Below are positions 1 to 64,000 of a DNA stretch of 64,000 nt, piece by piece. This DNA comes from Methanobrevibacter sp. (GTDB taxonomy: Archaea; Methanobacteriota; Methanobacteria; Methanobacteriales; Methanobacteriaceae), in contig JAFZMD010000091.1 in NCBI GenBank assembly GCA_017553445.1, positions 12,164 through 76,163 on the forward strand, in the 5' to 3' direction. A program made the translations under genes and the position numbers. The notes under the pieces were generated by a model. The model was not told where the DNA came from and did not search any database. It saw only the letters and a program-made list of their open reading frames with translations. Numbering within the stretch: position 1 is the first letter of the stretch; each line of letters begins with the position of its first letter.

Positions 1-3000
1 TTTGGAGACAATTTAGAATTTAAAGACCAGGACAAATCATCATTTTTGATCCACAACCCAGTATCATCATACCAACTTATGTATGTTAAGCCGCCATATT
101 GATATTCTTTAACTAAAACATTATTTAACTCTACTTTACCGGTATTTTTAACAGTTACTTCAAATACAACCTGATCTCCAACAGCAACAGTTTTATTAAT
201 GGAAATTTTATTCACTTCAAATTCAGGCACAACAACTTCAACGGTATCATTAGCCGTTTTATTGCTACTTTCATTAGAAGTTACAGTTACATAATTAGTA
301 AAGTTACCCTCCTTTGTGGTATTAAAGACTGCATAAAATCTTGAAAGTTCACCTACATACAATATATCGTTGAATGTGAAAGTTAAATCTCCATTGTCAA
401 TCCACAAACCTGAATGATCAATAATATGGTCAAATACTAAACCTTCATCAAATTTCTCATAAATAGTGACATTATGTAATCTTTTATCACCAGTATTTCT
501 AACAATGATTTCAAATATTGCCTGAGTTCCATTTAAGACCAGTTTTTCTTGCACATATTTTTCAACGTTTAAATTTGGATTAGTTGCATTTTTTTCCGGA
601 TCATAAGGAGGTTCATTCTCATAAACAAATGTAGAATTATTAGCCGTTTTATTTTCCACATTATTTGCACCGGCAGTTACTGTGTTAGTCCAATTACCAG
701 TTTGAGTTGCATTAAATATGACTATTAATGTAGCAACATCATTAGGTTTTAAAGATTGGACTAATTTAAATGTAGGATATTTATCTTCAAAGTTAGGATA
801 CCATTCTTCATTATCAACATAAGAATGATATGTTAGATTCTCATAATCTGTCTCTTCAATGAATACTCCCGTTAAAGTAGTCTGGCCGACATTTCTAACA
901 ATGATTTGGAAATAAGTCAAATTATTTTTATGGACAAGAGGAGTTAAAGTTACTTTTTCAACTGTGAATTTTGGTTCTACAACTTCAACAGTGTCATTTG
1001 CTGTTTTATTTGGAGTGTAATCTGCACCACCAACAACAACATTAGTAAAATTACCTGCTACAGTAGTATTGAAGACAACAAAGAAACCATGAGCCTCACC
1101 AACAGAAAGCACATTATTAAAAGTCCACTTATGCTTACCCCCAACAACAGACTCAGTCCAGTGACCTAAACCAAAAGCATGATCAAACACCAAACCATCA
1201 TATTCAAACTCCTCAACAAATACATTATTCAAATCAATGCCACCAGTATTAGTAACAACAATTTCAAATGTAACCTGCTCACCAACAACAACAGTAGGAT
1301 TCAAGCTAATCTTTTCAATCTCAAATTTAGGATCTACAACTTCAACAGTTTCATTATCTGTCTTATTTCCAGTTTCATTACTGCCTGCAGTTACTAAATT
1401 AGTCCAATTACCTGCTTTAGTAGTATTGAAGACAACAAAGAAACCATGAGCCTCACCAGGAGCAATTGTACCATTGTATTTCCAAAGGTATTTTCCTCCC
1501 TCATTATATTCAATCCAATTACCCAAACTATAAGAACTTATAAATTCTAATCCTTCACCATAATCTGTTTCTTCAATAAATACATCAGTTAAATCGATTA
1601 AACCGATATTTCTAACAAAAACTTCAAAGTCTACTAATTCACCAACAACGACTGTCTTATTTAAAGCAATTTTATCGACTTTAAAATCAGGCACTGTAAC
1701 AACAGTGTCATTTTTCGCTGTTTTATTTTCAGTTTCATTGCTACCCGCAACAACAACATTTGTAAATGTACCGACTTTAGTTGTATTAAAGACAACAGAT
1801 AATATTGTAACTTGATTAATACCTAATACATCATTTAAAGTCCATCTGTTTTTACCATTTACAACCGAATGAGTCCAATGAGTTTGATTTAAGCTATGGC
1901 TAAATATTAACCCATCATAACTTGATTCTTCAATAAACACTCCTGTTAAATCTGTTAATCCTGTGTTTCTTACTATAATTTGGAAAGTTGTTTGTTCACC
2001 AAGTGTAACAAGAGGTGTAATAGTAATTTTTTCCACATTGAAGTTAGAGTCTAGAACTTCAGTACTGTTTGATGCATTATTATTGTCCATATTTGAATCA
2101 GGAGTACTACTATTAACAAATACATTATTAACAATAGTAGTATTGTCTGTATTTACTCTTGTAGTAATCTTTAAGGTAGCTGTATCACCTTTAGCCAGGT
2201 TACCAATATTCCAACGACCCGTCTTTAAATTATATCTACCATTAGAATCATCTCTTAAATATGTAAGAGTTGAAGGAAGAATATCAATAGCATAAGAATC
2301 AACAGCAATATCAGGACCATTATTGGTAGCAACTATAGTCCAAACAATTTCATCACCAATAACGGAAGTCTCTTTTGAAACCAATTTTATAACACTTAAA
2401 TCAGCAAGTGAATTTGGAGTAGTTGTATTATCAGCTATGTTATTACTTTCATTTGGGTCATATGTACTACTATTCACATTAGCAATGTTTAAAATAGTAG
2501 TATTTGTAATATTTACAATAGTTCTAATAGTTAAAGTAACTACTTGGTTAACATTCAATGTTTTAATATTCCAAACTCCAGTACTTGGATTATAATCTCC
2601 ATCAGCACCATTAAATATTAATCCATCTGGAATTTGATCAATTACATAAGCATCGGATACATTATTAAATCCATAATTTGTAGCTACAATAGTCCAAGTA
2701 ATTTCATCTCCAAAATTAGGAGTCTTATTTGAAACATACTTTTCAACGGCCAAATCAGCAACAGGAAGGATTTCAAAGTAGGTCATGTTTGTAATATATT
2801 TATATAATCCATCTTCAAAGTGAGTTACATTTACTGAATAGTTTCCTGGAAGAAGACCTTTTTCAGATACACTAGTATTTCCTAAAATGCCCGTTTTGGA
2901 AGTAAAATTAATTAAAACTTTACCTGTTTCAAGATGAGTGAGAACTATAGTAATGTTTTGCAAATCTTCACGTGAATCCTGATATAAGATTGTACCATTT

Positions 3001-5000
3001 TTACTGTTCTCTACACCATCTACTGGATTGATAAGTTTATTTCCAGTGTTATGAGTATCATTTACTGAAGATTCATAAGTTACATTATAAAAGAAGATAT
3101 TATTTGGTGAACCATCATTATAAATAGCATTGATAATGTTATCTCCACCTCTATGCGTAACATTTATGGTTATAACACCTTCAGGATCATAATAAATACG
3201 TTTTTTATTAGATATTGTTGTTAAAAGATAACTCCAAGCTTGATTTTCAATAAAGGTATCATCTTCAATAGTTAAATCTTTGCCTCGGTTATAAATTGCA
3301 GAACCGTTACGTGCAACATTATTTTCAAAATAACAATATGCAATATCAGAATTTTCTCCTTCAATATAAATTGCTCCACCTAAACCTTGATTCATGTCTT
3401 CTGTAGAAGCAATTGCAGTATTTGAAGTAAAATTAGAATTTAAAATTCTAAGGTTATCCCCCTGAGAGTGTAAAGCACCACCATGAAAGATTGCATCGTT
3501 ATTATTAAAAACAGAATTATTTACTAAGGTATTGTTACCAACAACATAAACTCCCGCTCCACCTCTAGAAGCAGTGTTGTTTTCAAAAGTGGAATTGTCA
3601 ATAAAGGTATTGTCCCCAATAATGTATATGGTACCTCTTGAACATTCATGTTCATAGAATTCAGAATTTATTACGGATGAATTCTGTCCGTGAATATAAA
3701 TTGCGGAACCATTTCCATTAGTTGCATAATTATCCCAAAAAGTACAGTTAATGAAATTATTATAGTTACCCGTGATGTGTACTGCTCCACCTTCTTCAGT
3801 ACCAGTATTATTTCTAAAGTAACAGTCGACAATATTGTTATAGTGTCCTTCAGGAATTCCATCTAAACCATGGTCAATACCTGCAAGCATATAAGCAGCC
3901 CCCTGTTTTGCTGTATTATTTTCAAAAGTACAGTTTTTAACAACAAGGTAATTTTGACTTGAACCTATAGCTCCACCTCTTTCAGTTGCAGTGTTGCCGA
4001 TGAAAGTACAATTTATAATGTTAGAATGGTAATTTTCATTGATTCCAGCATTACCATGAACATAAATAGCTCCTCCAACACCGGCACTACAATTAATAAA
4101 ATTAGAATTAAATATATCTACTCTGTTATTTCTTTCACCAGCAACACAAATAGCACCTGAGTGTCTGTTAGTTGTACAGTTAATAAAATTACAATGATCC
4201 AATACTGAATTATATGTTACGGCCATTGCAGCATATTCATAATCATTCTCATCCTCTTCTTCTAAAGAATGACAGTTCGTAAAGTTTACATCATATAAAT
4301 TAGAATTTCTTATAACAAAACCAGCTACAGCAAGTGTAAAATTATCAAACAAAACGTGGTTTAAATTACAGTTAACAAAGAAATTCGGATACATACAAAC
4401 ATCATTAAAGTTTTTAAAAGTTATATTTTCAAAATTACAGTTTTTAATTTCATTACGTTTACTTATAGGAATAGAAGTTATATTGCCTGCATTAAAAATT
4501 CCATTGATAAAAGTTAAGTGTTTTTCTGTTGAAATACTAGGATTTCCATTTTTTGCTCCAATGATTTCTTTACCTTCCAAATCAATGATATCTCCATCAT
4601 TTGCTATTGTTATAGCATCTCTAACATCACTAAAATAATTTCCTTGTACTTTAATAATATTATTTGATTGAAGAACATAATCTTCTTCATTACTTATTCC
4701 CAATAAAGTTTTTTCATCTACATTTTCATTTTCAATACTTTTAAGTGATGTTTTTTCACTTTCATTATCATCAATTGAAATATCATTTGTTACATCATCA
4801 AGTGGAATGTCACTTGTTACTTCATCATAGGAAGTGTCATAGTTCACTTCCAAAATTTCTTCTTCAATTATTACATCCTGTTCAACAGATAAAAAATCAG
4901 TTGTTGAATCAGCAATATCTTCACTAGCACTAACAATTCCAATACTAGTGGATAAAAAGATTAACATTAAAAATATGTATAAAATCGACTTACTTTTCAT
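1..5000 (-). CDS. Adhesin-like surface protein, N-terminus complete, C-terminus cut by window edge (signal peptide, parallel beta-helix region, at least 8 DUF11-type repeats)
   Basis: Reverse complement from 5000 reads ATG AAA AGT AAG... = MKSKSILYIFLMLIFLSTSIGIVSASEDI (signal peptide). The frame checked at several points (3719, 1300, 200, 59) stays open. The ORF track lists no minus ORF starting at 5000, consistent with no stop before position 1. N-terminal half has beta-helix turns (NCTFENNTAKQGAAYM, GGAIYVHG, GGAVHITG). The distal part has repeats with motif GExVTFEIVVTNTGxxxLxxVFIEE (for example PTVVVGEQVTFEIVVTNTGG at about 1240-1300 and VAVGDQVVFEVTVKNTGKVELNN at about 125-195). Confidence 0.85.
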   Translation of the reverse strand, partial: MKSKSILYIFLMLIFLSTSIGIVSASEDIADSTTDFLSVEQDVIIEEEILEVNYDTSYDEVTSDIPLDDVTNDISIDDNESEKTSLKSIENENVDEKTLLGISNEEDYVLQSNNIIKVQGNYFSDVRDAITIANDGDIIDLEGKEIIGAKNGNPSISTEKHLTFINGIFNAGNITSIPISKRNEIKNCNFENITFKNFNDVCMYPNFFVNCNLNHVLFDNFTLAVAGFVIRNSNLYDVNFTNCHSLEEEDENDYEYAAMAVTYNSVLDHCNFINCTTNRHSGAICVAGERNNRVDIFNSNFINCSAGVGGAIYVHGNAGINENYHSNIINCTFIGNTATERGGAIGSSQNYLVVKNCTFENNTAKQGAAYMLAGIDHGLDGIPEGHYNNIVDCYFRNNTGTEEGGAVHITGNYNNFINCTFWDNYATNGNGSAIYIHGQNSSVINSEFYEHECSRGTIYIIGDNTFIDNSTFENNTASRGGAGVYVVGNNTLVNNSVFNNNDAIFHGGALHSQGDNLRILNSNFTSNTAIASTEDMNQGLGGAIYIEGENSDIAYCYFENNVARNGSAIYNRGKDLTIEDDTFIENQAWSYLLTTISNKKRIYYDPEGVITINVTHRGGDNIINAIYNDGSPNNIFFYNVTYESSVNDTHNTGNKLINPVDGVENSKNGTILYQDSREDLQNITIVLTHLETGKVLINFTSKTGILGNTSVSEKGLLPGNYSVNVTHFEDGLYKYITNMTYFEILPVADLAVEKYVSNKTPNFGDEITWTIVATNYGFNNVSDAYVIDQIPDGLIFNGADGDYNPSTGVWNIKTLNVNQVVTLTIRTIVNITNTTILNIANVNSSTYDPNESNNIADNTTTPNSLADLSVIKLVSKETSVIGDEIVWTIVATNNGPDIAVDSYAIDILPSTLTYLRDDSNGRYNLKTGRWNIGNLAKGDTATLKITTRVNTDNTTIVNNVFVNSSTPDSNMDNNNASNSTEVLDSNFNVEKITITPLVTLGEQTTFQIIVRNTGLTDLTGVFIEESSYDGLIFSHSLNQTHWTHSVVNGKNRWTLNDVLGINQVTILSVVFNTTKVGTFTNVVVAGSNETENKTAKNDTVVTVPDFKVDKIALNKTVVVGELVDFEVFVRNIGLIDLTDVFIEETDYGEGLEFISSYSLGNWIEYNEGGKYLWKYNGTIAPGEAHGFFVVFNTTKAGNWTNLVTAGSNETGNKTDNETVEVVDPKFEIEKISLNPTVVVGEQVTFEIVVTNTGGIDLNNVFVEEFEYDGLVFDHAFGLGHWTESVVGGKHKWTFNNVLSVGEAHGFFVVFNTTVAGNFTNVVVGGADYTPNKTANDTVEVVEPKFTVEKVTLTPLVHKNNLTYFQIIVRNVGQTTLTGVFIEETDYENLTYHSYVDNEEWYPNFEDKYPTFKLVQSLKPNDVATLIVIFNATQTGNWTNTVTAGANNVENKTANNSTFVYENEPPYDPEKNATNPNLNVEKYVQEKLVLNGTQAIFEIIVRNTGDKRLHNVTIYEKFDEGLVFDHIIDHSGLWIDNGDLTFTFNDILYVGELSRFYAVFNTTKEGNFTNYVTVTSNESSNKTANDTVEVVVPEFEVNKISINKTVAVGDQVVFEVTVKNTGKVELNNVLVKEYQYGGLTYISWYDDTGLWIKNDDLSWSLNSKLSP

Positions 5001-5947
5001 AATTTCACCAAAATATACTCTTTTTAAACTATATATCACCTGATATGTTAGTTGATTTTATTGAAAGCTTCCCCCCAATAAACAATGGTTAATTATATGA
5101 AGCAATATGGTGATGTTTACTTGAAAATATTGAAGAAGAATAAAAGTTAAAAAAAGAAGATTCATTATAATTATTATCTAACTGACTCGAATTTGGCGAG
5201 TCTTTTATAATATCTTCGATAAAATCAAATTTAAAATCGTCCTTTAAAGTATATATAATACCGGATTTAATAAAAATTTGCTTTTTATTGAAATGAACTT
5301 CGATAGAGTTATTTACATAATTATTATGAATAATACTATTTGAACTAAATTCTAAATCAACCATATAATCATCACTGTGAATTTTTTCTATTTCACCCAG
5401 ATCATTTAAATAACCATTTAAGCAGACTTCATCAATCTGATAACAATTAACACTAGTTTCATTAATATTACAATCACAACAATTGAAAGTGATAACAATA
5501 CTAATTTAAGAAATATTGTTAATCTTAAAATCTTTGATTTAAAAGCCAGCATATATCACGTTTATTAAATTTTTTTTAACAAAGCTATTTATTTAACATA
5601 TTATAAAAAAAGTTAAATGACCATAGCTTAACAAAATATATTGTTAGTCATCATATATAAACTATACAGTTTGATAATAAAATTAATTATAAATATTCAG
5701 TTAAGTATCTATTTGATATAACTATATTATACTGTATAGGTATTTTCAAAAAAATTGACAATACATATTTATAACAAAGTTATAATAGGTGGTTTCTAAA
5801 AAAAGGATTAGTTTTATAGATAACGAACAGAAAAATTATGAAAAAAATTTTCTACAGTAACCAAAAATTATTGCAAATAATGTGAAAAATTGATGCAAAA
5901 ATTATTTTTGAATAAAAATAAATATAACAAATTCATAATTTAATAAT

Positions 5948-7063
5948 ATGACTACCTTGGAGAAGATGAAAATTCTGACTGATTCGGCACAGTATGATTT
6001 ATGTGATTATGTCAATCATAACAAAAGTTCACAGGTAAATCTACCTGGAATCTATCATGCTACCGGACATAATGGTTGTCAAATTCCACTTTTTAAAACG
6101 CTCCTCACCAACAAATGTAAAAATGACTGTAAATACTGCATTAACCAATCCAAAAGAAACTTTACTAGGCTTGAACTTGCACCTGAAGAACTTGCAAAAG
6201 CATTTCTTAACTACTACAATAGAGGTCTTGTAAACGGTTTGTTCTTAAGTTCAGGTGTCGATAGAGATGAAGATCTTACAATGGAAAAAACAATAGAAAC
6301 AATTAGAATCTTAAGAAAAGTTTATGGATACGATGATTATATACATTTAAAAATTGTTCCGGGAGCAAGTAAAGATTCAATTAAAAGGGCTATGGCTCTT
6401 GCAAACAGAGTCAGCATTAATATTGAAGCTGCTACCCCATCAGGATTAGCTGAACTGTCATCTACCAAGGATTATAATAAAGATATACTAAAACGCCTGC
6501 GTTGGATTGATAACTTACATGGTAAAAGTACAACCTATCCAAATTCTACCCACACCACTCAGCTAATTGTCGGTGCGAACGATGAAAGTGATAGGGAAAT
6601 TTTACATAGAATGGAAAAAATCTACAATAAAACGAAACTGAAGAGAACATATTTCTCCGCATTTTCACCAATTGAAGAAACAGATTTCGAAAATAAAGAG
6701 GCTTGCAGTACAGATAGAACTGCGAAATTATATAATGCGGATAGTTTACTTAACGATTATCATTTTAAACTTAATGAATTAGTATTTGATGAAAACAACC
6801 AATTGTCATTAACACAAGATCCAAAGATTTTAGCTGCTGAAAATATGGATATATTTCCTGTAGAAATTAACTCAGCACCTTTCATAGAACTGATTCGTGT
6901 GCCGGGAATTGGCATGAAATCTGCTAGAAAAATAATTTCTATTAGAAAAAAAATGCCATTCAAAAACAAAAATGAATTGAAAAAACTGGGTGTGGTTGTC
7001 GATAGAGCTGAAAAGTATATTAAAATAGATGGAGCTTATCAAAGTCTATTAGAAAATTTCTAA
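5948..7063 (+). CDS. Radical SAM protein of the 'putative DNA modification/repair' family (TIGR03916-like) with C-terminal helix-hairpin-helix
   Basis: 371-aa ORF. CX3CX2C cluster CKNDCKYC. Family-like blocks ILTDSAQYDLC, LFLSSGV, IHLKIVPGAS, SINIEA, QLIVGAN. C-terminal HhH IRVPGIGMKSARKIISIR. Confidence 0.8.
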   Translation: MTTLEKMKILTDSAQYDLCDYVNHNKSSQVNLPGIYHATGHNGCQIPLFKTLLTNKCKNDCKYCINQSKRNFTRLELAPEELAKAFLNYYNRGLVNGLFLSSGVDRDEDLTMEKTIETIRILRKVYGYDDYIHLKIVPGASKDSIKRAMALANRVSINIEAATPSGLAELSSTKDYNKDILKRLRWIDNLHGKSTTYPNSTHTTQLIVGANDESDREILHRMEKIYNKTKLKRTYFSAFSPIEETDFENKEACSTDRTAKLYNADSLLNDYHFKLNELVFDENNQLSLTQDPKILAAENMDIFPVEINSAPFIELIRVPGIGMKSARKIISIRKKMPFKNKNELKKLGVVVDRAEKYIKIDGAYQSLLENF

Positions 7064-7069
7064 TATATT

Positions 7070-7615
7070 CTATTTTAAATCTTCAAACAAATTCCAAATT
7101 TCAGGATATTTTTTAGATACCGCTTCATCAATTAATATTGATGCTTCACGACTAATACTGAATTCAGGTTCTGTTTTTCTTAAATATCTAAATACAGCAG
7201 CAGACCTTGAAGACCATAATGTTATTCTTGGGTTTTTATCAACAATATCTAAAACTTCAGCTACATTTTCCTGTTTTTTGACATCTTGTGGATTTGATAT
7301 GCTTTCTTCACTGCTTTCATCCCCAGATACATCTTCGGATTCGCTAATGCCCACTTCAACTTCTTCCTGGTCATTACTACTTGATATCCTTTCTCCAGTA
7401 TCTTCATTTGTGTCTTCCGGTTCATTGCCATCAACTTCTACAGAATCTTCAATATCTTCTACATCAAGCTCCTTTTTTTCATTAGATTCATCTATAGGTG
7501 TTTCATCCTTTTCCTTTAGCATGTCTTCTAATGATTGAGCACTATTGCTATCAAAATCTTCATCATAAAACTCAGGTATTAAAGAATCTAATCCTTTACC
7601 AAGTCCACGAGTCAT
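7070..7615 (-). CDS. ParB-like partition adaptor: ParB N-terminal peptide, polyacidic linker, predicted RHH C-terminal domain
   Basis: 181 aa. N-terminus MTRGLGKGLDSLIPEF resembles the ParB/Spo0J N-terminal ParA-stimulating peptide. Residues ~17-125 are D/E/S-rich low complexity. The C-terminus RITLWSSRSAAVFRYLRKTEPEFSISREASILIDEAVSKKY fits a strand-helix-helix pattern. The start codon abuts the parA stop codon (7615/7616). Confidence 0.7.
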   Translation of the reverse strand: MTRGLGKGLDSLIPEFYDEDFDSNSAQSLEDMLKEKDETPIDESNEKKELDVEDIEDSVEVDGNEPEDTNEDTGERISSSNDQEEVEVGISESEDVSGDESSEESISNPQDVKKQENVAEVLDIVDKNPRITLWSSRSAAVFRYLRKTEPEFSISREASILIDEAVSKKYPEIWNLFEDLK

Positions 7616-8392
7616 CTAATCACTTCCATCTCTTTGTAAAATTTCTTTTGCTAATTTCAAATAAGCCTTTGTTCCGGTACTATCAGGATCATATATTAAA
7701 CATGGTTTTCCAAAACTTGGTGCTTCAGCTAGCCTAATGTTTCTTGGAATAATAGTCTTTAACAGCAAATTGGTTTCACCAAAGTAGCTTTTTAATTCCT
7801 TATGAACATCCCTACTTAATCTAGTCCTTCTATCATATAAAGTAAGTAAAACACCTTTAATTGGTGTAGGACTTTTAAGCCTTTGTTCTACAAGTTTAAT
7901 AGTATTTATCAAATCTGCAACACCTTCGAGTGCATAATATTCAGCTTGAATTGGTATTAATACACTATCTGAGGCGACTAATGCATTTACAGTTATCACA
8001 CCTAATGAAGGAGGTAAATCAATAAAAATATAATCAAATAACGGAATAACATCTTTAAGGGTTTCTTTCAAAATAATATGGTAATTTTCTCTTTGAGAAA
8101 GTTCAACACCGGCACCACTTAATGATATGTTACTTGGAATTATGAATAAATTTTTTATAAATGTAGGGATAGTGGCTTTTTTAATATTTATATCCCCTAT
8201 AATTGCATCATAAATAGTATTTTCTAATTCGGTTTTATTTATTCCAAAACTAGTTGTTGCATTTGCTTGGGGATCCATATCTACAACTAAAACAGACTTT
8301 CCCATTACAGCTAGTGAAGTTGCGGTATTTACTACAGTAGTTGTTTTCCCACATCCTCCTTTTTGATTCATTACGGCTATTACTTCACTCAT
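7616..8392 (-). CDS. parA: ParA/Soj-family partition ATPase
   Basis: 258 aa. Deviant Walker A NQKGGCGKTTT. DMDPQANAT block. Overall Soj/ParA length and pattern. AGGAGA Shine-Dalgarno upstream of the ATG. Confidence 0.9.
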   Translation of the reverse strand: MSEVIAVMNQKGGCGKTTTVVNTATSLAVMGKSVLVVDMDPQANATTSFGINKTELENTIYDAIIGDINIKKATIPTFIKNLFIIPSNISLSGAGVELSQRENYHIILKETLKDVIPLFDYIFIDLPPSLGVITVNALVASDSVLIPIQAEYYALEGVADLINTIKLVEQRLKSPTPIKGVLLTLYDRRTRLSRDVHKELKSYFGETNLLLKTIIPRNIRLAEAPSFGKPCLIYDPDSTGTKAYLKLAKEILQRDGSD

Positions 8393-8419
8393 TAAATAAT
8401 TCTCCTAATTAAAATGATA

Positions 8420-8870
8420 CGTAAGTTAAAAGATTTAACTTAAAAAAGTTAAACCCCCTAACTTAAACGAGATAAATTATAAGTTAACATGAACTTTTAA
8501 GTTAAAAGGTATAACATATAAGCTATACCCTCCAACTTAAATGAGATAAATTATAAGTTAACATGATTAAGTTAAAAATATTAACTTAAAACTTCTAAGG
8601 AAGAAGGTATAACCTATATTTTATAAGTTAAACCCTCAAACTTAAAAGTGATAAATTTTAAGTTAACATGATTAAGTTATACGAAATAACTTTTAACATT
8701 TAAGTTATCATAAATAAGTTAAAAGAATTAACTTTTAACTATTAAGTTATATTTTATAACTTCAACCTTATAAAGTATTTGTTTTCAGAAATAAGTTATT
8801 AGTTATAAGTGAGAAGTTATAACAAAAAATAAAATTATAAGTTATAAGTGAGAAGTTATAACAAAAAAAA
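8420..8870. repeat. Iteron field upstream of parA: three ~58-nt direct repeats plus two 29-nt identical repeats, all built from AAGTTA/TAACTT hexamers (candidate centromere/operator)
   Basis: Unit A starts at 8454, 8528 and 8633 (CCCT.AACTTAAA.G.GATAAATT.TAAGTTAACATGA..TTAAGTTA...ATAAC). Unit B AGTTATAAGTGAGAAGTTATAACAAAAAA is identical at 8801-8829 and 8840-8868. I counted 16 AAGTTA and 6 TAACTT exact hexamers in ~450 bp. Confidence 0.8.
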
Positions 8871-8900
8871 TATAAAAAAATAAAAGAGTGAAAATCACTC
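8861..8900 (-). terminator. Hairpin plus oligo-T terminator downstream of trpB2
   Basis: On the minus strand the stem GAGTGA-TTT-TCACTC (8886-8900) overlaps the TAG stop. It is followed by TTTTATTTTTTTATATTTTTTTT. Confidence 0.5.
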
Positions 8901-10201
8901 TATTTTGCATTTTGCATTGTACCATCAAAGTAAGAAGCATAACCTTTCAAATCAAGCATTCCATGACCTGAGAAATTAAATACAATGGTTTTTTCCTCAC
9001 CAGTTTCTTTACATTTCAATGCTTCATCAATAGCTACACGAATTGCATGAGTAGTTTCTGGTGCAGGTACAATTCCTTCACAACGGGCAAAGGTAATTCC
9101 AGCATCAAATACATCTTTTTGATGAACTGCCCTAGGGGAGATGAAACCTTCTTTAGCTAAAAGTGAAACAATTGGTGACATTCCATGATATCTTAATCCA
9201 CCAGCATGAACAGAAGGTGCAACAAAATCATGCCCTAATGTAAACATTTTAAGCATAGGAGTAAATCCATTGATATCACCAAAGTCATAATCATAGCTTC
9301 CTTCAGTTAAAGTAGGACATGCACTAGGTTCAACAGCAATAAATTCAGTATCAGAATTGCCTTTAATTTTATCTTGTATGAATGGGAATAATGATCCAGC
9401 TAAATTACTGCCACCACCTGCACAGGCAATCATTACATCAGGTTCCTCTTCAGCCTTTTCTAGTTGAACTTTTAACTCCTGACCAATGATAGTCTGATGT
9501 AACATGACATGGTTTAAAACACTACCTAAAGAATATTTAACTTCATCATTGAGCAATGCTTCTTCCATAGCTTCAGAAATAGCTACTCCTAAAGAACCCG
9601 GATGGTCAGGATTTTCTTTTAAGATAGAACGGCCTATCTCTGTATTTTCACTTGGAGAAGCGAATACGTTACTGTCATAAATATTCATAATATTTTTTCT
9701 GTCAGGCTTTTGATTAAATGAAACTTTAACCATATAAACGGTACATTCAATATCAAGCATATTACATGCAAGAGATAAAGCAGTACCCCATTGGCCAGCA
9801 CCGGTTTCAGTAGTTAATCTTTCAACTCCTTCTTTTTTAGCAAAATATGCCTGAGGAATAGCTGAATTCAACTTATGTGATCCAGTTGGAGAAGTATCTT
9901 CTCTTTTATAATAAATTTTAGCAGGAGTATTTAAGAATTTTTCAAGTCTGGTAGCCCTAAATAAAGGAGAAGGTCTACCCATTTGCATATAAAGTTCACG
10001 TACTTCATCAGGGATAGTTATATATCTATCTGGAGCAAATTCTTGAGCTAAAGCTGATTTTGTAAAAGCTTTTTCTAAATCTGCAATCTGATTTTTTCCC
10101 TCACTGTTTTTTGGTTCTGGAAGTGGAGTTGGCAAATCCGCAAGAATATTATACCATTGCTTTGGCACTTCATCAGAATCTAAAGTAATTTTATAATTCA
10201 T
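8900..10201 (-). CDS. trpB: Tryptophan synthase beta chain, TrpB2 type (stand-alone)
   Basis: 433 aa. PLP lysine block [14 protein letters not shown] loop [10 protein letters not shown]. Long N-terminal extension typical of TrpB2. No trpA adjacent. Confidence 0.9.
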
Positions 10202-10271
10202 AATAATAATTATAACAATGTACTATTTAAAACTTTGTTGTACAAAAAAGTACAATTAATATATTAATAAA

Positions 10272-11330
10272 ATGAAATATAAAAAAAATTATATGAGAAT
10301 TTTAGCTATTGATGTAGGAACTGGAACACAGGACATGATGATATATGATGATGAAAAAGAGTTGGAAAACTCAATTAAACTGGTACTGCCTTCACCTCAC
10401 CTATATATCTCACAAAAAATTAGAGAAATAGAAAATGACCTCTACTTTGACGGTGAAATAATGGGTGGAGGAAAACTTAAAAAAACATTGCTGGAACACA
10501 TGGACAAAGGATATAAAGTAGTAATGGAAGAAATACCGGCAAAAACTATAAGAGATAAGATATCACAGGTGGAAGCAATCGGAATAGAGATTGCATCACC
10601 GAATGAAGATTACAAGGACTACACAAAAATAACATTAGGCGATATCAATATAACAAAACTGTCACAATTTCTGCTCGGATATGATCTGGAGTTCGATTTT
10701 GATGAAATAGCAATAGCGGTGCAAGATCATGGATACAATGAAAACATGGGAGACCGTGACTTCAGATTTGAAAAATTCAGGGAAAAATTATCAGAGCCTA
10801 TAATACCAGAAGAGTTTTCATTTAAAGGAAATACACCAGAATACTACACAAGAATGAAAGCAGTTGAAAGACAATTAGAAAAAGAAGGAATAGATTTAAA
10901 ACCATTAATGATGGACACTAAATTTGCATCAATAGTTGGAATGTGTCACGATGAGATTGCATCAAAATTAAACAGTTTTATTGCAATTGACATTGGAAAC
11001 GGCCATACCACAGCCGCATCAATAGAAGATGGAAAGATTCAAGGAATATTTGAACATCATACATCTTCACTAACACCAGAAAGCTTGGAAAATTATTTGA
11101 AACGATTGGCTGATGGAATAATAACAAATGAAGAGGTCTATAATGACCACGGCCATGGAGCTCATGTCATAAACCCGATATCAGAAATTGAAAAAGTAAT
11201 TGTTAGTGGACCTAAACGTGAATTAATTGAAAAAACAAATCTTGATTGGCATCATGCATGTCCCGGAGGGGACGTTATGATGACAGGAACGATAGGACTA
11301 ATAAAAACATTAGAGGCATATGATGTATAA
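10272..11330 (+). CDS. ASKHA-fold (actin/sugar-kinase-like) ATPase, DUF1786-like, function unknown
   Basis: Phosphate-1-like motif ILAIDVGTGTQD, phosphate-2-like motif IAIDIGNGHTTA and VIVSGP. The true start may be ATG 10293 (MRILAIDVG). Confidence 0.6.
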   Translation: MKYKKNYMRILAIDVGTGTQDMMIYDDEKELENSIKLVLPSPHLYISQKIREIENDLYFDGEIMGGGKLKKTLLEHMDKGYKVVMEEIPAKTIRDKISQVEAIGIEIASPNEDYKDYTKITLGDINITKLSQFLLGYDLEFDFDEIAIAVQDHGYNENMGDRDFRFEKFREKLSEPIIPEEFSFKGNTPEYYTRMKAVERQLEKEGIDLKPLMMDTKFASIVGMCHDEIASKLNSFIAIDIGNGHTTAASIEDGKIQGIFEHHTSSLTPESLENYLKRLADGIITNEEVYNDHGHGAHVINPISEIEKVIVSGPKRELIEKTNLDWHHACPGGDVMMTGTIGLIKTLEAYDV

Positions 11331-11982
11331 TATGGATTCGCACATCCACAGCGAATATTCCCCTGATTCAAAATCAAAACTTAAAGACATATTTAAAATA
11401 GCTAAAGACAAAAATATAGATATAATTGGAATAAGTGACCATAATACTGTTGAAGGTTCAAAAGAGGCTCAAAAACTAACTAAAAATGATGATTTATTAG
11501 TTATTCCATCAATTGAAATATCTGCATTAGAAGGCCATATTATAGGTTTCGGCTGTGAAGAAAATATAAAGCGTGACCTTCAAGCAGCAGAAACAATTGA
11601 TTTGATTCATGACCAGGGAGGTCTAGCAATAATTCCTCACCCCTACTGTTTTTACAGGCATGGTCTTTTATGTAAAGCAGATTATAAGGAATTAAAAATA
11701 GATGCCATTGAAACAAGAAATGCACGTTTTATAATTGGTTATTGCAACAATAAAGCAAAAAAATTATCTAAAAAAGAGAAATTGCCTGCACTTGGAGCAA
11801 GTGATGCGCACTACTATAAATTTGTAGGTGACTGTTATTCTAAAATAGATTGTGAAAAAGACATAGATAGTGTATTGAAATCAATAAAAAAAGCAAAAGT
11901 TGAAGCCCTTGGAAAAGGAACTTCAAATATAAGATTATCCAAATATTTATTTGATTTCAGGATATTAAAAAAATATGGATAA
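11320..11982 (+). CDS. PHP-domain metal-dependent phosphoesterase
   Basis: MDSHIHSEYSPDS, GISDHNTVEG, IPHP and SDAH histidine motifs of the PHP family. Overlaps the upstream gene by 11 nt. The start may be ATG 11332. Confidence 0.8.
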   Translation: MMYNMDSHIHSEYSPDSKSKLKDIFKIAKDKNIDIIGISDHNTVEGSKEAQKLTKNDDLLVIPSIEISALEGHIIGFGCEENIKRDLQAAETIDLIHDQGGLAIIPHPYCFYRHGLLCKADYKELKIDAIETRNARFIIGYCNNKAKKLSKKEKLPALGASDAHYYKFVGDCYSKIDCEKDIDSVLKSIKKAKVEALGKGTSNIRLSKYLFDFRILKKYG

Positions 11983-12249
11983 TTATTTTTCTAATTTAAT
12001 TTCTATAATTGAAACGTTGGTTTTTTCATTATTATAGTTTTCAACTTCCTCGGTTGAAATATGAATGTCTTTAACAACAGCATCTTGAACAAAACTGTTT
12101 CTAACGATTTCTGCTGTATCAACAGCACGACTAATAGCTTTGCCTCTAGCTCTTAAATTAACTGTATCATACTCATTAAATTGAGTTACAACTGCCAATA
12201 CATAGTTCATTACTGGTTTATTACCTATGAAAATTGTATTTTCTTCCAT
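11983..12249 (-). CDS. albA: Alba DNA/RNA-binding chromatin protein
   Basis: 88 aa. [19 protein letters not shown] ... [19 protein letters not shown] is a typical Alba signature. Confidence 0.9.
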
Positions 12250-12290
12250 GTTATCACTCCTGATTTTTAATATTACTTATATTCAATTTC

Positions 12291-13829
12291 TTATTGAGAT
12301 CGTTTAATTAATAGAAGTTTATTAATAGAGTCTAAAACTGCTAAAACACTGGCCATTACAACATCCTCATTGATAGCCCTTCCAGTAGATTTATTGCCCT
12401 CATTATCTGATGAAATAACGAAAACATCTGCTAAAGCATCAGTCCCCCCAGTAATAGCTTCAAGATTATATTCTTCAAGTTCAATAGCCATTGTATCTTG
12501 AATTAAATGACGGATAGCATTTAAAGCAGCATCAACAGCTCCAACACCTGTGCTAGAAGTTTCCTTTTCAACGCCATCAATTTCTAATTTAACAGTGGCT
12601 GTAGGAGAAACAATGTCCCCACATAACAATCCCAATCCATTTAATTTAATTGGAGTTTCACGAGCTGAACCTAACTCAGTCAAAGCAATTGCTTTTAAAT
12701 CATCATCTGTTACACATTTACCTTTATCACCCAATGACTTAATTTGAGAAAAAACTTTTTCAAATTGTTCATCATTTAAATTAATATGAAAATCCTTTAA
12801 TTTTGATTTTAAAGCATTAGCTCCAGTATGTTTACCTAAAACAATTTTTCTAGTATGACCCACAAGTTCTGGAGAAATGGGTTCATAAGTAGATGAATTG
12901 TTTAAAATACCATGAACATGAATACCTGATTCGTGGGCAAATGCATTATCACCAACAATTGGTTTATTTACCGGCATTTTAACACCAGTTAATCTACCTA
13001 CGAAATCTGACAGACTATACAATTGAGAAGTATCGATATTAATATTTATTGAATAAGCAGCAGAAAGTGCGACGGCAAGTTCTTCAAGTGAACAGTTACC
13101 AGTCCTTTCACCCATACCATTGACAGTAACATGAGCCTGATTAGCTCCACATTCAATAGCTGTTAAAGTATTTGCTGTAGCTAAACCAAAATCATTATGA
13201 AAATGAACACTAAGAGGTGTTTTGAAGTTATTTTTCATATAAGTGATTAATTCTTTTGTCATGATTGGTGTGAGAATACCCACAGTATCCGGAAGATTAA
13301 TAAAATCAACACCGGAATCTATAACTGATTTATAGAATTCTAATAAAAATTCCTTTTCAGTTCTTGTAGCATCTTCAGCGGAAAATTCAACAGTCAACCC
13401 ATGATCTTTAGCATACAAAACAGCTTCTACTGCAGTTGATATTATAGTTTCTTTAGACATTTTTAATTTATAGTCTCTATGCAATGGAGAGGTTCCAATA
13501 AAAATATGTGCATAATCCAAATCGGCATCTAATACAGAATCAATATCTTTTTTAACACAACGTGCTAAACCTACAATAGTAGAATCCAAATCCAGTGATT
13601 TTATTTCTTTAGTAGCTTCAAGTTCACCTTTTGATGCAACAGGAAAACCGGCTTCAATTTTATCTACACCCAAATCACCAAGCTTTTGAGCAATCTGGAT
13701 TTTTTCATCTACTGTAAGCGCAACACCTGGCGTTTGTTCGCCATCTCTTAAAGTTGTATCAAAAAAATAAATCTTATCTGAAAGATTCATATAATCTCTT
13801 TTTAAGATTTCAATGTCTTGACTATACAT
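12291..13829 (-). CDS. leuA: 2-isopropylmalate synthase (LeuA/CimA family, LeuA-like)
   Basis: FDTTLRDGEQTPGV, EAGFPVAS, HFHNDFGLATANT, GERTGN, and a C-terminal LeuA-dimer regulatory domain. The start may be the internal MNLSDKIYFFDT. Confidence 0.85.
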   Translation of the reverse strand: MYSQDIEILKRDYMNLSDKIYFFDTTLRDGEQTPGVALTVDEKIQIAQKLGDLGVDKIEAGFPVASKGELEATKEIKSLDLDSTIVGLARCVKKDIDSVLDADLDYAHIFIGTSPLHRDYKLKMSKETIISTAVEAVLYAKDHGLTVEFSAEDATRTEKEFLLEFYKSVIDSGVDFINLPDTVGILTPIMTKELITYMKNNFKTPLSVHFHNDFGLATANTLTAIECGANQAHVTVNGMGERTGNCSLEELAVALSAAYSININIDTSQLYSLSDFVGRLTGVKMPVNKPIVGDNAFAHESGIHVHGILNNSSTYEPISPELVGHTRKIVLGKHTGANALKSKLKDFHINLNDEQFEKVFSQIKSLGDKGKCVTDDDLKAIALTELGSARETPIKLNGLGLLCGDIVSPTATVKLEIDGVEKETSSTGVGAVDAALNAIRHLIQDTMAIELEEYNLEAITGGTDALADVFVISSDNEGNKSTGRAINEDVVMASVLAVLDSINKLLLIKRSQ

Positions 13830-14008
13830 AATTTTAAAATCTCCATTAGGTATATTTAATAATTGTTTTTTATTTAATTAAATAGTTTATCGTGGAATGT
13901 ACAATTATTAACCTTAAACTATTAAAAAATGTATATATCGTAGAATCAGATAAATTAAGAAAACTGTAAAAAGATTAAAAAAAAGTATAATAAATACAAA
14001 AAATAAAA

Positions 14009-16111
14009 ATGAAAATAATGAATTTAAATATTAGAAATCAAAAAAATTTTTTGGCAGTGATTAGTGCAATTCTAACATCATTATATGTTGAAATTTATAT
14101 AATTGCTGTTCAAACAGAATTAACTTTTATAGATTTTTATAATTCATTTTCATTAAATAAGTTTATATTAATACTTATTTTATTATTTATAATCTTTAGA
14201 ATATTATATGACAAGAATTTAAGAAAAAAAGCCCTAGATTTTATTTATAAATACAGATATTGGCTATCCCTAGCAATAATTGTAATTTGTGTAGTATTTC
14301 AGATTCACGGTTCGTCAATTAATGAACTTAATCTTTTTAGCGTGAAACATGAACTAATATTTGGGATTTCAAGGAATGTAAGATCAGATGAATATATCGT
14401 GAACACTTTATTTGCATTTTCTCAATATCAAAACAATTTTACTTACTTTTCAGATATCATTAGGGCCGCACCAACAGACATGTTTATTATATACGGTCAA
14501 GCTGTTTGGGATATAGCTGTCATATTCAGACCATTCAATATTGGCTATCTGTTTTTAAATCCGGCTATGGGATTATCATTTTTCTGGGTAAGCAGATTTG
14601 TTGTCTTAACATTAATTTCATTTGAAATGGGAATGTTGATAACAAATAAAAATAAAATTTTATCATTGTCATATGCGATTTTAGTTATTTTATCACCATT
14701 GGTACAATGGTGGTTTGCAATTAACGGTTTAGTTGAACAGTTAATCTTTGGACAGTTAGGTGTTTTATTAATTAATTTCTATATGAATACGACAGACTAT
14801 AGAAAACGAATATTATCCGCTTTATTAATGATAATCTGTGCTGGCGGATTTGCAATTGTATTTTATCCATCCTGGCAAATTCCTTTTGCATACGTGTTCG
14901 CCTTGCTAGCTTTCTGGATATTTTTAAAAAATAGAAATAACTTTTCATATGATAAAAAAGATTTATTAATCATTATTATTTCATTTGCAATTTTCGGATT
15001 GATAATGTATCATATTCTAAATAATTCAATGGATACAATAAAAATAATCATGAATACAGCTTATCCAGGCGGTGAAAAATTTAACGGTGATGGTGACTGG
15101 AGTTTCTTATTCGATTATTTAGCATCAATATTTTTCCCACTGACAAATATGAATATTCCATTAAACACCGTTGAAAACTCTGTTTTCATCGATTTTTTCC
15201 CAATTCCTATCATAATATCATTTATAGTTCTTGCTGTTCAAAAAACTAAGGATAAATTATTAGCTGGTCTTCTGGCTTTATATTTAATATTCATAGTCTT
15301 TTACTTTATTCAATTGCCTGACCCAATAATATCAATAACCTTAAGGGATCATATGAAAACATCAAGACTTTTTAGTGTAGTTACATTTATTAGTCTATTG
15401 ATGTTGATTAGGGCATTGGCCAGCTTGAAAGAAATAAAATATAAAAAATTACTAGTTATTTTTTCAATAATATTATCAATGACTGCAGTTTACTTGTCTA
15501 CATTCTTTTATGATTTATACTATCAAGAATGGATGATGCTGGCTTTGGTTATTCTTTATGCGGTTACTTTCAGCATAATTTTTATGGCACATTCAAGAAA
15601 AGGAAAAACAATGTTTTTAATTTGTGTTATATTTATATCATTTACAGCAGGAGCCTTGGTTAATCCAGTAGATAATGGAACTGATGTTGTTTTTAAAAAT
15701 GATTTAATATATGAAGTGGAATCCATTGTACATCAAGACCCAAATGCAAAATGGCTAGTTCAAGACATGCCAATTAACTATTTAACTGTAGTTGGAGCAA
15801 AAACTGTTAATTCAGTTAATGTTTATCCGAATTTAGATGAATGGCATATTATAGACAATGGTGAAAATGAAGATGTTTATAACAGATATGCCCACATTAT
15901 GGTTAATTTCCAAAATGAGACAAACACTACATTCAATCTCACATCTCAAGATTCTTTTGTAGTTAATTTTAATGTCAATGACTTGGAAAAATTAAATATA
16001 AGTTATATTCTATCACCTAATGATTTAGAAAAATTATCAAATGAAAACGTTACATTCGAAAAAATATCTGAACCTAGCATTTATAAAATCTATCATTTAA
16101 AATATCAATAG
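14009..16111 (+). CDS. Large polytopic membrane protein with C-terminal extracytoplasmic domain (possible GT-C-like glycosyl/polymer transferase)
   Basis: 700 aa. Many hydrophobic segments over residues ~15-560, then a soluble N-glycosylation-sequon-rich tail. An early loop carries RNVRSDEY. The function is inferred only from topology. Confidence 0.5.
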   Translation: MKIMNLNIRNQKNFLAVISAILTSLYVEIYIIAVQTELTFIDFYNSFSLNKFILILILLFIIFRILYDKNLRKKALDFIYKYRYWLSLAIIVICVVFQIHGSSINELNLFSVKHELIFGISRNVRSDEYIVNTLFAFSQYQNNFTYFSDIIRAAPTDMFIIYGQAVWDIAVIFRPFNIGYLFLNPAMGLSFFWVSRFVVLTLISFEMGMLITNKNKILSLSYAILVILSPLVQWWFAINGLVEQLIFGQLGVLLINFYMNTTDYRKRILSALLMIICAGGFAIVFYPSWQIPFAYVFALLAFWIFLKNRNNFSYDKKDLLIIIISFAIFGLIMYHILNNSMDTIKIIMNTAYPGGEKFNGDGDWSFLFDYLASIFFPLTNMNIPLNTVENSVFIDFFPIPIIISFIVLAVQKTKDKLLAGLLALYLIFIVFYFIQLPDPIISITLRDHMKTSRLFSVVTFISLLMLIRALASLKEIKYKKLLVIFSIILSMTAVYLSTFFYDLYYQEWMMLALVILYAVTFSIIFMAHSRKGKTMFLICVIFISFTAGALVNPVDNGTDVVFKNDLIYEVESIVHQDPNAKWLVQDMPINYLTVVGAKTVNSVNVYPNLDEWHIIDNGENEDVYNRYAHIMVNFQNETNTTFNLTSQDSFVVNFNVNDLEKLNISYILSPNDLEKLSNENVTFEKISEPSIYKIYHLKYQ

Positions 16112-16499
16112 CATAACTTATTTTTTAACTTTTGAATTGAAAGAATACCATTTAAAGTGAATGTATAATATTGTTTGATGATTTTCATGAAAGTTAAGCA
16201 ATAATCCTCATTACATATATACAATATTTTATTAAAAAGAATTGGTTAGTGAATACTTTCATTATTTTAAATTAATGATTTAATTTTCACTATCATTTTC
16301 ACATCCATTGATTTTAATTAATCGTTGCTTAAAGTAAATTATATGCAATCATGGGTGCAGGAGATGAAAAAATTTGTAATCAAAATCTGAAAATTTTATA
16401 TTATTTACATGAATTTCATTTGTAAAAGAAAAAATTCATCTAACTTTTCACAATTCAATATCAAACATTTTATCATATAAGATAACCTAACATATAATC

Positions 16500-17222
16500 A
16501 TGAAAGTTGGCTTTACTACACTGGCTATGTTCATGGATGATAATCTGGAAATCATTAAAATAGCTAAAGAAAATAACTTTGAAATGATAGAAATACTTGG
16601 AGAAGCACCTTTCTTTAAAAAGGAAAATACAATGGCTTTCAAGGACTGTGGAATGGAAGTGTCAATTCACGGTCCGACAGTGGACATCAATATAGCTAGT
16701 TTGAATGATGGTATTAGGGCTGAAAGCGTTAAACAGATGAAAGAGTGTATCGATTATGCGGAAAGCATTAATGCTCATGCAATAACGGTTCATGCAGGAA
16801 AAATCGGCAGAAACGATCCGCCACTTAGAAAAGCCGCATTGGAAATTGCATGTGAAAGCATATCCGAGCTGGTTGATTATTCCGATAATGTGATAATTTC
16901 CGTTGAAAATATGCCAGTTCGACAGGCTTTTCTTGGAAATAAGATAGAAGAACTTGAAATGTTTCAAAGTGAATCCGGATGTAACCTGACAATAGACGTA
17001 GGTCACGGAAACACAACAGGAAACAATGAAGAATTATTAGAATTGAAAGACATAACATACTGTCATTTAAATGATAATGATGGGGTCAAAGACCAGCATA
17101 TACCTCTGGGTGATGGAACACTGGATTTAGAGCTATTGAAAAAAGTTAAAAAGGGAATAATAGAACTGAATAACTTTGACAATATTTTAAAAAGCAAAAA
17201 AGTAATTGAAAATATTATCTAA
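16500..17222 (+). CDS. Sugar phosphate isomerase/epimerase (xylose isomerase-like TIM barrel)
   Basis: 240 aa. ITVHAGK, SVENM, TIDVGHGN and HLNDNDG metal-ligand pattern of the AP endonuclease 2 / xylose isomerase-like fold. Confidence 0.7.
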   Translation: MKVGFTTLAMFMDDNLEIIKIAKENNFEMIEILGEAPFFKKENTMAFKDCGMEVSIHGPTVDINIASLNDGIRAESVKQMKECIDYAESINAHAITVHAGKIGRNDPPLRKAALEIACESISELVDYSDNVIISVENMPVRQAFLGNKIEELEMFQSESGCNLTIDVGHGNTTGNNEELLELKDITYCHLNDNDGVKDQHIPLGDGTLDLELLKKVKKGIIELNNFDNILKSKKVIENII

Positions 17223-18013
17223 AAGTCAATCTGTGAAACTTCACGGATATTATCAATAATATAGTCAGTCTTATCCATTAATTTAGGAGATACCTCTTCC
17301 TGCTGTTCAATAGTTAATACGCTGACATCAGCTCGCTTAAATGCTAAAACATCATTTAAGCCGTCTCCAACCATCATTACTTTGTATCCGTCATCCTGAA
17401 GGGATTTTACAACTTCACATTTACCACGGGTAGAAACACTGCCATGAGCATTATCTTTGTTAACACCCAACATGTCAGCCAGTCTATTAATAGCACCTTT
17501 TCTATCACCAGATGCCAATACAATTTCATAGCCTTGAGATTTTAAATCGTTGATAGTATCGACGACACCGTCAAACAATCTTCCAGAAGAAGTTATCGTA
17601 TAAGCAATAATGCCTATATGCATATCCAGTATAACAGCAGATCCGTTGCACAATTCCATGTTTGGAACTAATTTCTTTAAAATAGGAAAGCCATCGGTAA
17701 TATCGCTGACAACAGCAGACTTTTCATTCAGCAATATTTCCTTAACCTCATCTTTTGAAGTTTCAATATTAGTAAAGCTTACATCAAAGTCTATATCATA
17801 TTCCTTTATTACATCTGAAAGCAGTGTATTGGGATCCAGTTCCAATAACTTGTTTGTATTGTATTGAAGCACTACTAAAGCAAGAGATTCAGTTTGGTCA
17901 ATTAAATCAAGCGAATTAATATCTGTAAATATATTGCCTGACATTACATCTTTAATAACTCTATAACGCTCAATTAATGTTCCGGAATTATCAAATACAA
18001 CAGCCTTTTTCAT
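17219..18013 (-). CDS. HAD-superfamily phosphatase, soluble P-type-ATPase-like
   Basis: Nucleophile motif VFDNSGTL (DxxGT as in P-type ATPases), ASGDRK, MVGDGLNDVLAFKRAD. Confidence 0.75.
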   Translation of the reverse strand: MKKAVVFDNSGTLIERYRVIKDVMSGNIFTDINSLDLIDQTESLALVVLQYNTNKLLELDPNTLLSDVIKEYDIDFDVSFTNIETSKDEVKEILLNEKSAVVSDITDGFPILKKLVPNMELCNGSAVILDMHIGIIAYTITSSGRLFDGVVDTINDLKSQGYEIVLASGDRKGAINRLADMLGVNKDNAHGSVSTRGKCEVVKSLQDDGYKVMMVGDGLNDVLAFKRADVSVLTIEQQEEVSPKLMDKTDYIIDNIREVSQIDF

Positions 18014-18177
18014 ATTTAATAATTGGAAAAGAAAATATTTAAAATTTTTGAGGCATTAATTTAATTATAACTTATAAGTTATAAGTAAAAAAAGTCAAAA
18101 TAAACTCTTAAAAAAAACCAAGTTATATAAATATAAAAAAATAAAGTTATATTATTATATTTATCTAAGGTGTTTTA

Positions 18178-19548
18178 ATGAATGTTATTGAAAAATTAAA
18201 TTCCATCAAAAATGGAGAATTGACCGCTAAGGAAAATGTTGAACACTTCCTTAATGTTATAAAAGAAAAAAATGACTCCATTAATGCTTTTTTAGAATTA
18301 AACGAAGAAAATGCATTAAAACAAGCTGAAGCAATTGATGCAAAAATAGCTAATGGAGAAGAAGTTGGAAGCTTGGCAGGTTTAGTATTTGGTATAAAAG
18401 CAAATATTAATGTAGAAGATTTAATTATTTCTGCAGCTTCAAAAACATTGGAAAATTACTTGGGAAGTTACAATGCAACTGTAGTCGATTATATATTAGC
18501 AGAAGATGGAATAATTATTGGTATTACAAATATGGATGAATTTGCAGCTGGTAGTTCAACTGAAACTTCTTATTATGGACCAACTCAAAACCCTAATGCC
18601 TTAGGCAGAATCCCTGGTGGTTCATCAGGAGGTAGTGCCGCAGCTGTTGCAGCTCAAATGTGTGACATTGCATTAGGTTCAGATACAGGCGGGTCCATTA
18701 GAAACCCTGCATCCCACTGTGGCGTCATTGGATTTAAACCGACATATGGTGCCGTTTCAAGACAAGGATTACTTGATTTATCAATGAGTTTAGACCAAAT
18801 AGGTCCATTTGCTGAAGATGTTAGTGGAATTGCACTTGCATTAAATACTATTGTCGATTATGATGAAACTGAATGTACCACAATAAATTGGGACAAACCG
18901 GACTTCACAGAATGCCTTGAAGACAAATCCCTTGAAGGCATGAAAATAGCTATCTGTAATGATTTCATTGAAGTAACAGATGATGAAATCAATAAAATTG
19001 TCAATAAAGCCATTAACAAACTAGTTGATGCCGGTGCTGAGCTTGTAGAAGTTTCATTCAATCATCTTGACTTATGTTTACCAACATATTACTTAATTAA
19101 CTATGTTGAATTCTTCTCAGCTACAAGAAAATATGACGGAAGAGATTACGGATACAGAATAGAAGAAGTTTGTGGAGATGAAGTTTTAAGAAGAATTAAA
19201 ATCGGTTCTCACATTGCACAAGCTGAATTCAGTGGAAAATACTACAAAAAAGCGCTTAAAGCAAGATCACTTATTCGTAACGAAATAAACCTAATGCTTG
19301 AAAACGTTGACTTGATTGTAGGTCCTACCGTTCCTAAACTTCCACACGAAATTGGTGAAGAATTGGATCCTATGGAAATGTATGCTTACGATGTATTGAC
19401 CGTTATTGCAAACCTTGCAGGCATTCCGGCAGGAAGCATTCCAGCAGGTACAGTCAACGACATTCCAGTAGGTCTTCAAATACAAGCCAAACCATTGGAT
19501 GATGAAAAAATCATCAAAGCCATGAGCGTATTTGAAAATATTAAATAA
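18178..19548 (+). CDS. gatA: Glutamyl/aspartyl-tRNA amidotransferase subunit A
   Basis: 456 aa. Amidase signature GGSSGGSAAAVAA ... GSDTGGSIRNPASHCG. Confidence 0.9.
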   Translation: MNVIEKLNSIKNGELTAKENVEHFLNVIKEKNDSINAFLELNEENALKQAEAIDAKIANGEEVGSLAGLVFGIKANINVEDLIISAASKTLENYLGSYNATVVDYILAEDGIIIGITNMDEFAAGSSTETSYYGPTQNPNALGRIPGGSSGGSAAAVAAQMCDIALGSDTGGSIRNPASHCGVIGFKPTYGAVSRQGLLDLSMSLDQIGPFAEDVSGIALALNTIVDYDETECTTINWDKPDFTECLEDKSLEGMKIAICNDFIEVTDDEINKIVNKAINKLVDAGAELVEVSFNHLDLCLPTYYLINYVEFFSATRKYDGRDYGYRIEEVCGDEVLRRIKIGSHIAQAEFSGKYYKKALKARSLIRNEINLMLENVDLIVGPTVPKLPHEIGEELDPMEMYAYDVLTVIANLAGIPAGSIPAGTVNDIPVGLQIQAKPLDDEKIIKAMSVFENIK

Positions 19549-19750
19549 ATGGGGTTTTTAACCCTAATCACTTATTTTATTGAATCAAACTTTTATAAAA
19601 TACCTTATTCAATTTTTTTGAATTTTCCTTTTTTTCTACTCAGATAATTCTATTACCAACAAAAAAAACTTCTAAAGCAACTATTTTTGAATCTATATCT
19701 ATATAAATATATAAATAATAAATTAAAAAAAATAATATTATTAAAAGAGG

Positions 19751-22564
19751 ATGGTGGTTAAAATTAAAAAGATTAGAAAATTAATGATATTATTATTCAT
19801 TATTATATTTTTTAATATATCCCATGTTTCTGCTGAAAATATAACCGATGTTAACAATATAGATTCAAATAATGTGAATATAGAAGCGCCTGATGTTACA
19901 ATGTATTATAAAGACGGTTCTAAACTTAATGTTGAACTGTCAGATAGTGATATGAATCCTATATATAATAATAATGTTACTATTAACATTAATGATGTTA
20001 ATTATACAAAAACAACAGATTTGGATGGAAAAACTTCTTTAAATTTAAATCTCAATCCGGGGAAGTATTTAGCTAATATTTATTTTTTAGGAAACGATGA
20101 ATACTTAAAAGGAAATACAAGTGCTAATGTAGAAGTTTTATCAACAATTGTTTCTAATGACTTAACAAAATATTATAAAAGTAATTCACAATTTGAAACT
20201 GAATTATTAGACAGCAAAGGTAATGCTTTAATTAACGAAACTGTTACATTTAACATTAACGGTATTTTTTATAATCGTTCAACGAATTCTAATGGTGTTG
20301 CAAAATTAAACATTAATTTGCCTTCCGGAAATTATACAATCATAGCATTTAATCCAAAAGATGGATTGCTTAAATCAAATAAAATAAAAGTTCTCTCATC
20401 AATAAATAGCTCTGATTTAAAAAAGATTTATAAAGATAGTAATCAATATTGGGCAACATTCAGATATGAAAACGGTGAAATTTTAAAAAATACCGACGTT
20501 AAATTTAATGTAAATGGTGTTTTATACACTCGTAAAACTGATGAAAATGGAAATGCCAAATTAAATATCAATTTACCCCCAGGTGAATATACAATAACCG
20601 CTTATAATCCAATAAATAATGAAAAGTGCTCAAATAAGATATATGTGTATGACTTTTCAAACACTACATTGGAAAGCGAAAATAAAGTATTTAAAGAAAA
20701 TGAGGAAGTATTGATTAAAGCTAATTTAACAAATATGTTAAATCAAGGCATGCAAAATGAAATTGTTACTTTAACCATTGAAAACAATACATACAATACT
20801 TTAACGGACGATAAGGGAGAAGCTAACTTTGATTTGAATTTACCTCAAGGAAATTATACATTAACCTTCAATTATGCTGGTGATGAAACTCACGGAGCTT
20901 CACTAACAAAAACTAGTCTGGAAGTGTATGATGGAATTATATCTAAAATAAGTGCAAATAATGTAACCATATTTGATGATGAATTATTTAATATTACTTT
21001 AACTGATAAGAATGGAAATCCATTAGCTAATAAAACTGTTTATTGTGAGTTTGACTCAGAAACATTATCTGCAAAAACTGACGAAAATGGAATTGCAGGT
21101 ATTGATTTTTCAATGTTTAGAGGTGAATATGACGTTAAATATTTCTTCAATGAAACTAATTATAAATATTCAAAAGGATTTGCGCATGTAACAGTAATAT
21201 CAATAAACAAAACCATAATTACACCATTGACATTTGATGTTCTAGAAGGTGAAAAAGAAAAATTATATATTCAATTAACATCTAAGCTTTTGCCGTTATC
21301 GAATAGAACTGTTTCAATAACGATTAATGGAAAAACATATCAAAAAATAACAAATGATGAAGGAATTGCAAACATTACCATCAATTTACCTGCTAACCAA
21401 TATAATATATCATATTTCTTTAAAGGAGATGACAAATTAAAAAATTGTACAAATTCTTCAATATTGAATGTTTGTAAGGATATTATACCTACTAAACTAA
21501 CTCCACTTACAATTGAGAATATTTATAAAAACACCAAAGTCTATTATAAAGTACTTTTATCCAGCGAAGGTGGCAAGCCAATTAATGCTAAAAAAATCAC
21601 ACTAACAATTGGTTCCAATCAATACACAAGTTTTACAAAAAATGATGGAATAGCTGAATTTAATATTATAAAAGATTTGGATATTGGAAATTACACTATT
21701 TCAACTGAATTTAGTGGAGATGAAAGATATACTGGATGTAAAGCTAAATCACAAGAAAAAATCAACTCTCCAATAGATTTAGGTTATGGATACTGGTTAA
21801 TGGGAGGTGATATGTACAACGTTAATTTATCCCAATTAGCATCATTAGGTACAAAAGATATATTAATCAATTATTATGTAATAACCCTTTTTGGAGAAAA
21901 AAACGTAAGTGAATGGGCTAAAAAAGCAATGGAATATGGTATAAGAGTACATATCTGGATGCAAATAGTTTATAAAGATGGAGAATGGCAAGCTCTTGAA
22001 TATAAAAATGGAACATTTAAATATGACTTAATAAATTCCAGAGTTGATGAGGCAAAATATTATGCAAATATTAGTGGTATTTCTGGCGTACACTTTGATT
22101 ACTTAAGATATGGTGGAACTGCATACAAATATCCTAGTGCTGCCGATTCAATAAATTATTTTGTGGAAAGAGCTGTATCAGAAATTAAAAAAGTTAATCC
22201 AAATTGTGTAGTTTCCGCTGCAGTAATGCCCGAACCTGATACTATGTTTTACTATGATGGTCAAGACATTCCAACATTAAGTAAATATTTAGATGTAGTT
22301 ATACCAATGATTTATAAAAGAAATTTCAATGAGGATAGTCCTTGGATAGGAGAAATGACACAAAAATTTAGCGAAATTTCTAATGGAGCTCAAATTTGGA
22401 CTGGTCTTCAAACATATAATTCAGATGATGATCCGACACCATTGAGTTATGATGAAGTCTTTAATGATGCACAACTTTCTTTTAATTCCAATGCAAATGG
22501 AGTTATTTTATTTAGAATTGGAGTTACAAAGTTATTGGACTTTAATAAATTAACAAATATATAA
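19751..22564 (+). CDS. Adhesin-like protein: signal peptide, 7 beta-sandwich repeat modules, C-terminal TIM-barrel glycoside-hydrolase-like domain
   Basis: 937 aa. Signal peptide LMILLFIIIFFNISHVSA. ~90-aa modules with KYYK...V.FNINGV.Y.R.TD.NG.AKLNINLP.G.Y. The C-terminal ~265 aa is paralogous to ORF 58770-59777 (GIRVHIWMQI, GVHFDYLRYGG, VIPMIYK). Confidence 0.8.
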   Translation: MVVKIKKIRKLMILLFIIIFFNISHVSAENITDVNNIDSNNVNIEAPDVTMYYKDGSKLNVELSDSDMNPIYNNNVTININDVNYTKTTDLDGKTSLNLNLNPGKYLANIYFLGNDEYLKGNTSANVEVLSTIVSNDLTKYYKSNSQFETELLDSKGNALINETVTFNINGIFYNRSTNSNGVAKLNINLPSGNYTIIAFNPKDGLLKSNKIKVLSSINSSDLKKIYKDSNQYWATFRYENGEILKNTDVKFNVNGVLYTRKTDENGNAKLNINLPPGEYTITAYNPINNEKCSNKIYVYDFSNTTLESENKVFKENEEVLIKANLTNMLNQGMQNEIVTLTIENNTYNTLTDDKGEANFDLNLPQGNYTLTFNYAGDETHGASLTKTSLEVYDGIISKISANNVTIFDDELFNITLTDKNGNPLANKTVYCEFDSETLSAKTDENGIAGIDFSMFRGEYDVKYFFNETNYKYSKGFAHVTVISINKTIITPLTFDVLEGEKEKLYIQLTSKLLPLSNRTVSITINGKTYQKITNDEGIANITINLPANQYNISYFFKGDDKLKNCTNSSILNVCKDIIPTKLTPLTIENIYKNTKVYYKVLLSSEGGKPINAKKITLTIGSNQYTSFTKNDGIAEFNIIKDLDIGNYTISTEFSGDERYTGCKAKSQEKINSPIDLGYGYWLMGGDMYNVNLSQLASLGTKDILINYYVITLFGEKNVSEWAKKAMEYGIRVHIWMQIVYKDGEWQALEYKNGTFKYDLINSRVDEAKYYANISGISGVHFDYLRYGGTAYKYPSAADSINYFVERAVSEIKKVNPNCVVSAAVMPEPDTMFYYDGQDIPTLSKYLDVVIPMIYKRNFNEDSPWIGEMTQKFSEISNGAQIWTGLQTYNSDDDPTPLSYDEVFNDAQLSFNSNANGVILFRIGVTKLLDFNKLTNI

Positions 22565-22567
22565 CAG

Positions 22568-22599
22568 TGTAGTTTATAACTACATTTTTTTCTTTTTTT
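22568..22599 (+). terminator. Hairpin plus oligo-T terminator after the adhesin gene
   Basis: TGTAGTT-TAT-AACTACA followed by TTTTTTTCTTTTTTT. Confidence 0.5.
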
Positions 22600-22686
22600 A
22601 TAATACATGTAAAACTTTACACTTGAAATCTATGTCAAAAAAAGTTTAAAAATTATTAAAATCATAATATTAATGAGGTTATTTTT

Positions 22687-24177
22687 ATGACAAAAATTGG
22701 ACTTGCTTATGTCAAAGGTGCAGTTCCGGGATTTGAAGAATTTGGAAAATTGCCAACAGATATTGTCAAGGAAAACGGTTTGGTTAATGGAAACAAAGCC
22801 AGTGATGAACTTGATGCATTAATCATACCTGGCGGAACATTGATTGAGTCAAATGATATCAATATGGATTTAAATAAAGAAATCCTAAAAATGGCAAAAA
22901 TGGGAAAACCGATTATTGGAATCTGTGCCGGTTTTCAACTGCTTTCAAACCAGATTGACATTGGACGCAAATCAGAAGTCCCGATTGTAAAAGACGGTCT
23001 TGGATTAATAGATGTCGAGTTTTCACCTTTGATTACAAGTGACAGGGTTACAGCAAAGGTATATGACAACTCATTTTTAACTAAAAACCAGAAAGAAGAC
23101 GTTAACGGTTTTCACACACATACCTATGGAAAAGTAATCGGTGATGCAAAACCCTTGTTTTATTCTAAAGTCCAAAGAATGAATTATGGAGACACGAATA
23201 AAGATGGAGACTATAATATATTCTCCGGAGCATGCAATGACGATGGAAACGTTATCGGAACTATGATACATAATATTCTAGATGAAAATCCAATATTAGT
23301 AGATAATTTACTGAATCAAATAGATGCTGATGACATAGAAGATATTTACAGTAGAAATAAATCCGTAACAGAATACATTCAAAGTGAAGTCGGAATAGGA
23401 ACTAATATAAAAATACCTCAAAAAAAGATTAACGATAAGCCTAAATTTTTAATGATTGGAAGTAATGGTTCTGATTCGGGAAAAACATTTATTCTAACCG
23501 GCCTTGCAGGAGCATTGAGAAAAAGAGGCTATAAAGTAGCTCTTCTCAAAGTAGGCCCCGACGTTAGAGATATTATACCGGGATTATACTTGACAAAAGA
23601 TTTCATGAATGATTTCAGTTCAATAAAAATTGGACATTTAGGTTGGATGGATATTGAGTCTACAATAGCCAGACTAAATAAATCCGATTATGATATTGTA
23701 TTAATTGAAGGTGTTATGAGTGTATTCACCGGTCTTTTAAATGAAAAGGTTCCATTTTCAGCTGCTGAAATTGCAATGTCATCAGATATTCCTATGTTAC
23801 TGATTTCGGGCGTAAATAAGGGTGGAATTGAATCCGCTGCAGTAGATTTAGTAGCACATGCAAATATGCTGGAAAAGTTCGGTGTAAATGTTAAAGGTAT
23901 ATTATTGAATAAAATATATAACGAAAATATATTCGATAATGTTGTTCCGTATATTAGGAATAATACAAAAGTAGATAATATATTAAGTGTTGGAAAACTC
24001 AAGTTGGAAACAAGAGGATTCACACCGGAAATTGAAATCAGATATGATTTGTTTACTAAAGCAGCTCTAGATTTGGTAGAAGAATCCATAGATGTTGAAA
24101 AAATTGCAAATATGGCAAGTGAAGTTGAATTTGACCGCATAATTCCATTTAACGAAATAAAAGATAAGGTGATATAA
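22687..24177 (+). CDS. CbiA/CobQ-family amidotransferase with reversed domain order (GATase domain N-terminal, ATP-binding domain C-terminal)
   Basis: N-terminal half: DALIIPGGT, GICAGFQLLS (Cys nucleophile), GLGLIDVEF, GFHTHTYG, GTMIHNILDEN, a CobQ/CbiA-type glutamine amidotransferase pattern. C-terminal half: MIGSNGSDSGKTFILTGLAGALRKRGYKVALLKVGPD, IEGVMSVFTGL, AAEIA...PMLLI, GILLNKI, a CbiA-type P-loop domain. Confidence 0.7.
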   Translation: MTKIGLAYVKGAVPGFEEFGKLPTDIVKENGLVNGNKASDELDALIIPGGTLIESNDINMDLNKEILKMAKMGKPIIGICAGFQLLSNQIDIGRKSEVPIVKDGLGLIDVEFSPLITSDRVTAKVYDNSFLTKNQKEDVNGFHTHTYGKVIGDAKPLFYSKVQRMNYGDTNKDGDYNIFSGACNDDGNVIGTMIHNILDENPILVDNLLNQIDADDIEDIYSRNKSVTEYIQSEVGIGTNIKIPQKKINDKPKFLMIGSNGSDSGKTFILTGLAGALRKRGYKVALLKVGPDVRDIIPGLYLTKDFMNDFSSIKIGHLGWMDIESTIARLNKSDYDIVLIEGVMSVFTGLLNEKVPFSAAEIAMSSDIPMLLISGVNKGGIESAAVDLVAHANMLEKFGVNVKGILLNKIYNENIFDNVVPYIRNNTKVDNILSVGKLKLETRGFTPEIEIRYDLFTKAALDLVEESIDVEKIANMASEVEFDRIIPFNEIKDKVI

Positions 24178-24603
24178 ATGGCTCTTAACTTAAGCCCGGA
24201 ACAGGGAGTTAAACTGACAAAAAAAGACAGATACCAGGTAGCAAGAAAAATTCGTCAAGGATGGAAAGCAAACTGTTTAATTCCGGATTATGTTTTTGAT
24301 GAAAACGGAGATATACAAATAGGTTCCCCCAACAATCGTCGTGTAGTCAAAAAGGTAAAAATACTGGATGATGGAATTCATTTTGAAAAAGCTCTCAAAA
24401 GTAAAACCCTTAGAATTCCATGGGATAAAATATCTCGAGTAGAACCAACAAAAGAAGTGCGTGACGGTTTAAAGATAGGAATGCATGATGGAAAATATGT
24501 TGTATTCAGTATTTACAATTCATATAAAATACAACAGATTACCCAATTCATAATTAACCATATTCAAAATAAAAGGATGGATAATACTAACATGTACAGT
24601 TAG
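24178..24603 (+). CDS. Hypothetical 141-aa protein, start abuts the upstream stop
   Basis: The ATG immediately follows the TAA of the amidotransferase gene. No motif recognised. Confidence 0.45.
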   Translation: MALNLSPEQGVKLTKKDRYQVARKIRQGWKANCLIPDYVFDENGDIQIGSPNNRRVVKKVKILDDGIHFEKALKSKTLRIPWDKISRVEPTKEVRDGLKIGMHDGKYVVFSIYNSYKIQQITQFIINHIQNKRMDNTNMYS

Positions 24604-25286
24604 TATTCTTCTAAATATTTATTTATGATGTCTTCGCCTCTAAGCAAGACTAATCCATTTTCTTCAGCATATTTACGTGCATCTGCAATAGAAGTAGCCT
24701 GTCCGGTTTCACCATCCATCATTTCACAAACCACACAAACTGGAGTAACACCTGCCATCTCACATAATGCAAGACCGATTTCAGTGTGTCCTCTTCTATT
24801 TTTCACGAGCCCGTCTGCTCCTCTTAAAAGACAGACATGACCAGGTGATCTGAATGTTGCACCAAATTCATCAAATCTTTCATCTTTCATCATTAAAGCC
24901 ATTTCACTAATTGTCATTGCTCTGTCATGGTCTGTAACGCCAGTGAAAGATTTTCTATGATTTGTCCATATGGAAAATGAAGATCTCTCATCATAGGGAA
25001 TATCTGTAGGTGCTAGTTTTGCTAATTCAGGGAATTTTTCTGTTGCCGCTTTCATAATGTCAACCATAAATGGCAAATGAATAGCTTCACAGAAATCTGC
25101 ATGTAAACAGTTACAGATTAAACCGCCGGCATCATTTCTCATAGTAGCAATTGATTTTGGGGTTACAAATTCGGAAGCGATAATCATATCAACTTCTCCT
25201 TCCCTATCATCATCGTCAAAAACTAGAACGAATTCACCATTTTTAATAGCTTCTAAAGCCTTATCTAAATTTGTTTCTTGATTCAT
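24600..25286 (-). CDS. ribB: 3,4-dihydroxy-2-butanone 4-phosphate synthase
   Basis: Start moved to ATG 25286 (MNQETNLDKALEAIKNG) with AAGGAGA about 7 nt upstream. Motifs DDDDREGEVDMI, DAGGLIC, FRSPGHV, RRGHTE. The track ORF extends to 25382, but that extension overlaps the riboswitch. Confidence 0.9.
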   Translation of the reverse strand: MNQETNLDKALEAIKNGEFVLVFDDDDREGEVDMIIASEFVTPKSIATMRNDAGGLICNCLHADFCEAIHLPFMVDIMKAATEKFPELAKLAPTDIPYDERSSFSIWTNHRKSFTGVTDHDRAMTISEMALMMKDERFDEFGATFRSPGHVCLLRGADGLVKNRRGHTEIGLALCEMAGVTPVCVVCEMMDGETGQATSIADARKYAEENGLVLLRGEDIINKYLEEY

Positions 25287-25333
25287 AGTAATGTCTCCTT
25301 GTGTACTAGAACCAGGGCTAAAAAATAATCTAC

Positions 25334-25462
25334 TTATTCTCTTCCATCCGGACTGTAACCGTCGGTTTTGGAATCTCACCAAATCAACACTTCATGTGCT
25401 CGTGGACTTATTTTATTAAAATCACCACCGGTAGGGAATTCCACCTCACCCTGAGAACGTAT
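25334..25462 (-). promoter_or_regulatory. FMN riboswitch (RFN element) aptamer in the ribB leader
   Basis: Minus strand reads GTTCTCAGGGTGAGGTGGAATTCCCTACCGGTGGT...AAGTCCACGAGC...TTGATTTGGTGAGATTCCAAAACCGACGGTTACAGTCCGGATGGAAGAGAAT. This matches the conserved FMN aptamer blocks (AGGGNGNGGTGNAATTCCC.ACCGGCGGT, AGCCCGCGAGC, GGTGNNATTCC..A.CCGACAGT, AGTCTGGATGGNAGA). Confidence 0.9.
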
Positions 25463-25477
25463 GAAAAAATATATCAA

Positions 25478-25492
25478 TTATTATATAAAATA
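25478..25492 (-). promoter_or_regulatory. Candidate TATA box for the riboswitch-ribB transcript
   Basis: Minus-strand TTTATATAA lies ~22-27 nt upstream of the first aptamer nucleotides, which fits archaeal TATA-to-start spacing. Confidence 0.4.
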
Positions 25493-25501
25493 CTTTTGAT
25501 T

Positions 25502-25879
25502 TCAAAATTCAATGCTGACAATATCGCCGTCTTTTAAATTAAGCTTATCCCTTAATTTGTCTTGAGCAATAAATTCCAAATAATTTTCTGTGTGTTCTGT
25601 TTTCGCCGGAAATACAATAGCTCCATCAACTTCATCATTTAAAATAGCCTTAATGTATTTTACCGCACCAAAACCCTCATCAGGTTTAATAATATTTTCA
25701 CAATTATCCTTAACTTCATTTATATGACTTAAATATTCATCAGGAACTATAACATTTAAAGTTCCGGGAAATGGCTTAAAGCCACAATTTTTAATAAAAT
25801 TATTTACATAAAAATCCTGTGAAAGAAAAAAAGCCGCCTTTCCTAAACCTGTTGTAACTTCACCATTAACTTTCATCAA
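25502..25879 (-). CDS. ribK: Archaeal CTP-dependent riboflavin kinase
   Basis: 125 aa. GEVTTGLGKAAFF and GFKPFPGTLNV blocks typical of the archaeal riboflavin kinase family. Confidence 0.85.
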   Translation of the reverse strand: MMKVNGEVTTGLGKAAFFLSQDFYVNNFIKNCGFKPFPGTLNVIVPDEYLSHINEVKDNCENIIKPDEGFGAVKYIKAILNDEVDGAIVFPAKTEHTENYLEFIAQDKLRDKLNLKDGDIVSIEF

Positions 25880-25969
25880 ATAACCTCTAATTATCTTATA
25901 TCAATTAACATATTTATATTAATTATTAAAAACAAAGGTATTAACAACAAATATTTGAAAGGTATTAAA

Positions 25970-27613
25970 ATGGAAGTTAAAAATATTCAGACAGATGTTT
26001 TGATTGTTGGATCAGGTGGGGCTGGTTCAAGAGCAGCTATTGCAGTTGATGATGCTGGTCTTAAAGCAACTATTGTATCTAAAGGATTATCATTTAGATC
26101 TGGTTGTACCGGAATGGCAGAAGGCGGATACAATGCTGTTTTTAAAGCCGTGGATGAAGAAGACTCAATTGATGCACATATGAAAGATACACTTAAAGGT
26201 GGAAGTTATCTCAATGACAAAAAATTAGTCGAAATTCTAGTGAATGAATCCCCCAAAAGACTAATTGATTTGGAAAATTACGGTGCATTATTTGACAGAC
26301 AGGAAAACGGCAATATAGCACAAAGGCCATTCGGCGGTCAAACATACAGAAGAACCTGCTTTCAAGGAGACCGAACTGGAGCTGAATTACTGAACGCACT
26401 GAAAGAGGAAATAATCAAAAGAGATATTGAATGTATAGAAGAAGTAATGATTACTTCCCTTATCCAGGATGGCCTTCAAGTAATAGGGGCTGTAGGATTT
26501 GACTTAAAAGATTCCAGCTTAATATACTTCAAAGCAAAAGCTGTTATATTTGCCAGTGGTGGAGCCGGCCAATTATACCCTGTAACTTCCAATACCTTTC
26601 AAAAAAATGGAGACGGTTTTGCAATAGCTTATAGAGCTGGAGCAAATCTTGTTGACATGGAACAGGTACAATTCCACCCTACCGGAATGGTAACACCAAA
26701 ATCCAAAAGAGGAGTACTTGTAACTGAAGCCGTTAGAGCTGAAGGCGGAATATTATTAAATAAGGATGGTGAACGCTTCATGTCCAAATATTCACCTGAA
26801 AAAATGGAATTGGCAACACGTGATGTTGTTGCAAGATCAATTTATCAGGAAATCATTGAAGGGCGAGGAAGCGAACACGGCGGAGTGTATCTTGACATTT
26901 CACACTTGGATGATGACTTGATTGATGAAAAACTGGAAACAATGGTACTGCAATTTGAAAATGTCGGTGTTGACATTAAACATGAACCGATAGAAGTAGC
27001 TCCAACAGCACACCACTTTATGGGCGGTATTAAAATAAACACCGATGCATCAACTTCACTTCCTAATCTATTCGCTTGTGGAGAAGTTTGTGGAGGAGTA
27101 CATGGTGCAAACCGTTTAGGTGGTAATGCTTTAGCCGACACTCAAGTATTCGGTAAAATAGCCGGTGAAAGTGCAGCTGAAACAGCAAAAAATACTGAAT
27201 TAAAAACTAATGAAGAAATGTTTTTAGCTGAAAAGTCAAGAATCGAAGGATTAATAAAGCCAGGTTCTATTAAAGCACTGGAATTTAAAGAAAACATTAA
27301 AGAATTGATGTGGGAAAAAGTAGCTATTGTACGTGAAGAAAAAACATTGAATGAAGCACTGAAAGAACTGCAGGAAATGCAGAAAGATTTGGACAATCTT
27401 GATGTATCCGACAAAGACCAATATAATACTGAATTGTTAACCGCTCTTGAAGTAATTAACATGGTTGAAATCTGTATATTAATTGTAAAATCAGCCATAT
27501 TGCGCCGTGAAAGTAGGGGAGCTCACTTTAGAAGCGACCATCCGGAAAGCATTGATGCCTGGAAAAGAAGCATAATAATAAATAAAAATAAAATAAAATT
27601 TGAAGCAAGATAA
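25970..27613 (+). CDS. tfrA: Fumarate reductase/succinate dehydrogenase flavoprotein (thiol:fumarate reductase subunit A type)
   Basis: FAD motif VGSGGAGSRAA, plus QFHPTG, HFMGG and RGAHFRSD. Start taken at ATG 25970 (MEVKNIQ). The assignment to TfrA rests on the methanogen context. Confidence 0.8.
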   Translation: MEVKNIQTDVLIVGSGGAGSRAAIAVDDAGLKATIVSKGLSFRSGCTGMAEGGYNAVFKAVDEEDSIDAHMKDTLKGGSYLNDKKLVEILVNESPKRLIDLENYGALFDRQENGNIAQRPFGGQTYRRTCFQGDRTGAELLNALKEEIIKRDIECIEEVMITSLIQDGLQVIGAVGFDLKDSSLIYFKAKAVIFASGGAGQLYPVTSNTFQKNGDGFAIAYRAGANLVDMEQVQFHPTGMVTPKSKRGVLVTEAVRAEGGILLNKDGERFMSKYSPEKMELATRDVVARSIYQEIIEGRGSEHGGVYLDISHLDDDLIDEKLETMVLQFENVGVDIKHEPIEVAPTAHHFMGGIKINTDASTSLPNLFACGEVCGGVHGANRLGGNALADTQVFGKIAGESAAETAKNTELKTNEEMFLAEKSRIEGLIKPGSIKALEFKENIKELMWEKVAIVREEKTLNEALKELQEMQKDLDNLDVSDKDQYNTELLTALEVINMVEICILIVKSAILRRESRGAHFRSDHPESIDAWKRSIIINKNKIKFEAR

Positions 27614-27621
27614 AAAAAAAA

Positions 27622-28926
27622 TTAGAGGGCTTTTTTAAGCTCATCAATAGCTTTTCTTGCTTTTTTATAAACATCCTCTTCGTCTAATGTAGTTAACTGT
27701 CTATTTTCCATCAATATTTGACCGTTACAAATAGTAGTATCTACATTAAATGCGTTAGCGGAATAAATAATATTGGAACTTAGTTTAGAACTGTCTGGAA
27801 TCATGTTTGCATTATTTGTATCAATCAATATCAAATCTGCTTTTTTACCGACTTCAATTGATCCAATCTCATCATCCAAACCAAGTGCTCTTGCACCATT
27901 TATGGTTCCCATAGCTAATGCTTCATCTGAATTTAAAGCCTTAGGATTAAGAGTTGATACTTTTTGAAGTAAGCTGGCTGTTCTTAACTCTTCAATAATA
28001 TCTAAATTATTATTTGATGATGCCCCATCAGTTCCGATAGCTACGCAAATATCATTTTCAAGTAATTTTGCAACTGGAGCTATTCCTGATGCCAATTTCA
28101 TGTTACTGCATGGATTGTGAGAAATTTTAACATCATGCTTTTTGATGATTTCAATTTCTTCATCACTTAACCATACGCTATGGGCACATACTACATCCGG
28201 ACCTAAAAATCCGATGGAATCCAAGTATTCAAAGGGCCTTAGGCCTTTTTCGGCACTTACATCATCTATTTCCTTTTGAGTTTCGCTTACATGAATATGA
28301 ATTTTCATATTATTTTCATCGGCTAGTCTTCTGACTTCTTTTAATAATTCTTCAGAAGCGGTATATGGAGAATGAGGTCCGAAAAATACCTTAATTCTAT
28401 CGTCAGCAGTATTATGGCAATTCTTAAATAATTTCATATTTTCTTCAATTTCGGCTTTTCTTTTTTCTTCATCGCCAAAATCTATCATTCCATATGACAA
28501 TACCGCCCTTATGCCTGATTCTTCTACTGCCCTTGCAACATCTTCCATATAAAAGTACATATCTGAAAATGTAGTGGTTCCGGATTTAATTAATTCAACT
28601 GCTCCTAAAAGAGCACCAATATAACAATAATTTCCATTAAGATTTGCTTCCATTGGCCATATATTATCATTTAACCATTCATCAAGACTTAAATCATCAG
28701 CTAATCCTCTAAATAATGCCATTGATAAATGAGTGTGTGTATTTATAAAACCTGGAAGTAAAATTTTATCTTTTGCATCAATGATTTTATCTACATTATC
28801 TTCTGCAATATCATCTTCAATCTTATAAATTAAATCATCTTTAATCAATAAATCCTTTTTTCCGTCAATATCATTTTCTGGATTTAAAATTAATGCATCT
28901 TTAATCAATATTGTATTATCTGCCAT
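27622..28926 (-). CDS. mtaD: Amidohydrolase-family deaminase (5-methylthioadenosine/S-adenosylhomocysteine or 5'-deoxyadenosine deaminase type)
   Basis: 434 aa. HxH metal motif NTHTHLSMA, plus HVSET and GTDGASSNN. Confidence 0.8.
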   Translation of the reverse strand: MADNTILIKDALILNPENDIDGKKDLLIKDDLIYKIEDDIAEDNVDKIIDAKDKILLPGFINTHTHLSMALFRGLADDLSLDEWLNDNIWPMEANLNGNYCYIGALLGAVELIKSGTTTFSDMYFYMEDVARAVEESGIRAVLSYGMIDFGDEEKRKAEIEENMKLFKNCHNTADDRIKVFFGPHSPYTASEELLKEVRRLADENNMKIHIHVSETQKEIDDVSAEKGLRPFEYLDSIGFLGPDVVCAHSVWLSDEEIEIIKKHDVKISHNPCSNMKLASGIAPVAKLLENDICVAIGTDGASSNNNLDIIEELRTASLLQKVSTLNPKALNSDEALAMGTINGARALGLDDEIGSIEVGKKADLILIDTNNANMIPDSSKLSSNIIYSANAFNVDTTICNGQILMENRQLTTLDEEDVYKKARKAIDELKKAL

Positions 28927-28929
28927 AAT

Positions 28930-28976
28930 AACACCTAAAAAAAATAAAAAAAGAATAACTTATAATAATTATAAGT
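28930..28976 (-). terminator. 21-bp perfect palindrome plus T7-A-T8 after the histone gene (possible partial terminator just upstream of the mtaD SD)
   Basis: AACTTATAAT-A-ATTATAAGTT (28956-28976) overlaps the histone stop. On the minus strand it is followed by TTATTCTTTTTTTATTTTTTTT and then AGGTG-N-ATG of mtaD. Only 42 nt separate the two genes, so read-through is probably required. Confidence 0.35.
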
Positions 28977-29181
28977 TTAATTCGTTGACTGCGAATTTAA
29001 TATCCTCAGCTTTGATAGTTTTACGTTTTGCTAATCTTGCAGCTTCATTAGCTTTAATAGCAATGTTACGTGCGATTTCTTCTAATGCTTCAGCTAATTC
29101 AGTTTTTGCATCTTCGCTTACTCTTTCAGCACCAGTATCTTTAATGATTCTAGCAATAGGAGCTTTTGGTATTTCTGCCAT
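28969..29181 (-). CDS. Archaeal histone (HMf family)
   Basis: Start moved to ATG 29181 (MAEIPKAPIARIIKDTGAERVSEDA...) with GGTGA upstream. 70 aa histone fold with the RKTIKAEDI block. Confidence 0.9.
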   Translation of the reverse strand: MAEIPKAPIARIIKDTGAERVSEDAKTELAEALEEIARNIAIKANEAARLAKRKTIKAEDIKFAVNELNL

Positions 29182-29373
29182 ATTTTTCACCTCACTAAAA
29201 TTCAATTATTAACTTATGAGTAAATAGCTTTTCATAAGCTACTGTAATGTATTGAACTATGATATATTTAAATATTTTGGAATATTAAGGATAACCTAAA
29301 AATATTTCAAATGAAAAAAGTATTTTAAAGATATATATTAAATAAAATATATAAAGAAAAGAATGGTGTAGAG

Positions 29374-30234
29374 ATGAAATTAAAAATTGCAGTTCCATCT
29401 AAAGGAAGAATAAGTAATCCATCATTAGACATTTTAGAAAAAGCTGGATTAGGTTTAAAAGATAATAATAATCGAAAATTAATCTCAAAAACTCATAATG
29501 AAAATATTGACATAATGTTTGCAAGAGCATCAGATATTCCTGAGTTTGTATCTGATGGAATTGTTGATATGGGAATAAGTGGTATCGATTTAATAAAGGA
29601 AAGCGAAAGCGAAGTAATTGAATTGACAGATTTAAAATTCGGTCAGACAAAGCTTGTTTTAGCATCCCCTGAAGATTCACAAATTAACTCAATTGATGAT
29701 GTAACATCTGAAATGACAATAGCTACTGAATTTCCTACATTAACAAAAAAATACTTGGAAAAACATGATTTGGAATGTAAAATCGTTAAATTGAGTGGTT
29801 CAACTGAAGTTGCTCCGTTAATTGGTGTTGCTGATTTAATCACTGATTTGACCAGTACCGGAACCACATTAAAAATGAATCATTTGAAAATTATTGATAC
29901 GATTTTGGAAAGTACAATTGTTTTAATTACAAACGAAGAATCATTGAAAAGTAAAAAACAACTAGTTGAAGCTGTTAATAGAAGCATTAAAGGAGTAATC
30001 GATGCTTTTGGAAAAAAACTTATAATGATGAACGTTAAAAGTAAAGATTTAGAAGAAGTAAGAAAATTAATGCCTTCTATGGAAGGACCAACAGTATCTG
30101 AAGTTTTATCAAAAGAAGAAACCGTTGCAATACAAGCGGTTGTTGATGAAAGCCAAGTATTTGAACTTGTAAACGATTTAAGAAATGCAGGTGCTAAAGA
30201 TATTCTTGTAGTACCTATAGAAAGGATAATATGA
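29374..30234 (+). CDS. hisG: ATP phosphoribosyltransferase, long form
   Basis: 286 aa. MKLKIAVPSKGR, DLTSTGTTLK, and a C-terminal regulatory domain. Confidence 0.9.
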   Translation: MKLKIAVPSKGRISNPSLDILEKAGLGLKDNNNRKLISKTHNENIDIMFARASDIPEFVSDGIVDMGISGIDLIKESESEVIELTDLKFGQTKLVLASPEDSQINSIDDVTSEMTIATEFPTLTKKYLEKHDLECKIVKLSGSTEVAPLIGVADLITDLTSTGTTLKMNHLKIIDTILESTIVLITNEESLKSKKQLVEAVNRSIKGVIDAFGKKLIMMNVKSKDLEEVRKLMPSMEGPTVSEVLSKEETVAIQAVVDESQVFELVNDLRNAGAKDILVVPIERII

Positions 30235-30728
30235 AAATCGCTATAATATACTCAACACTCATTAAGGATTCGAAGGAATCAGCTAAAATGTTAAAGGAAT
30301 TAATCAATTCAGAAGTGGTGCTGATTTCAATCGAGAACGTGAAGGATGTTTGCCTTTTGAAGTATAACCTTATTATTCTAGGGGGATCAACCTACAACAA
30401 TAAGGTTCAGGGACTGTTTAAAAGATACATGTCAAGAAACATCAAAACACTGCTTGAAAAGCCTCATGCATTATATCTAAATAGTGATGAAAATATAGAC
30501 ATAAACATTAATTTGAATAAAGTATTTACAAGAGAAATTATAGAATCTTCAATCGTATCCCTAAACTTTGGTTATAACATTAACACAGATACTGGAAACT
30601 TCATAGAAAGAAGAAAATCTAAAAAACTTATTGAAAAAAACAACAATGAAATACCTTCTCTAAACAAAAGGAAAATCGAAGAATTTGCAAGAGCAATTAA
30701 TGATTTAATTAAAAAAAGGGTTGATTAA
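30231..30728 (+). CDS. Flavodoxin-like domain protein
   Basis: MKIAIIYST...IILGGSTY pattern. ATGA overlap with hisG. Confidence 0.5.
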   Translation: MKIAIIYSTLIKDSKESAKMLKELINSEVVLISIENVKDVCLLKYNLIILGGSTYNNKVQGLFKRYMSRNIKTLLEKPHALYLNSDENIDININLNKVFTREIIESSIVSLNFGYNINTDTGNFIERRKSKKLIEKNNNEIPSLNKRKIEEFARAINDLIKKRVD

Positions 30729-31656
30729 AATTTTTAAAATTAAAAATATAATATCAATAAAGGATTTTGAAAGATCAGACATTGATTATATCTTAGATGA
30801 AGCATCAAAATTAGAAAACATTGCCAAATCAAGAGAAATTTCAGAAGAGTTAAAAGGAAAAATCTTAGGATTGATGTTTTTTGAACCATCCACCAGAACA
30901 AAAATGTCATTTGAAACATCAATGAAACGATTAAGTGGTGAATGTATAGGTTTTGAAAACACAGGCTCTTCAAGCGTGTCCAAAGGAGAAAGTATAGCAG
31001 ATACAGCTAAAATGTTTGAAGGATATTGTGATGCACTGGTAATAAGGCATGAATTAGAAGGAGTATCAAAATTCATTTCAGATATTGTGAGTGTTCCCGT
31101 TATCAATGCAGGTGATGGAGCAGGTCAACACCCAACCCAAACATTGCTGGATTTATATACAATAAAAGAAGAGATATGTTCTATAGATAATTTAAAAATC
31201 GCATTAATTGGAGACTTGAAATATGGACGTACAGTTCATTCACTAGCAAATGCCTTAACATTATATGATAATGTGGAACTTTATTTCGTATCTCCACCAG
31301 AGCTAAAAATGCCTCAGGAAATTCTTCATGATTTGGACAAAACAAATATATCCTATACAGAAGTATCAAAAATTTCAGATATCATTGACAATGTAGATGT
31401 GCTATACGTTACAAGAATACAGAAAGAACGCTTTGGAGACATTGATGATTATCTACAAATAAAAGGTGCATATATAATTGACAAAAAAATGCTGGAAGGT
31501 AAAGACTTAATCGTTATGCATCCCTTACCTAGAATTGATGAAATTAATGGTGATGTGGATGATACAAAATACAACAAGTATTTCACCCAAGCAGCTAATG
31601 CTGTTCCTGTGAGAATGGCTATTTTAAAAACATTGATAAAAAACAATCCTAAATAG
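30721..31656 (+). CDS. pyrB: Aspartate carbamoyltransferase catalytic subunit
   Basis: [28 protein letters not shown]. There is no in-frame ATG near the N-terminus, so TTG 30721 is assumed (8-nt overlap with the upstream gene). Confidence 0.9.
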
Positions 31657-32803
31657 GTGAATATAAACTTGATTCAAGTAAGTCTTCATCACATTGAAGC
31701 TTGATAATATTTGTCCTACCTTTTCCACGACCGCGTGAAATGGTATTTGTTGAAATGATACCTAACATTTCAAGTTCATTGATGAAATCAAAGATTCTTC
31801 TATATGTAACAGCATCCTTTTTGGAAACCTCAGTATACGCTTCATATAATTTTCCTGAAGTGATTTCCTCTTTTTCATTGGTTAATTTTAAAATAGCTTC
31901 CAAAACCCTTTGCTGTTGAGTTGGAAGTGTTTTTACAACATCTACAAATTTATCATGCTCAATTCTATCTTTAGCCATTCTGACATGTTCACTTCTAATA
32001 GTTTGTGAACCTTCCTCTTCAGCTATAAAACCAGAAGTTTTTAATAAATCAAGTGCAAATCTTGCATCCCCTTCTTCCTTGGCAGCCATTGCAGAACATA
32101 ATGGAATTACATCACTTTCAACAACGCCTTCATTGAAAGCCATTTTAGCCCTTTCATTTAAAATATCAGTCAACTGGCTTGCACCATAAGGAGGAAATAC
32201 AATCTCTTTATCATTCAAACTACTGGTTACCCTTGACTTGATTAATCCTTTAAAGTCTAAGAAATTACTGATTGATAAAATTGAAACATTATCCGTTCTT
32301 GTTAATGTGTATAATATTCCATCGCCATCTTTATTAAGCAAAATATCAATTTCGTCTAAAATAACAATCAAGATAAGCTTTTTTCCAAAAGCATTAGTCC
32401 GGAATATATCACGAAAAGTGTTTACTACTTCCGCTTTGGTCCATCCCCTGTGGGGAACATCACGACCAAGTTTTTGACATAATTGAGCCAAAACCTGATA
32501 TTCAGTTGTATAATCAGTACATCTTATATATTCAATTTTAATAAAAACATCCTGATCTGCTGAAAATTCCAATAATTGGGAACGTGCAAACTTTGCTGCA
32601 GCAGTTTTTCCAGTACCTGTCTTACCATAAATTGTAATGTTTGATGGGGTTACATCATTCAATGCATCAACCCAATATCTCGCTATCTGAGTTACCTGAT
32701 CTTCTCTGTGTAATAATCTTTCAGGTAAAAACCTATGATCCAAAGGTTTTTTATCCTTAAATATTACATTTTCATTTTGAATGTTTTCAAAAATATTCGC
32801 CAT
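31649..32803 (-). CDS. cdc6: Orc1/Cdc6 replication initiator
   Basis: Start moved to ATG 32803 (MANIFENIQ) with GAGGAA upstream. Walker A GKTGTGKT, Walker B ILDEID, C-terminal winged helix. Confidence 0.9.
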
Positions 32804-33079
32804 TTCCTCACCCATAAAAATTATAAAAAATAGAAAAATCACATAAGTATAATTTCCAGTGTTAATATATAATCAAGCTATTTAATAAACTTTTTCATTA
32901 AAAAATTGGTAAAATGTTATAATGTTGAGTACAATGTAAAAAATTAAATACATCAGAGCTATTTTTTTATCCATTAAATCGACAAGAAGTGTTATTTCAT
33001 TTAAAAAAATTAATAATTATTCTTTATTTTTAAAATAAATGAATATAGTTTATTTATGTTTTTTGTAAAAATAGAGTAC

Positions 33080-33455
33080 CATTTCAATTATAAAAGTACT
33101 ATTTCAAATGTAAAAATTAGGCATAATACATGTAAATCATTGCCCAATCAGCCTATGGGAAAAAATTTCAATATAATTATCATGATTTGTCACAGAGAGT
33201 GAGGGATATGTTTCAAGTGTAAAGAAATTATGCAAAAAGACAAAATCATGACATGTGTTTCAAGTGTAAAGAAAAAATTCAATTTTTAAAAATATGTTTA
33301 AATTAAAAATAATCGAAAATAAAGCTTTTATTTTAGATTTTAAGCAAAAAAAATTAAGGTGTGTTTCAAGTGTTTTTTTCACTTGAAATATACCTCTTCA
33401 TTCTTAATATACCTTCGTTAGTGTTTCACTTGAAATAAATGTCCCTCTCTCTAGA
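33080..33455. other. Chromosomal replication origin (oriC) with ORB/mini-ORB repeats and an AT-rich unwinding element
   Basis: TTTCAAGTGTAAA at 33211-33223 and 33258-33270. Palindrome TTTCAAGTG-TTTTTTT-CACTTGAAA at 33364-33388. Inverted CACTTGAAA at 33427-33435. Degenerate copies at 33082 and 33102. Long inverted elements AGAGAGTGAGGGATATGTTTCAAGTG (33194-33219) and CACTTGAAATAAATGTCCCTCTCTCT (33427-33452). The stretch 33271-33357 is almost pure AT. The region lies directly upstream of cdc6. Confidence 0.75.
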
Positions 33456-33942
33456 TGAACATGGAATTTTCATTTGAAGGTTCTGTAGGTTTATGTTTTA
33501 TACTACCAAAAGTCTTTTCAATTAACCATACACATTGTATTTTTGCTTTAAATACTCTTTTAAATGCATCAAATAAATTATTTTTTGTTATACCATCATC
33601 AAAAATCTGATATGTAATAACATATTGCTGTAATATATTGGAATTTTGTTCGACAGCTAATTGACAATCAACTAAAAACTGGTTAATAGACATATTTGCA
33701 TCCAATAAAAAATCATGTCTTACTTCAGGAGAACTGGCAGCCATCAACTCCAAATGCTGTGGTGAAACCTGAGTTGCACAGGCAATAATAACAAAATCCT
33801 TACCTTTAGGCCTAACAACATCCATTATATTATCCTTAGGAAATTCAATAATATAGTGAAAATCAGCATTGTCATCTAATTTTTTTTCTCTGAAGATTCC
33901 TTCATCCACAATCCAGTTTTTAATTTTTTCTTCTTTAATCAT
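33451..33942 (-). CDS. Conserved archaeal hypothetical protein (DUF2299-like)
   Basis: 163-aa ORF with good coding appearance. The family assignment is from recall only. The stop codon lies inside the right-hand ORB element. Confidence 0.45.
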   Translation of the reverse strand: MIKEEKIKNWIVDEGIFREKKLDDNADFHYIIEFPKDNIMDVVRPKGKDFVIIACATQVSPQHLELMAASSPEVRHDFLLDANMSINQFLVDCQLAVEQNSNILQQYVITYQIFDDGITKNNLFDAFKRVFKAKIQCVWLIEKTFGSIKHKPTEPSNENSMFI

Positions 33943-34010
33943 AATATCACTATTTTATTTTTTTAATTAAATAATAAAATATTTATTTTTTTATATAAAT
34001 ATTATTTATC

Positions 34011-34985
34011 ATGTTAGAAGTTTATTATTTTATTGTTATAACATTCTCTATCAGCTTAATGATAGATTTAATTTACGGTGAACTTCCAACAAAAATACAT
34101 CCTGTTGTTATAGTCGGAAAAATCATTGATTTGTTCAAAAATTCTTTTATTAAATATCATAATAAATGGTCTGGTTTTTTAACGACATTTTTCACGATTG
34201 TTTTTTCCTGTCTAATATTATTAGTTGTAATGTTAATTTCTTCAGTCAATGATTATCTTTTCATAATTTTGTATTCAATTATTTTGTCATCAACATATTC
34301 AATTAAGATGCTTTTATCAACAGCTAAAAATATTGAAAATGACTTGAAGACAGATCTTGATAAGGCTAGGCAATCCGTTTCATATCTTGTCAGTCGTGAC
34401 ACTGATGAGTTGACAGAAAGTTTTATTGTTTCTGCAACAATTGAAAGTATGACAGAAAACATAACAGACTCTTATGTTGCTCCAATTTTTTATTTTATTA
34501 TAATTTCAATCATTTTCATGATATTCAACATTAATTATTATATTATTTTATTGTTCATTCCATTCATTTACAGAATTTCTAACACGCTTGATGCGATGCT
34601 TGGATATACAACAGATGAATTAATCAACATAGGTTTTATTCCAGCAAAATTGGATGATATCCTAAATTATATTCCATCAAGAATATCTGGATTATTTGTT
34701 GTCTTATCAGCTTATTTATTAAGATATAATGGAAAAAATGCTTATAAAATAATGAAAAGAGATGCAAAAAATTGTCCAAGCCCTAACTCAGGATATACAA
34801 TGGCTCCAACGGCAGGAGCTTTAGATATACAATTAGTAAAAAAAGAGACTTATATCTTAGGTGACAATACAAATGAAATTAATGTCTCTGATATTTCAAA
34901 GGCAATCAAATTAACGTCATTAACAATTGCATTGTTTACAATATTTATATTAATTATAATGACCATAGTTCAAGTGATAATATGA
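34011..34985 (+). CDS. cbiB: Adenosylcobinamide-phosphate synthase CbiB/CobD
   Basis: Polytopic 324 aa. LIYGELPTKIHPVVIVGK is an N-terminal CbiB signature. SPNSGYTMAPTAGAL. Confidence 0.85.
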   Translation: MLEVYYFIVITFSISLMIDLIYGELPTKIHPVVIVGKIIDLFKNSFIKYHNKWSGFLTTFFTIVFSCLILLVVMLISSVNDYLFIILYSIILSSTYSIKMLLSTAKNIENDLKTDLDKARQSVSYLVSRDTDELTESFIVSATIESMTENITDSYVAPIFYFIIISIIFMIFNINYYIILLFIPFIYRISNTLDAMLGYTTDELINIGFIPAKLDDILNYIPSRISGLFVVLSAYLLRYNGKNAYKIMKRDAKNCPSPNSGYTMAPTAGALDIQLVKKETYILGDNTNEINVSDISKAIKLTSLTIALFTIFILIIMTIVQVII

Positions 34986-35995
34986 AATTAGCAATTTTAT
35001 CTGTTTCCAAAAAAGGTTATGATTTATCATTAAAATTAAAAAATGAATTAGATAATGATTCAACGATAATAAAGTGCGATATTTATCATAAAGATGTTAA
35101 AAAAACATTTAATTTATTATTTTATGAATATGATGCGATAATTGCTATAATGGCTTCTGGTATATTAATAAGAAGTATTTCACATTTGCTTGAATCTAAA
35201 ACAACAGATCCAGCTATTTTAAATATCGATGACAATGGAAATTTTGTAATAAGCATGCTTTCAGGTCATTTGGGCGGAGCAAATCAATTGACGTCGAAAA
35301 TTGCTGAATTAATTAATGCAATTCCTGTTATTACAACATCTACAGATGTAAATAACAAATTGGGAATTGATGTATTAGCAAAAGATTTATATTTATCAAT
35401 TGATAATACAAAAGAGATTTTATTTTTCAATAAATCAATTTTAGATGGAAAAAAAGTTTCTTTTACAGTTAACAGTAATGGAAATTATGATTATTTATTT
35501 GATTATTTATCTAATAATACACTTGAAATAGATGTTTCAATTTATTTTTCAAGCAAGGTAAATGATGGTGAAATAGAAGCAGAATGTGATAATCATAAAA
35601 TTATATTGAAACCACAAACGATTGTATTTGGAATAGGATGCAGACGTGGTAAATCAAGGGATGATATAAAAAAAGCTGTTCAGATAGTATTGAATGATTT
35701 GGATATTGATATTTCAAGAATCAACAGGTTTTCATCAGCAGAAATTAAAAAAGATGAAAAAGGCATTCTTGATTTGTCAGAAGAATTGAATATTCCTGTT
35801 AATTTTGTTGAGTTGGACAAGTTGAAACTTTTTGAATCAAAGGATATTCAAAAATCAGAATTTGTAATGTCAAAATTTGGAATTCCAGGGGTTTGTGAGC
35901 CGTCAGCATTGATTACGGCAGGATATGATTCAAAATTGATATATAAAAAAACGGCTTTTGATGGGGTTACTATTTCTGTGGCTTTGTCAAAATAA
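34982..35995 (+). CDS. cbiG: Cobalt-precorrin-5A hydrolase CbiG
   Basis: 337 aa. SGHLGGAN and GIGCRRGK blocks. 4-nt overlap with cbiB. Confidence 0.85.
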   Translation: MKLAILSVSKKGYDLSLKLKNELDNDSTIIKCDIYHKDVKKTFNLLFYEYDAIIAIMASGILIRSISHLLESKTTDPAILNIDDNGNFVISMLSGHLGGANQLTSKIAELINAIPVITTSTDVNNKLGIDVLAKDLYLSIDNTKEILFFNKSILDGKKVSFTVNSNGNYDYLFDYLSNNTLEIDVSIYFSSKVNDGEIEAECDNHKIILKPQTIVFGIGCRRGKSRDDIKKAVQIVLNDLDIDISRINRFSSAEIKKDEKGILDLSEELNIPVNFVELDKLKLFESKDIQKSEFVMSKFGIPGVCEPSALITAGYDSKLIYKKTAFDGVTISVALSK

Positions 35996-36012
35996 AAAAA
36001 TAATTAAATAAA

Positions 36013-36261
36013 TTAGATAGCCTCTAATTTAGATAATACTTCCCAAATTAAAGTTCTTGCATGAACTGGGATATTTGGATCATTACTAATTTCATCTAAT
36101 TTTCCTAAAACAGTACTTATTCTAACAGATTGATCTTTTTCATCATCTTTCAAGAGTTTATTAGATTCATTAGCTGCTTCTCTGATGTTACGTGGAACAC
36201 TATTTTCATTCATGATATATTCTAGTATTTCACATACTTCGTCAATATTTTGATTGCTCAT
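36013..36261 (-). CDS. UPF0147-family small protein
   Basis: 82 aa. SVPRNIREAA...DPNIPVHARTLIW pattern. Confidence 0.7.
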   Translation of the reverse strand: MSNQNIDEVCEILEYIMNENSVPRNIREAANESNKLLKDDEKDQSVRISTVLGKLDEISNDPNIPVHARTLIWEVLSKLEAI

Positions 36262-36405
36262 AAAACTTCCCCTCCAAAATTAAATTAAAAAAAGTTTTAG
36301 AATAATATAAAGATATATGTTATCTTTTAATATATAATTGTTTGTGATTAATCGAATATTCTACATAGAAAAGTATATATTAAGTTAATAAATAACCTAT
36401 ATAAT

Positions 36406-36561
36406 ATGTCAGATGTAAGCAAAACTACAATAAATTTACCAAGTGATTTGAAAAAAGAACTTAAAATTATGGCTATTCGTGAAGACACTTCATTATCAGG
36501 ATTAATATTAAAAATGATTAATGAAGGCTACGAATCAAGAAGAAAAGATTCAGATGAATGA
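36406..36561 (+). CDS. Ribbon-helix-helix (CopG/ParG/antitoxin-like) small DNA-binding protein, 51 aa, below the ORF-track cutoff
   Basis: ATG 36406 ... TGA 36559-36561 translates to MSDVSKTTINLPSDLKKELKIMAIREDTSLSGLILKMINEGYESRRKDSDE. Strand TTINLP, helix SDLKKELKIMAIRE, turn DTS, helix LSGLILKMINEGY. Confidence 0.6.
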   Translation: MSDVSKTTINLPSDLKKELKIMAIREDTSLSGLILKMINEGYESRRKDSDE

Positions 36562-36563
36562 TA

Positions 36564-37139
36564 TTATTTAATATCTTTCACTGAATTTAACATTATTGAA
36601 ACAAATTGGGTTTTTGCAGCCTCTTCTATGAAAATTGCAAGTGATTCTGCTTCTTTTAAATTTTCACCGACACATAAAGTACCATGCTTTTTTAAAATTA
36701 ATGCATCATTTTCAACGATGCTTTCAGATGCTTTTAAAGCAAGTTCTTTACTACCTGGTTTTTCAAATTGGACACTTGACAAGTTTGTGTTATAGAATTT
36801 ACAATAATCCTCTAATATTTTTAGTTTATCGTAATTAAATGAAAATCCTGTAGCATAAGGAGAATGTGTATGGACGATTGCATTAACATCCTTTCTTTTT
36901 TTATAAATTCCTATATGCATTCCGACTTCTGATGAAGGTGTACCTTTTGTTAATGAATTTCCATCCATATCAACTAAAACAATATCTTTTTCATCCAGTC
37001 CATTAATTGGTTTTAAAGTAGGTGTGATTGCAATATAATCGCCAAGTCTAATACTTACATTTCCGGATTTACCTGAAACTAATCGCTTTTCATAAATATT
37101 ATTACAAACTTCTATTAATTTTGAAATATCGTCATTCAT
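36564..37139 (-). CDS. Class II aldolase/adducin-domain protein (fuculose-phosphate aldolase-like)
   Basis: 191 aa. SGKSGNVS, SSEVGMH, VHTHSPYAT. Confidence 0.8.
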   Translation of the reverse strand: MNDDISKLIEVCNNIYEKRLVSGKSGNVSIRLGDYIAITPTLKPINGLDEKDIVLVDMDGNSLTKGTPSSEVGMHIGIYKKRKDVNAIVHTHSPYATGFSFNYDKLKILEDYCKFYNTNLSSVQFEKPGSKELALKASESIVENDALILKKHGTLCVGENLKEAESLAIFIEEAAKTQFVSIMLNSVKDIK

Positions 37140-37147
37140 ATTATCAC

Positions 37148-38785
37148 TTAGTCAATGAATCTAAATAGTTTATACTGTCCTTTATCTATTACTGGAACTT
37201 GAGCGGGAGTAGGCTCTATATTTTTAATCTTTTGATATTCTGTCTGAGTCTGAAAAGTTCCTGAATTAATCATATGAATGCCATTATATTTTTTATAGGA
37301 ATTGATGTGAATATGTCCTGTATGGAAAATGTCAGGAATCTCTTCAATAACTAAATAATCTTCTAATTCTGAAGCTAATGGTGTTCTTTCACCATAAATA
37401 GGAGCTAAATGTCTTTTTTTTAGAAGTTCTTCCATCATAAATTCATTTTTTTCATATGACAATCCCTTAATGGCCATAGGTAACTCATTGAAACTTTCTC
37501 CATGGTAAATCAAAACATGAATGCCGTCGAGTGACACTACGGCAGGATTACTTACAAATTCAACATTGTTTAGCTTATATAATGATTTAGCATATTCTTC
37601 TGGAACAGCAGGCTGTGGCTCTGCAAGTCTTGAAGCATCGTGGTTTCCAGGAGTGATTATAATTTTAATGTCACTTCTAATATTTCCTAAAAATCTTGCA
37701 GCTTCATCATATTGTTTGCGAATGTCTTTAATTGACAGTTCCTTATCCTGATTTGGATAGACACCAATACCGTCAACTATATCACCGGCAACGATTAGGT
37801 ATTTAACATCTTCAGCAACTTTTCTCTGTTCTTCATTACCATATTCACAGTTAATCCAATCAATAAACTTTTGAAATGCATCTTCAAGGAAAGTTAAGCT
37901 TCCAATGTGGACATCAGATAGAAATACTATTCCAAAGTCCATTTCTTTTTCTTCTATTCTTGTAACGCCCGGATAAATTAACTGATTTGCAATTACAAAA
38001 TCACCGTCCTTATTTGCTATGACACCAACTACTTCATCCCTAACCAGTTTTTCAGCGTCAGCAAACAATTCTTCATTTTTATTGGAGAATAAAATGGATA
38101 TTGATCCCGTATCATCTTCAAATTCTATGAACTTATGTCCATTTTTGGTGGATCTGATTTCCTTAACCATTAAAATAAGATTCAATGTAGTTTGGCCGTC
38201 TTCAATATCAGCGACTTTTGTAGTCATTTTCAAGTCAGGCCTTTGCTTTAATATTTTACTTAACTTTTCATATCTTGACTGGAAATATGTAATCAGGTCT
38301 CCAATCTCTCCGCTTGTATAGGATTTGTTTGAGCTGTCCTGCAATACTTCAAAATCATATTCGACATTAATCTTTTCTAAGTTCCTTTTAAATTCAATTT
38401 TAGCGTCTTCAATTTTTTCAGAATCTTTCTTTTTTACAATTCCATCAATAGATTCATCTTTTTTATCATCTCTAATATCTGATTTTGAATTGTTTGAATC
38501 TTTAGTTTCCTGAGTTGATTGTGAATCACTGTCAGTTTCTTCTTCAGGAGAATTGTCTTTTTCTGTTGATTCTTCACTGGAAGTGTTAATGTTACCTGTA
38601 ATTTCATCTATTATTTTACCGTTAACTGAAATTAAGTCTACAGGTTTGAAATCATTGCTTTTTAATTTAACAATCAATTCTGAAGCAAAATTTAGCGGAT
38701 TATCTGATTTTATTACTTTAGCGTAAGCATCAGGTGATAAATTAATTCCTTTTTTTGCAAATTTAAGTAAAATATTCTTTGTCAT
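37148..38785 (-). CDS. DNA polymerase II (PolD) small subunit DP1
   Basis: 545 aa. Calcineurin-like phosphoesterase motifs SDVHIGS, AGDIVDG, GNHDA, HTGHIH. OB-fold region. N-terminal acidic/Ser-rich linker. Confidence 0.9.
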
Positions 38786-39016
38786 ATTAGTTTAAATTTT
38801 AATTTTCAATGTTTATAAACTTTGACAATATGGAAAAGTTATATTTTTTAGTCAGGTTATTTTCAGGGATATGGTAAAAAATAAAATTACTTATAAAAAA
38901 TAAGATTAAAGATTTACTCTTTCGATAAATTGATAATAGTATTATTAGTTATATTTATTATATATTAAAAATAAAATTAGTATATTATATTGTTATTTAA
39001 TGAATGATGTGATAAT

Positions 39017-39511
39017 ATGGGAAAAGTACTTAGAATATTACTAGTAATCGTATTATTTATAATATTTTTTGAAGTAGGATTATTTAGTTCATATACAATT
39101 GTCACAGCAGAAGTTCCTGATGTTAGAGGATTAATTGATATGCAGATTGAAGAAATATCTAATATATTTAGCCCTCAACATGTAAACGATGTGCTTATTA
39201 AGGATCCGACAAATGTTAATTTTTCAAACAAAAAGGATGTAGCGCTTAAAATGGAAGAGATTTCGAATGTTGATGGTGTCAATGTCGATTCAATGAATGC
39301 ATCAACCTATGAAGACACAAGTAATGATAAGTTTAATATTACTATTGAAGCATTGGGCTATGCTGAGCCTAATTCAACATCCGGACAAATTGTTATCAGT
39401 CAAAAGCCTTCATATAAGGTAATTGTTTCTTCTGTTGCTTCGTATAAGAATGATGAGCTAATAGTCGATACAGATCAAATGAAAGTAGATTCAGTATTAA
39501 AATTGTTTTAA
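39017..39511 (+). CDS. Hypothetical membrane-anchored protein
   Basis: 164 aa with a single N-terminal hydrophobic segment ILLVIVLFIIFFEVGLF. Confidence 0.45.
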   Translation: MGKVLRILLVIVLFIIFFEVGLFSSYTIVTAEVPDVRGLIDMQIEEISNIFSPQHVNDVLIKDPTNVNFSNKKDVALKMEEISNVDGVNVDSMNASTYEDTSNDKFNITIEALGYAEPNSTSGQIVISQKPSYKVIVSSVASYKNDELIVDTDQMKVDSVLKLF

Positions 39512-39520
39512 GGTAAAAAA

Positions 39521-40594
39521 ATGATTAATGTAATTGGAATTGGTCAGAATAGAGAAAACATGACCTTAGGAGCTATAAAAGCTATTGAAGATTCTGATGT
39601 TATTATTGGTTATAAAAAATATATCAACCAAATAGAAGACCTTATTGAAGGTAAGGAAATTTTAAAAAAAGGAATGGGAGACGAAATAGCTAGAGCGGAA
39701 GTTGCTATTCAAAAAAGTAAAGAGGGCCAAACGGTTTCATTAATCAGTTCAGGAGATCCTGGCGTTTTTGGAATGGCTAATGTTTTATATCAGATACTTT
39801 CAAAGTATGAAGATGTTGAAGTAAAAGTTTATCCTGGTGTTTCAGCCCTTAATTATGCATCATCCAAGTTAGGAGCTCCTTTAAATGATTTTGCAGCAAT
39901 CAGTTTAAGCAATATTTTGACTCCACTGTCTGAAATAGAAAAGAAGTTAAGATATGCACTTGAAGCTAATTTAATTGTTGCAATTTATAATCCTATTAGT
40001 AAAACACGCAAAGAACCTTTCAGGAGATTCAAACAATGTGTTTTAGATATTAAGGGGGAAGATGCTTTAATAGGTATTGTAGATAGTACATATGAACCTG
40101 CAAACGAAACAATCGTTAAAGTTAAAGATTTGACAGAAGATATTGTCAATATGTCCTGTACTTTGATTGTCGGAAATGATTTGACTTATGTTCAGGATGA
40201 CAAGTTAGTGACTCCAAGAGGTTATGTAATAAGAACTCCGATTCATGAGCTTTCAAGAAATCATTATGAGAAATTCATAAATGGCGAAATCGCCCACGGG
40301 CCTAACCATGAATGTGAATATTATCCTTGCCATTGGGACGGTCAGTACTGTGATTTCTGCTATTGTCCTTTTTATCCCTGCGGTGATTCTTCAACCGGTG
40401 GCGAGTGGATAAAAGGCAAAAATGTTTGGAACTGTAAGAATTGTTTCTGGCCTCATCAAAAAGAAGCTGTCAATTGCATTAGGGAACCTTTAGAAGAAAT
40501 TTTAGAGGAAGTTGATGATTTAAAATCTAAGAAAAAAACCTTATTAAAATTAAGAAGAGCATGTTTATTAAATAATAATCCAAGGGATTTGTAA
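39521..40594 (+). CDS. cbiH: Cobalt-factor III / precorrin-3B C17-methyltransferase CbiH fused to a C-terminal cysteine-rich domain
   Basis: VIGIGQNRENMTLGA, VIIGYKKY, SSGDPGVFGMA. C-terminal HECEYYPCHWDGQYCDFCYCPFYPCGD...WNCKNCFWPH. Confidence 0.85.
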   Translation: MINVIGIGQNRENMTLGAIKAIEDSDVIIGYKKYINQIEDLIEGKEILKKGMGDEIARAEVAIQKSKEGQTVSLISSGDPGVFGMANVLYQILSKYEDVEVKVYPGVSALNYASSKLGAPLNDFAAISLSNILTPLSEIEKKLRYALEANLIVAIYNPISKTRKEPFRRFKQCVLDIKGEDALIGIVDSTYEPANETIVKVKDLTEDIVNMSCTLIVGNDLTYVQDDKLVTPRGYVIRTPIHELSRNHYEKFINGEIAHGPNHECEYYPCHWDGQYCDFCYCPFYPCGDSSTGGEWIKGKNVWNCKNCFWPHQKEAVNCIREPLEEILEEVDDLKSKKKTLLKLRRACLLNNNPRDL

Positions 40595-40606
40595 GAGGGA
40601 ATAAAA

Positions 40607-41206
40607 ATGTCGATTAAAAATCTTTTAATAGAAATGAAAAATATGTCGGAGCTAATGGTTGATTTAGCTTACTCGGCTGTTTTATTTAATAGTATTGACG
40701 CTGCTGAAGAGGTATTAACCTTGGAAAATAGAGTTAATGCTATGAACTATGAAATTAAGAAAGAATCATTGGTTGCAGCCAGGTCTTATGAAGATGCTGA
40801 AAAATTAACCGCATTGCTTGAAATTGCTGAAGCTGCTGAAAGTATGGCAAATGCTGCAAAAGATTTGGCTGATTTAGTAATTAAAGGTATTAAACCGCAT
40901 CCTGTTTTCAAGATGGTAATGGAAGAATCTGACAAAATGATTGCTAGAATTGGTGTAGTTAATGAGTCTGATTTAGCAAATAAAACTTTAGGAGAATTAT
41001 TATTAGTTAATCGTACAGGAATGCGTGTAATAGCTATTAGAAGAGGAGAATCATGGATTTATGGACCAGATAAAAATACTATGATTCTTGCAAACGATAT
41101 TTTAATTTTAAAAGGAACGGATGAAGGTGCAGACCTTTTAAGAAAATTGGCATCTGGATCCTGTTCACTAGAAGATATTCAAGAAGAATTAGATGACGAA
41201 GATTAA
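40607..41206 (+). CDS. PhoU-like plus TrkA-C domain regulatory protein
   Basis: 199 aa. An N-terminal helical PhoU-like region, then the TrkA-C pattern [11 protein letters not shown]...[10 protein letters not shown]...IL..DILILKG. Confidence 0.7.
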
Positions 41207-41248
41207 ACTTTTTACGATGTGATATAATGATAGGGGGTAGTGATATGC

Positions 41249-42505
41249 ATGAAAGCAAAAAAGAAGAAGATTCGCACTTCACTATCTTCATTTCAAAACT
41301 TTTTTTCAGAATATAATTCTGTAATTAAAGAAAGCTTCATTGCTCTTTTAATTTGTGCTTTAGGAGATTTGTTTGCTGGAATTATTTTAGGAAACATGAC
41401 CTTTTTCTTAGAGACATTTCCAGGTTTGCTTGTTATTATTCCTGGTGCAATTGGTATGAGAGGAAATATTTTTGGCTCTTTTGCTTCAAGGCTATCAACT
41501 AATTTACATATTGGTATGATATCTCCCAAATTTGAGTTATCAGAACAGTTGAATAATAATATTGTTTCATCATTTGTCTTGACATTGATATTATCATTGT
41601 TTTTAGCAATAGCCGCCAAAGTATTCTGTATATTATTGCATTTTGAATCAATGTCCTTGATGGATTTTATTTTAATCAGTATTATGGCCGGAGTTATTTC
41701 CAATTTGATAATGCTTCCAATAACTATGCTTATTTCATTTAAGAGTTTTAGTCATGGATGGGATCCCGATAATGTTACAACCCCAATTATTGCTGCTGCT
41801 GGAGATTTATTAACACTGCCGGCTATTATAGCTTCCGTTTACATTTTATCATTCTTGAATTTTAATTTTATGATTAAAAATGTTATTTTTATTATAATAA
41901 TTGTTTTAGTCATTTCTGCATTTGTTTATGCCATTAAAATGTCCAGCGAATCCAAAAACATTATCACTCAATCTGCACCGGTATTGTTATTGTGTTCTCT
42001 ATTGGGTGTTTCAGCCGGTGCAATATTGAATAATTCTCTTGAAACATTGCTTACAAATAATACGCTTCTCACGTTATTACCTTTATTCTCTGGAATGTGT
42101 GGCAGTTTAGTTAGCATATTAAGTGCCAGATTATCTTCCGGTATTCACTATGGTTTGATTGAACCTTTAAAAAGGCCTCAAGGAGAAACGATTCCTAACT
42201 TTTTAGTCTGTTATGTTCTAGCTATTGTGATGTTTCCTTTAATTGGATTCATTTCTGAAGATTCAACTATTCTTTTAGGTTCAACGGGTGTGGGTTTCAT
42301 TAATATAATTCTCATTTCATTGATTTCAGGTTTTATTCTAATATCAATAATGATTTTTGTCGTTTATTACATTTCAATCACCTCATATAATCATAACTTG
42401 GATCCGGATAATATTGTAATTCCTATTTCAGCAAGTTTCACGGATGCAATATCCAGTTTAATACTTATTTCAGTTTCACTTTTAATTCTTGGAGCTTTAA
42501 TTTAA
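41249..42505 (+). CDS. MgtE-like divalent-cation transporter membrane protein (two MgtE-type TM modules)
   Basis: Start taken at ATG 41249 (AGGGGG lies 11 nt upstream). Duplicated PGAIGMRGNIFGSFASRLST and PLFSGMCGSLVSILSARLSS blocks. DPDN motifs repeated. Confidence 0.7.
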   Translation: MKAKKKKIRTSLSSFQNFFSEYNSVIKESFIALLICALGDLFAGIILGNMTFFLETFPGLLVIIPGAIGMRGNIFGSFASRLSTNLHIGMISPKFELSEQLNNNIVSSFVLTLILSLFLAIAAKVFCILLHFESMSLMDFILISIMAGVISNLIMLPITMLISFKSFSHGWDPDNVTTPIIAAAGDLLTLPAIIASVYILSFLNFNFMIKNVIFIIIIVLVISAFVYAIKMSSESKNIITQSAPVLLLCSLLGVSAGAILNNSLETLLTNNTLLTLLPLFSGMCGSLVSILSARLSSGIHYGLIEPLKRPQGETIPNFLVCYVLAIVMFPLIGFISEDSTILLGSTGVGFINIILISLISGFILISIMIFVVYYISITSYNHNLDPDNIVIPISASFTDAISSLILISVSLLILGALI

Positions 42506-43380
42506 CTCCAAGCTTTTATTTTAAACTCACAGGGTTGTGTTGTAAAATAATTGTAATTTAGTTTATCCTTATCAAAATCCTTTGGAACTCCAACCAGCAC
42601 GGCTTTAACATCATTTTTGTTTAAATGTATGAAGACTATAGAAGAGGAATCATTCAAATCAAACAGTTCGTTTAATCTATTATTCAAATAGATTTTTGAA
42701 TTTGTAACTCTTTGGCCTTTGTAGCTTTTAGAATGTGTATTGTCGATTGAATATTCACATTCAAGTCTTTCGCTGTCATCAAACAATAGATAATAGTCCG
42801 TCTTTTTTAAATTTCCTTTAAATAGCTTAAAGTAGTTGCAGCTATAGTCCTTTTGATTGTGGTTGTGGTTGCATTTTCCATCAATTTTAAAGTCACAAAT
42901 TGCATATTTTTTGAAAAAATCGCATTTTACAAGTCTGCTTACACTGTAAACATTACCTCTTTCAATATCTGATGAACCTATTTTTACACTTGAAATTGAT
43001 GTCTCACAAGGTATTAGCTCCATCGATGAGGAAAACTTATTATTGAATATTCTTTTTGTAACCAAATTGTTATAATCTCTGCCGAGTTCTAGAAATTTAA
43101 AGTATGAAACACTGTTTTCTATTGTATTTCCCTCTGAATTAATGATTGCCAGACCCACTCTTTTTGATTTAAAGTCTTCCCAATTGATTGGCATACCTGG
43201 ATCATTAATTAAACTATCAGCTACTTCATTGATTGTTTTTTCGATATTGTTGTTTTCTACACTTTTGGAAATCTTTTCCTGTGAAACTTCAGATACAAAG
43301 GAAGTAATACCTAAAATCAATAGTATCATGATTCCCACCACCACTATTTCAAGTGTAAAATTTCCATTGTTATCCATCAT
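42502..43380 (-). CDS. Type IV pilin-like (class III signal) protein with Cys-rich globular domain
   Basis: With start ATG 43380 the N-terminus is MMDNNGNFTLEIVVVGIMILLILGITSF (G then NFTLE, with Glu at +5 after Gly, then a hydrophobic helix). 8 Cys in the rest. The track ORF start at 43404 is an alternative. Confidence 0.5.
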   Translation of the reverse strand: MMDNNGNFTLEIVVVGIMILLILGITSFVSEVSQEKISKSVENNNIEKTINEVADSLINDPGMPINWEDFKSKRVGLAIINSEGNTIENSVSYFKFLELGRDYNNLVTKRIFNNKFSSSMELIPCETSISSVKIGSSDIERGNVYSVSRLVKCDFFKKYAICDFKIDGKCNHNHNQKDYSCNYFKLFKGNLKKTDYYLLFDDSERLECEYSIDNTHSKSYKGQRVTNSKIYLNNRLNELFDLNDSSSIVFIHLNKNDVKAVLVGVPKDFDKDKLNYNYFTTQPCEFKIKAWS

Positions 43381-44311
43381 GAACCAACCCATATTTTTTT
43401 GCATGAGATGAGTCTAGAATCAAACTGGTTGGATCCAATTTGTTTAGCCTTTCACCTTCATATCTATCATGAAATACTACATGATCAGAACAGGATACGC
43501 TTTCATTGTTTGTGGTAATGGTTCGAATGAAGACTTCCATTCCGTAATGTGGGCATACTCCTTTTCCATCCAATCTGCATAAATAACAACTTCCGTCTGC
43601 ACTTTCATGAAAATATCCTTGCTTTAAACAGTCTTTAAGCGTATCGCCATCACCATGATGAACGTATGGGTCATATGGACATTTTTTAATAATTAAGGGC
43701 GATGAAGCCAAGATATATGATTCATATGAATCCACATTATGTGCTCTTAAATATTTTGCAAGGGCTTCAAAATAGTAGATTGTTGTGCTGTCGTGATTAA
43801 TGTTGCTGTAAAGTTTAGGTAGCATTGCATAAGGAAGCGGATCATATAAACCTTCAATCGATGAATTGCTCTCTAAGATACCATCGAACTTTTCATTGTC
43901 CTTATCGGCCTTTAAACGGACTTTAAACAATATTTTCCAAGGGCTATCTGTGCTTTCTACAGATAAAACTTCACTTCTAATATTAATACCATATTTCTTT
44001 TTATATTCGCTGTTAACGTCTTTCAGTTTATTGTTTAAGATTTTCTTAATGTCGCTTCTACTGTCATGTATGAAATGGGCATGATATAGTCTATCAGTTT
44101 CTTCAGCTATCGAATCCCTTCCAAGTTGCTCCAAATTTTTATTGTAATCCTCTATGATATACTTAAAATTATCATCAGATATTGAATTTATATTTTCATT
44201 TTCCATGTAATCTATACTATTTACAATGAAAATAACAATTAGAACAATAGAAAGAATCAAAATAACTGTCGTTCCTGTTATTATATTTCCGTTATTATCT
44301 ATTGAATACAT
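43370..44311 (-). CDS. Type IV pilin-like (class III signal) protein with Cys/His-rich globular domain
   Basis: N-terminus MYSIDNNGNIITGTTVILILSIVLIVIFIV shares the DNNGN leader with the downstream gene. C-terminal CPYDPYVHHGDGD...C...CYLC...CPH cluster. Confidence 0.5.
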   Translation of the reverse strand: MYSIDNNGNIITGTTVILILSIVLIVIFIVNSIDYMENENINSISDDNFKYIIEDYNKNLEQLGRDSIAEETDRLYHAHFIHDSRSDIKKILNNKLKDVNSEYKKKYGINIRSEVLSVESTDSPWKILFKVRLKADKDNEKFDGILESNSSIEGLYDPLPYAMLPKLYSNINHDSTTIYYFEALAKYLRAHNVDSYESYILASSPLIIKKCPYDPYVHHGDGDTLKDCLKQGYFHESADGSCYLCRLDGKGVCPHYGMEVFIRTITTNNESVSCSDHVVFHDRYEGERLNKLDPTSLILDSSHAKKYGLVHDG

Positions 44312-44471
44312 GTGATAAAATTAGAATAATATTTTTAATATTAGTTGTTGAAGTGCGATTGTGTGATTTTTTCAACCATTTATATATGAAATTTTTAATA
44401 GACTTTAAGTTAATTTTTTATATTATAGGAATAATAAGTAGTAATAATTAAAAAAATATTTGGAGGATACC

Positions 44472-44870
44472 ATGTCAGATACTGTTAGAATGTGGCGTCA
44501 TATACAACAAAGATACAGTCTTGTTGGTTCAAAATGTAATGAGTGTGGTGATGTATTTTTCCCATCTCGTGTTGTTTGCCCAAATTGTAGGAGAAAAGGA
44601 AAATTAGAACCGTTCCAATTTTCCGGTAAAGGAAAAATATATACTTATTCTGTTATTAGATCACCTCCTGATGATTTCAAAAAAATGGCACCTTATGCCG
44701 TTGCTGTTATTGAATTGGAAGAAGGTGCTAAATTAACTTCTCAACTTGTTGATTGTGATGTTGATGATATTGAAATTGGTGATCCTGTAGAAATGGTCTT
44801 TAGAAGAATTTCTGAAGATGGCCCTGATGGCGTTATTTCTTATGGATTTAAGTTTAAGCCAATTAAATAA
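44472..44870 (+). CDS. DUF35-family Zn-ribbon/OB-fold protein (thiolase/HMG-CoA synthase-associated type)
   Basis: Start at ATG 44472 after GGAGG. CNECGDVFFPSRVVCPNCRRKG zinc ribbon followed by an OB-fold-like region. Confidence 0.8.
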   Translation: MSDTVRMWRHIQQRYSLVGSKCNECGDVFFPSRVVCPNCRRKGKLEPFQFSGKGKIYTYSVIRSPPDDFKKMAPYAVAVIELEEGAKLTSQLVDCDVDDIEIGDPVEMVFRRISEDGPDGVISYGFKFKPIK

Positions 44871-44962
44871 TTTTTTTTTAGGGGGGTTAATACTTTCCTT
44901 TAATACTTTTCTATTTTTTTTAATAACTAATTTTAAATAATACTATTTTTCAAAATATTATT

Positions 44963-45871
44963 ATGTCAAATTATGCGATTATACTTATTAGCCATGGTAG
45001 TAGTTTACCTTATGGCGAAGAAACTTTTAGCGAAATTAAAGATAAATTTGTTAATAAAACAGGACTTCCAACTGAAGTTGGTTACATGAAGGTATCGAGT
45101 CCATCCATTGCCGGGGCGGTTGAAAATTTAAAAGATGAAGTTGAAGATTTGGATAGAATTATTGCACTTCCCGTCTTTTTAGCTCCAGGAATTCACACTA
45201 ACATTGATATCCCAATACTTCTGGGTTTGGATCCATTAGAAGAAGACCCTAGATGTCCTGATGGAAATTATCCGGATGAGCATTATTTGTCAATAGCTGA
45301 TGATGTTGACTTTGATGGTGAAATTGTATTGTTGCCCCCTATTGGTCCCGATGATGATTTATTGAAATTCATTGATAAAAGAATTGAGGAAATGTTAACT
45401 GATTCTGAATTGGATGAGGATGCTAAGACTGGAGTTTTACTTGTTTCACATGGAAGCAGATTAAAATACAATAAAGAATTTATTTCATCATTATTCTCTA
45501 AATTTGAAAAAACAACTAATTATCCATGCAGTTTTGGATTCATGGAATTGGAAAAGCCTAGCATTCCAGAATCTATTGATAAATTACTTTATGAAAATGA
45601 AATCGAAAGGTTAATTGTTGTGCCTGTTTTCATTGCTCCGGGTGTTCATACAACCAATGACATTCCTACAATTTTAGGTTTAAAAGAGGGTCATTCCCAT
45701 GAGCATCATCATCACCATCATGACCACGACCACAACCATGATCACGGTCATGACCACCATCATGATTTGACTACAATTGATTTTGATGGCGAAATCTTAT
45801 ATCCTGAACCGATTAAGGCTGACGATATATTAATCGACATTTTAGTTAAAAAAGTTAATAATGCATTATAA
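44963..45871 (+). CDS. cbiX: Tandem-fused CbiX-type class II chelatase (two CbiX-small modules in one chain) with His-rich insert in the second module
   Basis: Module 1: ILISHGSSL...LPVFLAPGIHT. Module 2: LLVSHGSRL...VPVFIAPGVHT followed by EGHSHEHHHHHHDHDHNHDHGHDHHHD. Confidence 0.8.
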   Translation: MSNYAIILISHGSSLPYGEETFSEIKDKFVNKTGLPTEVGYMKVSSPSIAGAVENLKDEVEDLDRIIALPVFLAPGIHTNIDIPILLGLDPLEEDPRCPDGNYPDEHYLSIADDVDFDGEIVLLPPIGPDDDLLKFIDKRIEEMLTDSELDEDAKTGVLLVSHGSRLKYNKEFISSLFSKFEKTTNYPCSFGFMELEKPSIPESIDKLLYENEIERLIVVPVFIAPGVHTTNDIPTILGLKEGHSHEHHHHHHDHDHNHDHGHDHHHDLTTIDFDGEILYPEPIKADDILIDILVKKVNNAL

Positions 45872-45964
45872 TTATTAACTTTATTAATTTTTTTAATTGG
45901 GTTTAAACCAAACTTTAAATATTTTTAATCATAAAATAGTAATATTAATAAATGAGATGTTATT

Positions 45965-46447
45965 ATGATTGATGAAAAAACTGGTATTTTACTTTTAAGC
46001 CACGGCAGTAGATTAGATGATGGTGAAGAAGTAATTAAAGCTTACACTGAAATGTATAAAGAAGAATACCCTGAAGCTATTATTGAATATGGATTCATGG
46101 AAATTAGAAAACCTGGAATTCCAGAAACAATTAATAAATTAACAAGAGGCAATGATTTAGAAAAAATTATTGTTGTCCCGGTCTTTGTTGCTCATGGACT
46201 TCACACAAAAAGGGATATTCCATCATTGCTTGGAATCGAAAGTGATTTCACTGAAGAGGATGCTCACGGTCACGGACATCATCACCATCATGGCCACGAC
46301 CACGGGCATGGCCACGGACATCATCATCACCATCATGATGAAGAAGAGGAATTCGATTTTGATGGTGAAATAATTTTAACAGACCCTCTTGGCATTGATA
46401 CAAGATTATACGATATTATTAAAGATAGAATTTCAGAACACTTGTAA
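45965..46447 (+). CDS. Small CbiX-type chelatase (CbiX-small/CfbA-like) with His-rich insert
   Basis: LLLSHGSRL...VPVFVAHGLHT followed by HGHGHHHHHGHDHGHGHGHHHHHHDEEEE. Confidence 0.8.
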   Translation: MIDEKTGILLLSHGSRLDDGEEVIKAYTEMYKEEYPEAIIEYGFMEIRKPGIPETINKLTRGNDLEKIIVVPVFVAHGLHTKRDIPSLLGIESDFTEEDAHGHGHHHHHGHDHGHGHGHHHHHHDEEEEFDFDGEIILTDPLGIDTRLYDIIKDRISEHL

Positions 46448-46573
46448 TTGTTCTTTTTTCTTTATTTTTTTTTGTTTTTTTGTTTTGATGATGAATTTTA
46501 TTTTTTAGAAAAATTTATATATTATTCATAGTATAATTTAGATTACATTATAATTTTTTTAAATGTGATATAT

Positions 46574-48118
46574 ATGAAAATTAAAAATGTTTTTTTAATT
46601 TCTATTGTTTTATTAGCTATTTTTTCAATTTCTGCAGTGAGTGCTGAAAGTATAGCTGATGAAAATGTAGAAATAATTAGTGGAGATTTTAATTCAAACA
46701 ATGATTTTGGCAATGTTTTAAGTAATTATAATTTAGATGATAGTTATGGTGCTGGAGAAAGCGAAGATGGCGATGATTCAATTAACAATGCTTCTTCTAT
46801 AGAATCCAGTGATTTAGTGAAGTATTATAGAAATGATTCTCAATATGAAGCTACTTTTTATGACGCTGATGGAAATCCTTTAGTTAATGAGTCAATTCCT
46901 ATTTCCATTAATGGTGCAAATTATAATAGAACTACCAATACATCCGGTATAATGAAGTTTTCAATTAATTTGGCGCCTGGTGACTATGTTATTAAAGTAA
47001 CTAACCCGGTAACCAATGAAAGCGCTTCAAATAATGTTACAGTATTATCAACATTGATAAGTAATGATGTTGTTAAATATTATAAAAATGGTACTCAATA
47101 TTATATCACCGTTTTAAATGGTCAAGGCAATGCTTTAACTAATGCTACTGTTAGTTTAAATATCAATGGAGTATTTTATAACCGTACGACTGATAAAAAC
47201 GGTATTGCCCAATTAAAAATTAACTTGAACTCTGGTAAATATGTTATAACCGCAGAAGGACCTGATGGTCTTAAAGTATCCAATAACATTACAGTCAAAC
47301 CAACAATTGAAGGAAAAGACATCAAAAAGTATTATAAGAATGGAACCCAGTACTATGCTAATTTCACAGATGCTGAAGGTAATCCATTAGCTAATACCAA
47401 TGTAACATTCAATATTAACGGTGTAATGTATAATCGTAAAACTGATGCAAACGGTACTGCAAAGTTATCTATTAATTTGCCTGCTGGAAAATATGTTTTA
47501 ACAGCTATCAATCCGAATACTACTGAACAAATGTCTAACAATGTTGAAGTTTTAAGTAAAATAGCTGTTAAAAATTCCCAAAGCGGTGGAAACATCTCTA
47601 TGGAATACAATTCCAGTTCCAAATATAGCGTAACCCTTTATAATGATGATGGTACTTTGGCTAAAAATAAAGCTATAACCTTTAATATTAATGGAGTATT
47701 TTACAAAAGAACCAGTGATGAAAACGGTACTGCTTCATTAACTATTAACTTAAGACCTGGAGATTATGTTATCACCGGTGATTTTGAAGGATGTAAACAA
47801 TCTAATCTTATCAAAGTAAGAGTTACTCCTAATATCAAATTAGTATCCAGTACCCTTCATTTCAATGAATCTTTCAAATTCTATCTGACCGAGAAAAATT
47901 CAGGAAATCCAATTACAGGCGAACATTATGGTATATTTATATATAATAATACTCCATATGGAGCTCTTCCGGATATAAATGGTCTTGTAGAAATTAGTCA
48001 AAAATTCATTGGTCAAACATTCCCTGTTGGATTCAGCGACATGTTCTATTTCGGTATGCTTGATGATGGATATTATTCATCCATTTGGGTTTTGAATACT
48101 GTTAAAATTGTAGAATAG
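46574..48118 (+). CDS. Adhesin-like protein with five beta-sandwich repeat modules
   Basis: Start ATG 46574 (MKIKNVFLISIVLLAIFSISAVSA). Repeats KYY(K/R)N(G/D).QY...V.(F/I).INGV.YNR.TD.NG.A.L.INL..G.Y. Confidence 0.8.
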   Translation: MKIKNVFLISIVLLAIFSISAVSAESIADENVEIISGDFNSNNDFGNVLSNYNLDDSYGAGESEDGDDSINNASSIESSDLVKYYRNDSQYEATFYDADGNPLVNESIPISINGANYNRTTNTSGIMKFSINLAPGDYVIKVTNPVTNESASNNVTVLSTLISNDVVKYYKNGTQYYITVLNGQGNALTNATVSLNINGVFYNRTTDKNGIAQLKINLNSGKYVITAEGPDGLKVSNNITVKPTIEGKDIKKYYKNGTQYYANFTDAEGNPLANTNVTFNINGVMYNRKTDANGTAKLSINLPAGKYVLTAINPNTTEQMSNNVEVLSKIAVKNSQSGGNISMEYNSSSKYSVTLYNDDGTLAKNKAITFNINGVFYKRTSDENGTASLTINLRPGDYVITGDFEGCKQSNLIKVRVTPNIKLVSSTLHFNESFKFYLTEKNSGNPITGEHYGIFIYNNTPYGALPDINGLVEISQKFIGQTFPVGFSDMFYFGMLDDGYYSSIWVLNTVKIVE

Positions 48119-48122
48119 ATTT

Positions 48123-48170
48123 AATTAATGTGATTTTTCACATTAATTTTTTATTACTTTTTTTCTTAAG
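48123..48170 (+). terminator. 11-bp-stem hairpin plus T-rich tract after the adhesin gene
   Basis: AATTAATGTGA-TTTT-TCACATTAATT followed by TTTTTATTACTTTTTTT. Confidence 0.55.
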
Positions 48171-48202
48171 ATTTATTTATTTTAAAATTAATACTAATAT
48201 AC

Positions 48203-49117
48203 ATGGCCTTGAAAGTCTCAGATATTGGTGAAAAAGAATTAATTAACTATATTTTATCTAAATCAAAGGATATCATTCCTGATGACACGGCTATCACAAA
48301 ATTTGGAGATACTAATCTAATTTCTACTTGTGACATGCTTATAGAGTCAAAACATTTTCCTAAGGAAATGTCTTATTTTCAGATGGGTTTCAAGGCAGTT
48401 ACCGTAAATGTCAGTGATCTTGCAGCCATGGGCGCCAATCCTTTAGGTTTTTTGCTTTCTATTGCTCTTCCAAAAGATTTGGAAGTTGATTATTTTAAAG
48501 AAATCATAAATGGCGTTGTAAATGCCTGTGATTATTATGAGATACCTTTAATCGGCGGAGATACCAATGAAGCGTCAGAAATTATTATTTCCGGGACTGC
48601 TTTAGGTTTATGTGAAAATCCGCTGATGAAAAATACGGCCAAACATGGAGACTTAATTTGTTTAACGGGCGATATTGGCATTGCGGCTTTAGGCTTTAAT
48701 TTAAATGGAGACAATATTTATACAAAAAAATCTTTGAAGCCTTTGGCAAGATTAAAGGAAGGTATTATTATTAAAAATGCCGGTGCAACTTCAGCAACTG
48801 ATATTACAGATGGTCTGGCTTCAGAATTATATGAAATGAAACCGGATTCCTTAGGTTTCATGATTTATGAAGATAAGCTTGAGATATCTGATGAATTTAA
48901 GGAAATTTCTTATGGATTGGATTTGAATTATCTTGATTTGATTTTGCATGTTGGCGAGGATTTTGAATTGCTATTTACCATTGATAAGGAAAATGATTTG
49001 GATATTGATTTTAGAGTTATAGGTGAAGTTAATGGTTCGGATAGGATACAGATCACATTAAGCAATGGCGAAGTAACAGAAATTGAAAACAGGGGATACA
49101 ATCATTATGTTAGTTGA
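48203..49117 (+). CDS. thiL: Thiamine-monophosphate kinase
   Basis: AIR-synthase-related fold. IGEKELI, DDTAI, TCDMLIESKHF, VNVSDLAAMGANP, IGGDTN. Confidence 0.8.
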   Translation: MALKVSDIGEKELINYILSKSKDIIPDDTAITKFGDTNLISTCDMLIESKHFPKEMSYFQMGFKAVTVNVSDLAAMGANPLGFLLSIALPKDLEVDYFKEIINGVVNACDYYEIPLIGGDTNEASEIIISGTALGLCENPLMKNTAKHGDLICLTGDIGIAALGFNLNGDNIYTKKSLKPLARLKEGIIIKNAGATSATDITDGLASELYEMKPDSLGFMIYEDKLEISDEFKEISYGLDLNYLDLILHVGEDFELLFTIDKENDLDIDFRVIGEVNGSDRIQITLSNGEVTEIENRGYNHYVS

Positions 49118-49979
49118 TCGGAATTTGTATAAAAAAAGCTCCAAGACACAAAAAGTCAGATGTGAGATTTGCGCTAATTATTGTAAAATTGCTGAAGGCA
49201 ATGTTGGGATTTGCAGACAGCATAAAAATGTAAATGGGGAGCTTTTTGACTTAAGTTATGGTATTGTATCTTCTTTAAGTCCGGATCCAGTTGAAAAAAA
49301 GCCTTTAAATCAGTTTATGCCAGGTACTTTTACATACTCTATCGGCGGTTTTGGGTGTAACATGACATGTTTGCACTGCCAGAACTATATCATATCACAT
49401 GAATATGAAAAGTTTGGCAATGGTATTAAAATACTACCAGAAACAATTGTGGAAAATGCACTCAAATATAATTGTAAGTCAATTGCTTGGACCTATAATG
49501 AACCTACTATACACTTACCTTTTAGCAAAAAAACTTCTTTACTTGCAAAGATAAAAAACCTGAAAGTAATCTATGTCAGCAATGGTTACATGTCAAGCCA
49601 GTCAATTGAAGAAATTTTAACATTTGTGGATGCATTCAATATAGACTTGAAATCCATGTCTGAAAAATTTTATAAAAAAGTATGTGGCGCAGATTTGGAT
49701 GTCGTTTTGGATAATCTGAAAAGAATTTATTTGGAAGGTAGACATTTGGAAGTCACCAACCTCATAATTAATGACTATAATGATTCAATAGAGGAAATAG
49801 AACAACTATGTGATTTTGTTGCAGATGAATTGTCCGTTGATGTTCCGCTGCATTTCTCAAGGGCATTTCCGTACTATAAAATGAGGGAAATAGAGCCGAC
49901 CAATAAGGATATTTTATATAAGGCCCGTGAAATAGCATTAAAAAAAGGAATTAAGAATGTTTATTTAGGCAATATTTAA
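49107..49979 (+). CDS. AmmeMemoRadiSam-system-type radical SAM enzyme (PFL-activase related)
   Basis: Start ATG 49107 (11-nt overlap with thiL). N-terminal Cys cluster CEICANYCKIAEGNVGIC. DPVEKKPLNQF. Radical SAM cluster GCNMTCLHCQNY. Confidence 0.75.
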   Translation: MLVDRNLYKKSSKTQKVRCEICANYCKIAEGNVGICRQHKNVNGELFDLSYGIVSSLSPDPVEKKPLNQFMPGTFTYSIGGFGCNMTCLHCQNYIISHEYEKFGNGIKILPETIVENALKYNCKSIAWTYNEPTIHLPFSKKTSLLAKIKNLKVIYVSNGYMSSQSIEEILTFVDAFNIDLKSMSEKFYKKVCGADLDVVLDNLKRIYLEGRHLEVTNLIINDYNDSIEEIEQLCDFVADELSVDVPLHFSRAFPYYKMREIEPTNKDILYKAREIALKKGIKNVYLGNI

Positions 49980-49980
49980 A

Positions 49981-51513
49981 TTAATAAAATAATGCCGTAA
50001 TATAAAGTGGAATAGCAGCCATGAATCCAAGTAAAGCTATGAATAGATAATTGTCTAAATTGTCTTTTTTAATGTTTTTACTATTAATATTTAATATTAA
50101 TGGCATTAGAGTAAATAATGGAATAAAATATCTTAAATGTACTCCCCAAACAACTCCCTTTTCAAAGTTTCCAACTCCTGCCCATGTTAATAATTGAATA
50201 AAGTATGTTCCAACAATTATGGTAATAGTTATTAAAAGTAATTTTAATCTATCAATATTCCTTATTTTTATATATAAAGGATAAAACAAGCATACAAATC
50301 CAAAGAATAAATAATATAACACAGATAGTAATTTTCCTCTTGTATAATCAACAAAATAAAAGTTATATGAAAGATTAAACATCTTTAACATTAACTTTGG
50401 AACTTCATATATCAATGTTGAAAAGAGAATTAGAGTTTCCTTAATATGTGTTGAAATGTATTTAAGTTGTTCCTGTGGATTAGTTCCATGTTGTTCAAAC
50501 ATATAGGTTCTAATACTATTATTTAAGCTATCAATTGAATAAAATTTAGCATATGCAACCGTAACAGTTAAAGTTAAAATGATTCCAAGCATACTAATAA
50601 AGAAATATTTTTCATTTTCATATTTATCTCTTGGAACTAATAAAATTAAAAATGCAAAAATCACGTAATTTGGTTTGATTAGAGATAATAGTGTTATTAA
50701 AGAGAAAAACAGTATAATATTTTTAATTTTTATTGATTTTGGTTTTGATTTATATAAATATAGGAAATATCCAATAATTATTAAGGATATGCCATATACA
50801 AATGCATCAATACTAACGGAAGATGATTGGTATATTGCAAGGGGAATGCATGAACAAACTAAAAGAGGCATTTTTAGTATTGGTGCTTTTTTAATAGCTA
50901 TATATGCAAAACTAGCATACATTAACAAATTAAAGAATCTAGCAAACCATAATGCAAAAATTTCTGTCAAATTTAAAATTTTAGCTAATTTAAGTCCAAT
51001 TGCCGATGATATATAACCATAAAAAGGATTTTGTGAAAAAATTTTATCTACTTGGGCAGGACTGTTGTTAATTTGTGTGCTTGTAGCTGAAGAATCTAAA
51101 AATGTTACAATTTTTCTTTCAGTATCTCCTAAATCCTTTGATGTTTGGGATACAGTATAATTTTTTGTTATATTATTAAATTCAGGTATTAATACTCCTT
51201 CAGATAATGAATCTACTCTAAAAAAATGTTCTGCTTCATCATTTACAATAAAAATTGGTGTTAAAAGTAAACAAGTAATTCCAAAAATAAGTATTATTGA
51301 AAATGCGACCTTATGGAGTTCCTCATAATTTTTTTTAAAGTAAATAATTGAAAATATTCCTTCAATTAATAAAATAAAAATAATTAATACCTCTTTAAAT
51401 GGACTAATATAATTTTCATAGTTAAATATGATTAATACTAATAAAAAAATAGTCAAACAATAAAATAGAATTAATTTTTTATTTTTATTTAATATATTTA
51501 TCATGTTTTCCAT
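49981..51513 (-). CDS. Polytopic GT-C-like membrane protein (DUF2142-like), paralog 1
   Basis: 510 aa. Shares NDEAEHFFR, QNPFYGYISSAIG, WFARFFNLLMYA, KKAPILK, PLAIYQSSS with ORFs 54585-56078 and 57224-58741. Confidence 0.65.
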   Translation of the reverse strand: MENMINILNKNKKLILFYCLTIFLLVLIIFNYENYISPFKEVLIIFILLIEGIFSIIYFKKNYEELHKVAFSIILIFGITCLLLTPIFIVNDEAEHFFRVDSLSEGVLIPEFNNITKNYTVSQTSKDLGDTERKIVTFLDSSATSTQINNSPAQVDKIFSQNPFYGYISSAIGLKLAKILNLTEIFALWFARFFNLLMYASFAYIAIKKAPILKMPLLVCSCIPLAIYQSSSVSIDAFVYGISLIIIGYFLYLYKSKPKSIKIKNIILFFSLITLLSLIKPNYVIFAFLILLVPRDKYENEKYFFISMLGIILTLTVTVAYAKFYSIDSLNNSIRTYMFEQHGTNPQEQLKYISTHIKETLILFSTLIYEVPKLMLKMFNLSYNFYFVDYTRGKLLSVLYYLFFGFVCLFYPLYIKIRNIDRLKLLLITITIIVGTYFIQLLTWAGVGNFEKGVVWGVHLRYFIPLFTLMPLILNINSKNIKKDNLDNYLFIALLGFMAAIPLYITALFY

Positions 51514-51558
51514 ATTTTATACAATTAGCTAATAAATAATAATTTGGGAAATTTTAGA

Positions 51559-52815
51559 TTATTCCCCAAAACTAACTCTTTCGAATTTTTCTATAGTTTT
51601 TAAAGATTTGGTTGCATCCACGCCAATTTTAGTTGTAGTACCATCACTTTCAGCTACAGGATCAAGTGATGAACCGCGCACATTAGGAACAATCATAATG
51701 TCTCTATCACCTTTAACGCGTGTAGCTATTGCATACTCAACATCTTCAGCATCAAATACATTAACGTCTGTATCTACAACAACACAATGCTTTAATGATG
51801 GATGAGCAGACAACGCCGCCATTATTGCATTTTTACCGTCACCTTCAGTTTGCTTGTTTATGGAAACGGCAGCATGTAACCAGCAGCAACCTCCTTCAGT
51901 TAAAACGACATTTTTAACTGTAGGTACTGCATTTTTAACGGATTTAAATATTCTAGGCTCTTGAGGAAGGCCTTGCAGTAATTTATGTTCAAATCCTGCT
52001 GGGATAATTGCATGATAACATGGATTATCCTTTTTGATGTGCATTTTCTCTAAGTTTATTACAGGCTGGTCACGAATAATGTCATAAGTATCGGTTAAAT
52101 CAACGAATGGTCCTTCACTGACAGTTTCGGTCACGGAGATTTTACCTTCTAGAATGATGTCTGCCTGTGGCACTTCCAAGTCTCCGCATTTAATCAATGT
52201 TAATTCACCATCTTTAAATGCGTTAGCGACATCCATTTCATTATAGTCGATAGGAATTGAAGTTGTACTTGCAAGCAATATGGCAGGGTCCATTCCAATA
52301 GCTATTGCTATTTCCAAGTCTTTTCCTTCTTTTTGAGCATTTTGGAAGTAAGTATAAAGGTTTCTCGGAACAATCCTGATTACAAGTCTTTTATCATCCA
52401 AAACCATCATCCTATGGATTGATGCATTTTGAACACCGCTTACAGGGTCACGTGCGAAGACAACACCTGCAGTAATGTATTTTCCACCGTCTCTTTTGTA
52501 ATGGGTTAATATAGGTATTTTATCCAAATTGACTTCCAGACTATCATATTCACTAAAGTCTGTAAATTTATCGACTTTAATAGGATTGTCACTGGCTTCA
52601 ATAATTTTTTCAGTAATTTCAGAAACTTCACAGTTAATTGATTCAGCAATTTTTGCACGAGTATTGCAGATACCTGAAATAACAGGCATATCAAACCCTT
52701 TAACATTTCTTATAATAACAGTATCTTTTGGATAATCTCTTAAAACGCGTGATACTTCATATTCGGATGATAATTCCTCTGTTATTTCAATAATATTTTC
52801 ATCATTAATATTCAT
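51559..52815 (-). CDS. UbiD-family decarboxylase (possibly anhydromevalonate-phosphate decarboxylase of the archaeal mevalonate pathway)
   Basis: 418 aa with overall UbiD pattern ([24 protein letters not shown]). The specific role is inferred from the known use of a UbiD homolog in the archaeal mevalonate route. Confidence 0.75.
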
Positions 52816-52823
52816 TCAAATCC

Positions 52824-53846
52824 CTACAAATTAATTTTTTTATCTTTTAATTTAGTTAAAACTTCAATAATGTTAGTATCTTTAATTGAAAGTATTTCAC
52901 CAGCCAGAACGCCTGCATTACGGCCATTATTAATACCAACTGTTGCTACAGGAACTCCTGGTGGCATATTTACGGTTGTAAGCATGTGTTCTCTTCCAAG
53001 TTCGTTTTCACATGGAACACCAATAACAGGCCTATCTGTAAGCCCGACCAAAGCGCCGGTAACCTGTGATGAGTTTGAACTGATTCCAATAAATATTTTT
53101 GAGTGTTTAACGGAGGAAATATAGCTTTTGAATTTACCGTTTGATCTTATTGGACATACCACTTTCATGTTATATGAAATTTTAAGCCTTTCAAGAGTAG
53201 CACTTACTTTTTTAGCTACTATTAAGTCGGATTGTCTACCGACGATAATTGCAACATCAGCATCAGGATTTATATTTGACGTATCTATTTCTTCCATAAT
53301 TTCTTCTTCTATTTTTAGATTTTCAACAGCCAAATAATCATTAACAAGGAACTTTTTGTCTTCAATTTCATCAACAATTTTGTTACTGTCATAAACCTTT
53401 TTTTGATATTGTTTTCTAAGGCCAATAACCTTTTCACGTATTTCACTATCATGTATGCCCATAAATTGCGCTGCTAAAATTGCGGCATTATCTCCCCTGT
53501 CAATTCCAACTGTTGCAATTGGGGAAGGATATGGCATATGAACGCAGGAGTCAAGTGCATCAATACCGCCTGTTTTGACATCTACAGGAACGCCTATAAC
53601 TGGTCTAGGAGTATAAGCAGCTATTGCTCCAGGTAAATGTGCTGCTAGCCCTGCAATTCCTATAAAAACTTCGATTCCGGCATCAGTACCTTGCTTTACA
53701 ATTTCACGAACAAGATTTGGCGTTCTATGGGCTGATGCGATTTTTAAACTATAAGGAATTTCTAATTTTTCTAAAATATCCATACTCTTCTCGGCAATTT
53801 TAATGTCAGAACCACTGCCAAGAATAATCATTACTTTTGGAACCAT
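52824..53846 (-). CDS. purE: N5-carboxyaminoimidazole ribonucleotide mutase, tandem PurE-PurE fusion (second module degenerate)
   Basis: Start ATG 53846 (GAGGT 8 nt upstream). Module 1: IILGSGSD...IASAHRTP...GLAAHLPG. Module 2: IIVGRQSD...VVCPIRSNG...SSQVTG. Confidence 0.85.
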   Translation of the reverse strand: MVPKVMIILGSGSDIKIAEKSMDILEKLEIPYSLKIASAHRTPNLVREIVKQGTDAGIEVFIGIAGLAAHLPGAIAAYTPRPVIGVPVDVKTGGIDALDSCVHMPYPSPIATVGIDRGDNAAILAAQFMGIHDSEIREKVIGLRKQYQKKVYDSNKIVDEIEDKKFLVNDYLAVENLKIEEEIMEEIDTSNINPDADVAIIVGRQSDLIVAKKVSATLERLKISYNMKVVCPIRSNGKFKSYISSVKHSKIFIGISSNSSQVTGALVGLTDRPVIGVPCENELGREHMLTTVNMPPGVPVATVGINNGRNAGVLAGEILSIKDTNIIEVLTKLKDKKINL

Positions 53847-54005
53847 TATAAAATACCTCATTGAAAATTAATACCACTTAATAATATGATTATTAATTAT
53901 ATTTAAAATTATGATTTTTTAAATGATATGGAAAATATTTTATAAAAATAAATGTTTAAAAAAAGTTATTATTATATATTTTTTATTTAAATTTTAAAGT
54001 AATAA

Positions 54006-54434
54006 TTATATTTCTTTACCGTAAAACATCACACGACGTGCTGAAAAGTTCCAGAACAGAACTAATATTGAAGCAATAATTTTAGACCATAGATAGTTAA
54101 TTGAACACATGTCCGTGAATATGTAAAGAAGTATTTCTGTTAAAATCCAACCCACAATACTTATTGCTAAAAAAATATTAAATTCTAAGGCTTTATTTTC
54201 GATTTGGCTTTGGTTGAATACCCATGATGTGGATAGATAGTAATTTGCAAGAACAGATATGAAAAATGCAATTGTAGCTGCTATTAGATAATTTATATTT
54301 AAAAATTCAACTAATGCGAAGTATATGGAAAAGTCAATTATAAATGCTGTTCCTCCTACAAAAATGAATCTGAAGAACTGTAGGAAAACATTGTCTGTTT
54401 TATCAACAAATAACTTTTTGGTCAAATCTTTCAT
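54006..54434 (-). CDS. GtrA-family membrane protein (polyprenyl-phosphate-sugar flippase-like)
   Basis: Start ATG 54434 (AGGTGA upstream). ~140 aa, 4 TM. FLQFFRFIFVGGTAFIIDF and WNFSARRVMF motifs typical of GtrA. Confidence 0.8.
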   Translation of the reverse strand: MKDLTKKLFVDKTDNVFLQFFRFIFVGGTAFIIDFSIYFALVEFLNINYLIAATIAFFISVLANYYLSTSWVFNQSQIENKALEFNIFLAISIVGWILTEILLYIFTDMCSINYLWSKIIASILVLFWNFSARRVMFYGKEI

Positions 54435-54584
54435 CAAATCACCTAATGAGCAAAGCAATAATCATTAAAAAAAATATTGCAATTCTAGTTACTGTATTTA
54501 ATTCTTATCTTTTTAATTTCTTATTATTTATTAATTTTGATATTTTAGAAATATTAAGGCATCTGCTGATTGGAAATTAAATCA

Positions 54585-56078
54585 CTAATATAACATTCCG
54601 GCCATGAATGTCAACATGCCACATAGGAATATCAGAATGCAGGTTACAATTAATGTTTCATTATTTTTAATCCTTGAATTCTTATAGTTTATAATTAATG
54701 GAATCAATACGAATATCGGCAAAAAGTATCTTGGAACGACTCCAGATTCAATCAAATCTTTAGCGCCGACGGGAGCCCAGGTTAAATATTGAACCAGATA
54801 AGTTCCAAATATTATGATAAATAAACTAAAAGCAGTTATTATGCGTGTATTTCTCTTGATTTTATCTTCAATCTGATAAAATAGACAAAATAAGATGAAA
54901 AATAAAGCATATATGATATTAAATAATGGAAAATTATTATAGTTTGTATAAAGCTTTGATAACGCATCAATTTGAACAGGTATTTGATTTCCAATCTGTA
55001 AAAATGTAATTATTCCATGTGCATCTGACAATAAGTACTTTATCTGATCATTGGCATTAACATGCTTTTGTGCAAATAAAGAAGCTCTCCATGAATGGGA
55101 TATGCTTCCAACTGCATAAAATTTGGCCCAGATAAGTAAAGCTATCAATGTTATAAATATTGATAAAAATCCCAAATATTTGTCTTTTGGATTTTTGAAA
55201 TTGCTTTTGGGAACAATCAGTATCAATAGTGCAAATCCGCCGAGTGTCACCTTTGAAAATCCAAGAATGATAACTAAAATCGTGAAGATTCCTATTTCTT
55301 TTTTCGTTAAACTTCCTTCTTTTGCTTTATACATATATAAAAGATAAGCTATTACTATAAATGAGAAACTGAATATAAATGAATCGCTACTGAATGATGC
55401 GGCCTGGACTATTGCCAGCGGAAATGCTGCAACAACTGCCATAGGCACTTTTAGGATAGGAGTTTTTTTAATAGCTATAAACGTAAAAGAGGCATATAAC
55501 AATAAATTAAAAAACCTTCCTGCCCATAACATACTTATCTGATTTAGATTAAGGAGTTTTGCCAAATCAATTCCTATTGCCTGTGCAAGATATGCGTAAA
55601 ACGGATTTTGTTCAAATGCTGAGTTGACCAAGTGTGGAGTCGTGTTTATAGGCTGAGTATTCCAGGAATTTGTTTCAAAGAAAGTTTGATCCATTGGCAT
55701 ATGGGCCAGTGAATCTATACTCATAAATCCACTTTTATTTCCTTGTGTAATGTATTGTGGGAAGAAATCTCCATGAGATGTTATTTCAGACCTCATGAAA
55801 TGTTCTCCCTCATCGGATACGCTGTTGATTGGAGATAAAAATACACATAACAATCCAAACAATACAATAATCATGAATACGGTTCGTTCTATATTTTTTG
55901 TTTTGTTATAATAATATAATGATACAATTCCACATATTGATGTGTAAATAAGAGTTAAAATAAAAAAAGAAGATTTAAAGTTAGCTCTATTGAATATGAC
56001 AATGTTTATAATAATTATTGATAGCAATAAAATTATCAATGATTTTTTGTAGTTATTTAAGTTTTTATAGTCTATCAT
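54585..56078 (-). CDS. Polytopic GT-C-like membrane protein (DUF2142-like), paralog 2
   Basis: 497 aa. SDEGEHFMR, QNPFYAYLAQAIG, WAGRFFNLLLYA, KKTPILK, PLAIVQAAS. Confidence 0.65.
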   Translation of the reverse strand: MIDYKNLNNYKKSLIILLLSIIIINIVIFNRANFKSSFFILTLIYTSICGIVSLYYYNKTKNIERTVFMIIVLFGLLCVFLSPINSVSDEGEHFMRSEITSHGDFFPQYITQGNKSGFMSIDSLAHMPMDQTFFETNSWNTQPINTTPHLVNSAFEQNPFYAYLAQAIGIDLAKLLNLNQISMLWAGRFFNLLLYASFTFIAIKKTPILKVPMAVVAAFPLAIVQAASFSSDSFIFSFSFIVIAYLLYMYKAKEGSLTKKEIGIFTILVIILGFSKVTLGGFALLILIVPKSNFKNPKDKYLGFLSIFITLIALLIWAKFYAVGSISHSWRASLFAQKHVNANDQIKYLLSDAHGIITFLQIGNQIPVQIDALSKLYTNYNNFPLFNIIYALFFILFCLFYQIEDKIKRNTRIITAFSLFIIIFGTYLVQYLTWAPVGAKDLIESGVVPRYFLPIFVLIPLIINYKNSRIKNNETLIVTCILIFLCGMLTFMAGMLY

Positions 56079-57157
56079 GAATATCCGGATAATATTTTAA
56101 GTTTAGGTATTTTTGATACAATTAATACTGAAATCCATGCTAAAATAATAGTAATTATGCTTAAAACAGCTATTAATAGTGCCATTTGTGCCCCTGATAA
56201 TGGAAGCAGATCAAAATACTGGAAAACAATCATTACTAAATATATATGGGTTAAATACATCCCATAACTTGATCTGCTAATGCTTAATATTATTTTTTTG
56301 ACTATATTAATTTCAAAAAATCCTTTTATTTTTCTTCCAAAACCTTCTTTGCTATCGTCAATTGCTTTAATTAAGATAAATATACTTGCTGATTCAAGTA
56401 TTCCTATTAAGCTGATATCCAAAAAGGAATCCAAATGAACAGTATTATTTACCATGAATAAATATAAAATTTTATATGGAATTGGCTGATAAAGCCTTAT
56501 AATGAATATTGAGAGAAATACAATTAGACCAATAATAATTAAAGCATTGCTTGAAAGTTTATATTCTCTATTAGCTAAATAGTATCCTAAAATTACATAT
56601 CCAATCGGCGTTATAAAGAATGTCAGGTCAAGAAAAGTAATCCAATTAAATAAAATGCATATCTGGTATATTATTGAAGAAATGATAAATATTGAAGTGA
56701 AATATTTTGCCCCTTCAATCTTTTTGTTTTTTATAAATTCATTTATAACAGGAATAGCCAAAAATACTCCAATTACCATCCAGAAGTACCAGTTTACTCC
56801 TAAATTGAAGAAATCATTTATATAAAAAATTAATGCATCATAATTGAAAGGAAGCTGATTTAAAATTCCAATGACAATTAATGCTATCAGCATCCAGAAA
56901 ACATATGGCGGAACTAATCTCAATGTTTTCTTGTTAATGAAGTCTTTAATTGAAGGATAATCTCTGTTTAAGAGTAATGCACCAGATATCATTAGAAATA
57001 ATGGAACTCCCACTTTTCCTATATGCTGAAAGTGAGTGAAAGGTATATTTAAAATTGCAGCCTGTCTTCCAATAATGCACACATGACTAATTATTATTGC
57101 AAAAATAGCTACAGTTTTTAAAATATCAATATACATATATCTGATTTTATCACTCAT
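56075..57157 (-). CDS. Acyltransferase-3 family membrane O-acyltransferase
   Basis: 360 aa, ~10 TM. N-terminal IDILKTVAIFAIIISH pattern. 4-nt overlap with the downstream gene. Confidence 0.75.
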   Translation of the reverse strand: MSDKIRYMYIDILKTVAIFAIIISHVCIIGRQAAILNIPFTHFQHIGKVGVPLFLMISGALLLNRDYPSIKDFINKKTLRLVPPYVFWMLIALIVIGILNQLPFNYDALIFYINDFFNLGVNWYFWMVIGVFLAIPVINEFIKNKKIEGAKYFTSIFIISSIIYQICILFNWITFLDLTFFITPIGYVILGYYLANREYKLSSNALIIIGLIVFLSIFIIRLYQPIPYKILYLFMVNNTVHLDSFLDISLIGILESASIFILIKAIDDSKEGFGRKIKGFFEINIVKKIILSISRSSYGMYLTHIYLVMIVFQYFDLLPLSGAQMALLIAVLSIITIILAWISVLIVSKIPKLKILSGYS

Positions 57158-57223
57158 GAAAACACCATTATTTAGTATTTTAAATTTTCTTTTTAATATA
57201 TATTATTTTAAATTATGCCTTTT

Positions 57224-58741
57224 TCAGTATTTAATGGTCACTGTAAGAATTATCATAGCTGAAATAAAACTGAGGGCTATTGTTAAAAATGTTAACGACA
57301 ACTTTTCCCTATCCTGTTCAAAAAAATCAGTATTCAGTATTAACGGAACAAATATTAACAATGGGATAAAGTAACGACTGAACACTCCATTCATGACAGT
57401 TTCTGCACCGACACTTGCCCAAGTTAAATACTGGACTGCTATTACACCAAAATAAATTAAAAATCCAATTAATAATCCTTTCAATTTTGTTTTCATGCCA
57501 AACTTTTCATCTAACGGATAAATCAGTGCGAAAACAGTGAAAAATATCATGTAAAGACTGGATAGTAATCTGGATGAATATGCACCAGCAGCATTTGAAA
57601 AATAAAAGAATCTATCTATGATAACTGGAAACTCATTGAAAATATTTGAAAATCTTTCCATGGAGAATATGGGATTGCTTAAAAGAAGATTAATTTGTTC
57701 TTTTGCGTTAACGTGATTGGATATGAAATGGTCTCCTCTCCAGGAATTTGCCAATACGCTTGTTGCATATCCGCTCCAAGCAATTCCTATTGCAAGAATA
57801 ATCAAGATTGCAAGTTTGGATATTATGTTTTGGGTTTTGTTTTCATAATTTTTCTTTGGAACTAAAAATATCAGTAGGCTTAAAGCCAAAAACGGTGACT
57901 TTAATAAGCCGGAAAATATGACTGCACAGTAAAAAATGCCCAAATCAGTCCATTTGATATTTGGAGTTTTATAGAAATATAAAAAGTATGCAAATGCGAG
58001 AATTGAAAGTGATATGAATATTCCGTCAACGCTTAATGATGCAGCCTGATATATTGCCAAAGGCAAAATCGATACAATCAGCATTGAAAACTTTAAGATT
58101 GGGGCTTTACGAATGGCAAATGATATAATGACTGCATATAGAGCTAAATTAAATAGTCTTCCTAACCACAACAGCCATATTGCATTCAAATCCAATAATT
58201 TTGCAACAAACATACCTATCGCTTGAGGAAGGTAGGCATAAAATGGATTTTGTGAAAATGCGGAGCTTATGTATGATGGAGTTAGATTAATCTTTGCATC
58301 GTCAGCATCCGTTTTAAATACATTTGAACCTGTATTTTCACCCAATAATGTCAATGATGTTATTGTTTTATATCCATGTTCTGTAGAATTGGGAATTTGA
58401 ATATAATCGGTTGATATCTGACCTGTTGATACGATTTCTGATCGTATTGAATGTTCTTGCTCGTCCGATACATCATCTATCGGCGTTAAAAATACACATG
58501 TAATTCCAAAAAGCAGTATTATTACAAGTGCGACTTTATGGATATTATTTTCATTTTGTATGTAGTAATATAAACTGAAACTTCCAATAATAAAAACTAA
58601 CACCAATATGACCATTTCAAAAATTGGGGATGAATAATTTTTGTATTGAAAGGAACTTATTGTAAAAAAGGATAAAATAACCAGATAAAGCAATATATAT
58701 TTTTTATTCTTCAATTTGGAATTAATTGTTTCTAATGTCAT
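57224..58741 (-). CDS. Polytopic GT-C-like membrane protein (DUF2142-like), paralog 3
   Basis: 505 aa. SDEQEHSIR, QNPFYAYLPQAIG, WLGRLFNLALYA, RKAPILK, PLAIYQAAS. Confidence 0.65.
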   Translation of the reverse strand: MTLETINSKLKNKKYILLYLVILSFFTISSFQYKNYSSPIFEMVILVLVFIIGSFSLYYYIQNENNIHKVALVIILLFGITCVFLTPIDDVSDEQEHSIRSEIVSTGQISTDYIQIPNSTEHGYKTITSLTLLGENTGSNVFKTDADDAKINLTPSYISSAFSQNPFYAYLPQAIGMFVAKLLDLNAIWLLWLGRLFNLALYAVIISFAIRKAPILKFSMLIVSILPLAIYQAASLSVDGIFISLSILAFAYFLYFYKTPNIKWTDLGIFYCAVIFSGLLKSPFLALSLLIFLVPKKNYENKTQNIISKLAILIILAIGIAWSGYATSVLANSWRGDHFISNHVNAKEQINLLLSNPIFSMERFSNIFNEFPVIIDRFFYFSNAAGAYSSRLLSSLYMIFFTVFALIYPLDEKFGMKTKLKGLLIGFLIYFGVIAVQYLTWASVGAETVMNGVFSRYFIPLLIFVPLILNTDFFEQDREKLSLTFLTIALSFISAMIILTVTIKY

Positions 58742-58769
58742 CTTATCCTTAAAGATTTATTTTAGAATC

Positions 58770-59777
58770 TTAATTTATTTTTGTATTGTCAATATCTTCA
58801 TTTATTCCCCATTTAAAGTATATTACTCCTTGAGCTCCATTATCAAAAGATAATTGACTATCCTTTAACAGGTCTTCTGTAGGTAATTTTGTAACATTGA
58901 AATCAGACTGATATGTTTGAAGGCCAACCCATACTTTTGCATTACCTGAATTTTTTACAATCCATTCTGTTGTATTTTTTACCCAGTTACTGTCTGCTGC
59001 ATAATTTCCTTTATACATCATAGGAACGATTACGTCAACATATTCTCCCATTTTTGGAATATCCTGACCATAATAGTATGTTGCATTTTCTTCAGGCATT
59101 ACAGTTGCTGAAACAGTCAATGATGGATTGACTTCTTTTACAGATTTTGTGAAGTTTTTGACAAATTCAGTTACTGCAGCGGTTCCATTTGGATCTTTAT
59201 AGGCATTTCCTTCATATCTTATATAATCCATTTGCAATCCGCTTACTCCTTCAAGACCAGCATAATATTTTGCTTCTTCAATTTTATAGTTGAAATAAGC
59301 GTTGTCTGGAGTTCCATTTTTAACCGGTGAAATCCAATTTCCTGTATTGAATATCTGCATCCAGATATGAACTTCTATTCCATGTTCATTAGCTTGTTTT
59401 ATCCATTCTAAAACATCTCTTTGACCATGGTCTGTAAAAGCATAGGAATTTAAAAATATGATATTTACTCCATTTTTGGAAAGTTTGTCAAAGTCGACTT
59501 TATCCATGTCTTCTGAACATACCCAATATCCGTATTTCTTACCTCCATTGAAGAAATCAAAAAGTCCAAAGAAATCAAAATCTTTTGAAACTGATTTTTT
59601 ATTAGGGTATAAGTCATTTAATTCGTGGTGATTTTCTGGCGGATGGTTTATATTATAAATATTGTTATTAACACTCATATTCTCAGGAACTATCTGATTA
59701 TCCGATGAATCAGCGTCAATTGCTGAAACTACAGCAACTGAAAAAACAAATGAAAGTGTTAATAAAACTATTAACAA
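58770..59777 (-). CDS. Secreted TIM-barrel glycoside-hydrolase-like protein (GHL/DUF4015-like)
   Basis: 335 aa. Signal peptide LIVLLTLSFVFSVAVVSA. GIEVHIWMQI, GLQMDYIRYEG, VIVPMMYK. Paralogous to the C-terminus of 19751-22564. The exact start is uncertain (TTG 59777, with no in-frame stop immediately upstream and AGGAGG at ~59796). Confidence 0.65.
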   Translation of the reverse strand: MLIVLLTLSFVFSVAVVSAIDADSSDNQIVPENMSVNNNIYNINHPPENHHELNDLYPNKKSVSKDFDFFGLFDFFNGGKKYGYWVCSEDMDKVDFDKLSKNGVNIIFLNSYAFTDHGQRDVLEWIKQANEHGIEVHIWMQIFNTGNWISPVKNGTPDNAYFNYKIEEAKYYAGLEGVSGLQMDYIRYEGNAYKDPNGTAAVTEFVKNFTKSVKEVNPSLTVSATVMPEENATYYYGQDIPKMGEYVDVIVPMMYKGNYAADSNWVKNTTEWIVKNSGNAKVWVGLQTYQSDFNVTKLPTEDLLKDSQLSFDNGAQGVIYFKWGINEDIDNTKIN

Positions 59778-59959
59778 TTTTTTATAAATAAATAGTCCTC
59801 CTATATTTCCCTTTTTTAGCCTATATTATTTCCTTTTTATTGATAATCTTTTATATGCTTTTTTATTTTTTCACCTATTTTCCATAAAAATATAGGTAAA
59901 AATATTATAATAATGAAAATTATATTAATACTATCATGTAATTCATGGGAGATTAAGTG

Positions 59960-62900
59960 ATGAAACACTTTAAGAAAATTGTATTATTCTTAATATTATT
60001 GGTAATTATAATTCCTGCATGCCATGCGAATGAAAACTTAACTTTGAATGATAATATTCCTTTATCAAGTGGAAACGATGAAGTTTCAATTTCAAATATC
60101 TATTTTGATGCATCTGCAACAATAGATGGAAATGGTAGTGAGGCCAGCCCTTATAATTATTTGGACTCTTCCAGATTGGCTGATAATAGTGTTGCTCACT
60201 TTGCTAATGGGGAATATTCTTTTGATGAAAACAAAAATTTCTATAATTTAACTATCATTGGTCAAGATTCAGTTAAAACAGTTATTAAAGGCAACTCATT
60301 TATTTTAACTTCTCAAAATACATTATCCATATCTAGTATCACTTTAAATAATTTGGAAATAATCAATCATAAGGATTTCACGGCTGTTCACGTAATCTTT
60401 GAAAATAATCCTGGTAGCTATAAAGGAAGTTACGGCAATGTTTTTGGTGGCGCAGTTTATTCCAATGCAGGCAATGTTTTAATTGATTCATCTACTTTTC
60501 GTAATAATAATGCTACTTATGGGGGAGCCATATATGCAACCAATACTAATTTAAGGATTATAAACTCTCATTTTGAAAATAACTATGCTTATAAGTACGG
60601 TGGAGCAATAGCTAGTGAAGATAATTCCGTTTTAACGGTAACAAATTCCATTTTTACTAAATGTTATACTTTAACTAATGCCGGTGGGGCAATTTATTCA
60701 AAAGAATCCACATTAGATGTTAAAAAATCTAATTTTACTTCATGCAATGCCACATTTGGGGCAGCAATCTGTGATTTAAAATCCAATTCAACTATCGATT
60801 CAATCATCGCTTCAAGCAATTTTGCTGATTATCAGGGTGGAGCCATTTATAAGATGTATGGAAAAATTACTATAAAGTCATCTTCATTCAGTTCAAACAG
60901 GGCATTGGGTGGTGGAGCAATTTTTATAGACAATTCTTCAGATGTTTCAATCAGCTCTTCAAAATTCAATTCAAATGTAGCTCAGTATGATGGTGGAGCT
61001 ATTTATACAATTTTAAATGAAAAAGAAAGTATTACATCAAATACTTATACCAATAACAAGGCGAATAATGGAAAAGACTATTATAAAAGCCCGGGATATA
61101 GTTTAGTCATTGGAAATAGCAATTATGCTCAATATTTGGGTGATTTTTCATTTAATGGAACGTTACCTTCAAAATATGACTTAAGAGATTATGGTCAAGT
61201 AACACCTATAAAACATCAAAAAAGTGGTGGAAATTGCTGGGCATTCACTTCCCTTTCAGTTTTAGAGTCCTGTATTTTAAAGGCTGGAGGTCCAAGTTTG
61301 GATTTATCTGAAGAAAACATGAAAAATGTAATGGCATATTACTCAGATTATGGTTGGAATTTAGCAACCAATAAGGGAGGATATGATGATATGGGTGTTG
61401 GTTATCTTGCAAGCTGGCTAGGTGCTGTAGAAGAAGATTTAGAAACATTCAGCGACCATACTGTATTGTCACCTGTTTTAAACAGCACAATTCATGTTCA
61501 AAATGTTATTTATTTAACACGTGAGAATTACACTGACAATAATGCAATTAAAGAGGCCTTGATTAAATATGGTGCTGCAGCAACCGGAATTTATTATTCA
61601 GGATCATACTTTAAATCAAATAGCTATTATTATTCAGGATCTTCTGGCCAAAATCATGCTGTTGTAATCGTTGGTTGGGATGACAATTACTCCAAAAACA
61701 ATTTCAGGACAGCACCTCCTGGTGATGGGGCTTGGATTTGTAGAAACAGTTGGGGTGAAACATGGGGTGATAAGGGTTATTTCTATGTTTCATATTATGA
61801 TACAAGATGTACTAGAGTAGGAGCTTATGATAAGTCCACATACACAATTATTTTAAACGACACCATACATTATGACAAAAACTATCAATACGACATTATT
61901 GGAATTACTGATTATTTAATAACAGGCAACAGTACCATGTGGTATGAAAATATATTCAATGCAACACAGGATGAGGTATTGACTGCATTTTCAACATATT
62001 TCAACTCTACTACAAGTTGGAATGCTCAAGTTTATGTGAATAATAAATTGATGTTGATTCAAGATGGTGTTGTCAATGCAGGTTATTATACTTTTAATTT
62101 AGATAAATATATTCCTTTAACTGCTGGTGACACATTTAAAATTGTAATCAAAATTTCAGCAGATAAATATGCATCAGTCCCCGTTTCTGAAAAAATAAGA
62201 TCAAATAGAGTTCTTTATCCGAAAGGTGTATCATTCTTTAGTTTAGATGGTAATAATTGGATTGATTTATATGATTATAAGGCCAATATGACTGAATATG
62301 GTCATATTTATGAGTCACAAGTAGCATGTATTAAGGCATTCACTTCCAGAAACATTAATTCCCATATCGTTTTAAGCAATCCTTCACTAATAGCTGTCAA
62401 TGCACCTTTTAATATCACGGCCAAAGTTACAGATGATTATGGTAATTTAATTAATTATGGTAATGTTAATTTTATAGTTAATTCAAAAACTTATACTGTT
62501 CCTGTTGTAGATGGAAAAGCAATATTAACAACTAAATTTAATTCAAAAGGAAATTATCTAATCCAAGCGAATTATAATGGTAGTCCTATTTATTTAAATT
62601 CATCCACATCAAAAACGATTAATGTCAATATCACGAAAGCCGATTTAACTTTACACATTTCAGATATTGAATATGGAAATAAATTCGTTATAGAAAATAC
62701 ATTAACTAGCGATGGCTTGAAAATTACTACAAATGTCGATGTTAAAATTGGGACTAAAACCTATACTGTTCCATCCAATAGTCAAACTGTCATCGATGAT
62801 ATTTTAAAGCCTGGCAATTACACCGCTGATGGAAAGTGTTCCAATATTGCTAGTGCAAGCACAACATTCAGAGTTAATAAAGCTTCATTGACTATGGGTT

Positions 62901-64000
62901 TAAATATTTTAAAAACTGATGTTGATGCAGTAAAAATTACTGTAAAGCTTTCTAAATCTATTAATGGGACAGTTCAAATAAAAGTCAATTCAAAATCTTA
63001 TAATGTTAAGGCAAACAATGGAATTGCAACTTTAGAATTATCTGACTTGGATTATGGATCATATAATGTGGAATCTTCATTTTCAAGTGATTGTTATCAA
63101 AGTGCTTATGCAAAGGCCAGCTTCACAATTGATGTTATTAGGACTAATTTGGATGCAGATAATCTAGTAATGTATTATCACGATAAGTCAAGGTTTTATG
63201 TTACACTAAAAGATAAAAATAATAATCCTTTGGCTAATCAGAATATAACAATCACACTTAATGGTGTTAAAAACAAAAAAACGACAGATAAGGATGGTTC
63301 TGTATCTATTGCAATTAATTTAAATAGTGGTAAATATCCGGTTCATGTTGATTATTCAGGAACGGATGTTTATTTGAATTCTTCAATATCAAGAGATATA
63401 ACAGTTAAATCAACTATCATATCATCTGATGTTGTTAAATATTACAAAAATGGAACCCAATTTTATGCGACTATTCTGGATTATAATGGCAATAAAGTAT
63501 CTAATACTAATGTAGAAATGAATATCAACGGTGTATTTTATAAAAGATCGACAGATTCTAATGGTGTTGTTAAATTAACTATCAATTTACCGCCTGATTC
63601 ATATATATTAACAGTATCTAATCCAGTTACGGGTGAGAATGCAGCCAATAACATAACGGTTCTTTCAAGATTTGTTGAAAATAATGATCTGGTAAAATAT
63701 TATAAAAATGCATCAAAATACTCTGTAAAACTATTGGATGAAAAAGGTTCTCCATTATCTGGGGTTAATGTTAAATTTAATATTAATGGTGTATTTTATA
63801 GTCGCGCAACTGATTCAAATGGTGTTGCAAGTTTGGCCATTAATCTTGCACCGGGAAATTACATTATCACTGCAGAATATGATGGATTTAAAGTATCCAA
63901 TAATATTAAAGTTTTAAATGTTATCAAAACAAATGATATTGTCATGTCTTATAGGGATGGAACTAGGTTTAAGGCAACGATTTTGGATGGTAAAGGCAAT
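59960..64000 (+). CDS. Adhesin-like protein with beta-helix region, papain-like (C1) cysteine peptidase domain and beta-sandwich repeats; C-terminus beyond window
   Basis: ATG 59960 gives MKHFKKIVLFLILLVIIIPACHA. GGAIY/GGAVY beta-helix turns. Peptidase motifs QKSGGNCWAFTS (Cys codon 61235-61237), QNHAVVIVGWDD (His codon 61655-61657), WICRNSWGETWGDKGYFYVSY (Asn codon 61745-61747). Then KYYKNGTQFYA...NINGVFYKRSTDSNG repeats. The frame is open to 64000, which is why it is not in the ORF track. Confidence 0.85.
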   Translation, partial: MKHFKKIVLFLILLVIIIPACHANENLTLNDNIPLSSGNDEVSISNIYFDASATIDGNGSEASPYNYLDSSRLADNSVAHFANGEYSFDENKNFYNLTIIGQDSVKTVIKGNSFILTSQNTLSISSITLNNLEIINHKDFTAVHVIFENNPGSYKGSYGNVFGGAVYSNAGNVLIDSSTFRNNNATYGGAIYATNTNLRIINSHFENNYAYKYGGAIASEDNSVLTVTNSIFTKCYTLTNAGGAIYSKESTLDVKKSNFTSCNATFGAAICDLKSNSTIDSIIASSNFADYQGGAIYKMYGKITIKSSSFSSNRALGGGAIFIDNSSDVSISSSKFNSNVAQYDGGAIYTILNEKESITSNTYTNNKANNGKDYYKSPGYSLVIGNSNYAQYLGDFSFNGTLPSKYDLRDYGQVTPIKHQKSGGNCWAFTSLSVLESCILKAGGPSLDLSEENMKNVMAYYSDYGWNLATNKGGYDDMGVGYLASWLGAVEEDLETFSDHTVLSPVLNSTIHVQNVIYLTRENYTDNNAIKEALIKYGAAATGIYYSGSYFKSNSYYYSGSSGQNHAVVIVGWDDNYSKNNFRTAPPGDGAWICRNSWGETWGDKGYFYVSYYDTRCTRVGAYDKSTYTIILNDTIHYDKNYQYDIIGITDYLITGNSTMWYENIFNATQDEVLTAFSTYFNSTTSWNAQVYVNNKLMLIQDGVVNAGYYTFNLDKYIPLTAGDTFKIVIKISADKYASVPVSEKIRSNRVLYPKGVSFFSLDGNNWIDLYDYKANMTEYGHIYESQVACIKAFTSRNINSHIVLSNPSLIAVNAPFNITAKVTDDYGNLINYGNVNFIVNSKTYTVPVVDGKAILTTKFNSKGNYLIQANYNGSPIYLNSSTSKTINVNITKADLTLHISDIEYGNKFVIENTLTSDGLKITTNVDVKIGTKTYTVPSNSQTVIDDILKPGNYTADGKCSNIASASTTFRVNKASLTMGLNILKTDVDAVKITVKLSKSINGTVQIKVNSKSYNVKANNGIATLELSDLDYGSYNVESSFSSDCYQSAYAKASFTIDVIRTNLDADNLVMYYHDKSRFYVTLKDKNNNPLANQNITITLNGVKNKKTTDKDGSVSIAINLNSGKYPVHVDYSGTDVYLNSSISRDITVKSTIISSDVVKYYKNGTQFYATILDYNGNKVSNTNVEMNINGVFYKRSTDSNGVVKLTINLPPDSYILTVSNPVTGENAANNITVLSRFVENNDLVKYYKNASKYSVKLLDEKGSPLSGVNVKFNINGVFYSRATDSNGVASLAINLAPGNYIITAEYDGFKVSNNIKVLNVIKTNDIVMSYRDGTRFKATILDGKGN

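Follow-up and report, generated by a model that had tools for sequence, protein, structure and literature searches.

The window, by which we mean the whole stretch of 64,000 nucleotides of Methanobrevibacter DNA that was analysed, contains a two-gene cassette on its minus strand, preceded by an array of short repeats. The following features were recognized, with positions counted along the window.

8423-8868, no strand assigned: candidate centromere/operator array of AAGTTA/TAACTT half-sites (22 copies against 0.63 expected)
7616-8392, minus strand: parA ("segA" in the literature), coding for a Soj-type deviant Walker A ATPase of 258 aa (Pfam AAA_31, E = 1.6e-62)
7620-7627, minus strand: Shine-Dalgarno-like GGAAGTGA within the 3' end of parA, 4 nt 5' of the segB ATG (direct reading of the sequence)
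7070-7615, minus strand: segB-like gene, probably for the centromere-binding partner of ParA (ORF of 181 aa plus stop codon, ATG start)
7577-7615, minus strand: ParB-type ParA-binding motif, residues 1-13, MTRGLGKGLDSLI (alignment, profile search and published motif residues, PMC12462528)
7517-7576, minus strand: conserved extension, residues 14-33, PEFYDEDFDSNSAQSLEDML (invariant in the Methanobrevibacter alignment)
7280-7516, minus strand: disordered polyacidic linker, residues 34-112 (pLDDT below 50 in the AF2 model; composition)
[quoted passage not shown]

The two genes are tightly joined. As the initial annotation had stated, the 181-aa ORF abuts the ParA gene: the TAG of parA is followed at once by the ATG of segB, with a gap of 0 nt, and the position of GGAAGTGA suggests that their translation is coupled. 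The pairing of parA with a small acidic ORF is also kept in related genomes. Among 38 Methanobrevibacter species loci, parA lies directly upstream in 37, and in the remaining one the contig ends 38 nt upstream of the segB-like gene. The same holds for all four other loci examined (Thermococcus litoralis and three metagenomic contigs of relatives resembling those named Methanobacterium or Methanothrix), where parA abuts or overlaps the segB-like gene. In total, 1573 homologues of the ORF were found at E <= 0.01, and the euryarchaeal SegB clade falls into 208 clusters when grouped at 50% identity; its named members come from Methanobrevibacter, Methanobacterium, Methanothrix/Methanosaeta and Thermococcus. 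Rfam and tRNA scans of 1-12 kb of the window revealed no RNA genes.

The C-terminal part of the protein is homologous to SegB. Hmmsearch against the PDB matched S. solfataricus SegB (7duv, E = 1.3e-6; 7dv2, E = 1.6e-5), and hhalign comparison with 26 Sulfolobales SegB proteins gave a probability of 96.6% (E = 5.9e-10), or 98.4% (E = 1e-14) when a diverse euryarchaeal set was aligned with Sulfolobales SegB. SegB proteins carry a C-terminal signature, K/R-D/N-P-K/R-I-G/T-V/L-W-S-Y/P-P/E (PMC12139799). Residues 127-137, KNPRITLWSSR, fit the first nine of its 11 positions (KNPRITLWS) and deviate at the last two (S, R). The AF2 model predicts alpha1 (109-127), an extended strand (128-135, NPRITLWS), alpha2 (136-145), alpha3 (154-169) and alpha4 (171-176), which is the order of elements in the SegB structure; the strand is unpaired in the monomer model. 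The full-length model has a pLDDT of 53.7 and was used for secondary structure and disorder only. The earlier prediction of a C-terminal RHH thus gains support from homology to SegB, which is an RHH in its experimental structure, and from the predicted order of secondary-structure elements. A Foldseek search of the PDB with the C-terminal monomer model returned no match at E <= 0.001, recovering neither SegB nor RHH; we consider this null result uninformative for an obligate-dimer RHH and do not count it against the fold.

By hhalign mapping, DNA contacts of S. solfataricus (Sso) SegB are kept as R130 (K52), W134 (W56), S155 (S77) and R156 (R78), the change of K52 to Arg in euryarchaea having been reported by Yen et al. 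(Yen 2021, PMC8682754), and the dimer-dimer residue P72 is conserved as P150. Two other residues contacting bases or phosphates, K75 and K81, are replaced by S153 and S159; because they are not conserved, the DNA specificity proposed below is a guess. In Sso SegB, the RHH domain recognises palindromes located 5' of segA, and the protein devoid of its first 21 residues does not stimulate SegA (PMC8682754).

The ORF had been described as lacking the ParB/Srx and HTH domains, and our scans agree. When the ORF and its last 71 aa were compared with Pfam and NCBIfam, no ParB/Srx domain (PF02195, the domain with the CTP-binding GxxRxxA box), HTH or other domain was detected at E <= 10, and the PHROGs scan gave no significant match, the one obtained (terminase small subunit) being at E = 0.84. 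Nor was a ParB C-terminal dimerisation domain found, the C-terminus being homologous to the SegB RHH instead. The acidic low-complexity middle is real as well: residues 34-112 consist of 40% D/E, bear a net charge of -27 and are disordered as judged by AF2 pLDDT. Its length ranges from 13 to 239 aa among 308 homologues. An alignment of 19 Methanobrevibacter homologues shows hardly any change in residues 1-33 and 113-181, whereas the linker between them varies in both sequence and length. Across lineages, it is the N-terminal peptide that is the best-conserved part of the protein.

Next to parA, on its upstream side, the repeats at 8420-8870 form a strongly non-random and conserved array of sites. 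Its 22 half-sites are spaced mostly by 13-15 bp and include six perfect AAGTTA-N7-TAACTT palindromes (starting at 8423, 8446, 8569, 8674, 8716 and 8744) as well as a 39-bp tandem pair at 8793-8868. With at most one mismatch, the palindrome pattern occurs 12 times in the window against 0.69 expected, and 11 of these 12 matches fall into the array. The array upstream of parA is conserved in Methanobrevibacter loci. Related TAAGTTATAACTTA or TAACTT repeats lie 5' of parA at the loci L039, L040 and L042, and both Thermococcus and a metagenomic Methanobacterium-like contig have the TAAGTTATAACTTA palindrome on the upstream side of parA. We propose the AAGTTA array as a candidate centromere motif for euryarchaea.

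Palindromes of the forms TAAGTTATAACTTA and AAGTTAAAAGATTTAACTT (14-19 bp) are candidate target DNA for the predicted RHH dimer. The Sulfolobus-type site TAGASTCTA was rejected locally, its two copies in the window (2045 and 12326) lying away from the operon. In Thermococcus sibiricus, a published search with the Sulfolobus motif had detected none in the vicinity of segAB. A replication origin was set aside too, as in other genera the repeats stay with the promoter of parA. On the parA-upstream side, ten neighbouring genes were scanned, as far as 24177, and none of them is a Cdc6/Orc1 gene.

We consider it likely that the ORF encodes a euryarchaeal SegB, the RHH centromere binder of SegAB, working with a Soj-type ParA. 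Alternatively, the protein could be solely an RHH autorepressor of the parA operon, in which case the repeats would be operators and ParA would position, for example, other cargo. The closest palindrome does lie 31-49 bp 5' of the start codon of parA, but type Ib RHH binders (ParG, omega and Sso SegB) repress and bind the centromere at the same time. Thermococcus and Methanobacterium-like loci, with only 2-4 half-sites located at the promoter, look more operator-like than centromere-like, whereas the Methanobrevibacter array, with about 22 half-sites in 450 bp, goes far beyond the needs of an operator. ParA/MinD ATPases are known to position many kinds of cargo (PMC12462528); an autorepressor, however, has no need for an invariant ParA-binding peptide, let alone one that is the most conserved element across lineages. 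We regard a pure autorepressor as unlikely and retain the centromere-binding SegB as our preferred reading.

The ParA-binding peptide itself was examined by several comparisons, three of which (a profile search, the N-termini of bacterial ParB proteins and an HMM of the archaeal peptide) substantiate the ParB-like N-terminus that had been noticed at the outset. The protein begins MTRGLGKGLDSLIP, and its residues L5 G6 K7 G8 L9 D10 S11 L12 I13 fit the motif L-G-[RK]-G-L-x-x-L-[IL] that lies within the first ~20 residues of ParB. The critical, functionally tested residues of M. xanthus ParB are L11, R13, L15, L18 and I19 (PMC12462528); they correspond, with the same spacing, to L5, K7, L9, L12 and I13. 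When a profile of 40 archaeal N-termini was searched against 177,635 PDB sequences, the best match was to residues 6-18 of T. thermophilus Spo0J (SGLGRGLEALLPK, E = 0.011). As a bacterial test set we used five ParB proteins encoded beside the closest bacterial Soj homologues. Those of Listeria and Priestia begin MAKGLGKGINALF, that of Aeromonas begins MTPKKRGLGKGLDALLS, and the starts of the C. difficile and Bacteroides proteins read ..NRLGRGLSALIPE and ..NALGRGLDALLS, respectively. An HMM of the archaeal peptide scored all five at 15.5-22 bits, every match being N-terminal, against 3.9 bits for the best other ORF in a background of 453. Searches with the single 33-aa N-terminus (phmmer against the PDB and tblastn against plasmids) each gave 0 matches, this query being too short and possibly masked.

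Behind the motif, residues 14-33 contain a second short motif, SLEDML, and a short helix is predicted by AF2 at residues 29-33. In the form (S/T)LEDxL, this motif is limited to the Methanobrevibacter-like group. Euryarchaeal SegB proteins generally start with xGLG[KR]GLD[SA]LIP and Sulfolobales SegB proteins with MSELDFLLKKK. The Sulfolobales-type SegA-binding peptide (MSELDFLLxKKK) is absent from our protein, and hhalign against Sulfolobales SegB pairs the C-terminal domains only. The Sulfolobales MSELDFLL tail keeps only the LDxLL half of the motif.

The partner ATPase was classified by comparison with PDB sequences. It scores 241 bits against M. xanthus (Mx) ParA (8ray), 213 against H. pylori Soj and 191 against T. 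thermophilus Soj, but only 65 against Sso SegA (7dut); the partners in Thermococcus litoralis and on the Methanothrix-like contig L041 likewise score higher with Soj than with SegA. Its identity is 47-54% to bacterial Soj and about 45% to M. xanthus ParA. A SegA-type partner (about 220 aa, with Crenarchaea-specific dimer-interface residues) is not what the cassette contains, the window ParA being 258 aa long and Soj-type. Its Walker A motif is KGGCGKT with K11 and K16, and R220 occupies the position of Mx R238, the arginine of non-specific DNA binding. The pocket for the ParB peptide consists of V96, L130, V132, V135, L167, L172, Y61 and E97. Compared with Mx ParA, V116, L150, G151, L187, L192, Y81 and E117 are identical, L152 and L155 are changed to Val and E82 to Asp. 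In all eight archaeal ParAs checked, the Tyr and Glu of the pocket never change, and hydrophobic residues fill five of the six pocket positions; the sixth is occupied by V in the window ParA and by L, I or M in the other seven. In the MAFFT alignment, the window ParA is represented by the row L021, a 258-aa ParA identical to it at every tabulated position. Of the four ParA residues located close to the ParB arginine, one, Mx D110, is not conserved (S90). Judged by these residues, the window ParA is a Soj-type protein that has retained the ParB-peptide pocket. Sulfolobus SegA differs both in the pocket region and in its activating peptide (PMC12462528), and the type of peptide follows the type of ATPase: Soj-type ParA occurs with LG[KR]GL, short SegA with MSELDFLL.

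The N-terminal match is short and could be convergent. If the resemblance to ParB were superficial, the tail would act as in Sulfolobus SegB or ParG, at another site or in an arginine-finger-type manner, and not through the ParB pocket. The motif indeed has only about nine informative residues, yet all five functionally tested positions match in identity and spacing; single-sequence searches lack significance, yet the archaeal peptide HMM cleanly separates real ParB N-termini. That Sulfolobales SegB tails (MSELDFLLKKK) share just the LDxL[IL] core, and that the arginine-contacting ParA residue is changed (D110 to S90), would fit convergence. On the other hand, the ATPase shares about 45% of its residues with M. 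xanthus ParA and has the pocket conserved, and peptide type tracks ATPase type. It is quite improbable, in our opinion, that the similarity arose by convergence, and we treat the tail of this SegB as a ParB-type peptide.

Instead of segregating the chromosome, the cassette might serve for the partition of a mobile element, such as an integrated plasmid or provirus, but we consider this very improbable. Three observations speak for it: ParA, a small RHH protein and iterated repeats are the classic components of type Ib plasmid partition, the intergenic region is rich in AT (its GC content is 19.7%, that of the window 30.3%), and a DDE transposase and GmrSD are among the neighbours on the Methanothrix-like contig L041. 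Against it, the cassette holds the same position in 37 Methanobrevibacter species loci, it is flanked by housekeeping genes (those for a PALP enzyme and GatA, and a LeuA-like gene), the radical-SAM/HHH neighbour and, upstream of parA, thrS recur on both metagenomic Methanobacterium-like contigs (L040 and L042), and the SegB query has no significant match in PHROGs.

Taken as a chromosomal SegAB system with a Soj-type motor, the cassette could work as follows. SegB would dimerise through its C-terminal RHH and read AAGTTA half-sites with the strand NPRITLWS (R130, W134). Many such dimers, loaded on the ~450-bp array immediately 5' of the parA-segB operon, would form a partition complex. Since 31 bp separate the nearest site from the start codon of parA, SegB is probably also the repressor of the operon. 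Every dimer would offer two N-terminal peptides (LGKGLDSLI) on long acidic tethers that repel DNA. We infer that these peptides enter the hydrophobic pocket at the interface of the nucleoid-bound ATP-ParA dimer, like bacterial ParB peptides, and that K7 takes the role of the central Arg/Lys, triggering ATP hydrolysis. A ParA-depleted zone would thereby arise, and chromosome copies bearing the centromere would travel along the gradient. The process would run without a CTP-gated clamp or sliding, a high local concentration of peptides being supplied by the multi-site array. Many euryarchaea are polyploid, so the need for active segregation is uncertain. Since S. acidocaldarius SegAB is unlike the bacterial diffusion-ratchet (PMC12139799), the later events in the cell may depart from this scheme. 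In M. xanthus, ParA is bound efficiently only when closure of the CTP clamp has juxtaposed the two peptides (PMC12462528). There is no such clamp here, and the long linker may weaken avidity.

Chromosome segregation in archaea is poorly understood, and to our knowledge all SegAB experiments so far come from Sulfolobales and none concerns a euryarchaeal SegAB. The initial annotation knew of no described system with this architecture. This claim does not stand, as an activating N-tail, a variable middle and a C-terminal RHH are exactly what constitutes SegB (Yen 2021, PMC8682754). Euryarchaeal SegB clades, including Methanobacteriales, and strict segA-segB synteny have already been published (PMC12284271, PMC12139799, PMC5120986), and surveys from 2025 list Methanobacteriales SegB homologues beside ParA-like genes. 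The system is a variant of the known SegAB. What does hold is the idea of a hybrid, in which a bacterial-ParB-type ParA-binding peptide, an acidic linker and a SegB-kind RHH are combined with a Soj-type ATPase; methanogens appear to couple a bacterial-style ParA motor to an archaeal DNA anchor. Within searchable full text, we found no paper equating the euryarchaeal tail with the bacterial ParB motif or the ATPase with the Soj type, and the SegB papers state that there is no sequence identity to bacterial proteins (PMC12284271, PMC12139799, PMC5120986).

Euryarchaeal SegB homologues are presented in the literature as scarce and poorly conserved imports. Our data are to the contrary, with a large euryarchaeal clade, an extremely conserved ParB-motif tail and a Soj-type ParA possessing the matching pocket. 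Tentatively, and as a possibility somewhat short of an even chance, we suggest that the ParA-binding peptide is a portable module common to two structurally unrelated kinds of centromere binder, the bacterial CTPase/HTH ParB and the archaeal RHH SegB. The euryarchaeal "SegAB" would then be a true chimera, in which a Soj motor and a ParB activation peptide of bacterial type are joined to an archaeal RHH anchor for heptad-like AAGTTA sites, and the Sulfolobales system, with its short SegA, would be derived, not the donor. If true, this reverses the direction of a published proposal, according to which Euryarchaeota acquired SegB from Sulfolobaceae. If the mechanism proposed above is true, a ParB peptide drives a ParA motor without a CTP clamp, which bears on models that need clamp closure to join two peptides.

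Among known systems, the cassette can first be compared with SegAB of Sulfolobales (S. solfataricus SSO0034/SSO0035, S. acidocaldarius; 7duv, 7dv2). Both have a homologous C-terminal domain of RHH type with the signature [KR][DN]P[KR]I[GT][VL]WS, a disordered N-tail (ATPase-activating there, presumably so here), a variable middle expanded in particular lineages and a C-terminus for DNA binding (predicted here), a gene placed directly after or overlapping a ParA-family gene, and sites (candidate sites here) just upstream of the operon; the segS heptads of S. acidocaldarius (AGNGTNN, e.g. AGAGTTA) resemble TAAGTTA here. They differ in the tail (LG[KR]GLD[SA]LI here, MSELDFLLKKK there), in the ATPase (a 258-aa Soj-type ParA with 241 bits to M. 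xanthus ParA, as opposed to the 220-aa SegA with 65 bits), in the polyacidic linker, in the lack of segC here, and in the candidate site, which is based on AAGTTA instead of AGA(G/C)TCT and forms a much larger array of about 22 half-sites.

With bacterial ParABS (Soj/Spo0J of M. xanthus, T. thermophilus, H. pylori and B. subtilis), the cassette shares a ParA that is 45-54% identical and has the deviant Walker A, the non-specific-DNA-binding arginine and the ParB-peptide pocket, and further the initial ParA-binding motif of the partner, the order parA-then-partner and, presumably, translational coupling. Unlike bacterial ParB, the partner has no ParB/Srx CTPase, HTH or ParB C-terminal dimerisation domain; because these domains are absent, there is no CTP clamp, clamp sliding or spreading, or parS here, and DNA is predicted to be bound through the RHH.

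Type Ib plasmid systems (TP228 ParF/ParG, pSM19035 delta/omega) are similar in having a small RHH dimer whose flexible N-tail stimulates a small ParA, short iterated repeats upstream of their own operon, and a centromere binder that is also a repressor. The likeness is architectural only, with no Pfam match to the ParG, Omega_Repress or RHH families at E <= 10, different tail motifs, a chromosomal context and an acidic linker of about 80 aa here. Finally, AspA-ParB-ParA of the Sulfolobus plasmid pNOB8 has three components, a ParB composed of a bacterial-like N-domain and a CENP-A-like C-domain (neither occurs here) and a separate winged-helix AspA that binds DNA; like the cassette described here, it unites parts of bacterial type with others specific to archaea in one archaeal partition machine.

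The 181-aa protein encoded next to parA can be assigned, from its DNA-binding domain, architecture and synteny, to SegB, the centromere binder of RHH type in archaeal SegAB (Yen 2021, PMC8682754). The features discussed are:

3-5057, minus strand: stop-free frame of at least 1685 aa running off the window start, with a signal-peptide-like start (MKSKSILYIFLMLIFLSTSIG)
5948-7063, plus strand: radical-SAM protein gene, convergent with segB and directly downstream of it; the protein's C-terminus carries a helix-hairpin-helix (HHH_3) DNA-binding motif
7070-7615, minus strand: segB-like ORF, 181 aa, ATG start
7616-8392, minus strand: parA, 258 aa (Pfam AAA_31, 1.6e-62)
8793-8868: 39-bp tandem pair (AAGTTAT[TA]AGTTATAAGTGAGAAGTTATAACAAAAAA), 95 % identical, at the distal end of the repeat array upstream of parA

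No nucleotide separates the parA TAG stop from the ATG of the segB-like ORF, and a Shine-Dalgarno-like GGAAGTGA precedes this ORF within the parA 3´ end. A search with the ORF gave 1573 homologues (E ≤ 0.01), and named entries among the top 120 are all Methanobrevibacter. In an alignment of 19 homologues, residues 1-33 and 113-181 are near-invariant and the middle is free in sequence and length. In the window protein this segment consists of 40 % D/E (net charge -27), and linkers of 308 homologues range from 13 to 239 residues. Neither ParB/Srx, HTH nor any other domain was found in the ORF at E ≤ 10 in Pfam, NCBIfam or PHROGs. The initial annotation had thus described the ORF accurately as abutting parA, with an acidic low-complexity middle and neither of these two domains.

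Homology to SegB supports its prediction of a C-terminal RHH. A profile of the 19 homologues, compared with all PDB sequences, matched S. solfataricus (Sso) SegB over residues 93-180 in two structures (7duv, E = 1.3e-6; 7dv2, E = 1.6e-5). Profile-profile comparison with 26 Sulfolobales SegB gave a probability of 96.6 % (E = 5.9e-10), rising to 98.4 % (E = 1e-14) with a diverse euryarchaeal alignment; both alignments cover the C-terminal domain only. The published signature K/R-D/N-P-K/R-I-G/T-V/L-W-S (PMC12139799) occurs as KNPRITLWS at residues 127-135. Sso residues making DNA or dimer-dimer contacts are kept at W56 (W134), P72 (P150), S77 (S155) and R78 (R156), and K52, which we count as conserved, is R130, an arginine noted before in euryarchaea by Yen et al. 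(PMC8682754); K75 and K81 are changed to S153 and S159. AF2 modelled residues 105-181 confidently (pLDDT 85.5) from an alignment of 48 sequences, and the model shows the SegB order of alpha1, extended segment, alpha2, alpha3 and alpha4. Foldseek found no significant PDB match for the monomer model, SegB itself included, which we regard as uninformative for one chain of an obligate-dimer RHH. The assignment of the module as a SegB-type RHH therefore rests on homology.

Many family members, among them P0036, P0045, P0050, P0366, P0389 and P0414, are named 'AAA family ATPase' or 'ATPase AAA' in NCBI and UniRef but lack both a P-loop and an ATPase domain. Such names may have been transferred from the adjoining ParA, to which PGAP also gives the name 'AAA family ATPase'. 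Others (P0190, P0194, P0231, P0232, P0240, P0247, P0252, P0255, P0258 and P0268) carry tandem SegB-like RHH modules in one chain without the ParB-type N-terminal peptide, and P0176 combines the peptide with two such modules. The tandem forms may act as pseudo-dimers within one chain and serve another role.

Of 38 Methanobrevibacter species-representative loci, 37 have parA (74-96 % identical) directly upstream of the segB-like gene; at the remaining locus the contig breaks off 38 nt upstream. In Thermococcus litoralis and in three contigs from metagenomes, of which two are Methanobacterium-like and one is Methanothrix-like, the segB-like gene likewise adjoins or overlaps the gene of an AAA_31 ParA of 248-261 aa. 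Conservation of the pair, proposed in the initial annotation as a check, thus extends to four loci beyond Methanobrevibacter. The radical-SAM/HHH neighbour is kept in both Methanobacterium-like contigs, L040 (3638-4765) and L042 (3644-4762). Window genes around the pair are housekeeping genes, which favours a chromosomal system over a mobile element. Cassettes of Methanobrevibacter type also occur in contigs labelled 'Bacilli bacterium' (L013) and 'Bacteroidaceae bacterium' (L026). The tblastn coordinates, identities and scores of L013 are exactly those of Methanobrevibacter locus L014, and both contigs are most likely mis-binned MAG contigs, not bacterial homologues. Almost no long ORFs are listed in 1-5900 because the stop-free frame runs off the window start; its product may be a large protein of surface or adhesin-like type.

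The N-terminus of the window protein (MTRGLGKGLDSLIP) differs from Sulfolobales SegB starts (MSELD[FL][LI]LxKKK). All family representatives that look full-length start with a variant of xxLG[KR]GLD[AS]LI[P]. A profile of 40 such peptides had its best PDB match in T. thermophilus Spo0J residues 6-18 (SGLGRGLEALLPK, E = 0.011). Bacterial comparators came from a search of plasmid and chromid records with the window ParA, in which the genes that follow the best Soj matches were read. The ParBs so found begin with MAKGLGKGINALF (Listeria and Priestia), MTPKKRGLGKGLDALLS (Aeromonas), ..NRLGRGLSALIPE (C. difficile) and ..NALGRGLDALLS (Bacteroides). The archaeal peptide HMM scored these five ParBs at 15.5-22 bits, N-terminally each time, versus 3.9 bits for the best other ORF of a 453-ORF background. 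The ParB-type peptide recognized in the initial annotation is thereby supported. In M. xanthus (Mx) the ParA-binding motif comprises ParB residues 11-19, of which L11, R13, L15, L18 and I19 are functionally required, and about half of ParBs have Lys in place of the Arg (PMC12462528). L5, K7, L9, L12 and I13 of the window protein have the same spacing.

A second short conserved motif, (S/T)LED(M/I)L, lies 15-25 residues past the ParA-binding motif (SLEDML, residues 28-33, window 7517-7534), where AF2 predicts a short helix. It occurs in Methanobrevibacter and 'GLDSLIP' groups, not family-wide.

The partner ATPase is Soj-like. Window ParA scores 241 bits with M. xanthus ParA (8ray), 213 with H. 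pylori Soj and 191 with T. thermophilus Soj, versus only 65 with S. solfataricus SegA; with Soj from Clostridioides, Listeria, Bacteroides and others it shares 47-54 % identity. This pattern recurs in the ParAs encoded beside the SegB-like genes in Thermococcus litoralis and on the Methanothrix-like contig (L041). When Mx residues were mapped through the PDB alignment, the pocket positions V116, L150, G151, L187 and L192 proved identical, and L152 and L155 are both Val. Invariant Y81 and E117, beside the ParB arginine, correspond to identical Y61 and E97, whereas E82 is replaced by Asp and D110 by Ser; R238 (non-specific DNA binding) corresponds to R220. Eight archaeal ParAs, drawn from four lineages, retain both the Y and E positions and the hydrophobic pocket. 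Sulfolobus SegA differs in both pocket region and activating peptide (PMC12462528). Peptide type thus tracks ATPase type: LG[KR]GL with Soj-type ParA, MSELDFLL with short SegA.

Upstream of parA lies a candidate centromere, a 507-bp intergenic region (8393-8899, 19.7 % GC) with 22 AAGTTA/TAACTT hexamers, spaced mostly by 13-15 bp, where the remainder of the window would predict 0.63. Of AAGTTA-N7-TAACTT with at most one mismatch, the window has 12 copies (0.69 expected), 11 of them at 8423-8762, and none of 100 shuffles reached 12. The distal tandem pair has AAGTTAT half-sites versus AAGTTAA dominating near parA; these may be two site sub-classes. In Methanobrevibacter loci with full 700 bp upstream sequence, 11-26 hexamers lie upstream of parA versus 2-16 in the remaining 4-8 kb, and all perfect palindromes are upstream of parA. 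Thermococcus litoralis has six hexamers at the locus, four of them no more than 70 bp from the parA start, and this stretch includes the 14-bp palindrome TAAGTTATAACTTA, also found upstream of parA in L042; L040 has tandem TAACTT there. The occurrence of AAGTTA-type candidate sites in several genera fits the near-invariance of the reading strand, NPRI[TS]LWS.

AAGTTAGAGTCTAGAACTT at 2041-2059, inside the large ORF, has AAGTT/AACTT arms around a TAGAGTCTA core (two in the window versus 0.26 expected) matching the Sulfolobus SegB core AGA(G/C)TCT. It is probably due to chance.

The best-supported reading is that SegB dimers would coat the AAGTTA array adjoining their own operon, and probably also repress this operon, since the nearest site is 31 bp from the start codon. 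The dimers would hold out paired ParB-type peptides on acidic tethers. Once docked in the conserved pocket of ATP-ParA dimers on DNA, these peptides would set off hydrolysis, which would drive ParA-gradient-based movement with no CTP clamp.

The initial annotation had taken the architecture to be, as far as known, undescribed. This was wrong, because the protein falls into the SegB family and euryarchaeal SegB clades, Methanobacteriales among them, are already published. The literature describes SegB as lacking identity to bacterial proteins, and euryarchaeal SegB as acquired from Sulfolobaceae and poorly conserved at the N-terminus. In the literature searched, we found no mention of a ParB-type motif or Soj-type pocket in euryarchaeal SegAB. 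Searched exhaustively, 1.84 billion cluster representatives yielded 208 clusters (50 % identity) of the family at E ≤ 0.001, a large euryarchaeal clade including Methanobacterium, Methanothrix and Methanobrevibacter. These genera are rods or coccobacilli. A 2025 preprint calls euryarchaeal homologues scarce and links segB to spherical cell shape, as argued for Thermoproteota. Kabli et al., using the Sulfolobus motif, found no euryarchaeal site (PMC12284271), and the AAGTTA array is a candidate for the site which that search missed. The S. acidocaldarius segS heptads AGNGTNN (e.g. AGAGTTA) resemble TAAGTTA. From the characterised Sulfolobales SegAB, the window pair departs in two features, tail sequence and ATPase subtype.

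Follow-up and report, generated by a model that had tools for sequence, protein, structure and literature searches.

The ribB gene of a rumen Methanobrevibacter species is preceded by a canonical FMN aptamer followed by an expression platform that matches the one in the leader of Escherichia coli ribB (sroG). Within the 64,000-nt stretch of DNA that was analysed (the window), this element probably serves as a functional FMN-sensing OFF switch with the E. coli ribB architecture, in which a leader of bacterial derivation now sits on a native ribB gene. Because the platform is homologous to that of E. coli ribB, its output is most likely FMN-dependent occlusion of the start codon, and not a bacterial-type hairpin terminator. 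The choice between transcription termination and sequestration of the Shine-Dalgarno (SD) sequence would thus be largely answered by this homology, which points to a stem over the start codon.

A cmscan search of the whole window places the FMN family model (RF00050) at 25462..25332 on the minus strand with a score of 109.5 bits (E = 1.4e-24), compared to a gathering threshold (GA) of 66.2 bits, and this is the sole match above the gathering score in the window. The alignment spans model positions 1-138 of 138 and is untruncated. A first-pass annotation of this DNA had proposed an FMN aptamer at 25334-25462 on the same strand, directly upstream of an archaeal-type RibB body, and the covariance model agrees on both its identity and its location. 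The aptamer lies between ribK and ribB, and the start of ribB is located 45 nt beyond its end. Coordinates of the individual features are collected in Table 1.

Table 1. Features of the ribK-ribB region in window coordinates, listed in the direction of transcription.
Feature	Coordinates	Strand	Basis
ribK, CTP-dependent riboflavin kinase, 125 aa, kinase domain only	25502..25879	-	PF01982 118 bits, NF040694 101.8 bits
Archaeal BRE/TATA-like promoter (CAAAAGTA + TTTTATATAA)	25481..25498	-	Conservation across leaders
FMN aptamer (RF00050), helices P1-P6	25332..25462	-	Covariance model and compensatory changes
P1 5' strand GUUCUC	25453..25458	-	RF00050 alignment, pair list
Anti-P1 5' strand UCAGGGU (P1 end and J1/2)	25448..25454	-	MFE folds, comparative pairing
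P1 3' strand GAGAAU	25336..25341	-	RF00050 alignment, pair list
Anti*-P1 5' strand AGAGAAUAA (P1 3' strand and linker)	25334..25342	-	Predicted folds
Anti*-P1 3' strand UUAUUUUUU, including the T-run	25320..25328	-	Predicted folds, E. coli homology
Anti-P1 3' strand GCCCUGG (switching strand)	25312..25318	-	MFE folds, comparative pairing, E. coli homology
Sequestering stem 5' strand GGUUCUAGUA	25304..25313	-	Invariant while the enclosed loop drifts
Shine-Dalgarno AAGGAGA, loop of sequestering stem	25294..25300	-	Sequence; GGAG conserved while the rest of the loop varies
Sequestering stem 3' strand UACUAUGAAUC, containing the start codon, U of AUG bulged	25280..25290	-	Folds, conservation
ribB, 228 aa, archaeal-type body	24600..25286	-	TIGR00506 256 bits, PF00926

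The FMN riboswitch is present at 74 of 80 Methanobrevibacter ribB loci and in five further lineages in which RibB identity falls as low as 67%. Among 75 leaders associated with RibB proteins that are 66-99% identical, the aptamer core is invariant while linkers and loops drift, and helices P3, P5 and P6 are intact in 75/75 sequences. P2 has undergone a compensatory change, with a G:C pair in 48 sequences and an A:U pair in the other 27, and P4 includes an A:U to U:A change. The occurrence at 74 of 80 loci and the compensatory changes in P2 (27/75) confirm that the FMN element is real and is not a chance match. In one leader (L077) the element has decayed through loss of P1, P2, P6 and the GCCCUGG strand, and it is no longer detected by the covariance model. 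The contrast with this decayed copy, together with the broad occurrence of the element and the compensation in P2, argues that the element is under purifying selection. The ligand-pocket G residues, which contact the phosphate and ribityl groups, are canonical, with G12-G14 (the GGG of J1/2), A31-G35 (ACCGG) and the AGUCCGGAUG block all invariant over the 75 leaders, as judged by sequence blocks and not residue by residue on structure 3F2Q. FMN variant subtypes with changed specificity have an A in place of a conserved pocket G (PMC6298564).

The protein encoded upstream of the aptamer consists of the kinase domain alone. No wHTH domain was found in it, and it matches NF010762 at profile positions 91-216 only, which correspond to the kinase part. 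It is therefore RibK, and not RbkR. The promoter-like box proposed earlier was read directly as TTTATATA at 25489-25482, which is 20 nt before the model start and 24 nt before the first base of P1 (G25458). Nearly all of the 75 leaders have a AAAGTATTTTATA(C/T)AT sequence at a constant spacing from P1, regardless of the sequence further upstream. Given the usual archaeal TATA-to-start spacing, transcription would start within a few nucleotides of P1 (25462-25457).

Structurally, the region downstream of the aptamer core takes part in three conserved alternative helices. The first, anti-P1, accounts for a complementarity that had been noticed between CCCUG (25317-25313) and CAGGG (25453-25449), whose coordinates were correct. 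Its pairing is maintained in 94.6-97.9% of cells compared to 18-57% in slid registers, RNAalifold picks it over P1 unprompted, and in leaders L087 and L076 it is shifted in register, intact and compensatory. E. coli and every archaeal lineage examined have an anti-P1 of the form UCAGGGN:N'CCCUGR. The second helix, anti*-P1, is a 9-bp hairpin with the U-tract that is predicted for the ligand-free state in the leaders examined; its P1 strand is invariant, and covariation is therefore uninformative. Within the U-tract strand, UUAUUUUU is conserved while the linker varies. The T6 run singled out by the first-pass annotation is indeed present, at 25325-25320, and belongs to the 3' strand of this helix.

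The third helix, the sequestering stem, has 10 bp and a bulged U, and is paired in 98.4% of cells compared to 20-56% in slid registers (75 leaders). It also exhibits one compensatory pair, which is A:U in the window and G:C in E. coli. The SD, found by direct reading where it had been proposed, is not paired in the window, as its GGAG falls within a 13-nt loop, where its probability of being unpaired is 0.8-0.9 in either state. For the platform helices as a group, double-sided changes are sparse and shuffle controls are not significant, whereas pairing is far above that of the slid controls. A terminator scan detected no bacterial-type terminator on the minus strand at 25332-25286. In some lineages the switching strand is re-paired elsewhere, namely in a local hairpin in L081 and L128 and with codons 6-10 in the smithii clade, and Methanosphaera has U8 in its place. 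This lineage-specific re-pairing counts against the main reading of the element as a switch.

On sequence grounds, the expression platform of the window is homologous, helix for helix, to that of the E. coli ribB leader, the most thoroughly probed translational FMN switch. The elements are arranged in the same order (P1, anti*-P1 strand, anti-P1 strand, sequestering stem), and the aptamers belong to the same family (122.7 bits in E. coli, 109.5 bits in the window). Both leaders contain the strand GCCCUG(A/G)UUCU(G/A)GUA and the start region UAC(C/U)AUGAAUCA, in which AUGAAUCA forms the first codons and encodes MNQ. When aligned, the platforms read GCCCTGATTCTGGTAAC...ACCATGAATCAG in E. coli, GCCCTGATTCTAGTAAC...ACTATGAATCAT in L128 and GCCCTGGTTCTAGTAC...ACTATGAATCAA in the window. 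The U-tract strand of anti*-P1 is CGUUAUUUU in E. coli and (A)GUUAUUUUU in the window. Anti-P1 is UCAGGGC:GCCCUGA in E. coli, with its 3' strand at nucleotides 210-216 of the leader, in place of the GCCCUGG of the window. The sequestering stem is GAUUCUGGUA:UACCAUGAAUC compared to GGUUCUAGUA:UACUAUGAAUC, with the same bulged U. The regulated function is also the same, namely DHBP synthase encoded by a single gene.

[quoted passage not shown] Anti*-P1 was proposed there to pair nucleotides 141-149 with 175-183 (PMC11571811), which correspond to AGAAUAACG and CGUUAUUUU, respectively, the counterparts of AGAGAAUAA:UUAUUUUUU in the window. The published numbering fits our E. coli leader (L150), in which C175, G176 and U181 are the c, g and t of 560-568. 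By this mapping, pause sites C175 and U181 lie within CGUUAUUUU, and probe 218 lies on the sequestering strand. A blastn search of the leader against E. coli genomes matched only 32 nt of the aptamer. The homology of the platforms became apparent only on direct reading of the E. coli leader.

The two systems also differ in several respects. The window leader has an archaeal BRE/TATA promoter, whereas the E. coli leader has a sigma-70 promoter. The GGAG of the window is unpaired in its loop, whereas the E. coli leader allows pairing between the GG of GAGG and the CC of GGUAACC. The RibB body is of the archaeal type in the window and is about 34% identical to the bacterial type. Finally, Rho-dependent termination through a rut region of the platform is an arm of the E. 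coli switch, and the host of the window is an archaeon that lacks Rho. To our knowledge, archaea have no Rho, and the Rho-dependent arm of the E. coli mechanism therefore cannot operate.

Folding energies for 80 leaders, with G(free) minus G(P1-forced) equal to -3.2 +/- 1.7 kcal/mol, indicate a poised two-state switch. When leaders were folded in an equilibrium 2D model with and without forced P1, the start-codon stem was predicted in both states. The energy for opening the ribosome binding site, bound minus free, is +0.4 kcal/mol in the window and averages +1.3 +/- 1.5 kcal/mol, with positive values in 64 of the 80 leaders. The experimentally validated E. coli leader, used as a control in the same model, likewise keeps the stem in both states, with a difference of +3.5, and this test is therefore insensitive and provides evidence neither way. 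The folding significance of the whole leader, z = -0.31, is uninformative. Two other pairings were considered and dropped. A degenerate anti-SD pseudoknot between the U-tract and the GGAG of the loop lacks comparative support, and L076 and L081 have no such tract. Pairing of the P1 3' strand with a GUUCU in the platform, as a mimic of P1, reaches at most 4-5 bp and would cross anti-P1.

The proposed mechanism takes the direction of switching and the translational output from the E. coli experiments. The archaeal BRE/TATA promoter would start transcription a few nucleotides ahead of P1. Without FMN, anti-P1 would form between its two strands and hold the aptamer open, while anti*-P1 would pair AGAGAAUAA with the U-tract, and in this state ribB would be translated. 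With FMN, P1 would close, which would free both alternative strands and permit GGUUCUAGUA to complete the stem with UACUAUGAAUC. Presumably, this sequestering stem buries the start codon, and initiation of ribB translation drops.

Alternatively, though this is unlikely, the switch could act mainly by ending transcription prematurely at the U-tract, which FMN-stabilised P1 would expose. The tract, hidden in anti*-P1 without FMN, would when free act as an archaeal oligo-U terminator or as a site for aCPSF1/FttA, in place of the Rho arm that the switch has in E. coli. aCPSF1 recognises U-tracts. In the window, runs of at least six T residues occur at 8.5 per kb in the 60 nt after stop codons compared to 0.72 per kb in coding sense, an enrichment of about 12-fold, and in coding sense strands they are rarer than A-runs. 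Based on this enrichment, the T5-T9 tract resembles the terminators of this genome. Furthermore, the unpaired probability of the tract increases from 0.02-0.2 in the free state to 0.15-0.84 when P1 is forced, with a clear rise in 9 of the 11 leaders whose register was correctly mapped. The tract has also been lengthened from U4 in E. coli to U5-U9 in the archaeal leaders, pausing occurs at the homologous site in E. coli (PMC11571811), and termination at E. coli ribB is factor-dependent (PMC5499598).

However, the 3' strand of anti-P1 is located downstream of the tract, and thus cannot prevent intrinsic termination there. FMN makes no difference to the nascent RNA present while polymerase occupies the tract, except in the stability of P1. 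A role for P1 as the terminator stem before the U-run is ruled out because close relatives differ in the distance from P1 to the tract, which ranges from about 9 to about 30 nt. Moreover, the switch is retained in L076 (UUAUUGU) and L081 (UUUUGUU), neither of which has a clean tract. The presence of the tract is sufficiently explained as the inherited strand of anti*-P1. A related, quite unlikely scenario is that the platform was re-tooled in the absence of Rho, such that the pause and anti*-P1 strand became a U5-U9 tract beside anti-P1, and its exposure by FMN recruits aCPSF1/FttA or oligo-U termination. If true, this would be the first case in Archaea of factor-dependent transcription termination shown to be under riboswitch control, and a natural swap of the termination factor under the same RNA switch.

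It is very improbable that the element is a non-functional relic of horizontal transfer that leaves ribB unregulated. The decay tolerated in the L077 lineage and the small equilibrium effect at the ribosome binding site are consistent with a relic, but the aptamer core has stayed invariant in 75 leaders although RibB has diverged to 66-99% identity. The compensatory changes in P2 and P4 and the conservation of the platform strands across domains also run counter to this possibility. In addition, the unselected L077 copy, with its lost helices and switching strand, illustrates how an unused element would appear.

The RibB body encoded in the window appears to be archaeal and vertically inherited. 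Among proteins of known structure it scores 295 bits with Methanocaldococcus jannaschii RibB (1PVW), compared to at most 105 bits with bacterial or fungal proteins, and on the RibB tree the riboswitch-bearing lineages are monophyletic. In relatives without the riboswitch, ribK and ribB abut in a tight, uninterrupted operon. The same leader precedes a RibB of the E. coli type in Methanosphaera and some other Methanobacteriaceae. In L112, L128 and L152, this protein is 65-72% identical to E. coli RibB, and the gene neighbourhood is the same, cbiA-ribK-tfrA. An MNQ/MNH extension at the N terminus is found among archaeal-type RibBs only in the riboswitch-bearing ones, and the MNQET of the window protein is common to the riboswitch cassette. 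The earlier description of this gene as not obviously a bacterial import thus holds for the protein body, but not for the leader and the first three or four codons, which are of bacterial type.

From these distributions we infer that a bacterial riboswitch-ribB unit entered gut Methanobacteriaceae and that, in the lineage of the window, the imported leader and first codons (MNQ) were fused to the native archaeal-type ribB. The best 120 homologs found for the bacterial-type RibB all come from archaea, and this clade has already diversified to 75-100% identity, so any transfer would be old. The closest 50% cluster representative of this RibB is from Alistipes putredinis (63% identity), and no FMN riboswitch was found at the ribB gene of that species. 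The putative donor can therefore be described only as an 'E. coli-like ribB unit'.

The diversity of that clade and the failure of Alistipes to name a donor could also be taken to mean that the riboswitch is ancestral in Methanobacteriaceae, or that the E. coli-like platform arose by convergence, with no import across domains. We find this most improbable because the E. coli leader has a matching switching strand of 16-17 nt, start region and first three codons, in the same order, and because the RibB of the sister lineages, so similar to that of E. coli, is only about 33% identical to archaeal RibB. The uninterrupted ribK-ribB operon of riboswitch-less relatives argues against ancestry as well, as do surveys that place FMN riboswitches almost exclusively in Bacteria (PMC5397151, PMC5473149).

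There is a negligible likelihood that the region is coding, with the mechanically predicted 260-aa ORF from TTG 25382, which runs through the 3' half of the aptamer (MVRFQNRRLQSGWKR...), being the real RibB, since the extension overlaps a 109-bit structured RNA, M. jannaschii RibB aligns from residue 5 of the 228-aa form onwards, all homologs start at a conserved ATG located 7-8 nt after GGAG, and the upstream frame is not conserved owing to linker indels. Judging from the N-termini of homologs and the spacing to the SD, ribB truly starts at 25286 (ATG at 25286-25284), and the read-through frame is an artefact, as the first-pass annotation had suspected.

Methanobrevibacter and Methanosphaera are the dominant methanogens of gut and rumen, and FMN riboswitches are validated drug targets in bacteria. 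The presence of this class in these organisms has a practical side. The RF00050 family model finds the window element trivially. In the literature, FMN riboswitches have been described both as occasionally found in Archaea (McCown et al. 2017; PMC5473149) and as restricted to Bacteria (Rodionova et al. 2017; PMC5397151). Our search of the literature found a single sentence on archaeal examples and no experimental study of one. The window element corrects the claim, made in the literature on riboflavin regulation, that FMN riboswitches never control rib genes in archaea. Riboswitches in general are rare in this domain. Here, a complete bacterial switch, with both its sensor and its output device, appears to operate behind an archaeal promoter in a host without Rho, through a mechanism whose three helices make it predictable and directly testable. 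It would also represent a natural experiment on the fate of a dual Rho-and-translation riboswitch after loss of Rho, and a clear case of a regulatory RNA that crossed domains and came to control a host gene, in a lineage that has reportedly lost RbkR.

Several other known systems offer useful comparisons. The ribD-type FMN riboswitch of Bacillus subtilis has the same aptamer class and the same OFF logic as the window element. However, it relies on a GC-rich hairpin followed by a U-run, and the window has no such terminator, whereas bacterial leaders found with the same aptamer pattern (L100/L147 and L139/L145) do have terminators. The fluoride riboswitch of Thermococcus kodakarensis has been described as the only experimentally validated natural riboswitch from Archaea (PMC8241225, PMC11549558). 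Like the window element, it is a natural riboswitch found in an archaeal 5' leader although its class is mainly bacterial, but it belongs to a different ligand class and is an ON switch for an exporter. No homology of this switch to a characterised bacterial platform was found reported in these two sources.

Archaeal riboflavin genes are otherwise known to be controlled by RbkR, which is a paralogous form of the ribK located beside the window riboswitch (PMC5397151). RbkR binds DNA and has a wHTH domain at its N terminus, whereas the RibK of the window has no such domain and is not of the RbkR type. The Methanobacteriales are reported to have lost the wHTH domain of RbkR, and the FMN riboswitch may fill the regulatory gap left by this protein.

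The proposal in the first-pass annotation that the leader between ribK and ribB carries an FMN aptamer was confirmed by a full-length minus-strand match to RF00050 at positions 25462-25332 (109.5 bits, where the gathering score is 66.2; E = 1.4e-24). This was the sole Rfam family above threshold in a scan of the entire 64-kb window. Direct reading of the strand bore out every leader detail that had been listed (see the table). The ORF running through the aptamer had been judged almost certainly an artefact, and this 260-aa ORF from TTG 25382 is indeed mechanical only; alignments with RibB homologs and with the M. jannaschii structure begin at ATG 25286. The host belongs to the thaueri/millerae group of rumen Methanobrevibacter, and several MAGs encode a RibB 98-99% identical to the one here. 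The methanogen marker TfrA adjoins, and no second ribB is present in the 64-kb window.

Features of the ribB leader, its flanking genes, the platform helices and the archaeal contigs carrying an E. coli-type RibB
Feature	Coordinates	Strand	Basis or remark
Box TTTATATA	25489-25482	-	strand reading
T6 run	25325-25320	-	strand reading
CCCUG, complementary to CAGGG 25453-25449	25317-25313	-	strand reading
AAGGAGA	25300-25294	-	strand reading
ATG of ribB	25286	-	strand reading
CTP-dependent riboflavin kinase (ribK), without DNA-binding domain	25879-25502	-	upstream flank
RibB	25286-24600	-	downstream flank
anti-P1, UCAGGGN (P1 end + J1/2) : N'CCCUGG			97.9% of cells paired vs 18-57% in shifted registers
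P1 3' strand and following purines AGAGAAUAA : U-tract			folding
GGUUCUAGUA : UACUAUGAAUC, AUG in stem, SD in loop			98.4% of cells paired
Aptamer + E. coli-type RibB, contig L112	6280-7155		archaeal contig
Aptamer + E. coli-type RibB, contig L128	3608-2654	-	archaeal contig
Aptamer + E. coli-type RibB, contig L152	2318-3139		archaeal contig

Several neighbouring genes were also recorded. Convergent with ribB and overlapping its stop by 4 nt is a 141-aa ORF (24178-24603, plus strand) that gives no match in Pfam or NCBIfam; ORFs of similar size (141-145 aa), without a Pfam match on record, lie between cbiA and ribB in several related loci (L085, L087, L091 and L093). In one lineage (loci L083 and L084, 3280-4275), an Old-Yellow-Enzyme-family FMN oxidoreductase (PF00724) is encoded on the same strand 78 nt downstream of ribB, so the FMN switch may also control a flavoprotein. 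Elsewhere in the window, a 937-aa protein (19751-22564, plus strand) with a signal-like N-terminus and many tandem repeats of ~80 residues resembles the adhesin-like proteins characteristic of gut methanogens.

The FMN element is under selection. Among 80 Methanobrevibacter ribB loci from species-representative genomes, the aptamer is present in 74, and it also occurs in five further lineages reached via more distant RibB homologs, the most divergent of them 67% identical. When 75 distinct leaders are aligned, the aptamer junction nucleotides are invariant, and in 27 sequences a G:C pair of helix P2 is cleanly replaced on both sides by A:U. Known variants with changed specificity carry A in place of certain G residues of the binding pocket (PMC6298564); these residues are intact here. 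The picture of selection lost is provided by a rabbit-gut Methanobrevibacter (L077, 2780-3000), where a decayed FMN aptamer lies upstream of an archaeal-type ribB and the covariance model gives no match at E <= 0.01. What survives is a promoter-like box, parts of P3 and P5, and UAGUA...GGAGAUAUUACUAUGAAUC; P1, P2 and P6 have been lost, as have the U-tract and the GCCCUGG strand downstream.

In nearly all leaders, whatever stands further upstream, AAAGTATTTTATA(C/T)AT is found at a fixed distance from P1 and looks like a BRE/TATA element. Given this position and the usual archaeal spacing, transcription would start within a few nucleotides of P1. A second T6 run (window 25465-25470, minus strand) lies between the TATA box and this putative start, 32 nt past the ribK stop, and could be the ribK terminator; it is kept in many leaders, though not all (ATATATTTTTTA versus ATATATTTGATA).

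The platform, the output device downstream of the aptamer, begins with a variable linker followed by the nearly invariant UUAUUUUU-AGCCCUGG-UUCUAGUA, a variable loop that always includes GGAG, and the invariant UUACUAUGAAUC. Folding and pair counts resolved three helices within the leader. The first of these, anti-P1, was picked over P1 by RNAalifold when the alignment was supplied unconstrained, and in two loci (L087 and L076) its register has moved by one position (CUCAGG:CCUGGG) with the helix still intact. Across 80 leaders, penalising P1 gives an ensemble that is more stable, by 3.2 +/- 1.7 kcal/mol, than enforcing it does, a predicted bias that ligand binding could reverse. The platform strands are nearly constant, which leaves little double-sided covariation, and shuffle controls were not significant. 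The 5' strand of the start-codon stem can also form a perfect local hairpin in L081 (2465-2485, GUUCUAU-UAA-AUAGAAC) and L128 (3350-3330, minus strand, AUUCUAG-UAA-CUAGAAU), which would compete with start-codon pairing. In Methanosphaera (L152, 2440-2500), GCCCUG is followed by U8 (GCCCUGUUUUUUUUGAAUA) rather than GUUCUAGUA, and the platform of this lineage has diverged.

A metagenome scan with the low-GC P3-P5 sequence of this aptamer returned mostly the same Methanobrevibacter leader, together with two other kinds of match. One comprises bacterial leaders with classic hairpin-plus-U terminators (L100 and L139). The other comprises archaeal contigs where the gene behind the aptamer encodes a product only ~30% identical to the window RibB. 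This product, 212-213 aa long, is a RibB of E. coli/Salmonella type, which scores ~300 bits to 3LQU and 1G57 but only 92 bits to its M. jannaschii counterpart; identity is 65-72% to E. coli RibB, gapless over 201 residues, and ~33% to archaeal RibB. Its neighbours are TfrA, the archaeal CTP-dependent RibK, CbiA, and GatA. This bacterial-type xenolog occurs widely, in diversified forms, across Methanosphaera and many Methanobrevibacter/Methanobacteriaceae MAGs, and a contig with a RibB named Methanosphaera stadtmanae by NCBI has the aptamer in front (110.9 bits). No FMN riboswitch was found upstream of ribB in Alistipes, the closest 50%-identity cluster representative. The Alistipes putredinis RibB (L151, 1201-2058) is annotated as 285 aa with homology to other RibBs from about residue 75, and its long N-terminus is probably a start-site mis-call.

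The occurrence of E. coli-type RibB behind the aptamer in archaeal contigs led us to inspect the E. coli ribB leader (L150). This leader contains GCCCTGATTCTGGTAAC ... TTTACCATGAATCAG, whose counterparts are GCCCTGATTCTAGTAAC ... TTTACTATGAATCAT in the archaeal contig L128 and GCCCTGGTTCTAGTAC ... ATTACTATGAATCAA in the window, and the strands are in register in a multiple alignment. The start-codon helix is one compensatory pair apart from that of E. coli (G:C versus A:U). Co-transcriptional probing of the E. coli riboswitch has described an OFF state, where FMN confers protection on P1 and on a 'sequestering stem' that covers the SD and AUG, and an FMN-free ON state with 'anti-P1' and newly proposed 'anti*-P1' stems, the latter pairing nt 141-149 (P1 3' strand) with nt 175-183, where pause sites lie at nt 175 and 181 (PMC11571811). 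With nt 1 placed at L150:386, nt 175-183 read CGUUAUUUU, C175, G176 and U181 fall on the right bases, and probe 218 falls on GAUUCUGGUA, so this numbering map is secure. The three archaeal helices, which were derived independently, are the anti-P1, anti*-P1, and sequestering stems of E. coli. The archaeal U-tract, (A)GUUAUUUUU, is homologous to the E. coli anti*-P1/pause strand rather than newly arisen in archaea.

This correspondence of helices leads us to conclude that the element is probably an OFF switch. FMN would stabilise P1, the U-tract and GCCCUGG would then be released, and the stem burying AUG 25286 could form fully. The between-state difference in the opening energy of the ribosome-binding site is small, at +0.4 kcal/mol for the window and +1.3 +/- 1.5 overall, and amounts to +3.5 for the validated E. 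coli leader, but this equilibrium calculation keeps the sequestering stem in both states even for the latter and is thus not discriminating for a co-transcriptionally operated design. Alternatively, FMN might act primarily by exposing the U-tract to the archaeal termination machinery. T-runs of at least six are ~12-fold enriched just past stop codons in this genome and avoided in coding sense strands, the tract has lengthened from U4 in E. coli to U5-U9 in archaeal leaders, and its predicted exposure rises sharply once P1 is enforced, which together make termination an attractive substitute for the lost Rho arm. However, the anti-P1 strand lies downstream of the U-tract and the nascent RNA at the tract is identical with or without FMN. 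Moreover, P1-to-tract spacing is variable, and two lineages have kept the switch despite a degenerate tract. Termination seems an unlikely primary mechanism, and burial of the start codon is preferred.

The earlier assignment of the window RibB to the archaeal type also stands, in that the body of the protein is archaeal. In a RibB tree, every lineage with the riboswitch belongs to a single clade, within which the decayed L077 is nested, and the sister group contains every lineage that lacks it (M. cuticularis, M. curvatus, Methanobinarius, DSM 116169, and others). In two of the latter (L078 and L079, 2960-3000 in each), ribK and ribB abut or overlap as a tight operon that leaves no room for a promoter or leader, and therefore the ~215-nt module of promoter, aptamer, and platform looks like an insertion. 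An N-terminal extension of 3-5 residues, mostly MNQ/MNH, is found in all riboswitch-bearing archaeal-type RibBs and is absent from riboswitch-less ones; for comparison, bacterial-type RibB starts with MNHEE and E. coli RibB with MNQT. The cbiA-ribK-tfrA neighbourhood is common to both ribB types. The simplest reading is that gut Methanobacteriaceae acquired a bacterial riboswitch-ribB unit and that, in the window's lineage, the native ribB became fused to the leader and initial codons of this unit.

The FMN riboswitch family is textbook material, its standard model detects the aptamer, and the sensor is ordinary. The M. ruminantium genome used in the Infernal/Rfam tutorial reportedly lists an FMN match. 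In full-text literature searches, no paper was found to describe the platform, the homology it shares with that of E. coli ribB, or the existence of two ribB types. Occasional FMN examples in Archaea are mentioned in one sentence by McCown et al. (2017, PMC5473149); FMN riboswitches are described as restricted to Bacteria by Rodionova et al. (2017, PMC5397151), who also report that Methanobacteriales lost the DNA-binding domain of RbkR, the archaeal riboflavin kinase/regulator. According to reviews, the Thermococcus fluoride riboswitch is the only validated natural archaeal riboswitch (PMC8241225, PMC11549558). Of interest here is that a complete switch appears to have crossed between domains, to have been re-wired onto a native gene, and to have lost Rho as its partner. 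Rho is not known from archaea. The E. coli ribB switch has a Rho arm as well (PMC5499598). An E. coli segment lying between the two alternative strands is deleted from the archaeal leader in the multiple alignment.
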